NCBI GenBank assembly: GCA_025455635.1
Contig: JALOMF010000003.1
Span: 1 to 31,249 of the forward strand
Source of the DNA: Saprospiraceae bacterium
GTDB taxonomy: Bacteria > Bacteroidota > Bacteroidia > Chitinophagales > Saprospiraceae
Reading direction: 5' to 3'
Length of the DNA: 31,249 nt
Shown: positions 1 through 31,249 of the stretch, piece by piece
Numbering within the stretch: the stretch's first letter is position 1
Layout: every line of letters begins with the position of its first letter
Translations under genes and position numbers: made by a program
Notes under the pieces: model-generated
Database searches by the model: none
What the model was told of the DNA's origin: nothing
The model's input: only the letters and a program-made list of their open reading frames with translations

Positions 1-1086
1 ATCCTGTTGGTGAGCCACCAGTTGACGCAGAAAATCATGCTGGCTGCGCCAACGGGCCGGGCCGCCAAGCGCATGTCGGAGATAACGGGCTTGAAGGCGA
101 GCACCATCCACAGCCTGCTGGAATTCGATTTCAGCATCAACGGCTTCAAGCGCAACCGGGAGAACCCGCTCGACTGCGACCTGCTCATCGTGGACGAGGC
201 GAGCATGATTGACACGGTGCTGATGTTCAACCTGCTGAAGGCCGTGCCGACCACGGCGAGGCTGGTGCTGGTCGGCGACGTGGACCAGTTGCCGAGCGTG
301 GGTGCGGGCAGCGTGCTGCAAGATTTGATTTTGAGCGAAAAAATACCGACGACCCGCCTCACGGAGATTTTCCGGCAGGCCGCCGCCAGCAAAATCATCA
401 CCAACGCCCACCGCATCAACGCTGGGGAATACCCCGACCTGAGCAACGACAAAGGCGGCGACTTTTTTTTCATGGAAGAGGAAGACCCCGACAAGCTCAC
501 CGACCTCATCGTGAACCTCGTGGACAGCCGCCTGCCCAAGGCTTATGGTTTCGATTCCTTCGACGATATTCAGGTGCTGGCCCCCATGAACCGGGGCACC
601 ATCGGCAACCGCAATTTGAACGATATTTTGCAGAAAAAGCTGAACCCCAGCTACGACCCGCTGGTGAAGATGGGCCGCAGTTTCCACGAGGACGACAAGG
701 TGATGCAAATCAAGAACAACTACGACAAGGACGTTTACAATGGCGACGTGGGCCGCATCAAGAAGATTGACAAGGTAGAGCAGGAGGTGGTGGTGCTTTT
801 TGATGGCCGGGAGGTCTTCTACGACTTCACCGAGCTGGACGAACTGACGCTGGCCTACGCCGTGAGCATCCATAAATACCAGGGCAGCGAGTGCCCCTGC
901 GTGGTGATGCCGCTGGTGATGGGCCACTATATGATGCTCTACCGCAACCTGATTTATACAGGCATCACGAGGGGGAAAAAGCTGGTCATCCTCGTCGGCT
1001 CGAAGAAGGCATTGGCAATGGCGGTGAAGAACGACAAGGCAGTGAAGCGGTTTACGGGGTTGGGGGAGGTGATGCGGGGAAAATAG
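1..1086 (+). CDS. recD2: ATP-dependent RecD2-like SF1B DNA helicase, C-terminal part (5' end outside window)
   Basis: Frame open from base 1. Motifs [58 protein letters not shown]. Confidence 0.95.
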
Positions 1087-1095
1087 TTTTTCTCG

Positions 1096-1103
1096 TAACT
1101 TTG
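1096..1103 (+). promoter_or_regulatory. Bacteroidota sigma-A -7 element (TAACTTTG) upstream of the ATPase
   Basis: Exact TAnnTTTG match 22 nt before ATG 1126. Confidence 0.7.
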
Positions 1104-1125
1104 GCCTTCAAGCAATTGCAATAAC

Positions 1126-2367
1126 ATGAAAATCAGCAAGATAAAAATCAGCAAGTTCCACCAGTTCGAGGATTTTGAACTGGACTTGACTTATCCGAAG
1201 GGACATGAGAAAGCAGGGAAGCCGCTGGACAAGGTTTGCTTTATTGGGCAAAGTGGTACGGGGAAGACGACGTTGTTGGAGATGATAAGAAAGGTTTGTC
1301 TTCCAGCAGGTTCAATTAATTTTGCACCAGATTGGTTAGTATTTGAAGATAAGCAAGGAGCTGAGTTCGCATTAACGGATGAATCAAAAGATTTACGTAT
1401 TATTCTAATTAAAAATAATTTTCCTACCGACCCCAATGGCATTGCTCATAGTGGCGAGAGGTTACTTTATTTTCCAGCAGGATTGGCGAGCTTAGAGTTT
1501 AACCAAAAGGCAAATGAAAATGAAGTCATTAATATTGAAAAGGATAGGGCTGAAGAAGCAAATTTTAGAATCAACTTAACGAGACAAATTGAAGATGGGA
1601 AAAACGGTGTAGACTTAAAAACTGAAATTGATAACTGGAAAAAAGATAACCCTAACCCTGCTGAAATTGTGGCAAATGAGTGTTTAGATATACTATTAAA
1701 TAAATTTTTCCTCTCAGTTAAAACTCAAATAGACGACGTAAGAGAAACAGAAATTTTGCCTATTAGGTCTTTAAACAATAACTCGACTATATCATATGAA
1801 ACTTTAAGCACTGGAACAAAACAAGTAATTTATACTGCCTTCCCCATTTACCAATTATTAGAAGACGACAGCATCGTATTAATGGACGAGCCAGAAACCT
1901 CATTATATCCAGATATACAGCGGGAAATTATCCCTTATTATACCTCCTTTGACAAGAACAAAACCTCGCAGTTTTTCTTTGCCACGCACTCGCCCATCAT
2001 TGCCTCGGCGTTCGAGCCTTGGGAGATTGTGGAATTGAAGTTTGATGAGAAGGGGAAGGTTTATCGTCAAGAATATTATCCCAAAGAATTGGAAAACCAT
2101 GTGGATAATTACAAGATAGACGCACGGTATTTGCGTTGGGATGATATACTAACTAAAGTATTTGATTTACCATTTGACAGCAATGCTGATTTTAGGGCAA
2201 GTAAACTGACAGAATACACGATATTGAAGAACAAAATAAAAACACTCCGTGAAGAAGGAAAACTAAACAACCCGACCAAAGAAACACAACAAATTATAGA
2301 AGATTTCCAAAAAGCAGAAACATTGCTCACTGGAAGTTGGGAATATAGGCGCCATGAGAAAAATTGA
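1126..2367 (+). CDS. ABC/AAA_15-AAA_21-type ATPase, putative anti-phage defence ATPase (Septu PtuA-like)
   Basis: Walker A GQSGTGKT near the N-terminus, signature-like LSTGTKQ, Walker B/D-loop VLMDEPETSLYP, H-loop FATHSP. AT-rich; overlaps the downstream HNH gene by 14 nt. Confidence 0.85.
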   Translation: MKISKIKISKFHQFEDFELDLTYPKGHEKAGKPLDKVCFIGQSGTGKTTLLEMIRKVCLPAGSINFAPDWLVFEDKQGAEFALTDESKDLRIILIKNNFPTDPNGIAHSGERLLYFPAGLASLEFNQKANENEVINIEKDRAEEANFRINLTRQIEDGKNGVDLKTEIDNWKKDNPNPAEIVANECLDILLNKFFLSVKTQIDDVRETEILPIRSLNNNSTISYETLSTGTKQVIYTAFPIYQLLEDDSIVLMDEPETSLYPDIQREIIPYYTSFDKNKTSQFFFATHSPIIASAFEPWEIVELKFDEKGKVYRQEYYPKELENHVDNYKIDARYLRWDDILTKVFDLPFDSNADFRASKLTEYTILKNKIKTLREEGKLNNPTKETQQIIEDFQKAETLLTGSWEYRRHEKN

Positions 2368-3052
2368 AAAAAGCTGTGACCTTTCAATTGCCTACAAAAC
2401 TTGGGTAGATACCTATGAGGCAAATGGTCAACTGCACGAAAAGTACACGTCGAATGGTAAATATTACGGAGATGTTATCATGCAACTCTACCGCTGCCAG
2501 TTTGGTCTTTGTGCTTATACCGAACTTTTCTTGTGCAGCCCTAAGTATTTCCAAGATAATCATTGGGTAAATGGGCGATACTCCTCGCCAATCCCTAAAA
2601 TTGACAGGCGAGGGACTTTGGAGCATTTTGACCCTGCCCTGAAAAAAGGCAAAGGTTGGCTCTGGGAAAATTTCTTTATTGTTGACTATGAAACAAATAG
2701 CTCGATAGTGAAAGGAGCCAAAAAAATTGACGCTATTCTAAAGCCTGATAGTGATGCTTATGACCCCTTTGTATTGCTGGATTATGATGCCTAAGAACAC
2801 CAATATTTACCCAACGAGGAACTGAACAATGACGAGCAAAAACTGAGGATTCGGGCGATGTTGTCAACGCTTGGAATTGATAGGATACCGCACATCAGGC
2901 GAAATTACTTGAGAAATAAATTTTCATTGATTTATTATGGGGCAAAAACATGGGACAACGTCGAAATCACACAATTCCCAACTGCATTTGCCATGTGCAG
3001 AATGAAAGTTGAAAATGGAGAAATTGCCTTGGAAGACCTTGTCTCGGTTTAG
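2354..3052 (+). pseudogene. HNH endonuclease (PtuB/TIGR02646-like) interrupted by an in-frame TAA at 2792-2794
   Basis: ORFs 2354..2794 and 2858..3052 share a frame, separated by one TAA, and the linker reads open (EHQYLPNEELNNDEQKLRIRA). Motifs QFGLCAYTE, TLEHFDP, WENF..ETN..KG. Confidence 0.7.
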
Positions 3053-3087
3053 CCAAGCATAGACAATCAACATTTTATGCAAGAGTC

Positions 3088-3116
3088 GAATTTTGAAGAC
3101 ACTGTCTTCAAAATTC
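3088..3116 (+). terminator. Perfect 13-bp hairpin after the ATPase-HNH operon
   Basis: gaattttgaagac-act-gtcttcaaaattc; no strong U-tract follows. Confidence 0.5.
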
Positions 3117-3205
3117 AAATAGGCAATATTTAAGCCTTGTAGATTGCTTTAAAATCAGGGCGATTCCCTACCTTCACCCCACCTTCTCACCAAACCCAAC
3201 CTACT

Positions 3206-4021
3206 ATGAAAAAGAACACACACACCCGCCGCACCGAGGAGTTGAAGGCCGAAAACGAACTCAAGGCCCTCGACCTCGAACTCACCTACGGCGCTCAGAT
3301 GATGCACATCTCCGACGACGCCCCGCCAGAAATCATCGCTGCTTGGCTCGACAACGTGAAGCGCTACGAAGAGCAGTACGCCAATGCGCCGAAAATCCCG
3401 ATTTATGAGTTCATCGGCAAGCCGGAAATAAAGCCGCTGGACAGCTTGAAACCGGAAGAAATCGAGCCGGAAATCGAGCGGCTGCTGGCCTTGATGCAAG
3501 AAAAATCAGTGCTCACCGACCGCCCGGAACACCTTTCGCCACAGCGTTATTACCGCTTTTTAACCGAAGAATTCATGCAGCACCCGATGACCGACCATGC
3601 TGCGCCGGGCATGATGCACTTCTTCAATTACGAGGAATTTCACCACGATGGGCCGGAGTTCATCGAACTGCACGTCTCCGAGTTCCTGCTCGACCTGCTC
3701 AACCTTGGCCGGGACTTCGAGGGACTGTGGCTCAGCGAAAACTGCCGGGACGACCACGACGCCATCTCCAAGGCCGAGGTCATGCTGCGCTGCAACACTT
3801 TCCGGGCCATGCACCGGGACTTGAAGCCTATTGGTTTTAAAGCGGAAAAAGCGGAAATCCACAGCGGCACGATGTACCTGTTCTTTGGCATTGCATGGGA
3901 GGCGGAGCCAATGGCGAGCAAGGAAAAACAGCGGCACGAAGGCTTGGGCGTCGCTCAACTGGGCTGGGAGGACGGCGAATGGCTCGTGCAAGGGGTGAAT
4001 ATGCCGGGGTTTGCATTTTGA
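3206..4021 (+). CDS. Hypothetical cytoplasmic protein
   Basis: 271-aa ORF with host-like codon usage, acidic, no signal peptide, no motif I can name. Confidence 0.85.
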   Translation: MKKNTHTRRTEELKAENELKALDLELTYGAQMMHISDDAPPEIIAAWLDNVKRYEEQYANAPKIPIYEFIGKPEIKPLDSLKPEEIEPEIERLLALMQEKSVLTDRPEHLSPQRYYRFLTEEFMQHPMTDHAAPGMMHFFNYEEFHHDGPEFIELHVSEFLLDLLNLGRDFEGLWLSENCRDDHDAISKAEVMLRCNTFRAMHRDLKPIGFKAEKAEIHSGTMYLFFGIAWEAEPMASKEKQRHEGLGVAQLGWEDGEWLVQGVNMPGFAF

Positions 4022-4101
4022 ACATTTTCTTCATGCAGTAAAACCCCCATTGGGACGCAATGACCTTCAGTTTTTTATGCTATATGTTGCGCAATTCCCC
4101 T

Positions 4102-4109
4102 TATTTTTG
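4102..4109 (+). promoter_or_regulatory. -7 element (TATTTTTG) upstream of alkB
   Basis: TAnnTTTG match 23 nt before ATG 4133. Confidence 0.55.
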
Positions 4110-4132
4110 TCCAATCAAACCACGACCACACC

Positions 4133-5182
4133 ATGCTTCGAGACGCAAAATACCTGATAGCCTACTTGCTGCCGACTGCCACTTACGTGGCGGTGCTATG
4201 GCAGGGCATTTGGTCATTTTCGACTTTAATCCTCGCATTTGGCATACTGCCTTTGCTGGAGCAGTTCCTTGGCGGAAGCCCCGTCAACCTAACGGCGGAG
4301 GAGGAAACGGAGAAAAACGCCTCGCCCTTCTTCGACGTACTGCTTTACCTCAACCTACCCATACTTTACGGCCTGCTTTGGTTGTATCTGGACGTGGTGA
4401 CGGATGGTGGCCTCGCCATTTGGGAGACTGCGGGCCTGGCTTTGAGCATGGGCATCACGGTGGGCAGCATCGGCATCAATGTGGCCCACGAACTTGGCCA
4501 CCGCCAAAGCCTCCATGAAACGCTGATGGCAAAGGTCATGCTCACGGCGGCGCTCTACACCCATTTCAACATCGAGCACAACCGGGGGCACCACCGATGG
4601 GTCGCCACTGACGAAGACCCCTCCAGCGCAAGGCCCGGCGAGTCGCTGTACCACTTCTGGTTCCGCTCCGTGACGGGCACTTACCTCAAGGCTTGGCACC
4701 TCGAAAACGACCGCCTACGGCAAATTGGCAAACCCGTTTTATCCATTCACAACGAAATGATATGGTTCCAAATCGCTCATTTGGCCTACCTCGCCTTGGT
4801 CTGGTGGGCCTTCGGGTGGGCAGGCGTGGGCTTTGCGGTGCTGGCAGCCGTGCTGGGGTTCCTCCTGCTCGAAACGGTCAACTACATCGAGCATTACGGC
4901 CTTCGGCGCAAGCGCATGGCCAATGGTTTTTACGAGACCGTGTCGCCTAGGCACTCCTGGAACTCTGACCACGAACTGGGCCGCATTTTCCTCTACGAAC
5001 TCACCCGGCACAGCGACCACCACTACAAAGCGACCCGCAAATACCAGGTGCTGCGACACTTCGACGAAAGCCCGCAGCTGCCGCATGGCTACCCTGCCAC
5101 GATGCTGCTAGCACTGGTGCCTCCGCTTTGGTTCAGCGTAATGGACAAACGCACTGAAGTCGGCACTGCAACAGCAGCATGA
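4133..5182 (+). CDS. alkB: Alkane 1-monooxygenase (membrane di-iron hydroxylase)
   Basis: His boxes HELGH, EHNRGHH, NYIEHYGL and LTRHSDHH; several transmembrane segments. Confidence 0.92.
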   Translation: MLRDAKYLIAYLLPTATYVAVLWQGIWSFSTLILAFGILPLLEQFLGGSPVNLTAEEETEKNASPFFDVLLYLNLPILYGLLWLYLDVVTDGGLAIWETAGLALSMGITVGSIGINVAHELGHRQSLHETLMAKVMLTAALYTHFNIEHNRGHHRWVATDEDPSSARPGESLYHFWFRSVTGTYLKAWHLENDRLRQIGKPVLSIHNEMIWFQIAHLAYLALVWWAFGWAGVGFAVLAAVLGFLLLETVNYIEHYGLRRKRMANGFYETVSPRHSWNSDHELGRIFLYELTRHSDHHYKATRKYQVLRHFDESPQLPHGYPATMLLALVPPLWFSVMDKRTEVGTATAA

Positions 5183-5201
5183 ATTTTTGCCGCAGGCACA
5201 C

Positions 5202-5209
5202 TATCTTTG
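5202..5209 (+). promoter_or_regulatory. -7 element (TATCTTTG) upstream of gldH
   Basis: Exact TAnnTTTG match between the alkB stop and the gldH ATG at 5235. Confidence 0.7.
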
Positions 5210-5234
5210 CCTGATACCTAGTCTAAAACTTACC

Positions 5235-5711
5235 ATGCCCATTGTTTCCACCCGTATCGTTATTGCCTTTGCATTACTGTCCTCTATGCTCGTTGCCTGC
5301 AACAGCGACACGATTTTCGATGAAAGCAAGCGCATACCCAATGCCGCATGGGACTACAACCAGCCCCTCCCCTTTGAATTTGAAGTAAGGGACACGACCA
5401 AAACTTACCAAGTCGTGCTGGAAATGACACATGCTGGCGACTTTGGCTACCAGAATTGCTACGTCCAAATCACCACCAAATTTCCCAACGGGGAAGAAAA
5501 AAAACAGCCCGTCAGCCTCGAACTGGCGGCCCAGTCGGGCATCTGGAACGGCGAATGCAGCGGCAATACCTGCACCCTCGAAATACCCCTGCAAACCAAA
5601 GCCAAGTTCAAGCAGCCCGGCAAGCACAGCATCACCGTCGAGCAGTTCATGCGGGTGAACCCACTTCCCGGCATCGAAGCCATTGGCCTGAAAATCAAAC
5701 AATTGGAATGA
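5235..5711 (+). CDS. gldH: Gliding motility lipoprotein GldH
   Basis: Lipobox LVAC; W..........FEF.V.DT, Y.YQNCYV, G.W.G.C.G, EQFMR.NPL.GI..IGL.I pattern. Start moved from 5187 to ATG 5235, downstream of the promoter. Confidence 0.9.
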   Translation: MPIVSTRIVIAFALLSSMLVACNSDTIFDESKRIPNAAWDYNQPLPFEFEVRDTTKTYQVVLEMTHAGDFGYQNCYVQITTKFPNGEEKKQPVSLELAAQSGIWNGECSGNTCTLEIPLQTKAKFKQPGKHSITVEQFMRVNPLPGIEAIGLKIKQLE

Positions 5712-5713
5712 GC

Positions 5714-5798
5714 GGTTTAGGAAGTTGAGCAGGTTTAGGAGGTTTATGAAGCACCCAACTAAACCTTCTAAACCCTTCTAAACCTCCCTAAACCTCCG
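5714..5798. repeat. Tandem 9/10-mer palindrome (ggtttagga)n ... (ctaaacct)n
   Basis: Left arm ggtttagga agttgagca ggtttagga ggtttatga; right arm ctaaacctt ctaaaccctt ctaaacctc cctaaacctc. Confidence 0.8.
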
Positions 5799-5801
5799 AA
5801 A

Positions 5802-6632
5802 ATGATTAACTTTTTCTCCATCAACGGCGAACTGGTGCCCAAGGAGCAAGCCGCCCTCGGCGTCACCGACCTGGCCATCCAGCGGGGCTATGGCCTCTTC
5901 GATTATTTTGTGGTGAAAAAGGGCCAGCCCATCTTCTTCGAGGACTACCTCGACCGCATTGAGCAATCGGCCAAATGGCTGCGGCTGGAGCTTCCGGTCA
6001 CGAGGGAGGAGCTTCGGGTGCAGGTCATGCAGCTCATCCGGGCCAATGGCGAGCAGGAGGCGGGCATCAAAATCATCCTAACGGGCGGCTATTCCGACGA
6101 TGGATACTCCCCCGAAAAATGCAACCTCGTCATCCTCGAAATGCCGCCGCCGAGCTACCCGGCCAGCAAGTTTGAGCAGGGAGTGAAGCTCATGCTGTAC
6201 GAGTACCACCGCACCTTTCCCAGCGCCAAGACCATCAACTACCTCGTGGGGATTTATTTGCTGCCGCAACAACGGGCCGCCAATGCCGAAGACGTGCTTT
6301 TCCATTCCGAAGGCCATCTCTACGAGACCACCCGTGCCAATTTTTTCATCGTCACCAAGGACAATACCATCGTCACGGCCAGCGAGGGCATCCTGCACGG
6401 CATCACCCGGAAGCACCTGCTACGCTTGGCCCGCCACCACTACGCCGTGGAGGAGCGCCGACCCACCCTCGAAGAGCTGCACACGGCCAAGGAAGCGTTC
6501 ATCAGCAGCAGCACCCGGCTGCTCATGCCCGTGGTGCAGGTGGACGATGTGATGATTGGGGATGGAAAGCCCGGCCCCCGGCATTTGCTGGAGTTGATGA
6601 AAGAGGAAGTGGAGCGTTATCTCGAAAGCTAA
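5802..6632 (+). CDS. PLP-dependent aminotransferase class IV (branched-chain/D-amino acid transaminase-like)
   Basis: RGYGLFD, AKTINYL (PLP lysine), ETTRANFF, ILHGITR, EAFISSS. Confidence 0.9.
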   Translation: MINFFSINGELVPKEQAALGVTDLAIQRGYGLFDYFVVKKGQPIFFEDYLDRIEQSAKWLRLELPVTREELRVQVMQLIRANGEQEAGIKIILTGGYSDDGYSPEKCNLVILEMPPPSYPASKFEQGVKLMLYEYHRTFPSAKTINYLVGIYLLPQQRAANAEDVLFHSEGHLYETTRANFFIVTKDNTIVTASEGILHGITRKHLLRLARHHYAVEERRPTLEELHTAKEAFISSSTRLLMPVVQVDDVMIGDGKPGPRHLLELMKEEVERYLES

Positions 6633-6637
6633 TGCAT

Positions 6638-6696
6638 GTACCGGAACCCCGGTTCCCTGTGTCAATCTATCCACCGGAACGGGGGTTTCGGTGTAC
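6638..6696. terminator. Imperfect GC-rich inverted repeat between convergent genes
   Basis: gtaccggaaccccggttccctgtg ... caccggaacgggggtttcggtgtac fills the gap between the two stop codons. Confidence 0.5.
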
Positions 6697-6698
6697 GG

Positions 6699-8303
6699 TT
6701 ACAGTACCGTCAAATCAATAAACTCCAACTGCTCCGGGAAGTCCGTCGTGAAGTGCAGGCCCCGGCTCTCCCGCCGCATGGCTGCCGAGCGGGTGATGAG
6801 GTAGGCGATGGTGATGAGGTTGCGAAGCTCACAGAGCTGCGGCGAAATGGTCGTCTTGTGGTAAAGTTCCTCCGTTTCTTTGTACAACAAATAAAGGCGG
6901 TCGCTGGCACGCTGGAGGCGCTCGTTGGAGCGCACGATGCCCACGTAGTAGCTCATCACATCCTTCAATTCCTTCATGCTTTGGGTAATGAGAATCAACT
7001 CCTTGGGGTCGGTAGTACCCTGTGCATTCCAGTCTGGGATGGCAGTAGTTGGCAGTTTTGTACCGTCTATTTTCTCCCGAACATCCAAGTAGATACGGTG
7101 GGCGAAAACCATTGCTTCCAGCAGGGAATTGGAGGCGAGACGATTGGCGCCGTGGAGGCCCGTGCAGGTACATTCGCCAGCGGCGTAAAGGCGGTTGATG
7201 CTCGTGCGGCCTATCTCGTCGGTCATGATGCCGCCGCACATGTAGTGGCAGGCGGGCGTCACGGGTATCATGGCCGTCATCGGGTCAATGCCGATGCTCA
7301 GGCATTTTTCATAAATAGTGGGAAAATGCGCCACAAAAGCCTCCTTGTCGAGGTGGCGGCAGTCGAGGTACATGTGCTCGGCGCCCTGGATTTTCATCTC
7401 CCGGTCAATGGCCCTCGCCACGATGTCACGGGGAGCAAGGCTGCCCCGCTCGTCGTATTTTTTCATGAACTCCTCGCCCTGCGGGGTCTTCAGCACGCCG
7501 CCAAAACCACGCACCGCCTCCGATACGAGGAAGGAGGGGTTGTCGCCAGCCGGGTTGTAGAGCGCCGTCGGATGGAACTGCACGAACTCCATGTTCTGGA
7601 TGCGCCCCTTTGCCCGATAGACCATCGCCATGCCGTCGCCGGTGGCAATGACGGGGTTGGTGGTATTGCGATAGACCTGCCCTGCCCCGCCCGTGGCCAG
7701 CACGGTCATGCGGGCGAGCAGCGTCTCGATTTCGCCCGTCTGTTTGTTCAGGGCATAGGCGCCGTAGCACTCGATGCCGGGCGTCACCCTCGTGACGGTA
7801 TGCCCCAAGTGGTGCTGCGTGATGATGTCAATGGCAAAATAGTGCTCCAGCACCGTGATGTTCGGCGTGAGGTCGGCCTGTGCGCTGAGGGTGCGCTGCA
7901 TCTCCCAGCCCGTGAGGTCTTTGTAGTGCAGGATGCGGTTTTCGGAGTGGCCGCCCTCCTTGGCGAGGTCGTAGGCTTCGCCCTTGTTTTTGTCGAAACG
8001 GGCGCCCCAGTCAATGATTTCCTGCACCCGGTCGGGGCCTTCCTTGACCACGATTTCCACGATGTTTTTGTCGCAAAGCCCGTCACCAGCGATGAGCGTG
8101 TCCTCGATATGCTTCTGGTAGCTGTCCGTTTTGAAATCCCAAACGGCGGCCACACCGCCCTGTGCGTAGCGGGTGTTGCTCTCGGTCTCGTTGGTCTTGG
8201 TGAGCACGGTGATGTTCAGGTCGGGGCGCTCTTGCGCAATTTTGAGGGCAAAGGTCAGCCCGGCGATGCCAGAACCAAGCACGAGTATGTCGCTTTGAAT
8301 CAT
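6699..8303 (-). CDS. nadB: L-aspartate oxidase
   Basis: GSGIAGL, SNTRYAQGGVAA, EGGHSENRILH, EFVQFHPT, LVSEAVRG, HYMCGG, LHGANRLASNSLLE, RESRGLHF. Start taken at MIQSD (8303). Confidence 0.96.
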   Translation of the reverse strand: MIQSDILVLGSGIAGLTFALKIAQERPDLNITVLTKTNETESNTRYAQGGVAAVWDFKTDSYQKHIEDTLIAGDGLCDKNIVEIVVKEGPDRVQEIIDWGARFDKNKGEAYDLAKEGGHSENRILHYKDLTGWEMQRTLSAQADLTPNITVLEHYFAIDIITQHHLGHTVTRVTPGIECYGAYALNKQTGEIETLLARMTVLATGGAGQVYRNTTNPVIATGDGMAMVYRAKGRIQNMEFVQFHPTALYNPAGDNPSFLVSEAVRGFGGVLKTPQGEEFMKKYDERGSLAPRDIVARAIDREMKIQGAEHMYLDCRHLDKEAFVAHFPTIYEKCLSIGIDPMTAMIPVTPACHYMCGGIMTDEIGRTSINRLYAAGECTCTGLHGANRLASNSLLEAMVFAHRIYLDVREKIDGTKLPTTAIPDWNAQGTTDPKELILITQSMKELKDVMSYYVGIVRSNERLQRASDRLYLLYKETEELYHKTTISPQLCELRNLITIAYLITRSAAMRRESRGLHFTTDFPEQLEFIDLTVL

Positions 8304-8312
8304 GATAGAAAA

Positions 8313-8344
8313 CGGTGGACGGCTTACGGCGGACGGCATTCGGC
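8313..8344. repeat. Heptamer array (cggtgga/cggctta family) in the nadB 5' leader
   Basis: cggtgga cggctta cggcgga cggcatt cggc; same units as at 16053-16128. Confidence 0.75.
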
Positions 8345-8379
8345 TCGTCGCTGCACAAGGCCGCTGTTTTTTAAGGAGG

Positions 8380-8387
8380 CAAAGTTA
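8380..8387 (-). promoter_or_regulatory. -7 element (TAACTTTG) for nadB
   Basis: caaagtta on the + strand is TAACTTTG on the - strand. Confidence 0.7.
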
Positions 8388-8482
8388 CGAAGGCTTGCAC
8401 CTAAGTTTACGATGGCTTTTGTATTTCAAAAAGCGTCACTACATTTAGCCGGATATTTTTCACCAACCAAAAATTCGAAAGC

Positions 8483-9268
8483 ATGCAAGACAACAAAGCA
8501 AAGATTGACCAAATCATCAGCGAAGCCAACGACTTCCGGTTTGGCGACTACCTCAGCAGGGGCTTCGAGATTTTCAAAAAAGACATTGGCGGGTTCGTTG
8601 TGTTCACGCTCGTTTTCTTTGTGCTATCCGTCGTCATTGGGCTGATACCCATCGTGGGCAGCATTGCCAACTCGCTCGTCATCACGCCTGCCCTGACCGT
8701 GGGCTTCTACTTGGTGGCCCGCAAACTGGACTTGGGCGAACAGAACGAGTTCGGCAATTATTTCAAGGGCTTCGATTTCGTGGGCCAGCTTGCCCTCGCA
8801 GCCTTGGTCACCAGTGTTATCTCGCTCTTGGCGCTCATCCCGTTTTACTTGGCTTTCTGGAACCCAGAGTACCTTGAGTGGTACCAAGAAGTGGTTCAAA
8901 ACCCAGGCTCGCCACCGCCCAGCTTCCCTGAATTACCGCCGGTTTGGTCTTTTTTACTGTTGCTTCCCGTATTTTATATTGGCATTGTCTATGGCTGGAC
9001 CTACCTGTTCATTGCCTTCCACAAATTGGATTTTTGGCCAGCGATGGAGGCCAGCCGTAGGCTGCTGACCAAGCATTTTTTCATCTATTTCATCTTCATG
9101 TTGGTGTTGGGCATCATTATGTTTGCCAGCATACTGGTATTTTGCATCGGCATCTTGGCGGGTTTCCCCATCATCATGTGCATGAACTACGCTGCCTTCG
9201 CCGACCTGACCAAGCTCAACGCCACCCCCGATGCCGGAGAGGAGATTGAGCAGCACTTGATTGTTTGA
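8483..9268 (+). CDS. Integral membrane protein (DUF975/BPSS1780-like)
   Basis: About six hydrophobic segments; GF..F K..., F.DYF.GF and FWPAMEASRRL patterns. Confidence 0.8.
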   Translation: MQDNKAKIDQIISEANDFRFGDYLSRGFEIFKKDIGGFVVFTLVFFVLSVVIGLIPIVGSIANSLVITPALTVGFYLVARKLDLGEQNEFGNYFKGFDFVGQLALAALVTSVISLLALIPFYLAFWNPEYLEWYQEVVQNPGSPPPSFPELPPVWSFLLLLPVFYIGIVYGWTYLFIAFHKLDFWPAMEASRRLLTKHFFIYFIFMLVLGIIMFASILVFCIGILAGFPIIMCMNYAAFADLTKLNATPDAGEEIEQHLIV

Positions 9269-9276
9269 TTGAATTA

Positions 9277-9350
9277 ATTGTTGAATTGTTTGATTGCTGG
9301 ATTGTTATTGTGATACGTGTAACAATCTAGCAATCAAACAATTCAACAAT
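9277..9350. repeat. Tandem 8-mer palindrome, 31-bp arms with 1 mismatch
   Basis: attgttga attgtttg attgctgg attgtta (9277-9307) versus taacaatc tagcaatc aaacaatt caacaat (9320-9350). The anmK stop lies inside the right arm. Confidence 0.85.
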
Positions 9351-10425
9351 CAAATACCCCGCCGCCCAAAGCATCCCGGCTCGCTCCGGTCACGCTGGCG
9401 ATGCAGTTCGGGGCACCCTCCACCCGCATTGTACCGAGTAGCGCCATCAACAGCGCTTCCTTGAACTTCACAACATTTTCGTTTGGAACGACCACTTCTA
9501 CATTTGGCAAATGCTGTTGGATGCACTGCATCAGGTAGCCGTTGAAGGCACCGCCGCCCGTAGCCAGCAATTGGTATTTTTCCTTCGTAAAACACTCATT
9601 TTCAACCACTTGCCGCACTGACCCCGCCAGTTGCACGGCGATGTGCTGACAAACCGTGTGCAGCCTGTCGGCAATGGGCGACGAGGCAGCTAGGCATGCT
9701 TCGGTCAAGTGCTGGCGCACCCACTGGTTCGATAGCGATTTGGGGTATTGCTCCGCAAAAAACGGTTGGTTGTTGATTATCTCAAAAAGCGAGGAGTCGA
9801 GTTGGCCGGAGGCCGCCAGCAGGCCGTCCTTGTCGTAGGGCAGCCCCCCTGCAAGGTTGGCAAGGGCGTTGAGGGCTTGGTTTGCTCCGCAAACATCGAA
9901 GGCGACGATGCGGGCTGCGTGGCAGGTGATATTGGCGATGCCGCCAAGGTTGAGGTAAAAATCGTAGCCGGGGAAGAGCAGCTTGTCGGCCATCGGGGCG
10001 AGCGGTGCGCCCTGGCCTCCGAGTGCCACATCAGCCGTGCGGAAGTCGTTGATGACGGTGCAGCCCGTGGCATTGGCCAGTGCGGCGCCATCGCCAATCT
10101 GCACCGTGAAGCCCCGTGCGGGTTCATGGAAAATGGTGTGGCCGTGCGAGGCGATGAGGTCAACCTGCACATTTGACAAGCCGTTTTTTTCAAAAAAATG
10201 ATTTACCAGCCCACCGATGTAATGCCCAAACTCCGCATGGGCACTGCAAAAATCAAAGGCTGAAGCACTGGGCAATTGGCGAAGCCGCTCCTGCCAGGCC
10301 TCCGTGAAGGGCAGGGTGTCCGCCCGCAGCAGTTCCCAGCTTTTTACCAAAAAAACACCTCCCTCCCAAGCCGTGACGAGGCGGCAGTAGGCGATGTCGA
10401 GGCCATCAAGCGAGCTGCCCGACAT
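9343..10425 (-). CDS. anmK: Anhydro-N-acetylmuramic acid kinase (true start uncertain)
   Basis: (IGL)MSGSSLDGLD, SHGHTIFH, QIGDG, DFRTADVALGGQGAPL, LNLGGIANIT, AFDVCGAN, GGGAFN, KEAL. Confidence 0.92.
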   Translation of the reverse strand: MSGSSLDGLDIAYCRLVTAWEGGVFLVKSWELLRADTLPFTEAWQERLRQLPSASAFDFCSAHAEFGHYIGGLVNHFFEKNGLSNVQVDLIASHGHTIFHEPARGFTVQIGDGAALANATGCTVINDFRTADVALGGQGAPLAPMADKLLFPGYDFYLNLGGIANITCHAARIVAFDVCGANQALNALANLAGGLPYDKDGLLAASGQLDSSLFEIINNQPFFAEQYPKSLSNQWVRQHLTEACLAASSPIADRLHTVCQHIAVQLAGSVRQVVENECFTKEKYQLLATGGGAFNGYLMQCIQQHLPNVEVVVPNENVVKFKEALLMALLGTMRVEGAPNCIASVTGASRDALGGGVFDC

Positions 10426-10460
10426 GAGGCCGATGGCGTTGGTAGTGTTGATTGGATGGC

Positions 10461-10559
10461 TTTGTTTGATGGGTTTGACTTGTTCGATGGGGTTGGCTTG
10501 TTGAAGGGTTCACGCAACACTGCCCCTCAAACAAATCGAACCCATCGAACAAATCAACC
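10461..10559. repeat. Tandem 9-mer palindrome between the cytochrome c gene and anmK
   Basis: tttgtttga tgggtttga cttgttcga ... tcaaacaaa tcgaaccca tcgaacaaa tcaacc. Confidence 0.8.
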
Positions 10560-10894
10560 TACTTTTTCAGCGTCAGGGTGTATTCAGCCACTGCCTTTAT
10601 CTTTTCGGGCGTGAGCAGGTCCTTGAACGGTGTCATGGCTTTGCGGCCATTGGTGATGACGTTGATGCGCTCCTCCACAGGCAAGGTGGACGTTTGTAGG
10701 TTGAAGGCACCGCTGGCGCCCATGTCGCCATAGAGGCCGTGGCAGGTAACGCAGTAGGTTTTGTAGATTTTCTCGCCATCAACTTTTGGAGCAGCTTCGG
10801 CAGTAGGTTCGCTACCGCCCTTGTCGCCTCCTTCGGATTGGCTGCAAGCATAAACGAAGGTGGCAAGCAATGCGAAAACAAATATTTTTTTCAT
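10559..10894 (-). CDS. Monoheme c-type cytochrome lipoprotein
   Basis: Lipobox VYAC, heme motif CVTCH, distal Met in GRKAMTPF. Start taken at MKKIF (10894). Confidence 0.9.
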   Translation of the reverse strand: MKKIFVFALLATFVYACSQSEGGDKGGSEPTAEAAPKVDGEKIYKTYCVTCHGLYGDMGASGAFNLQTSTLPVEERINVITNGRKAMTPFKDLLTPEKIKAVAEYTLTLKK

Positions 10895-11008
10895 GTCTGA
10901 AAGGTATTTTTTGAGAGGCGAAGTTAATGGCCGCCCAGAAAAAATCGCCAAAAAGTTCTGGTATGCGCTAAAGAATCAAACAAGGGTATCAAAATTCTCG
11001 AAACGCAT

Positions 11009-11016
11009 TACATTTG
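11009..11016 (+). promoter_or_regulatory. -7 element (TACATTTG) upstream of the SWIM-SNF2 gene
   Basis: Exact TAnnTTTG match 35 nt before ATG 11052. Confidence 0.7.
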
Positions 11017-11051
11017 CGCCGACCCGTCGATAGCCATCTTTTCAAACATCT

Positions 11052-14000
11052 ATGGCAAAGAAATATGGAGTGACGTGGTGGGGGCAGCAATGGCTACATT
11101 CTCTTTCCCTGATTGATTATAGCAACCGCCTACCACGAGGTAAATCAATTGCCAGCAATGGCAAGGTTCGTTCGATAGACGTCAAGGGCAACCAAATCAA
11201 CGCGAAGGTACAAGGTGAGAAGCCGGTGCCCTTCCGGGTAGGCATTAGTGTGCCCCTGTTCACCGCCGACGAAAAATTACGGCTGTTGGAGGCCATCTCC
11301 CAGCATCCCGCCTTATTGGATAAAATAAGCAGGCGGGAACTCCCGCAGGAATTACTGAAGTTGGCCGAAACCCAACGCATTAAGATTTTCCCCGAATCGT
11401 GGAAGGATTTTTCGCTCCACTGCTCCTGCCCCGACATGGCAGTTCCGTGCGAGCACATGGCAGCCGTCATTTACGAAGTGACAGAGGAGATGGACAAAAA
11501 CCAGTTCATGATTTTTGAGCTGCACGAAATGCACCTGCTCAAGGAACTGAACGACTACTACAACCAGCTCTCGGAGAAAAAATCGGAGCAGGTGCCCGAA
11601 ATCTCCAACCTGCTGCAACCCCTGCCACCAACCGCCCAAGACCCCGACGAAGCACCCACGGCCCTCCCCCAGCCCAAGGCAGCCGACATTGACTTCACGA
11701 CCCTCCCCGAAGTGGGCAGGCACCTCATGCGGCTGTTCAGGCCACAGCCCGTTTTTCAAGAAAAAGACCTGATGGAAGCCGTCATTGAGTGCTACGAGCG
11801 GGCCTCCGAGGCCGCCGAAAAGTACTTGCAGGGCAACTTCCCGCCAGCCGACATCACCGGCAGCATCGTGTCCGGCGACAAGCTGCAAATGGTGCTCGAC
11901 CCGCAGCTTTTTCCGAAAAAACTGCATGTGCTGGACGAAAACAACAAGCCGGCCAAGGTAAACGCCGACGAACTGCTGCACCTCCTGCTCGAATACGACA
12001 TGGAAGCTCCCGGCGAAACCCACCCTACCGTGGCCGCCGTGCTCGACGCCATGTCGTTTTCGCTGAACCTTGCTGAAAAAGGGGCCATACTCCCGCAGTT
12101 GCTCTCCAATGGAAAGGATACCTACCTCATCCGGTGGGTACCGCTGATGGCCGTGGAGGAGGTCAGGCTGGTGTTCGACAAGCTGGCCGATGCCATGCCG
12201 CCCAACCTGTTGGTAGTTGAAAAAAACGGCGCACCTTTCATCTTTTCGCCCGCCGAAACGCTCAATACACTTTGCTCGCTCTTCATCGGCGACTGTGTGC
12301 GGGAGGGTGCTGAAGCTGACAACCACCCGGTGGTGAAGTTGCTGCACGGCCAAGCTGGCAGCGCCGTGCAAACCATTGAAAACGAAGCAGATGCGCAACT
12401 GCTGCAGCGGTGGTTGCAGCCGTTTTACCCGCCCCGCAAAGAGTTTGCCCCGGTGCTCCGCATCGAAGACCTAGATGGGCAGTACGGCGTAGAACTCCTC
12501 GTCGAGCAGCGCACTGCCCCGCTCGTGCCGCCGGTGACCTTCAGCCAGTTTTTGCAGCAAAAAAGGTTCGAAAACGTGAAGGCCGACGTGGTGAAGGACA
12601 TCGCCCTGCTGGCCGATATTTACCCACCGACCGAAAAAATCATTGCCACCGACGGCAAATACAGCCCCAATTACAACCCCACCCGGCTACTCGAACTGAT
12701 GGCCAACACACTGCCCGTCGTGGCCGTTTTTGGCATAAAAACCACGCTGCCGCCGGGCATGGAGAACGCCGTGACGCCCAAAGTGGCCCTACTGGCCAAG
12801 CGCCTGACCCGAAAGAAATCCAACGGCCCAGTGCCCGTCGAGGAAGTTTTCGGCTTCGACTGGCAGGTGGCCCTCGGCAACGAGATGATGACCGTGAAGG
12901 ACTTCGAGAAGATGGTGCGCAACGACGACGGCGTGGTCAAATGGCACGACAAATACGTACTGCTCGACGAGGACGAGTTGATGAAGCTCTTCGACAAACT
13001 GGAGATGCCCCCCAAACCCACCGGCCTCACGCTGCTGCAAGCCCTACTAGCCGAAGAATACGACGGCATGCCCATCAGCTTTACCGCCGATGCCACTGCT
13101 GCCCTTCGGGAATACACCACCCCCACCAAGACCAACCTGCCACGTGGCCTAGCCGTGGACATGTACCTGCACCAGCTCATCGCCTACGATTGGCTGCTGA
13201 AAAACGCCCGGTTCGGCTTCGGGAGCCTGCTCGCCGACGACCTCGGCGTAGGCAAGTCGCTGCCAGTCATTGCAGCGCTGCTGAAGTTCAAGGAGGATGG
13301 CCTGCTGAAAACCGAGAAGGCACTGCTCGTGGCCCCCATCCCCCTTCATGCCAACTGGTTGAAGGAGGTAGAAAAGTTTGCGCCAAAGCTGAGGAGGGCC
13401 GTTTTTCAAAACGGCGAGCTGGTCGGCCCTGCCGACCCCGACGTGGTATTGGCATCTTATGTCGGCTTGCGCAATGAGCCAGAACTCCTCCGCAACATGC
13501 CTTGGTACTGCATCGTGCTCGACGAGGCACAGCGCATCAAGTCGCCGCACACCGCCCTTTCAAAAAACGCAAGGTCGTTGGAAGCGCCCATCAAAATCGC
13601 CGTTTGCAGCATGGAAGTGGAAAGCAGCTTGGCCTCGCTCTGGAGCCTGATGGACTTTGCCAACCCCGGCTACTTGGGCACTTGGCGGCAGTTCACCGAC
13701 GAGTTCGTACACCCAATCCGGCGGGAGCACGAGCGCCGCAAGGCTGTTTACCTAAAAAAAATAACTGCCCCGCTGCTGCTGCGCCGCCGGAAATCAGACA
13801 AGCTGGAGCTGGCCGACTTGCCGAAACGCATCGAGCACCGCCAGTATGCCGCCCTCATTCCTGAACAGGCCGCTCTCTACGACAGCCTTGCGAAGCAAGG
13901 CCTGAAGGCAGTTTTCGATGAAAAAGAACCGCAAAGGCGGCAAAACATTGCACTGAAACTGGTGGTAGCGCTGAAGCAAGTATGCAACCACCCCTTTCAA

Positions 14001-14540
14001 TACTTGCGCAAAGGAGCCACCTTGCCGCAGCTTTCCGGCAAGGTGGAACTGCTGTTGACGCTGCTAGAAAACATCTATGAGAGCAAGGAAAAAGTACTGA
14101 TACTGACCCAGTACCAAGAGACCGGAGAGCTGCTCCTGCGCTACATCAAAGAAGCATTTGGCAAAGAGCCGATGCTGCTGCTGGGCAGCACCAACCGCCT
14201 CGTCAGGGAGGAAATGGTCGAGGTTTTTCAGGAAAAACCCGAATTTGACACCCTGCTGCTTTCGCTGAAAATGGGCGGCTCCGACCTCAATTTGACCGCA
14301 GCTAGCCACCTCATCCACTTCGATACTTGGTGGAACCCCGTGCTCGAAGCCCATGCCAGCCGGGCCATTTTGTCACCTGAAATCATGACGTGGCGCCTCA
14401 TCACCAAGGGCAGCTTGGAGGAGCGCATTGATGAAATGTTCGGCTGGAAAAAAGAACTTGCCAGCCTTACGGCAGCCGATGGAGAAGGCTGGCTGGGCAA
14501 CCTGACGGACGAAGAACTAAACGAGCTAATATCAGTTTGA
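11052..14540 (+). CDS. SWIM zinc-finger + SNF2-family helicase-like protein with degenerate catalytic motifs
   Basis: SWIM CSCPD...CEH; LADDLGVGKS, VLDEAQ, LKQVCNHP, SGK, LNLTAAS..IHFD.WWNP. Motifs III, V and VI are altered. Confidence 0.88.
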   Translation: MAKKYGVTWWGQQWLHSLSLIDYSNRLPRGKSIASNGKVRSIDVKGNQINAKVQGEKPVPFRVGISVPLFTADEKLRLLEAISQHPALLDKISRRELPQELLKLAETQRIKIFPESWKDFSLHCSCPDMAVPCEHMAAVIYEVTEEMDKNQFMIFELHEMHLLKELNDYYNQLSEKKSEQVPEISNLLQPLPPTAQDPDEAPTALPQPKAADIDFTTLPEVGRHLMRLFRPQPVFQEKDLMEAVIECYERASEAAEKYLQGNFPPADITGSIVSGDKLQMVLDPQLFPKKLHVLDENNKPAKVNADELLHLLLEYDMEAPGETHPTVAAVLDAMSFSLNLAEKGAILPQLLSNGKDTYLIRWVPLMAVEEVRLVFDKLADAMPPNLLVVEKNGAPFIFSPAETLNTLCSLFIGDCVREGAEADNHPVVKLLHGQAGSAVQTIENEADAQLLQRWLQPFYPPRKEFAPVLRIEDLDGQYGVELLVEQRTAPLVPPVTFSQFLQQKRFENVKADVVKDIALLADIYPPTEKIIATDGKYSPNYNPTRLLELMANTLPVVAVFGIKTTLPPGMENAVTPKVALLAKRLTRKKSNGPVPVEEVFGFDWQVALGNEMMTVKDFEKMVRNDDGVVKWHDKYVLLDEDELMKLFDKLEMPPKPTGLTLLQALLAEEYDGMPISFTADATAALREYTTPTKTNLPRGLAVDMYLHQLIAYDWLLKNARFGFGSLLADDLGVGKSLPVIAALLKFKEDGLLKTEKALLVAPIPLHANWLKEVEKFAPKLRRAVFQNGELVGPADPDVVLASYVGLRNEPELLRNMPWYCIVLDEAQRIKSPHTALSKNARSLEAPIKIAVCSMEVESSLASLWSLMDFANPGYLGTWRQFTDEFVHPIRREHERRKAVYLKKITAPLLLRRRKSDKLELADLPKRIEHRQYAALIPEQAALYDSLAKQGLKAVFDEKEPQRRQNIALKLVVALKQVCNHPFQYLRKGATLPQLSGKVELLLTLLENIYESKEKVLILTQYQETGELLLRYIKEAFGKEPMLLLGSTNRLVREEMVEVFQEKPEFDTLLLSLKMGGSDLNLTAASHLIHFDTWWNPVLEAHASRAILSPEIMTWRLITKGSLEERIDEMFGWKKELASLTAADGEGWLGNLTDEELNELISV

Positions 14541-14584
14541 AAAAAACGGCTGCAAGGAGTCACACCCTTGCAGCCGTTTTTTTT
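14541..14584. terminator. Bidirectional intrinsic terminator
   Basis: aaaaaacggctgcaagg-agtcacac-ccttgcagccgtttttt; GC stem with A and T tracts between convergent genes. Confidence 0.9.
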
Positions 14585-14603
14585 AAACACCTATATACCG
14601 TAA

Positions 14604-14704
14604 GCCGCCAAGTTTTGGGCATGGTTGATAATCCCTGTTTGCCAATGGGCAAGAACATTATCAACCGTTATAAACCAAAGCGCTCATGCCCAAAACTTGG
14701 CGGC
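14604..14704. repeat. 101-bp nested inverted-repeat element (MITE-like or structured RNA)
   Basis: Perfect 20-bp terminal IR gccgccaagttttgggcatg / catgcccaaaacttggcggc; inner IR ggttgataat / attatcaacc; innermost ttgcc / ggcaa. Confidence 0.75.
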
Positions 14705-14736
14705 GTGAGCAATAAATCAGGCTGTTATTGTCATTT

Positions 14737-16047
14737 TCATACACGACGGATTTCAGCCCCCAATGCATTCAGCCGCTCGTCAATCCGCTCGTAGCCCCGG
14801 TCTATCTGATGGATATTGTGGATGACGCTCTTGCCCCTTGCCGATAGTGCGGCGATGAGCAGCGCCACGCCCGCCCGGATGTCCGGCGAGGTCATTTCGA
14901 TGCCCCGCAGCTGGAAGCGGCGGTTTAGGCCGATGACCGTGGCCCGGTGCGGGTCGCAGAGGATGATTTGGGCACCCATGTCAATCAGCTTGTCCACGAA
15001 GAAGAGGCGGCTCTCGAACATTTTTTGGTGAATCAACACGCTGCCCTTCGCCTGCACGGCCATCACCAGGATGATGCTCATCAAGTCGGGGGTGAAGCCC
15101 GGCCACGGCGAGTCGTACACGGTCATGATGGAGCCGTCAATGAAAGATTGTATCTCGATTTCTTCCTGTGCCGGGATGTGGATGTCATCGCCTTGGATGT
15201 CCATTTTTACGCCCATCCGCTCGAAAACGGGAAGGATGTTGCCAAGCTCTTTCACCGCACAGTCCTTGATGGTCAGCTCGCTCTGCGTCATGGCCGCCAA
15301 GCCGATGAAGCTGCCGATTTCAATCATGTCGGGCAGGCAGCGGTGTTCGGCGGCGCCGAGGGTTTTCACGCCTTCGATGGTGAGCAGGTTGGAGCCAATG
15401 CCACTGATTTTTGCGCCCATGCCGTTCAGCAATTTGCAAAGCTGCTGCACGTAAGGCTCGCATGCGGCATTGTAAATGGTGGTAGTGCCCTCGGCCATCA
15501 CGGCTGCGAAGAGCACGTTGGCCGTGCCCGTCACCGATATTTCATCCATGAGCAAATAAGTGCCACGCAATTGCGGCGCTTCGATGAAATACATGCGCTC
15601 CTCAGCGTCGTAGCGGAAGTCCGCACCGAGTTTTTGAAGGCCGAGGAAGTGGGTGTCGAGCCTGCGCCGCCCGATTTTGTCGCCGCCGGGCTGCGGGAGC
15701 AGTGCCTTGCGGAAGCGACCCAAGAGCGCTCCCATCAGCATCACAGAGCCACGTATGCGGCGGGCATTTCCAAGGAAGTTTTTGTTTTCAAACAGGTTGG
15801 CATCCACCTCGTCGGCCTGGAAGCTGTAGGTGTCGGGGGCGAGACGCTCCACCTTCACGCCGAGGCCCCGCATCAGCTCGATTTGGCTGCGCACGTCGGC
15901 AATGTCGGGGATATTGGAAATGGTGACCTTTTCGCTGGTGAGCAGCGGGGCGCAGATGACCTGCAAGGCTTCGTTCTTGGCCCCTTTGGGCACGATGCTT
16001 CCGCTGAGTGGGCGGCCTCCAATGACTTCAAATGCTGTGTTTTGCAT
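14737..16047 (-). CDS. murA: UDP-N-acetylglucosamine 1-carboxyvinyltransferase
   Basis: GAKNEAL, RGSV, PGGDKIGRR (Asp-type active site), ISVTGT, ACEPYV, PDMIE, PWPGFTPD, HQKMFESR, PDIRAG, IDRGYE. Confidence 0.97.
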   Translation of the reverse strand: MQNTAFEVIGGRPLSGSIVPKGAKNEALQVICAPLLTSEKVTISNIPDIADVRSQIELMRGLGVKVERLAPDTYSFQADEVDANLFENKNFLGNARRIRGSVMLMGALLGRFRKALLPQPGGDKIGRRRLDTHFLGLQKLGADFRYDAEERMYFIEAPQLRGTYLLMDEISVTGTANVLFAAVMAEGTTTIYNAACEPYVQQLCKLLNGMGAKISGIGSNLLTIEGVKTLGAAEHRCLPDMIEIGSFIGLAAMTQSELTIKDCAVKELGNILPVFERMGVKMDIQGDDIHIPAQEEIEIQSFIDGSIMTVYDSPWPGFTPDLMSIILVMAVQAKGSVLIHQKMFESRLFFVDKLIDMGAQIILCDPHRATVIGLNRRFQLRGIEMTSPDIRAGVALLIAALSARGKSVIHNIHQIDRGYERIDERLNALGAEIRRV

Positions 16048-16052
16048 ATTTT

Positions 16053-16128
16053 TCGGCTTACGGTGGACGGCTTACGATGGACGGTGGACGGCCAACTAGA
16101 TTTCACCGTAAGCCGTCCACTGTAAGCC
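16053..16128. repeat. Tandem 7-mer palindrome directly upstream of murA
   Basis: cggctta cggtgga cggctta cgatgga cggtgga cggccaa - spacer - ccgtaag ccgtcca ctgtaag ccg. Confidence 0.85.
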
Positions 16129-16322
16129 GAATAAATCAGCGGCGAAGATGGGGAGGTGTCGGCGTAAAACCAACTGAAAAGCTCAAACGATGAGTTCTTT
16201 CTGGTAATCGTCAATTTTTGAAAAAATTGTGGTTCTTTGCGATGTTTCACTCACCATCTCCTTTCACAGCAAGTTTTGGCTTGTTGGCAAGGAATGCCAG
16301 CGTGATGGTAAAATTAAACAGC

Positions 16323-17846
16323 ATGACGAACAAACTCAACCTCCTCCTCCTCAGCGCCTTGCTGCTGTTCGCAGCCCCCGTTTTTTCGCAGAACTTGTCT
16401 GCCGATAGGCATGGAAAATACGAGCCTACTTGGGCAAGCCTCGACGCACGGCCCGTACCGGACTGGTTCATGGACGCCAAGTTCGGCATCTTCATCCACT
16501 GGGGGCCGTACTCGGTGCCAGCTTGGGCACCCGTGGGCACCTACTCCGAGTGGTACCAGTATTGGCTGCAAAACCGCACCTGCTGGGGCAACAACATCAC
16601 CGACCCCGAGGTCATTTTCAAGTACCACAACCAGAACTACGGGCGGCACTTCAGCTACTACCAGTTCGGGCAAGACTTCCGGGCGGAGCTGTTCAACCCC
16701 GACGAATGGGCCAAGCTGTTCCAGGATGCCGGGGCGAAGTACATCGTGCTCACCTCCAAGCACCACGACGGCTACTGCCTCTGGCCCAGCGCCGAGGCCA
16801 ACAAAACATGGGGCTTCCCGTGGAACGCCGTGGACTGCGGCCCCAAGCGTGACCTCATCGGCGACCTGCAAAAAGCAGTGAAAAAGACCGACGTGCGCTT
16901 CGGCCTCTACTACTCCCTCTACGAGTGGTTCAACCCGCTCTGGCTCTCCGACCGTGACAAGTTCGTGGCGGAGCATACGCTGCCGCAACTGAAAGACCTC
17001 GTGAACCGCTACCAGCCCGACATCGTCTGGCCGGACGGCGACTGGGATGCCAGCGACACCACTTGGCGCAGCCGGGAGTTCCTCACGTGGCTTTTCAACG
17101 AGAGCGCCGTGAAGGACAAAGTGGCCGTGAACGACCGCTGGGGCAAGGGCATCCGGCACCACCATGGCGGCTATTTCAGCCCAGAGTACGAGAGCGCCGC
17201 CGACCGCAAGCGCTACTGGGAGGAGTGCCGGGGCATGGGCTTCAGCTTCGGTTACAACAAGCAAGAGGACGCCACGGACTACTCCTCCGTGCAGACCCTC
17301 GTGCTCACGCTCGTGGACATCGTGTCGCACGGCGGCAACCTGCTGCTTGACATCGGCCCGGATGCCAGCGGCAAAATACCGCCCATCATGCAAGACCGCC
17401 TGCTGGGCATCGGCGATTGGCTAAAAACGAACGGCGAAGCCATTTACGAAACGGAAAAATGGCGCACGCCCGTGCAGTGGTCGGAAGGGCAGCAGATGAC
17501 CGCCGAGCAGTACAAAGAGAAGTACAACCAAAAGGCGTACATCGCCGCCGATTTCATCCTGAAGCAGACCGTCAGCCCGGAGCCGGGCATGGCCGTGAAG
17601 CAGGTTTTTTTCACGAAAAAAGGCGATGCGCTCTATGCCATCACGCCCGTTTTACCCAAGGGGAAAATGGTGCTGAAAAACGTGACCGCCGCCAATGGCG
17701 CTCAGGTGACGCTGCTCGGCTACAAGGGCAAGCCGCTCGCTTGGGCGCAGCAGGGGAAGGATTTGGTCGTCACCGTACCAGTGATTGGGCTGGGCGAAAT
17801 GAAGGAGCAAGCAGCGTACTCATTCAAGGTGTCGGGGGTGAAGTAG
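16323..17846 (+). CDS. Alpha-L-fucosidase, GH29, secreted
   Basis: Signal peptide MTNKLNLLLL...VFSQ; WFMDAKFGIFIHWG, LTSKHHDG, WPDGD nucleophile, WEECRG, NLLLDIGP. Start taken at ATG 16323. Confidence 0.93.
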   Translation: MTNKLNLLLLSALLLFAAPVFSQNLSADRHGKYEPTWASLDARPVPDWFMDAKFGIFIHWGPYSVPAWAPVGTYSEWYQYWLQNRTCWGNNITDPEVIFKYHNQNYGRHFSYYQFGQDFRAELFNPDEWAKLFQDAGAKYIVLTSKHHDGYCLWPSAEANKTWGFPWNAVDCGPKRDLIGDLQKAVKKTDVRFGLYYSLYEWFNPLWLSDRDKFVAEHTLPQLKDLVNRYQPDIVWPDGDWDASDTTWRSREFLTWLFNESAVKDKVAVNDRWGKGIRHHHGGYFSPEYESAADRKRYWEECRGMGFSFGYNKQEDATDYSSVQTLVLTLVDIVSHGGNLLLDIGPDASGKIPPIMQDRLLGIGDWLKTNGEAIYETEKWRTPVQWSEGQQMTAEQYKEKYNQKAYIAADFILKQTVSPEPGMAVKQVFFTKKGDALYAITPVLPKGKMVLKNVTAANGAQVTLLGYKGKPLAWAQQGKDLVVTVPVIGLGEMKEQAAYSFKVSGVK

Positions 17847-17864
17847 CGATTTAGTTTCGATTGG

Positions 17865-17906
17865 TGTTTCACGCAACTCCGATAGCTATTGGAGTTGCGT
17901 GAAACA
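17865..17906. terminator. Long perfect hairpin between convergent genes
   Basis: tgtttcacgcaactcc-gatagctatt-ggagttgcgtgaaaca (16-bp perfect stem). Confidence 0.7.
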
Positions 17907-17932
17907 GATTTTGGAACACTCAAAAAAACACC

Positions 17933-19696
17933 TCACTTCCCGTCAAAACCTATCTGCTTCGCAAACGGGTTCACCGTCCTTTCCAACAACGCCGCTGCTT
18001 GCGCCCTCGTCAGCCCCTCGTATTGCGAAGCATCCAAGCCAGCGGGCAAGTCGGCCATTTTCACCAAACTATCGGGATAGAACCACGTGCGGTTGGCCCA
18101 TTGGTACGGCTCTCCCTTGCCGGGCAGCAGCCCCGATGCGCCCACCCGCTGTATCGCCTCGAACTGTGGGTGCGTGGGCGGCACGTCGTAGTAGGGCATG
18201 AGGTAGCCTTTGCTTCGCAACACCTCCGCCTGTATCTCCCTGACTTTCAGTTGTTTAGGTGAAACATCCTGCTTTACGCTCATGGCCGCCATGATGCCCG
18301 CCGCCTGCCCCACTTGCAGGATGACAGGCTGGAGGCGGCTCGCCCCGTTCACGATGTTCGACACCGAAATGGCCTTGTCGGCGATGAGCAGGTCGTCCAC
18401 ATCACGGGGGATGAGGCAGCCAGCCGGGATGCTGAACGAGGGCACGGGCGGGAAGTCAATGACCGGGGCATCGGGCCGCTCCTTGTGGTGGTGGTCAATG
18501 GGGTAATCGCCGACGGCAATGCCAGTGAACTGGATTGCGGATTCTGGATTGCGAAATCGAAGATTCACGTCAGTAATTGCGGATTGGCCTTCATTCCGCA
18601 ATCCGTAATCCGTAATCCGCAATTTGTTGACCGTTAGGCGCACGAGGCCGTGGATACGGCGGCCTTCCCGATGGTAGGGCATCAGGGCCAGCCCATCGCC
18701 ATTCGGGAACTCGTCATCGGGGAAGCCGAGGTGCTTGTAGCCCAGCTCGGTTTGGATGTAGTAGATGAAACAGCGGGTCTTGTTCTTGGCTTTTTCGTAC
18801 AATGCAAGCCGCTCGTTTTCAGGCAGTTCCGAAACATTGGCGTAAAAATCGTTGCCGTGCAGCGGCCAGTTGAGCAGGTATTTGTTGCCTGGGAGTTTGG
18901 CGTAGTTGAGCATGGTCGGGCAGGGGTGCGGCTTTTCGCCGGGACACCGCTCTCCTCCCCCTTTAGGGGGCTGGGGGCTGGGGTTGCAACAGCACCTGAA
19001 CAACTCCGGGTCGTAGCCCTCTGGCTTCGCAATGGTCTTGTCGGCACCCTTGCCATAATCCTTCAAAATGGCGCACCAAGTGAGGTCTTGTACGATGTCG
19101 TTGGCCTGCTCTGGGGCCATCGGCTCGCCGGTGTCGGAGCGGGCGTCCATGCCGAGGTCGTAGCCGCAGCCGACTGCCGCCGCCACGTCGCCGAGGTCGG
19201 TGGCATCAATGAGGATGCGGCAAACCACCACGATTTTTTCACCATTTTTATCAATCAAAACCCTCCAATACTTGCCTTGTTTTTCGGCGGAAATAAAATT
19301 GGAAGAGGCCCAAACGCTAAGTTTGGTTTCCTGTGATGCCATTTCAGCAAAAATCTTCGCCCCCACATGCGGCTCGAAGTGGGTATTGCTCACCCAACCC
19401 GTGGCCACGCTGTCCGGCCCACCGTAGTAGTCGTAAACCCGCTGCCGGAACTCGCCCCAAATGCCAGCGGGCATGGCGTGGTTGCCGTCCGTGGCGCTGA
19501 CCCCGGCGGCGGTGAGCATGCCCCCCAGCCACGGCGTCGGTTCCACGATAATGGTTTTCACCCCTTGCCTAGCGGCAGCGATGCCCGCCGCCGTGCCGCC
19601 CGTGCCACCGCCAATGACGAGCACGTCGGTATCCAACTGTGTGGAACAAGCGGACAGTACAGCCGCCAAAAACCAGCATATCAGCGCCTTTTTCAT
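17933..19696 (-). CDS. FAD-dependent oxidoreductase lipoprotein (FAD_oxidored-like)
   Basis: Lipobox LSAC, VLVIGGGTGG.AAGIAAAR, WLGGMLT, IDATDLGD, NGASRLQP....GQAAG. Carries two repeat-derived in-frame segments. Confidence 0.88.
   Translation of the reverse strand: MKKALICWFLAAVLSACSTQLDTDVLVIGGGTGGTAAGIAAARQGVKTIIVEPTPWLGGMLTAAGVSATDGNHAMPAGIWGEFRQRVYDYYGGPDSVATGWVSNTHFEPHVGAKIFAEMASQETKLSVWASSNFISAEKQGKYWRVLIDKNGEKIVVVCRILIDATDLGDVAAAVGCGYDLGMDARSDTGEPMAPEQANDIVQDLTWCAILKDYGKGADKTIAKPEGYDPELFRCCCNPSPQPPKGGGERCPGEKPHPCPTMLNYAKLPGNKYLLNWPLHGNDFYANVSELPENERLALYEKAKNKTRCFIYYIQTELGYKHLGFPDDEFPNGDGLALMPYHREGRRIHGLVRLTVNKLRITDYGLRNEGQSAITDVNLRFRNPESAIQFTGIAVGDYPIDHHHKERPDAPVIDFPPVPSFSIPAGCLIPRDVDDLLIADKAISVSNIVNGASRLQPVILQVGQAAGIMAAMSVKQDVSPKQLKVREIQAEVLRSKGYLMPYYDVPPTHPQFEAIQRVGASGLLPGKGEPYQWANRTWFYPDSLVKMADLPAGLDASQYEGLTRAQAAALLERTVNPFAKQIGFDGK
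18532..18618. repeat. Heptamer palindrome read through in frame inside the oxidoreductase gene
   Basis: ggattgc ggattct ggattgc g ... cgcaatc cgtaatc cgtaatc c (22-bp arms, 3 mismatches). Confidence 0.8.
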
Positions 19697-20002
19697 TGAA
19701 GATTTATTTAGAATAGATGGCGAGGCCTCCTTTTTTAATACGGCATATCGGAATTCACATTAGCGCCTACAAAGGTCATTTTTTGGACAAGCTCGTTGGC
19801 CAAAACAACCGTATAAATAATGCGAAATATTTACAACTGATTAAGCGCTAGGTGAAACTGTAAATTTAAAATCTTTTCGAACCAGTGAGAGTCGGGAGCA
19901 AACTGAAAAAAGGAGATTAGTTTTTCAACTGGTGCGAATTTGACAGGAGGGTTGTTGGCATCCAACGATTTGATGAATACCAAGCATCAAAATATGCGTT
20001 TG

Positions 20003-20569
20003 CTATTGCTTGGGCGTCGAATTGAACATGACCACGAACATGAGCATCAGCTTCATTTCAAAGGAAACCTTGTCATCCAGCTCGTCCTCGATGACCCAGT
20101 CACGGGGGTCACGCTCGTAGGAGGTGAACATGTTGAAATTACCGTTATTAGAGCTGCGCAATAGCCATTCGTCCGACTGGTTGCCCCATTTCGACTTGAG
20201 GGTGAGGGTGGTCGTGTTGTCGGTGATGCGCCACTCGTCGAACTGGCCGGGCCACACCGAACGGGCGTTGATGATGGTATTGTTCCCCCGCAAGTCCCAC
20301 TCTTCTGGTTTGTCTTTCCACTTCATCTTGATATTGCCAGTGAGGTCTCCGATGCGGTAGTCCCACTCTGTCCAGTCGTCTTCCCGGAGCTGCCAAGTGA
20401 GCTTCAGGGTGCCTTCCTCTTCGTTGCCGTCCTCATCTTCGGCATAAAAACGCCACTCCACGAAGCTGTCGTCGAAGTAGGACGAGATGCCCGTGAGATA
20501 GTACTGCTGCGCCTTCGAGGGCAAGGCAAGCAGGAATAGGACGGCTATGGAACATGCTGTTTTCATCAA
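20003..20569 (-). CDS. Exported hypothetical protein with periodic Trp repeats
   Basis: Signal peptide ending SKA-QQ; five W-x6-[DE]W-like units; hydrophobic C-terminal helix. Confidence 0.85.
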   Translation of the reverse strand: MMKTACSIAVLFLLALPSKAQQYYLTGISSYFDDSFVEWRFYAEDEDGNEEEGTLKLTWQLREDDWTEWDYRIGDLTGNIKMKWKDKPEEWDLRGNNTIINARSVWPGQFDEWRITDNTTTLTLKSKWGNQSDEWLLRSSNNGNFNMFTSYERDPRDWVIEDELDDKVSFEMKLMLMFVVMFNSTPKQ

Positions 20570-20591
20570 AAAACTATTGAGTTTTATAACA

Positions 20592-20629
20592 TGAAAGAGG
20601 GCCGCACACCAAAACGTGGCCCTCTTTCA
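20592..20629 (-). terminator. Intrinsic terminator after the metalloprotease gene
   Basis: tgaaagagggccgc-acaccaaaac-gtggccctctttca. Confidence 0.7.
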
Positions 20630-20657
20630 GACTCAAATAAACCTAAAAATGCCCAAA

Positions 20658-23600
20658 TTATTTTCTTAAAACCACCAACTTCTTTACCCCCCAATGCTGG
20701 CCGTCGCCAAGGCGAAGCAGGTACGAGCCGTTGGGCAGTCCACGCAGGTCGAGCGGGTGCCGTACTGCGCCCACCCCATCCATTTGCGAAGCGAACACCT
20801 GACGGCCCACCACGTCAAACACCGTGAGTTCGAGTTGGGCAACCGTTGGCAAATCAATTAGCAGGGTAAAAAGCCCATCGCTTGGGTTGGGCAGCACCTC
20901 GAAGCCCAACTCGTCCATGCGGTCGCCCGCAGCGCTCATGTCCACGATGACCTGGCCCGTGAAGGTACAGCCGTTTTCATCCATCACCACCACGGGGTAA
21001 GTGCCAAGCGGAAGGTCGTTGAACACGTTGCTGGACTGGAAGCTCGTACCGCCATCAATGGAGTACATCAACTGCCCCGTGCCGCCGCTAGCGACGATGC
21101 TCAGGTTGTTCAGCGCCAGTTGGAAATTGGCCGTCAGCGTTGTTGGCTCCAGCACCTGAATGCCCGGCACCTCGAACACATAGCCCGTGGCGTCCTTCAC
21201 CTGAACCGAGTAGGTGCCAGCGCCGAGGTCGGTATAAATCGTTTGCGAAGAAAAAGCACCACCATTGAGGGCGTACTCGTAAGGCGGGGTTCCACCCGTC
21301 ACGCCCATGATTTCGATTTGGCCATCCGACTCACCAGAGCAGGTGATGTCGCCAACGCTGATGGTCGCCGCCACGACTGCATTCACGACCACGCCCGTGG
21401 TGGCTGTGCAGCCATATTCATCCCGGATGGTGAGGGTGTAAGCGCCGTTGCTGCTTGCAGTCAGTTCATTGCTGGCTTCAAAATTTTGGCCGTCGAGGCT
21501 GTACTCGTAAGCCCCCGTGCCGCCCGTGCCCGTGGCAGTGACGGTCAGCCCGGCCACCGATGCCGTGACCGACAGCACGGGCGGGTCAATTACGATGATG
21601 TTCGGGGCAGTCGTCATGGCCCCATCAGCGCCCATCACGGTGACGGTGTAAGTTCCGGCAGGCAACCCATCGAACACGTTGCTCGACTGGAAGGCCCCGC
21701 CGTTCAGGCTGTACTGGTAGGGGGGCACCCCGCCACTGCCAATCACGCTGATGATGGCATCCGAGTCACCGTGGCAGCTCACGGGCTGGGTCGTCGAAAC
21801 GAACACATTGGGCGGCAGCCCGCCCACAAAAACGCTCGCCGTGGCCGTGCAACCGTTGGCGTCCATGACGGTTACGGTGGCAGCCCCGTTGGCCACGTTG
21901 CTGAAAGTATTGGCGGATTGGAATGCCCCAGCCCCCAACTGATATTGGTAGGGAGCCGTGCCGCCGCTGGCCGTCACGGTCACGGTCTGGGCATTTGTGG
22001 AAGGTGTCACCACGATAGCAGTTGGTGCCGTTATGGTAATGTTCGACGAAGAAACCGTGAAGCCGCCACTGTCATTTACGCTCAAAACATAACTACCAGC
22101 GGCCAAGCCAGGGAAGGTATTGCCGTTCTGGAAGGCCCCGCCGTTCAGGCTGTACTGGTAGGGTGGCACACCGCCAGTGCCCGTTGCCGTGATTTGGCCG
22201 TTTGAGCCACCAGCACAGCTTATTTGCTGTGAAATGCTGCCCGATACACCCAGTGCAGCTACCGAAACCGTCACGTTTGCCATAGTCTGGCAGCCGTTGG
22301 CGTCCACTACAGTGACGGTATGTGCGCCGTTTGCAATGGGCGTGAAACTGTTGCTGCCCTGCAATGCCCCACCGTCGAGGCTGTACTGCAAGCTGCCTGT
22401 GCCGCCGCTGGCGGTCACCGTCACGGTGTAGCCCGTGGCGGTGGCGGTGGCACTTATTTGCGCTGGCGCAATGAGCGTGACAGGCGCCGCAGTCGTCGTG
22501 GTTCCGTCGGCATCTAGGGTGCTGACGGTGTAGGTGCCAGCAGTCAGGTTGCCGAACACGTTGCTGTTTTGAAATGCGCCGCCGTTGAGGCTGTACTGGT
22601 AAGGAGCCATGCCGCCGGAGGCCGTCACCGTGATTTGGCCATTGCTCCCCCCAAAGCAACCGATGCTGCCCGTGATGCTCGCCGACACTATCGTGTTATT
22701 GACAAAAACAGTGGCCGTAGTGGTGGCGGTGCAGCCGTTGGCATCCCGAACCGTTAGGGTGTAGCTGCCATTTGGTAGGCTCGTGAAGGTGTTGCCAGAC
22801 TGGAATGCGCCACCATTGAGGCTGTACTGCAAAGCGCCAGTGCCGCCTACTGCCGTCACGGTGATGGTGTTCATGTTGACCGAAGCCGAGGCTGCCAGCA
22901 GCACTGGGTTGTTCAGCAACACGGTGGATGTCGTTTGTGAAAAACCATCCGCATCTACCACTTGGAAGGAGTAGGTGCCGGGGACAAGGTTCATGAAAAT
23001 ATTGCTGGATTGCGGTGTGCCGCCGTTCATGGCGTACTGGAACGGCGCTGTGCCGCCCGCCGTCGAAACGGTAATGACCCCGTCATTTTCCCCAAAACAA
23101 CTGATGCCCTCCATGATGCTGGCCGACACGACGAGCGTGTTTACGGCGACGAGCGCAGTCGTGGTGGCCGTGCAGCCGTTGGCGTCCGACACGGTGACAG
23201 TGTAGGCGCCGTTGGCCACGCCGCTGAATGTATTGCTTGCTTGAAACGCCCCGCCGATACTGTACTGCAAATTGCCCGTGCCGCCGCTGGCCGTCACGGT
23301 GATGGTGCTTGTGCTGACATTGGCGCTTGCCGAAAGAGCCGATACTGCGCTGATTGTCAAGGCATTAGCACTGACGGTAAAGCCGTCAACATCCTTGACC
23401 ATAATTGTGTAAGCACCAGGGGCGAGGCCGCTGAATATGTTGCTGGATTGGAAAGCGCCGCCGTTCAGGCTGTACTCCAGTGGCGCTTGGCCACCGCTGG
23501 CCGATACGGTAATCACCCCGTTGTTTACCCCAAAACAGGTGACTGACTGCGTGATTGCGGCGGTAGCCGCCAAATTATTTTGAAGGATATTGATTTGAAA

Positions 23601-26600
23601 AACTTGGGCATGAAGCCAGCTGCCGCTGTTGTCTTGGTAATCGAAGGTAAACTGGTCAGAAGTGGTCATGCTCCCGTTGTGGTCGTAAGCGAGCAGCCCG
23701 GCATTTATATCCGCTTGCGCAAAGCTGCCGCCGATGCCCAACGGGGTGCCGTTGAGCAGCAGAGTGCCATTGGCCGGCAATGACAGCAAGGTGAAATCAA
23801 GGCTAGCGGCTGGTGTGCCCTGCCCTTGAAGGTATGCGTTGGTAACGACCCCGGATTGGCCTTGCGGCACGGTCAGCACCTCATTTTCCAATAAAACCGC
23901 TGCTGTGGAGGCCGTCAAGCCGCAGATTTCGAGCGACCACGAGAGCAGGGAACCGCCGTCGTCGTCGTAGTTATCGGTGATGCGGAGCGTCCAGTTGCCT
24001 TGTGAGTTTTGGGAACTGAAGGCGGAGAATGCCTCCATCGGCTGGTAATCGCCACTGATGGCAGGTACCGAGCCGTTGCAGGCAGCCTCAAACATGGCCG
24101 CCGTATTGGTGAAAGCGTCAGAAAAACTCGCATTGATATCATCGCCGCTGCATCCAAAATCCGAAGCGGGAACGCCCGGCCTGTCGAACACAACCCTCGT
24201 TGTGTTTTGTGGAGAAACCAGCTCCACCTCCAAGTCGCCGACGTAGCTGTGGTCAATGTTCATCGTCGTTTTCACCGAAATGATGGACTGGCTGATGGGC
24301 ACGTTGAGCGTTTTGGTGACAGTGCCCACTACCGTCGGGATGGCCAGTGGTAGGCCCGTGGCGTTGAAGGTCTGGCAGCCGATATTGCCCAAGTGGAAGG
24401 CCCTGAACGGTGCAAAAGCGCTCTGGCTGCAAGGGTTGATGGCCCGCACCCGCCAGTAGTAGATGCCCAGCGAGGCCAAGGCCGTCGGCACTTGGAAGCT
24501 CGTGGTCGTCACCGTACCAGAAGCAGTCAAAGTTGCAAAATTAGGTGAAGTGGAAACTTCAACGAGGTATTGCGAAGCGTTGGGTACAGCGGCCCAAGTG
24601 AGCGTGGGCTGCAAGACATTGACCTCTGCACCGGCAGCTGGAGCGCCCAGGCTGGGGCTGGCACTTACTTGGTCGAGCACCACCAGCACGAGGTTGTCGG
24701 TATTGGTGATGGAGCCGCCTGTGCCCGTCACCGTGAACGGGTAGGTGCCGGCAGCCACGCCCGTCAGGTTGCCAACGGTGAGCACCACATTTGCCGGAGG
24801 CGTAACGCCGTTTGGTGTGAAGGTGGCAGTTGCGCCAGCAGGAAGGCCGGAGGCCGTGAAAGTGACGGCTTGGCTGAAACCCGCCAACTGGAGCATATTG
24901 TAGGTGAAAGAGGCTTGGCCCGATTGGCAGGCGGAGGCGGTGTCGGCGGTGGCTGTGAGCACGAAATTGGGGTTCACGGCCATCTGGATGGTGAAGTTCT
25001 GGTTGGAAATATCGAAGTAGATATTGTTCTGTGCCTTGACCATCACCCTTGCTTGCGTGGTGGAAATATTGGGAACCAGCACACTCTCTGTGCCGTCGTT
25101 GTTGGTCGTCGTGAGCAGCGTGTAGGGGTAGGTATTGCCGCCGTCGGCGGAAAGCAGGACTTGAACCTGCGAGGTGGAAATCGGCGAAAGGTTGGTGCCG
25201 GCCACGTTCCAAGCGACAGTGGCCGTGCTGCCGCCGGTCCAAACGACGGAGGAAGTGTTGGGGTTGGTGACCACGAAGGGGCCAGCCGAACCATTGAAAT
25301 TAAGGGAAACGTTCACCTCGTCGGTGCAGCCAGCGCCGGGGTGGTTGTCCCGCACCGTGCAACGGAACGACATGGTACGGGTGACCGAGGGCAGCACCTC
25401 CCAAGTGGGCGTCGTGCCAGCGATGATGGCCGATAGGCTTGGGAAGTAGCGGCTCGGCGAAGTAGCCGGGTTGAAAGAGCGGAAAGCTGGCCCGCCCGTG
25501 TTGGTGGAGACCGGGGGCATGGTGGCCACTTGGTTGTTCATCTGCTCCCAGCAGTAGGTCAGCACGTCGCTGGGGTTGGCGTCGAGGCCCTGCGCCGTGA
25601 GCACGAAGGGCGTCGAGACGGGTAGGTTGTACGAAGCAGCGGCTACCGTGACCACTGGCGCAATGTTGCCGCTAGCGGTGGTGGTAGCGCAGCTGTTGCC
25701 GTTCCCAGTAATGTGGTTGTGGATTTCGCCGAGGTTGACGGCATGGAAATAATCGTCGGAATTGTTCTGTACGTTCGGGGCGCAGATGCCAGCATAGCCC
25801 ATGATGGTACTGGCGCTGCCGGGTTCCATGGCCGTGGCCCCGTTGCGGTTGCAGGAGTTGTTCTGGGTGTGGTTGCCCCCGAACTGGTGGCCCATCTCGT
25901 GCGCCACGTAATCCACATAAAAGGGGTCGCCAATGGGGCTGCCCAGACCAGTGACGCCCCTGGCCTTGCCGCCGGTATTGCACACGGAGTTTAGCTGCGC
26001 AATGCCGCCGCCGCCTGTGCTGAAAACGTGCCCGATGTCGTAGTTGGCGTTGCCGATGACGCTGTTGCAGGTCGTTTGGTTTTGGTCTAGCATCGTGCCG
26101 CCGTCGTTGTTGGTGTAGGGGTCGGTGTTGGCATTGAGGTAGATGAGCAGGTCGGTATTGGCCACCATGGTCAGGGTGACCGCAAATTCCCGCTCGTAGA
26201 TGCCGTTGATGCGGGTCATGGCGACGTTGAATGCGGCCAGTACCAGCGGCTTGGTGCCACCGTGGAAGGTGGCGTACTCGCCCGTGCAGGCGAGGGCGAG
26301 GGCGTAGTTGCGGTGCTGGCAATCACCGGGCGATTTCAGGTTTGCGATTTCGGATTGCGGGTTAGCCGACTTGCCGTAATCGAAAGCGTCGGAGTCTTCC
26401 ACCAGGCACTCGAAATTGTGCGGGTTGGGGTAGTCTTTTTTGAAATAGCTGATGTAGTGGCGGTCGTCGCCTTCGGCAAAAATGTCTATGTAGGCCGTGC
26501 TGTGGTTCGCCGACAAAATCATGGCGTGAAAGCCCTTCTGGGTGTAGCCGCAGCGCAGGTAGGCGGTTCCATCGGTCTTGCTCCATCCAGCAAAGGAGCG

Positions 26601-26933
26601 CATGTAGGGGTAACGGGCGCCCAGTTCGGGGTGCATGACCGGGGCTTCCACCACTTGGAATTCCTGCATGGAGCCGTCGGGCATGGGGATGGCCAGCGTT
26701 GCTTGCTTGTTTTCCGCCTGCGGCGAAAAGCGCATGGGGGCTGTGTCCAGCAAGGTTTTCAGGTAGTCGAGGTCGAGGCTGAGGCTGCGGTACTTGGTTG
26801 GTACGATGTGGCGCTGTGCGTCTTTTTTTGCGAAGCTGGACTCCGCCACATCCTGCCAAGGATTTTTGCTGGTTTGTGAAAATAGAACAATGGCGAGGAG
26901 TGTCGCCGAGAGTGTAGCTAGAAGTTTTTTCAT
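20658..26933 (-). CDS. T9SS-secreted reprolysin-like (M12B) zinc metalloprotease with P-domain, cadherin/CSPG-like domain, 12 SprB-like repeats and a C-terminal sorting domain
   Basis: Signal peptide; HEMGHQFGGNH zinc motif with Met-turn TIMGY; HSYVGDL...L.SP / GNWTLRITD P-domain; repeated GG.APYQYSLNGG; C-terminal PNPSDG..FDVVGR..LPNGSYLLR..KKLVV. Confidence 0.9.
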   Translation of the reverse strand: MKKLLATLSATLLAIVLFSQTSKNPWQDVAESSFAKKDAQRHIVPTKYRSLSLDLDYLKTLLDTAPMRFSPQAENKQATLAIPMPDGSMQEFQVVEAPVMHPELGARYPYMRSFAGWSKTDGTAYLRCGYTQKGFHAMILSANHSTAYIDIFAEGDDRHYISYFKKDYPNPHNFECLVEDSDAFDYGKSANPQSEIANLKSPGDCQHRNYALALACTGEYATFHGGTKPLVLAAFNVAMTRINGIYEREFAVTLTMVANTDLLIYLNANTDPYTNNDGGTMLDQNQTTCNSVIGNANYDIGHVFSTGGGGIAQLNSVCNTGGKARGVTGLGSPIGDPFYVDYVAHEMGHQFGGNHTQNNSCNRNGATAMEPGSASTIMGYAGICAPNVQNNSDDYFHAVNLGEIHNHITGNGNSCATTTASGNIAPVVTVAAASYNLPVSTPFVLTAQGLDANPSDVLTYCWEQMNNQVATMPPVSTNTGGPAFRSFNPATSPSRYFPSLSAIIAGTTPTWEVLPSVTRTMSFRCTVRDNHPGAGCTDEVNVSLNFNGSAGPFVVTNPNTSSVVWTGGSTATVAWNVAGTNLSPISTSQVQVLLSADGGNTYPYTLLTTTNNDGTESVLVPNISTTQARVMVKAQNNIYFDISNQNFTIQMAVNPNFVLTATADTASACQSGQASFTYNMLQLAGFSQAVTFTASGLPAGATATFTPNGVTPPANVVLTVGNLTGVAAGTYPFTVTGTGGSITNTDNLVLVVLDQVSASPSLGAPAAGAEVNVLQPTLTWAAVPNASQYLVEVSTSPNFATLTASGTVTTTSFQVPTALASLGIYYWRVRAINPCSQSAFAPFRAFHLGNIGCQTFNATGLPLAIPTVVGTVTKTLNVPISQSIISVKTTMNIDHSYVGDLEVELVSPQNTTRVVFDRPGVPASDFGCSGDDINASFSDAFTNTAAMFEAACNGSVPAISGDYQPMEAFSAFSSQNSQGNWTLRITDNYDDDGGSLLSWSLEICGLTASTAAVLLENEVLTVPQGQSGVVTNAYLQGQGTPAASLDFTLLSLPANGTLLLNGTPLGIGGSFAQADINAGLLAYDHNGSMTTSDQFTFDYQDNSGSWLHAQVFQINILQNNLAATAAITQSVTCFGVNNGVITVSASGGQAPLEYSLNGGAFQSSNIFSGLAPGAYTIMVKDVDGFTVSANALTISAVSALSASANVSTSTITVTASGGTGNLQYSIGGAFQASNTFSGVANGAYTVTVSDANGCTATTTALVAVNTLVVSASIMEGISCFGENDGVITVSTAGGTAPFQYAMNGGTPQSSNIFMNLVPGTYSFQVVDADGFSQTTSTVLLNNPVLLAASASVNMNTITVTAVGGTGALQYSLNGGAFQSGNTFTSLPNGSYTLTVRDANGCTATTTATVFVNNTIVSASITGSIGCFGGSNGQITVTASGGMAPYQYSLNGGAFQNSNVFGNLTAGTYTVSTLDADGTTTTAAPVTLIAPAQISATATATGYTVTVTASGGTGSLQYSLDGGALQGSNSFTPIANGAHTVTVVDANGCQTMANVTVSVAALGVSGSISQQISCAGGSNGQITATGTGGVPPYQYSLNGGAFQNGNTFPGLAAGSYVLSVNDSGGFTVSSSNITITAPTAIVVTPSTNAQTVTVTASGGTAPYQYQLGAGAFQSANTFSNVANGAATVTVMDANGCTATASVFVGGLPPNVFVSTTQPVSCHGDSDAIISVIGSGGVPPYQYSLNGGAFQSSNVFDGLPAGTYTVTVMGADGAMTTAPNIIVIDPPVLSVTASVAGLTVTATGTGGTGAYEYSLDGQNFEASNELTASSNGAYTLTIRDEYGCTATTGVVVNAVVAATISVGDITCSGESDGQIEIMGVTGGTPPYEYALNGGAFSSQTIYTDLGAGTYSVQVKDATGYVFEVPGIQVLEPTTLTANFQLALNNLSIVASGGTGQLMYSIDGGTSFQSSNVFNDLPLGTYPVVVMDENGCTFTGQVIVDMSAAGDRMDELGFEVLPNPSDGLFTLLIDLPTVAQLELTVFDVVGRQVFASQMDGVGAVRHPLDLRGLPNGSYLLRLGDGQHWGVKKLVVLRK

Positions 26934-27153
26934 GCGCTTAGGTGTGGTTGATAAAGTTGGTACTGAAGATTCATCCGTAACGGAGAACTTCCATTTTGAA
27001 ACAAGTGATTGGGAAATTACTGGCTAAAGGTATTGGCAACTAGGCAAAGTCCCATCAAAAAGCAGGGGTTTGGTAACAGGAAGGCAAAAAACAAGCCTCA
27101 CAACGGCAAAACCATTGTGAAGGCATTAAAAAGTAAAAAATGGTTAGCCAAGA

Positions 27154-28020
27154 TTAAAACGAAAACCCGATGGAGGCTTGAATGGAGACGTTGCGGTCGT
27201 CGTCTTCACGGGAGATGAACTCGCCGTTTTCGAGGGTCGAAAGCGATACGTCGGCCTTGGTTTTGGTAATGTCCAACATGCCGTAGTTCAGGCGGCCCGA
27301 TACATAGAGGCTCTTGCTCAGATAGACGGACACGCCGCCCACCAAGCCGAGGTCAATGGTCTTGTAGAGCTTTCCACGGCTTTCCACGAACTCGAAGTAG
27401 GCACCCGCCGTCTGTGGGTAAGGATAGTTGTTGTTGTTGATTTTAATGGTAGTTATCGGGTTGGAGAGGGTGAACCTACCCGGCTCATCGGCCAAGTAGT
27501 TGAAGTCAAGTTCGTGGTCGAAGCTGTTGGGCGTGGCATTGCCGGCAATATTGCTCATGCTCACGCTGCCGAAAGCCCTCGAACTGACCAAAAGTCCCAA
27601 GCTGGCCCCGCCATAGATTTCGACTCGGCTGTGGGGCTTTACATAAAAAGTGACGGGCACTTCGAGGTAGGTGTTGTTCAAGTTCAGTTCCTGTTTTCGC
27701 AGGCCCGACATGCGCACGATTTCGTCGTCAATGGTGATGAGGTTGTAGTAAGATTCGCCGTCGAAGCTGCGTTTTGCGCCTTTCTGGCTGTAAAGAAACT
27801 CGCCCCTAAGCCCCATCAAGTCGGTCATGTGCCAAGTGAAGGTCGCCCCAAAATGGAAGCCAACATTGCGGTCAATTGATTCGTTGGCAGTAGCGGATTC
27901 CTCCAGTTCGCCTTTGATATTGTTGAAACTCAGGCCAGTTTTGAAGCCAAAGCTGAAGTCTTGGGCTGTCGCAACGGTGGCGGAAAAAAGCACTGCACAT
28001 AGCACAATCAATCGGGACAT
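27154..28020 (-). CDS. Outer-membrane beta-barrel protein (PorT/OMP_b-brl_2-like)
   Basis: Signal peptide ending ATA-Q; FGFKTGLS, EFLYSQKG, YLEVP, terminal SIGFSF. Start taken at MSRLI (28020). Confidence 0.85.
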   Translation of the reverse strand: MSRLIVLCAVLFSATVATAQDFSFGFKTGLSFNNIKGELEESATANESIDRNVGFHFGATFTWHMTDLMGLRGEFLYSQKGAKRSFDGESYYNLITIDDEIVRMSGLRKQELNLNNTYLEVPVTFYVKPHSRVEIYGGASLGLLVSSRAFGSVSMSNIAGNATPNSFDHELDFNYLADEPGRFTLSNPITTIKINNNNYPYPQTAGAYFEFVESRGKLYKTIDLGLVGGVSVYLSKSLYVSGRLNYGMLDITKTKADVSLSTLENGEFISREDDDRNVSIQASIGFSF

Positions 28021-28190
28021 CGTATCTGATTTTATTTGAATTGAAAACTGGGGCGCAAGATAGCGGATTTGAGCTTTTCGCAAGACAAGCCAAAACAAGA
28101 TTCTGCCCACCTACGACCAAAAGGAGTTGAATCCAGCGCTTCCCGTTGTACCAAGCCCCAATTTTTACGCCCTAAAAACGTGCAAGCACT

Positions 28191-28198
28191 TATCTTTG
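28191..28198 (+). promoter_or_regulatory. -7 element (TATCTTTG) for asd, implying a leader of about 85 nt
   Basis: Exact TAnnTTTG match 92 nt before ATG 28291. Confidence 0.7.
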
Positions 28199-28290
28199 CC
28201 GCCCTGTTTCACCACGATTTGCCGCTGGCGCAACGAGCGGGTACCACCGTCCCGCTTTTGCCGAAGGCGCAAATAAAAATTTAGGAAAAA

Positions 28291-29295
28291 ATGAAAGTCG
28301 CAGTCGTTGGCGCCACCGGATTGGTAGGCACGGTCATGCTGGAAGTATTGCAGGAGCGCAAGTTCCCGGTCACGGACTTTTTGCCCGTCGCCTCCGAGCG
28401 CTCTGTGGGCAAGCCCATCGTCTTCAATGGCAAGGAGTACGCCATCGTGAGCATGGAAGCCGCCATCGCTGCCCGCCCCGATGTGGCCATTTTCAGCGCA
28501 GGCGGCAGCACCTCCAAGGAGTGGGCACCCAAGTTCGCCGAGGTAGGCACCACGGTCATTGACAACTCCTCGGCCTGGCGCATGGACCCCGACAAGAAGC
28601 TCGTGGTGCCCGAAGTGAACGCCCATGCGCTCACCCCATCGGACAAAATCATCGCCAACCCCAACTGCTCCACCATCCAGATGGTGGTGGCGCTGGAGCC
28701 GCTGCACCAAAAATTCAAGATAAAAAGGGTGGTAGTGAGCACCTACCAGAGCATCACGGGCACGGGCGTGAAGGCCGTGAAACAATACCAACTGGAGCAA
28801 AAAGGCTTCACGCCTGAGCCAGAAGAAATGGCCTACAAGTACCAAATCTTCGAGAACTGCCTGCCGCATATTGACGTTTTCACCGAAAACGGCTACACCA
28901 AGGAAGAGATGAAAATGGTCAACGAAACCAAGAAAATCATGGGCGACGACAGCATCGCCGTCACGGCCACCACCGTGCGTGTGCCCGTGCTGGGTGGCCA
29001 CTCGGAGAGCGTGAACGTTGAGTTTGAGCGCCCCTTCGAGCTGGCCGACGTCCGCCACCTGCTCGAAACCGCCCCCGGCGTCATCGTCGTGGACGATGTG
29101 GACAATTTCCAGTACCCGATGCCGCTGTTCAGCCGCCACAAGGACGAGGTGTTCGTGGGCCGCATCCGCCGTGACGAAAGCATCGCCAACGGCTTGAACC
29201 TCTGGATAGTGGCTGACAACCTGCGCAAGGGCGCTGCCACCAATGCCGTGCAAATTGCAGAGTACCTAGCCGGCAAGGGTTGGATTGGCAGTTGA
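28291..29295 (+). CDS. asd: Aspartate-semialdehyde dehydrogenase
   Basis: VVGATGLVG, FSAGG, IDNSSAWRM, ANPNCSTIQM, STYQSITG, RVPVLGGHSE, DNLRKGAATNAVQIAE. Confidence 0.97.
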   Translation: MKVAVVGATGLVGTVMLEVLQERKFPVTDFLPVASERSVGKPIVFNGKEYAIVSMEAAIAARPDVAIFSAGGSTSKEWAPKFAEVGTTVIDNSSAWRMDPDKKLVVPEVNAHALTPSDKIIANPNCSTIQMVVALEPLHQKFKIKRVVVSTYQSITGTGVKAVKQYQLEQKGFTPEPEEMAYKYQIFENCLPHIDVFTENGYTKEEMKMVNETKKIMGDDSIAVTATTVRVPVLGGHSESVNVEFERPFELADVRHLLETAPGVIVVDDVDNFQYPMPLFSRHKDEVFVGRIRRDESIANGLNLWIVADNLRKGAATNAVQIAEYLAGKGWIGS

Positions 29296-29435
29296 GGCCA
29301 TCCAATGAAGTAGCTTGCAGGTTGTGGGGATTTTATCCCTTGCCGAGCTTCCGAGCAGGTTGGCAATATTTTGGTGTAGTCTAGGCATAATTTGGTTTTA
29401 TATGAAAAAAGCCGAGGCTTCCACTCATAAAGCCA

Positions 29436-30437
29436 ATGCATGAGCGTTCAATGACCATGTTAAGACATCAAAAACCTGCAACCTACTTCATCGGAGTGTT
29501 TCTTGTTGTGCTGTTCGGCGCAGGTTTTTCTTTTTCCCACAGTGCCAAGGGCCCGTTTCCCAAACCCGAGCTCCCCTATCTTTCCAACGAAGAAGACACC
29601 GTCAAATACCGGGGCTATCGGCTCGACCTGACCAATTTCGAAGTGCTCAAGCGCACCGACGACTGGGTGAAAATCCGTTGCACCATCATCAACTCAGGCC
29701 GGGTGGACGTTGATTTTTCAAAAAAAGGCACCGAACACTGGGTGCAGGTGAACTTCGACCAGTCCCTTTTCGACAACAAGCTGGGCGGCCTGCGGGCCAA
29801 TATCCGCCAAGCCCTCTACGACGACGACTTCAAGCTGCCTGTCGGCAAAACCCAACCCAAGCAGGAACTCAAAGTACCCGTCCTACTTTCCACTAAATCA
29901 GCGCCTACCAAACCCGAAACTGAACTGGTCTCGGAACCCGAAATAGCCACCAAGCCCAGCGTCCCTGAGAACCAAAACCCCGCCGTGCTGACTGGCAAGG
30001 GCGGCGAGGAGGAGTTTTCAAGGCCTGCCCCAACACGCCCCGGCATCGCCGAGGATTGCCCCGACATCTACTTCCACCGGCTTCGCATCATCGAGCAGGA
30101 CGACAAATGGGCCACCCTTGAATACACCCTCGGGAACAAGGGCCACGGCGCCTTCAAGCTGTTTGACAAAAACCTCGAAAGGCTGCTGATAAAAGCATTT
30201 ATCTCCGGTGTGCCCACCCTCTCAAGGGGCGCACTCCCGGTCGGCGAACAAGTGGTGAAACTCCAGCCGGGCCAGCCGAACGACCTCCAGCCGGGCAGCA
30301 CCTTCACGGGCCGCATCAAGCTTGACGTGCGTAAAAAGACCCGCTACTTGAAGAGCCTGATTCTCTCCCTCGATTCCGACCAGTTCAAGCTGGAATGCGA
30401 CAAGACCAACAACACGGGAGCCGTGATTTTGGATTGA
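29436..30437 (+). CDS. Exported hypothetical protein with two Ig/CARDB-like domains (start could be 29451 or 29457)
   Basis: N-terminal hydrophobic segment; two similar blocks (KRTDDWVKIRCTIINSG / EQDDKWATLEYTLGNKG) joined by a Pro-rich linker; CARDB-like ending ECDKTNN. Confidence 0.75.
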   Translation: MHERSMTMLRHQKPATYFIGVFLVVLFGAGFSFSHSAKGPFPKPELPYLSNEEDTVKYRGYRLDLTNFEVLKRTDDWVKIRCTIINSGRVDVDFSKKGTEHWVQVNFDQSLFDNKLGGLRANIRQALYDDDFKLPVGKTQPKQELKVPVLLSTKSAPTKPETELVSEPEIATKPSVPENQNPAVLTGKGGEEEFSRPAPTRPGIAEDCPDIYFHRLRIIEQDDKWATLEYTLGNKGHGAFKLFDKNLERLLIKAFISGVPTLSRGALPVGEQVVKLQPGQPNDLQPGSTFTGRIKLDVRKKTRYLKSLILSLDSDQFKLECDKTNNTGAVILD

Positions 30438-30576
30438 GCGTTCTTTTTTATCCTTTGTTTTGCTTCGCAAAAACGGTGCTTTCAACGCTGAAAGACGCTG
30501 ATTTTTATGATTGTTGCGGAGCAAAAACACATTGAATCAAAAAAAATCAGCGTCCTTCAGCATCAAAACCACACCA

Positions 30577-30611
30577 AGAAGGGTTGAAAGCCGTTGGCTT
30601 TCAACCCTTCT
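30577..30611. terminator. Perfect 16-bp hairpin
   Basis: agaagggttgaaagcc-gtt-ggctttcaacccttct. Confidence 0.55.
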
Positions 30612-30680
30612 CACTTTACTACAAAATCCCTGGCAAATGAGCCGCCTAAACCTAGCGCCTGCTTTTTTGTTCGACCTGCT

Positions 30681-30688
30681 TACCTTTG
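30681..30688 (+). promoter_or_regulatory. -7 element (TACCTTTG)
   Basis: Exact TAnnTTTG match upstream of ATG 30764. Confidence 0.7.
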
Positions 30689-30763
30689 CGCCGCCAAAAA
30701 CTGATTTGGTGGCATTTGTGACCTTAACCCGTTTCGTACCACATCATTTTTCATAAAATAACA

Positions 30764-31249
30764 ATGAGCAAATCGTTCCATAACCTGACCGTGAAGCAGG
30801 TCACCCGTGAGACTGCCGACACCGTAACCCTCAGCTTCGACGTGCCTGCCGACCTCGCCGACCAGTACAAGTTCGTGCAGGGGCAATACCTCACCCTCCG
30901 CTTTAACATTGGTGGGAATGAAGAGCGCCGCAGCTATTCCATGTGCAGCAGCCCGCTTGAGAGCGGCCTCAGTGTCACGGTGAAAAAAGTGAAAGGCGGC
31001 AAGGTGTCGAACCATGTACACGACCGGGTGAAGGCTGGCGACACCGTGGAGGTGATGACGCCCGATGGCCGTTTTTTCACCGAACTCCACGACGAAAACA
31101 AGAAAAACTACTACCTCGTGGGCGCAGGAAGCGGCATCACCCCGCTCATGTCCATCCTGAAAACGATACTGGAAACCGAGCCGATGAGCTTCGTTTTTCT
31201 GCTCTACGGCAGCCGCAGCGAGGAGGAAATCATTTTCAAAAAACAACTG
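30764..31249 (+). CDS. FAD/NAD-binding ferredoxin reductase, PaaE-like (3' end outside window)
   Basis: My translation from ATG 30764: MSKSFHNLTVKQV...QGQYLTL...ERRSYSMCSSP...GGKVSN...GAGSGITPLMSI...LYGSR. Not in the ORF track because it runs off the window. Confidence 0.88.
   Translation, partial: MSKSFHNLTVKQVTRETADTVTLSFDVPADLADQYKFVQGQYLTLRFNIGGNEERRSYSMCSSPLESGLSVTVKKVKGGKVSNHVHDRVKAGDTVEVMTPDGRFFTELHDENKKNYYLVGAGSGITPLMSILKTILETEPMSFVFLLYGSRSEEEIIFKKQL

Follow-up and report, generated by a model that had tools for sequence, protein, structure and literature searches.

What is the AT-rich gene pair that directly follows recD2 in this Saprospiraceae bacterium, and is the copy carried by this genome still functional? 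The initial annotation had proposed a stand-alone, Septu-like ATPase and HNH nuclease module. Here we examined this proposal in the window, i.e., the whole 31,249-nt stretch of contig JALOMF010000003.1 (forward strand), to which all coordinates refer; its own genome is labelled G000. With a probability of roughly 0.8, we conclude that the pair is a stand-alone (type I) Septu system, composed of PtuA and PtuB and located in a variable slot, of which this copy is most likely inactive.

A foreign AT-rich block behind recD2

The 3' part of recD2, encoding an SF1B helicase, occupies positions 1-1086 of the forward strand (TIGR01448, 2.8e-157, 525 bits; Pfam AAA_19, AAA_30, SH3_13, and UvrD_C_2), ends with a TAG stop codon at 1084-1086, and forms the left border of the slot. 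DNA homology with relatives bearing other cargo ends at 1059-1079 and restarts at 3164-3169, the latter as seen in comparison with G013, G043, G002, and G022, and thus delimits a foreign block of approximately 2.08 kb (ca. 1087-3163). The GC content of this block is 38% vs. 56-57% in the flanks (31-42% in 300-nt windows within the block, 54-62% on either side), and its GC3 ranges from 26 to 64%, the two neighbouring genes (recD2 and the one downstream) reaching 75-85%. The AT-rich block, the ATPase gene, the HNH gene overlapping it by 14 nt, the 13-bp hairpin, and the 39-nt gap described in the initial annotation were all recovered in their places, and only the end of the block, which had been set at 3116, has to be moved to about 3163.

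The 39 nt between the recD2 stop codon and ptuA (1087-1125) contain the box TAACTTTG (1096-1103, forward strand), 22 nt upstream of the ptuA ATG. We take this box to be a Bacteroidota -7-like element, based on the consensus for Bacteroidota promoters. The sequence GTAACTTTG is kept ahead of ptuA in G002, G047, G018, G019, and G049, and the box is present in all six Septu alleles found at this site. With respect to the claim that the block has its own promoter, the box and its conservation are thus confirmed, while its use as the ptuA promoter is what we infer from them. A sigma-70 promoter scan returned nothing meaningful, that consensus not being applicable to a Bacteroidota-type locus.

On the 3' side of ptuB, a perfect hairpin of 13-14 bp (3088-3116, forward strand) closes the gene block, with a local fold of -24.2 kcal/mol (z = -4.7 vs. 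shuffles). It was not called by an intrinsic-terminator scan because it has no U-tract, and it may be either a terminator or one of the palindromic elements of the genome. A second, similar hairpin occurs in the related contig L049 (ca. 97% identical) and in metagenome run X2, on 44 extra nt at 3057/3058. The right border of the slot, defined by the restart of DNA homology, comprises positions 3164-4021 (forward strand) with a conserved gene at 3206-4021 encoding a 271-aa protein, which is present after the slot in five genus genomes and is matched by neither Pfam nor PADLOC. The slot borders in the window show no convincing direct repeats or att-like duplications, and a tRNA search of the window found none. 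Partial duplicates of the recD2 3' end were confined to G018, with G002 as a possible second case.

Identity of the ATPase and its HNH partner

The first gene of the pair, ptuA (1126-2367, forward strand), encodes an ATPase of the ABC type (AAA_15/AAA_21), which has 413 aa in this assembly and was assigned by both profiles and fold. The protein matches the PADLOC PtuA model PDLC00274 with 7.1e-68 (228 bits) and the Pfam families AAA_15 (8.7e-24) and AAA_21 (9.6e-16), and it contains a Walker A motif (GQSGTGKT), a signature motif (LSTGTKQ), a Walker B motif ending in D254-E255, and the H-loop residue H288. Its AlphaFold model (pLDDT 84), in which the C-terminal helices span residues 354-412, has its best PDB matches in the PtuA of the E. 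coli Septu system (8eea_D, 8ee4, and 8sux), followed by the PtuA of type I-A retrons.

The second gene, ptuB (2354-3052, forward strand; 232 codons), encodes a nuclease of the HNH (beta-beta-alpha-Me) type whose C-terminal domain is helical, and the ptuB frame, which overlaps ptuA by 14 nt, is open except for a single TAA at codon 147. The PADLOC matches of PtuB are weak (PtuB1 PDLC00347, 2.5e-7, 30 bits; HNH_I-A, 3.8e-6), the NF041761 PtuB model gives 15.9 bits, below its curated cut-off of 150, and neither a Pfam family nor TIGR02646 matches it. A PDB sequence search with the PtuB profile yielded only marginal PtuB matches (E 0.015-0.2, with the middle poorly aligned), and a fold search was therefore needed. 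An intact homologue of 232 aa, 96% identical, was used for the modelling (pLDDT 90), and its top 11 PDB matches are all PtuB chains from the retrons Ec83, Ec78, and Eco7 and from E. coli Septu (8eea_G), the best including 9e8z_B, 9u9y_H, and 9vhl_F, with Cas9 HNH domains ranking after them. In this model, the beta-beta-alpha element is located at residues 87-120 and the C-terminal helices at residues 160-231.

The profile searches named in the initial annotation thus gave matches for AAA_15, AAA_21, and the PADLOC PtuA model and none for TIGR02646. Its reading as a stand-alone Septu-like ATPase and HNH module is supported by the match to PDLC00274 and by the folds, which hit Septu or retron I-A PtuA and PtuB first. 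On the other hand, its suggestion of a new ATPase-nuclease system has to be dropped, the pair being of a known Septu type.

As a rival reading, we considered that the pair might be a DNA-repair or housekeeping ATPase-nuclease that acts together with RecD2, or else a different kind of ABC-ATPase system, for instance PARIS, Gabija, OLD, or AbiL. The pair adjoins a helicase gene, with which it is perhaps co-transcribed, ABC ATPases of this type are related to Rad50 and OLD, and the AriA and AbiLi models also match PtuA. However, PtuA scores only 65 bits on the AbiLi model compared to 228 bits on the PtuA model, with AriA and GajA also far lower, and its partner has the PtuB HNH fold rather than that of a TOPRIM or RloB-type nuclease, on which grounds an AbiL, PARIS, Gabija, or OLD identity was rejected. 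The distribution also argues against a housekeeping role, since just 6 of the 28 genus genomes have the pair behind recD2, its PtuB clade was found in 4 of 150 other genera of the family, the same pair occurs elsewhere in unrelated contexts, and in this slot it alternates with AbiL and PDC-S02. We consider this reading very improbable.

A stand-alone system or a retron effector

The PtuA-PtuB pair is also the effector half of type I-A retrons (type II Septu), and the reverse transcriptase and ncRNA could in principle be encoded elsewhere. Consistent with such an origin, the pair has weak matches to the NCBIfam retron PtuA and PtuB models and to PADLOC HNH_I-A, and Ec83 and Ec78 chains are among the best structural matches of PtuB. 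Against it, the 39-nt gap leaves no room for a retron reverse transcriptase or ncRNA upstream of ptuA, as the initial annotation had pointed out. An RVT_1 search of the genome (80% complete) found no reverse transcriptase, and Rfam detected no retron RNA family in positions 1-6000, where a threshold of E = 1 brought up nothing but a chance snoRNA match in ptuA. In addition, the same ptuA and ptuB pair is found between unrelated housekeeping genes in contigs L017-L021 with no neighbouring reverse transcriptase, and PtuA is short (413-460 aa), without the long N- and C-terminal extensions of the 550-aa Ec78 PtuA. The absence of RVT_1 and retron RNA matches, together with the recurrence of such pairs without a reverse transcriptase, thus supports a stand-alone Septu system, and we give hardly any weight to a retron origin.

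Compared to the stand-alone Septu of E. coli (8EE4, 8EEA, and 8SUX; Ec-B88, PMC13096335), the pair shares overlapping, co-oriented genes for an ABC ATPase followed by an HNH protein, a three-helix PtuB C-terminal domain with a predicted docking role, the lack of a reverse transcriptase, and a setting as AT-rich cargo in a variable chromosomal slot; the best structural matches of PtuA and a match of PtuB (8eea_G) are also found there. It differs in its sequence, which is only 12-16% identical, and in its PtuB, where a single one of the four zinc ligands remains and about 30 residues are inserted; moreover, this copy has a premature stop and possibly also an internal deletion of ptuA. With the type I-A retrons Ec78/Eco7 and Ec83/Eco4, it shares the PtuA and PtuB folds and probably also the domain logic, in which the PtuB C-terminal domain would be bound by the C-terminal helices of PtuA; unlike in these retrons, no reverse transcriptase turned up in the 80%-complete genome, no msr-msd was detected, and PtuA has no msDNA-binding extensions.

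Lesions in ptuB and ptuA

The single interruption of ptuB is an in-frame TAA at 2792-2794 (forward strand), where relatives have CAA (Gln). Position 2792 is a C in L049 and in runs X2 and X3, and a T in the window, in run X1, and in the JGI contig L050, which represents the same strain, with one mismatch over 1544-3057. Past the stop, eight codons differ from L049, six of them synonymously and two conservatively, so that the single CAA-to-TAA change is a recent one. Recoding and a split gene were rejected as explanations of the TAA, given the ordinary CAA in relatives and the lack of any other gene in the window that would need TAA readthrough.

In the homologue model, the helices of the C-terminal domain occupy residues 160-231 and thus all come after the stop at codon 147. 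In the Eco7 system, this PtuB domain, composed of three helices, binds the C-terminal domains of PtuA, and its deletion reduced defence (PMC12673091, PMC12819146). As the truncated PtuB would end before its docking domain, loss of function is likely, and by this analogy the Septu copy of this genome is most likely inactive.

A second lesion was observed in ptuA, where homologue alignment and sibling assemblies point to an in-frame gap of about 33 codons with its junction at approximately 1538-1544 (forward strand). The segment absent from the window is present in 55 of 55 aligned homologues and includes a nearly invariant Trp. The missing segment is found in L050 as well as in a Logan contig of run X1; on the upstream side of 1544, the two read ...NLEKLWQKYFNKIKDY, and 1539-1543 is not bridged by any contig of run X1. 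The gap could thus be either a deletion variant in the population or an assembly mis-join, and PtuA may not be intact in this assembly.

These observations bear on a rival reading in which the organism itself has a working, uninterrupted module, and the TAA and the ptuA gap are artefacts of a metagenome assembly with low coverage or variants of a minority within it. Support for the TAA is of low depth, with a word depth of just about 3.8-6.6 in the run that covers the locus best and probably from a single sample. The depth of the TAA contig, 3.8 vs. 6.5 in the adjacent one, fits a mixed population; moreover, L049, X2, and X3 have CAA, the junction at 1539-1543 is not bridged by any Logan contig, and L050 and X1 contradict the gap. 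On the other hand, the TAA is found in three assemblies (the window, the X1 Logan contig, and L050), perhaps from the same or sibling samples. Run X1 is probably the source sample, and the three assemblies, probably representing one sample, are therefore not independent. In addition, visible damage is found in three of the six Septu copies of the slot, indicating that decay is common here. An intact module is thus unlikely in our view, and we retain the reading of a Septu copy that is most likely inactive.

A variable defence slot in the genus

The setting of the pair was compared among 28 genomes of the genus, i.e., G000 and 27 others for which the DNA behind recD2 was fetched. RecD2 itself is 71-99% identical in these 27 genomes over the last 130-170 residues fetched, and 74-100% identical among genus genomes over the whole 361-residue query. 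The Septu pair is located behind recD2 in six genomes (G000, G002, G047, G018, G019, and G049). The broken copies are those of G000, with the TAA in ptuB, of G019, where ptuB is split by a 1.27-kb insertion, and of G049, where ptuA has lost an internal part and ptuB is frameshifted. In five genomes (G013, G043, G005, G023, and G022), the slot is occupied by AbiLi and AbiLii on the opposite strand, and in one of these, G022, only the first 29 codons of ptuA are left. A PDC-S02 gene (DUF1016/YhcG) lies between recD2 and ptuA in G002 (1/28 genomes), and likewise forms the spacer between these two genes in the strains of X2 and X3. The remaining genomes carry an IS transposase, a ParE toxin, or ordinary genes, and G009 has the empty arrangement of the subclade that contains G019 and G049.

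The recD2 3' end is thus a variable defence slot in this genus, as the initial annotation had anticipated: among the 28 genomes, it holds Septu in six (in one of them together with PDC-S02), AbiLi/AbiLii in five, and unrelated genes in the rest, and the gene content downstream of recD2 is not fixed among relatives. Both AbiL, which combines the AbiLi ATPase (also of the AAA_21 ABC type) with the RloB-like AbiLii, and PDC-S02, a DUF1016/YhcG protein of the PD-(D/E)xK type, share this slot in sister genomes, yet they differ from the Septu pair in their partner nucleases and in being on the opposite strand.

Mosaic ptuA alleles

The alleles of ptuA in the genus are mosaic. The residues 1-55 and approximately 225-310 of PtuA are 97-100% identical in the alleles of three close relatives and 83-90% identical in G019, whereas residues 56-140 are only 5-27% identical among genus alleles, and the PtuA tail and PtuB about 30-60%. 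The hypervariable middle of the gene (aa 55-237; 1288-1836, forward strand) lies between the conserved blocks that encode the ATPase motifs, and the GC3 of the middle segment is 26%, compared to 64% and 46% in the flanking blocks. Over 1837-3297, a metagenome contig from run X2 matches the window with 98.7% identity, but over 1288-1836 the two are unlike.

The DNA divergence of the conserved ptuA blocks is similar to that of recD2 (90% identity in close relatives and 72-76% in distant ones). The simplest reading of these patterns would be vertical descent of the locus accompanied by recombinational replacement of the ptuA middle. The initial annotation had described the module as inserted; the block is indeed foreign and AT-rich, but the divergence of its conserved ptuA blocks along with recD2 is better read as that of a long-resident locus. 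The locus would then be an old resident of the slot, in which whole systems decay or give way to AbiL, with the ATPase-motif blocks inherited with the host and the ptuA middle, the C-terminal helices, and ptuB exchanged by recombination, for which the motif-coding DNA might provide the homology arms.

We tentatively extend this reading to a model in which aa 55-237 of PtuA are a swappable specificity cassette, with the Walker A and the signature/Walker B DNA as its arms, and in which the recD2 3' end is a genus-wide hotspot alternating between Septu, AbiL, and PDC-S02. Taken as a whole, this model is possible, though we would sooner expect it to fail than to hold.

A PtuB clade without the zinc finger

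A profile search assigned the PtuB of the window to a clade of 316 cluster representatives, which is widespread, mostly in Bacteroidota. Throughout the 116 full-length representatives of this clade, H91, N106, and N115 do not vary, and K120 is invariant or nearly so; these residues make up the beta-beta-alpha-Me catalytic set. The predicted C-terminal docking domain is retained in the clade as well. Of the four Cys zinc ligands, on the other hand, just the first (C53) persists in the clade; 115 of the 116 representatives have Thr or Ser at position 56, the position equivalent to Eco7 C78 is variable, and the loop bearing C90 is absent. Between the CAYTE and EHF motifs, the clade carries an insertion of about 30 residues.

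In the PtuB of Retron-Eco7, the zinc finger is formed by C43, C46, C78, and C90, and mutating all four abolished defence (PMC12673091). The activity of the clade without this defence-essential zinc finger is therefore an assumption, under which the clade may represent a structurally distinct, still active nuclease.

Proposed mode of action

The Septu of E. coli is reported to assemble into a 6:2 complex inhibited by ATP (PMC12640716). Across Septu systems, ATP binding has been reported to inhibit the PtuAB nuclease (PMC12640716, PMC13096335, PMC12819146). The substrates reported differ between systems, with stand-alone Septu nicking plasmid DNA and the PtuAB of Retron-Eco4 cutting single-stranded DNA (PMC12640716, PMC13096335, PMC12819146). 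In addition, tRNA-Tyr is the target of both Septu Ec-B88 and Retron-Eco7, and Walker and HNH mutants are defence-negative (PMC12640716, PMC13096335, PMC12819146). Phage protection dependent on both the ATPase and the HNH nuclease has been demonstrated for E. coli systems only (PMC12819146, PMC13096335).

By analogy with these systems, we infer that an intact copy of the pair would work in a similar manner, and no feature of the sequence speaks against this. PtuA would oligomerise and hold PtuB through a helical bundle formed by the PtuA C-terminal helices and the PtuB C-terminal domain, and bound nucleotide would keep the PtuB nuclease silent. Phage infection would then free PtuB to cut DNA or tRNA, which would stop phage growth.

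Implications

The Septu system found here is a real, if fairly ordinary, addition to a known system and contributes little to the understanding of Septu as a kind. On the other hand, the PtuB proteins related to it constitute a large, unannotated clade without the zinc finger that is essential in the sole PtuB tested, a point that can be checked at the bench. The recD2 3' end provides a landmark for defence cargo in this Saprospiraceae-like genus, and the copies at this slot display gain, diversification, decay, and replacement. The presence of near-identical strains with a replaced PtuA middle gives a hint as to where the specificity of Septu may lie. If the cassette model is true, strains would exchange the Septu sensor, along with the PtuA tail and PtuB, with the locus itself staying in place.

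Broken and replaced Septu copies at the recD2 3' end

In genome G022 of the genus, the former Septu copy in the variable slot behind recD2 has been replaced, and a ptuA stub has been left behind. There (contig L046, oriented positions 480-830 behind recD2), a small ORF of ~60 aa comes after the recD2 stop. Next to it, ptuA is retained up to codon 29, and beyond this remnant the other strand encodes the AbiL pair, AbiLii and AbiLi. The ~60-aa product looks like a putative antitoxin-like protein.

Two further genomes carry Septu genes that are present in damaged form. The ptuB of G019 (L044:4135-5019, minus strand) is intact to about codon 149, where an insertion of 1.27 kb interrupts it. The inserted DNA codes for a 295-aa ORF without a Pfam family, and the C-terminal part of PtuB lies downstream of it in a changed frame. 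The copy of G049 (L045, oriented positions 489-1988 behind recD2) combines an internal deletion in ptuA, removing residues matching ~200-392, with a frameshift near codon 130 of ptuB.

In the source genome (G000), two other PtuA-like genes, both on the minus strand (C147:8088-9194 and C180:13-171), match residues 1-55 of the window PtuA with 65-68% identity, while no PtuB of the CAYTE type was found in this genome outside the window locus.

Boundaries of the slot and alternative cargo

In G018, the interval between recD2 and ptuA (within L033:480-930) contains a tandem array of ~12 units of 21 nt, each resembling GTGCGAACAAAATTGTTGSTC. Between this array and the putative Septu promoter box, the final ~100 nt of recD2 occur again. 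The array and the duplicated recD2 end suggest an insertion or recombination event exploiting the recD2 3' end.

Downstream of ptuB, the ~97% identical contig L049 (~920-965) and public run X2 hold 44 extra nt at window position 3057/3058, and these form another hairpin built like the one at 3088-3116. The Logan contigs of X1, probably the source sample, break at this same point. Both hairpins may be members of the set of palindromic elements that occupy intergenic regions elsewhere in the window.

The right flank of the slot, a 271-aa ORF (3206-4021), is conserved in five genomes of the genus; neither this ORF nor the 669-aa ORF at 6636-8645 has a Pfam match. In G041, the recD2-3' slot contains a ParE-family toxin gene (L032:6572-6874, minus strand), and therefore toxin-antitoxin cargo also occupies this site.

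Follow-up and report, generated by a model that had tools for sequence, protein, structure and literature searches.

A selectively maintained SWIM-SNF2 protein of Saprospiraceae with replaced coupling motifs: a candidate ATP-binding, translocation-impaired derivative

The gene, its domains and its expression signals

The window analyzed here, a stretch of 31,249 nucleotides from an uncultured Saprospiraceae bacterium, carries at 11052-14540 a sole long open reading frame whose translation of 1162 amino acids has the architecture of a bacterial SNF2 protein:

11009-11016, plus strand: candidate Bacteroidota-type -7 promoter element TAcaTTTG, 35 nt 5' of the ATG, read from the sequence
11052-14540, plus strand: SWIM-DUF3670-SNF2 coding sequence (protein P0001), 1162 codons plus TGA, no internal stops
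11415-11474, plus strand: SWIM zinc finger, aa 122-141 (Pfam PF04434, 19.7 bits against a cut-off of 19.6)
12675-13049, plus strand: DUF3670 domain, aa 542-666, the subfamily hallmark (Pfam PF12419, E 3.3e-15)
13170-13997, plus strand: SNF2-rel_dom, RecA-like lobe 1 with the SNF2 insertions, aa 707-982 (Pfam PF00176)
14040-14357, plus strand: Helicase_C, RecA-like lobe 2, aa 997-1102 (Pfam PF00271)
14540-14587, plus strand: predicted intrinsic terminator with an A-run, an 11-bp G+C-rich stem and a U8 tail, beginning at the stop codon

The gene is monocistronic, with AnmK and a cytochrome c gene on one side and an EPSP-synthase-family gene and a fucosidase on the other. A prior sequence-only reading had described an unbroken frame with host codons and its own promoter and terminator, and these points stand: the 1162 codons translate without stops, GC3 is 0.73 as compared with 0.69-0.82 in the neighbors, the candidate promoter box fits TAnnTTTG, which we take to be the Bacteroidota consensus, and the hairpin at the stop codon (stem core 14547-14577), with its U8 tail, folds as RNA at -32.8 kcal/mol (z = -9.3), as well as which none of 200 shuffles folded. 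A sigma-70 promoter scan of the window performed no better than shuffles, the sigma-70 model being inapplicable to Bacteroidota; the terminator was absent from the output of that scan and was confirmed by RNA folding. Because the hairpin is symmetrical, it may be active in both directions.

All four Pfam domains exceed their gathering scores, and PF00176 and PF00271 follow each other in the order expected of the SNF2 family. The SWIM ligands (CxC-x6-CxH; C124, C126, C133 and H135) are invariant across the orthologues described below as clade A, and this CxCxnCxH finger, together with a DUF3670 domain placed directly before the SNF2 core, assigns the protein to the YwqA-type subfamily, with more than 250 members of which it aligns over its full length; PF26921 is annotated on a database protein (P0002) identical to it. 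Its nearest canonical relatives are a Saprospiraceae group of YwqA-type SNF2 ATPases (clade C; P0007 and L088-L091), of which P0007 shares the domain order over the full length and 48.6% identity. The best solved relative is the SNF2 core of SsoRad54 (Sulfolobus solfataricus SSO1653, PDB 1Z63 and 1Z6A), which has the two-lobe core in common and lacks the SWIM/DUF3670 N-terminal half; 1Z63 matches over aa 699-1161 (phmmer E 4.6e-85; Foldseek E 6e-35, 32% identity), and the predicted fold agrees with it. The protein falls short of the NCBIfam equivalog for the SCO1167/SCO6262 family helicase (NF058637; 427.7 bits against a cut-off of 1200) and of that for RapA/HepA (17.1 against 576). Its helicase domains score about half as high as those of canonical paralogues: SNF2-rel_dom reaches 149.1 bits (cut-off 24.9) versus 235 in P0007, and Helicase_C 40.3 bits (cut-off 23.5) versus 77 in P0007 and 87 in a paralogue on contig C150 of the same genome.

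Motifs of the SNF2 core

The strings that had been quoted from the sequence for motifs I, Ia, II, III, V and VI were all found where implied:

13164-13187, plus strand: Q-motif region YLHQLIAY, aa 705-712 (canonical RPYQxxGY); Gln708 kept, Arg705, Tyr707 and Gly711 replaced
13236-13265, plus strand: motif I / Walker A DDLGVGKSLP, aa 729; GxGK[ST] core intact, final Gln replaced by Pro
13335-13358, plus strand: motif Ia PIPLHANW, aa 762; conserved P, N and W kept
13521-13544, plus strand: motif II / Walker B DEAQRIKS, aa 824; DEAQ intact
13605-13625, plus strand: former motif III CSMEVES, aa 852 (canonical SGTPVEN); G, T, P and N lost
14271-14294, plus strand: former motif V MGGSDLNL, aa 1074 (canonical AGGTGLNL); A to M and G to D fixed in clade A, low model confidence
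14346-14381, plus strand: former motif VI EAHASRAILSPE, aa 1099 (canonical EAQATDRAxRIGQ); Q to H, a 4-residue deletion, one of two arginines and GQ lost

The consensus of 119 homologues at these sites reads DDMGLGKTLQ, PTSLLTNW, DEAQNIKN, SGTPVEN, AGGTGLNL and QATDRAxRIGQ, with conservation of 94-100%, and III, V and VI each carry replacements at positions that are conserved to 99-100% in 69 canonical members. SSO1653 likewise has canonical TGTPIEN, AGGFGINL and QATDRVYRIGQ, and in its HMMER alignment to the window protein the gap falls over RIGQ. Motifs I and II are thus present in the window protein, whereas III, V and VI are replaced and VI is 4 residues shorter; motif Ia, the HFDxWWNP block and the Gln of motif IV have likewise stayed intact and invariant. 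The non-canonical residues Y705, H707, A711, P738, S853, E855, M1074, D1078, H1101 and L1107 are fixed in clade A, as is the remaining motif VI arginine, R1104; a motif VI arginine has a role in cleft closure and hydrolysis (PMC1616948). An AF2 model of the protein has a pLDDT of 86, which drops to 59 at residues 1071-1080 (motif V) and 1101-1110 (motif VI).

The proposal that losses concentrate on catalytic and coupling positions gained quantitative support: among columns conserved in the 69 canonical members, 25 of 44 are lost in the Q-flank and motifs III, IV, V, Vb and VI, versus 2 of 20 in I, Ia and II and 13 of 77 elsewhere, an enrichment of the first set over the other conserved columns (Fisher p = 1e-5) in motif windows that were chosen after the data had been seen. 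Across 258 full-length family proteins, loss of several motifs is confined to the window lineage, its sister lineages and one distant protein. Motif III is the sole motif degenerate in all four related degenerate lineages, and Walker A, Walker B and the Q-motif Gln are strictly retained in every one.

Sister clades, selection and a burst of divergence

The window protein has eight orthologues, 74-79% identical, all of which carry identical motif replacements (clade A), as would be anticipated for a retained gene. In sister species, the same AnmK-cytochrome c locus holds a second clade, B, with other replacements: motifs III and V are lost, and both motif VI arginines are kept. These loci were retrieved with the clade alignment as query; a single-protein query gave none in either collection. 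A sample of 120 Saprospiraceae genera yielded no clade A or B orthologue, its best full-length matches being canonical proteins 33-39% identical. The same-genus representative G104 is uninformative on loss within the clade because it has PriA in the slot and an AnmK only 54% identical. The sequence-only reading had neither the motif VI deletion nor the shared locus, and it missed the sister clade, whose replacements differ, as well as the divergence burst described below.

Clades A and B together are sister to clade C with 99-100% SH-aLRT support, for the full-length protein as well as for its N-terminal half alone, and the orthology of A and B follows from their common AnmK-cytochrome c flank and from an RpoB tree congruent with the gene tree. 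Over the same species split, A and B diverged about fivefold faster than clade C and more slowly afterwards: across the same genomes, the degenerate copy shows 1.30 substitutions per site where the canonical protein shows 0.26, and distances between A and B exceed those within clades 4.6-fold, versus 1.8-fold for RpoB. The similarity of AnmK is the same between A and B as it is within A. In-situ replacement by a foreign paralogue was considered as the source of the gap and rejected, since the gene tree equals the RpoB tree on both sides and A and B are monophyletic even by the N-terminal half. Inherited vertically and maintained by selection, the window gene derives from the YwqA-type (SWIM plus DUF3670) bacterial SNF2 ATPases and has the following history: a duplicate of the canonical clade C gene came to adjoin AnmK and the cytochrome c gene in the ancestor of one Saprospiraceae group; loss of motif III preceded the species split; and after the split the two clades rebuilt the lobe-2 face of the ATP cleft differently, in a short burst, and have been under strong purifying selection since.

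The strength of that selection bears directly on whether the gene is a relic on its way to becoming a pseudogene, as its lost catalytic motifs and a frameshifted clade B copy (L085) could suggest. Values of dN/dS are 0.05-0.14 in clade A (seven orthologous coding sequences), 0.04-0.135 in clade B and 0.15-0.24 in the canonical clade C, with dS near saturation in most pairs (0.85-1.8); the cleanest pair, L074-L082, has a dS of 0.54 and an omega of 0.05. All domains of the window protein are under constraint, both RecA lobes included, and the 12 orthologous coding sequences (seven of clade A, five of clade B) contain no stop over a frame of 1162 codons in the window gene. The shift in L085 is most likely a sequencing error, because it lies within an A6 run of a long-read assembly and the copy is 98% identical to intact L077. 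We therefore reject decay on the dN/dS values, regard it as having next to no chance of being correct, and uphold the earlier expectation that the gene is retained.

A search of the window genome for an active paralogue, as had been proposed, found a fully canonical SNF2 ATPase on contig C150, which belongs to a different subfamily (SNF2_assoc). The suggestion that the degenerate protein regulates an active paralogue, as a partner, decoy or dominant-negative form specific to clade C, draws on the sister-group relationship and on the presence of clade C alongside A or B in five of ten related genomes (G121, G123, G127, G129 and G130). It is weakened by the failure to find a clade C copy in G122, G124, G125, G126, G128 or the 80% complete window genome, by selection on the degenerate gene that is equally strong in genomes without C, and by the lack of linkage between the two genes, and we judge it improbable.

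Rapid divergence could also reflect an arms race, if the protein were a component of an anti-phage system akin to ZorD, DpdE or DrmD. The SNF2 cores are indeed similar: the helicase core reaches 230-278 bits with the PADLOC models of DpdE and ZorD (Zorya type I), PDB entry 8QY7 matches with E 1.5e-44, and the window has a Septu-like pair 8 kb upstream of the gene. These matches, however, cover the generic core only and stay far below equivalog cut-offs (200.9 versus 1500 bits for ZorD); the protein has no nuclease domain and the locus no Zor or Dpd neighbors; and the gene stands alone amid housekeeping genes, at a fixed chromosomal position, inherited vertically and evolving slowly within clades. 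Gene context and HMM scores led us to reject a defense-island reading, and a role in defense appears very unlikely.

From motor to putative binder or switch

In clade A, the elements of lobe 1 that bind nucleotide are kept in sequence (the Q-motif Gln, Walker A GxGK[TS] and Walker B DEAQ), and replacements affect motifs III, V and VI, the elements for cleft closure, for gamma-phosphate sensing and for the coupling of hydrolysis to DNA tracking. We posit that the protein retains ATP binding, that its conserved SWIM/N-terminal module and DNA-binding surfaces remain in use, and that ATP hydrolysis would be slow or absent and translocation lost. The protein would then no longer be a motor; it would sit on DNA or RNA polymerase as a static binder or switch gated by nucleotide. 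The target is extrapolated from a relative. We take YwqA to be the DUF3670 protein of B. subtilis, on the basis of a whole-genome DUF3670 search. In the literature YwqA is "poorly characterised" and is placed among RNAP-interacting translocases (PMC7385302), and DNA or RNA polymerase could, by analogy, be what the window protein binds. The inactivity is likewise read from the motifs. We favor an ATP-binding, translocation-impaired SNF2 derivative at a probability of roughly 0.55, probably a motor converted to a binder or switch.

The sequence-only reading had called the protein a candidate pseudo-ATPase. Of its key catalytic residues it has lost an arginine finger along with motifs III and V; it still has the Walker B Asp/Glu, the P-loop Lys and one Arg of motif VI. 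The strict conservation of Walker A, Walker B and the Q-motif Gln in every degenerate lineage argues that nucleotide binding still matters, and because of it "pseudo-ATPase" may claim too much; a better fit is the term "uncoupled or translocation-impaired ATP binder".

A possible if rather doubtful alternative is that the protein still works as a DNA-dependent ATPase or translocase, its coupling motifs having drifted to a functional but non-canonical solution with a single arginine as the finger. An active enzyme would equally keep Walker A and B; the other intact, invariant elements, from motif Ia to HFDxWWNP, and the purifying selection on both RecA lobes fit it too; and the invariant R1104 of clade A could still serve as the finger, both arginines being kept in clade B. 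Yet positions almost invariant among canonical members are replaced in three motifs, with a one-turn deletion in VI; the differing replacements of A and B fit released constraint better than a single new optimum; and the helicase-domain scores are halved, while AF2 confidence falls exactly at motifs V and VI.

Clade C proteins have Walker A and B, the WWNP block, DUF3670 and the SWIM ligands in common with the window protein, and differ from it in motifs III, V and VI, the Q-motif flank and the deletion in VI. ZorD and DpdE are active motors, unlike the window protein as read here. RapA/HepA, the bacterial SNF2 ATPase associated with RNA polymerase, on which it probably acts, could share a target class with the window protein; its N-terminal domains are different, and it is catalytically canonical. 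Conceptual parallels come from elsewhere: yeast Utp25p is presented as a pseudohelicase (PMC9539457), and the EcoP15I Res subunit is described as using ATP to trigger diffusion (PMC4490356), both being precedents for an SF2 fold that serves binding or switching, not stepping; the two belong to unrelated SF2 subfamilies, neither is SNF2, and the resemblance is conceptual only.

Pseudoenzymes are well documented among kinases, phosphatases and some helicases, and the canonical YwqA-type family is almost uncharacterized. Our literature searches on bacterial SWIM-SNF2 function or SNF2 pseudo-ATPases returned nothing specific, and the papers searched hold no description of a conserved, catalytically remodelled bacterial SNF2 protein. 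Tentatively, and short of an even chance, clades A and B could constitute the first bacterial SNF2 "pseudo-translocase" family, in which a shared loss of motif III was followed by two sister lineages at one locus independently re-sculpting the ATP cleft in a short burst and each then fixing a solution of its own; what was a DNA motor would have become a binder or switch that is gated by ATP, does not translocate and sits on DNA or RNA polymerase. A burst followed by stasis at a fixed locus, with a control paralogue in the same genomes, would make a clean case of motor repurposing. The lineages also amount to a separation-of-function series made by nature. It comprises the canonical clade C; clade B, which has lost motifs III and V and neither arginine; clade A, from which III, V and one arginine are gone; and P0008, which has a deletion of motif III and whose placement could be affected by long-branch attraction. 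Comparison along this series could separate family activities that require translocation from those that require nucleotide-dependent binding only.

Motor motifs and a proposed nucleotide-gated function

The architecture and family of the window protein are already known, and Pfam places its domains as follows; PF26921 is also present on a database protein identical to it.

Gene and Pfam domains of the window protein
Window 11052-14540, + strand: single open frame of 1162 codons, without interruption
aa 122-141: SWIM zinc finger
aa 542-666: DUF3670
aa 707-982: SNF2-related domain
aa 997-1102: Helicase_C

For both helicase domains the Pfam score is about half of that reached by canonical relatives (149 vs 235 bits for the SNF2-related domain, 40 vs 77-87 bits for Helicase_C). 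The SCO1167, ZorD, DpdE, DrmD and RapA models (NCBIfam, PADLOC) matched only the generic core, far under their cut-offs. With an overall pLDDT of 86.2, the AF2 model is confident as a whole and is matched by SNF2 cores, 1Z63 being the top match; its lobe 2 minima coincide with motifs V and VI, at pLDDT 59 each. Every motif string given in the sequence-only reading was located in the protein, and comparison with 119 homologues, whose consensus is conserved at 94-100%, defines the departures.

ATPase motifs, family consensus and window protein
Q flank: family RPYQxxGY; window protein YLHQLIAY
Motif I: family DDMGLGKTLQ; window protein DDLGVGKSLP
Motif Ia: family PTSLLTNW; window protein PIPLHANW
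Motif II: family DEAQNIKN; window protein DEAQRIKS
Motif III: family SGTPVEN; window protein CSMEVES
Motif V: family AGGTGLNL; window protein MGGSDLNL
Motif VI: family QATDRAxRIGQ; window protein HAS----RAILSP

In motif VI four residues are deleted and one of two arginines is gone; the gap position differs between MAFFT and HMMER, and one Arg and GQ are lost in both. Among 141 columns conserved at >=93% in 69 canonical members, 40 are altered in clade A, which comprises the window protein and its closest orthologues. That losses concentrate at catalytic positions, as had been proposed, is borne out: 25 of 44 columns are altered in the Q-flank, III, IV, V, Vb and VI, vs 2/20 in I, Ia and II (Fisher p = 4e-4) and 13/77 elsewhere (p = 1e-5), with motif windows that we drew following the usual definitions. 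Of the invariant positions that changed, about half (for example E855, D1078, H1101 and L1107) have settled on a new residue throughout clade A and the remainder now vary within it, a mixture of new and relaxed constraint.

Motifs III and V of SF2/SNF2 enzymes contribute to cleft closure, gamma-phosphate sensing and the coupling of hydrolysis to DNA tracking. The motif VI arginine likewise serves in cleft closure, gamma-phosphate sensing and hydrolysis-movement coupling (PMC1616948). Clade A, its sister clade B, which occupies the same locus, and the other related degenerate lineages all retain in lobe 1 the Q-motif Gln, the P-loop Lys and Thr/Ser, and the Walker B Asp-Glu, and this strict retention argues that nucleotide binding remains under selection in the A/B group. 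The main rival reading, that the protein is still an active, though unusual, ATPase, could draw on the same residues; set against the loss of coupling elements, it seems the less likely reading to us. Binding residues kept and coupling elements lost point instead to an ATP-binding, translocation-impaired derivative working as a nucleotide-gated binder or switch, a reading to which we give a probability of about 0.55. We posit that ATP would be bound by lobe 1 with translocation impaired, and that target recognition would be supplied by the SWIM-containing N-terminus, the part most conserved between clades A and B (65% identity). Statements on YwqA (PMC7385302) suggest, by analogy, that DNA or RNA polymerase is the target; this is the weakest step of the mechanism.

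Relatives, selection and paralogues

Clusters above 40% identity to the query are few among 1.84 billion representatives (50%-identity clustering) and belong to the groups named here. Clade A holds eight further orthologues, 74-79% identical to the window protein, six of which were analysed as DNA. Clade B, from other Saprospiraceae MAGs, is 46-47% identical; its members (loci L076-L079 and L084, about 8001-11510 in each, and proteins P0015 and P0122) lie at the AnmK-cytochrome c locus and are differently degenerate (DEAQWVSD, IGRxIEH, PTHPGQSL, QxVERAxRISQ), with both motif VI arginines retained. Protein P0008 presents a third pattern of degeneracy and the partial protein P0124 a fourth. The closest canonical proteins form clade C (P0007, P0123, L088-L091; ~48% identity). 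Outside these lineages, multi-motif loss was seen in one of 258 full-length family proteins, P0248 (1177 aa, 30% identical), which sits on an unrelated branch of the SWIM-SNF2 family, is without Walker B and lacks motifs III, V and VI altogether; its ATPase site looks to have been lost independently and more completely. Separately, one in-frame TAA interrupts L010 (G066:C13:95939-99421), a canonical SWIM-SNF2 homologue from a different genus of Saprospiraceae.

The two properties by which the sequence-only reading would tell retention from decay are both seen in the orthologues: all eight share the replacements CSxEVEx, MGGxDLxx and AHA[ST]RxxLSP, and Nei-Gojobori dN/dS is well below 1, at 0.05-0.14 within clade A, 0.04-0.135 within clade B and 0.15-0.24 in canonical clade C. 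Within clade A, L074-L082 is the cleanest pair, with omega 0.05 at dS 0.54; for the majority of other pairs dS is 0.85-1.8, near saturation, which makes the ratios approximate. Constraint extends to every region of the protein, both RecA lobes included, and the 12 intact coding sequences of orthologues are all free of stops. The sole broken copy, clade B orthologue L085, has a frameshift at L085:9767-9782 in the run GAAGAAAAAAGC (A6). A pseudogene is disfavoured here; a homopolymer sequencing error is most likely, since the copy comes from a long-read MAG and is 98% identical to intact L077.

The active paralogue envisaged earlier was found in part: contig C150 of the window's genome encodes a complete SNF2 protein with all canonical motifs (L008:2068-6201; 1377 aa), but of the SNF2_assoc (PF08455) subfamily, and no second DUF3670 gene was found in this 80% complete assembly of an uncultured Saprospiraceae bacterium. 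A second SNF2_assoc gene, on contig C645 (L009:2256-3866), is ended by the contig edge just past Walker A. Clade C is patchy: it was found together with A or B in five of the 10 related genomes, with copies L088-L091 in G123, G127, G129 and G130. Its dS between the same genomes (0.44-0.66) is below the ~1.0 of the degenerate copy, which may reflect horizontal exchange or stronger codon bias.

History of the locus

Clades A and B share one slot, immediately beyond AnmK and cytochrome c (both - strand). Identity of these flanking genes across the A-B divide is comparable to that inside clade A (AnmK 73.5% vs 74.8%; cytochrome c 78% vs 82%), unlike that of the SNF2 gene, which falls from ~80% to ~45%. 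An RpoB tree covering nine of the genomes splits A from B at 98% support, with the internal topology of the SNF2 tree. Shared slot, similar flanks and concordant trees thus identify A and B as vertically inherited orthologues in two sister species groups. In G104, a more distant genome, PriA fills the slot (L103:8038-10692, on G104:C9); this genome bears the same GTDB genus label, and its AnmK is only 54% identical.

The protein tree, (C, (P0008, (A, B))) with SH-aLRT 99-100%, has long stems (A 0.39, B 0.42). The N-terminal half alone recovers A+B and A+B+C at 100%, so that an artefact of common motif loss is ruled out. The divergence burst hit the whole protein, not the ATPase core alone. The ratio of A-B to within-clade distance is 4.6 for the SNF2 gene vs 1.8 for RpoB; over that A-B species split, canonical paralogue C accumulated 0.26 substitutions per site vs 1.30 for the degenerate gene, and within B genomes 0.18 vs 0.28. 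Motif III was most likely lost first, judging by parsimony, because no other motif is degenerate in every one of the four lineages (A, B, P0008 and P0124).

What is new is a conserved lineage whose coupling motifs eroded selectively, a single orthologous locus with two alternative remodelled forms, and the burst-then-stasis history of the degenerate gene; the literature searched yielded no description of a SNF2 pseudo-ATPase in bacteria. The claim that matters is the probable loss of motor activity, as read from the motifs.

Gene neighbourhood and signals

The SNF2 gene stands alone.

Neighbours of the SNF2 gene
Upstream, opposite strand: cytochrome c gene and AnmK
Downstream: EPSP-synthase-family gene (convergent), then fucosidase

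An unbroken frame, host codon use and a promoter and terminator of its own had been claimed for it, and each has its counterpart here: 11052-14540(+) translates without a stop; GC3 is 0.73 and codon frequencies correlate with those of other window genes at r = 0.76 (vs 0.37 and 0.06 for a foreign Septu-like gene in the window); a candidate promoter element, TAcaTTTG, which we take to fit the Bacteroidota -7 consensus, lies 35 nt 5' of the ATG; and a hairpin with a U8 tail, folding at -32.8 kcal/mol (z = -9.3), starts at the stop codon. Between this terminator and the convergent gene lies an intergenic 20-nt perfect inverted repeat, gccgccaagttttgggcatg / catgcccaaaacttggcggc (window 14604-14623 / 14685-14704; spacer 61 nt). 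Elsewhere in the window, long opposite-strand ORFs overlap at 6636-8645(+) and 6699-8339(-); the former (669 aa) has no Pfam match, an atypical GC3 of 0.55 and a 62% identical match in L073.
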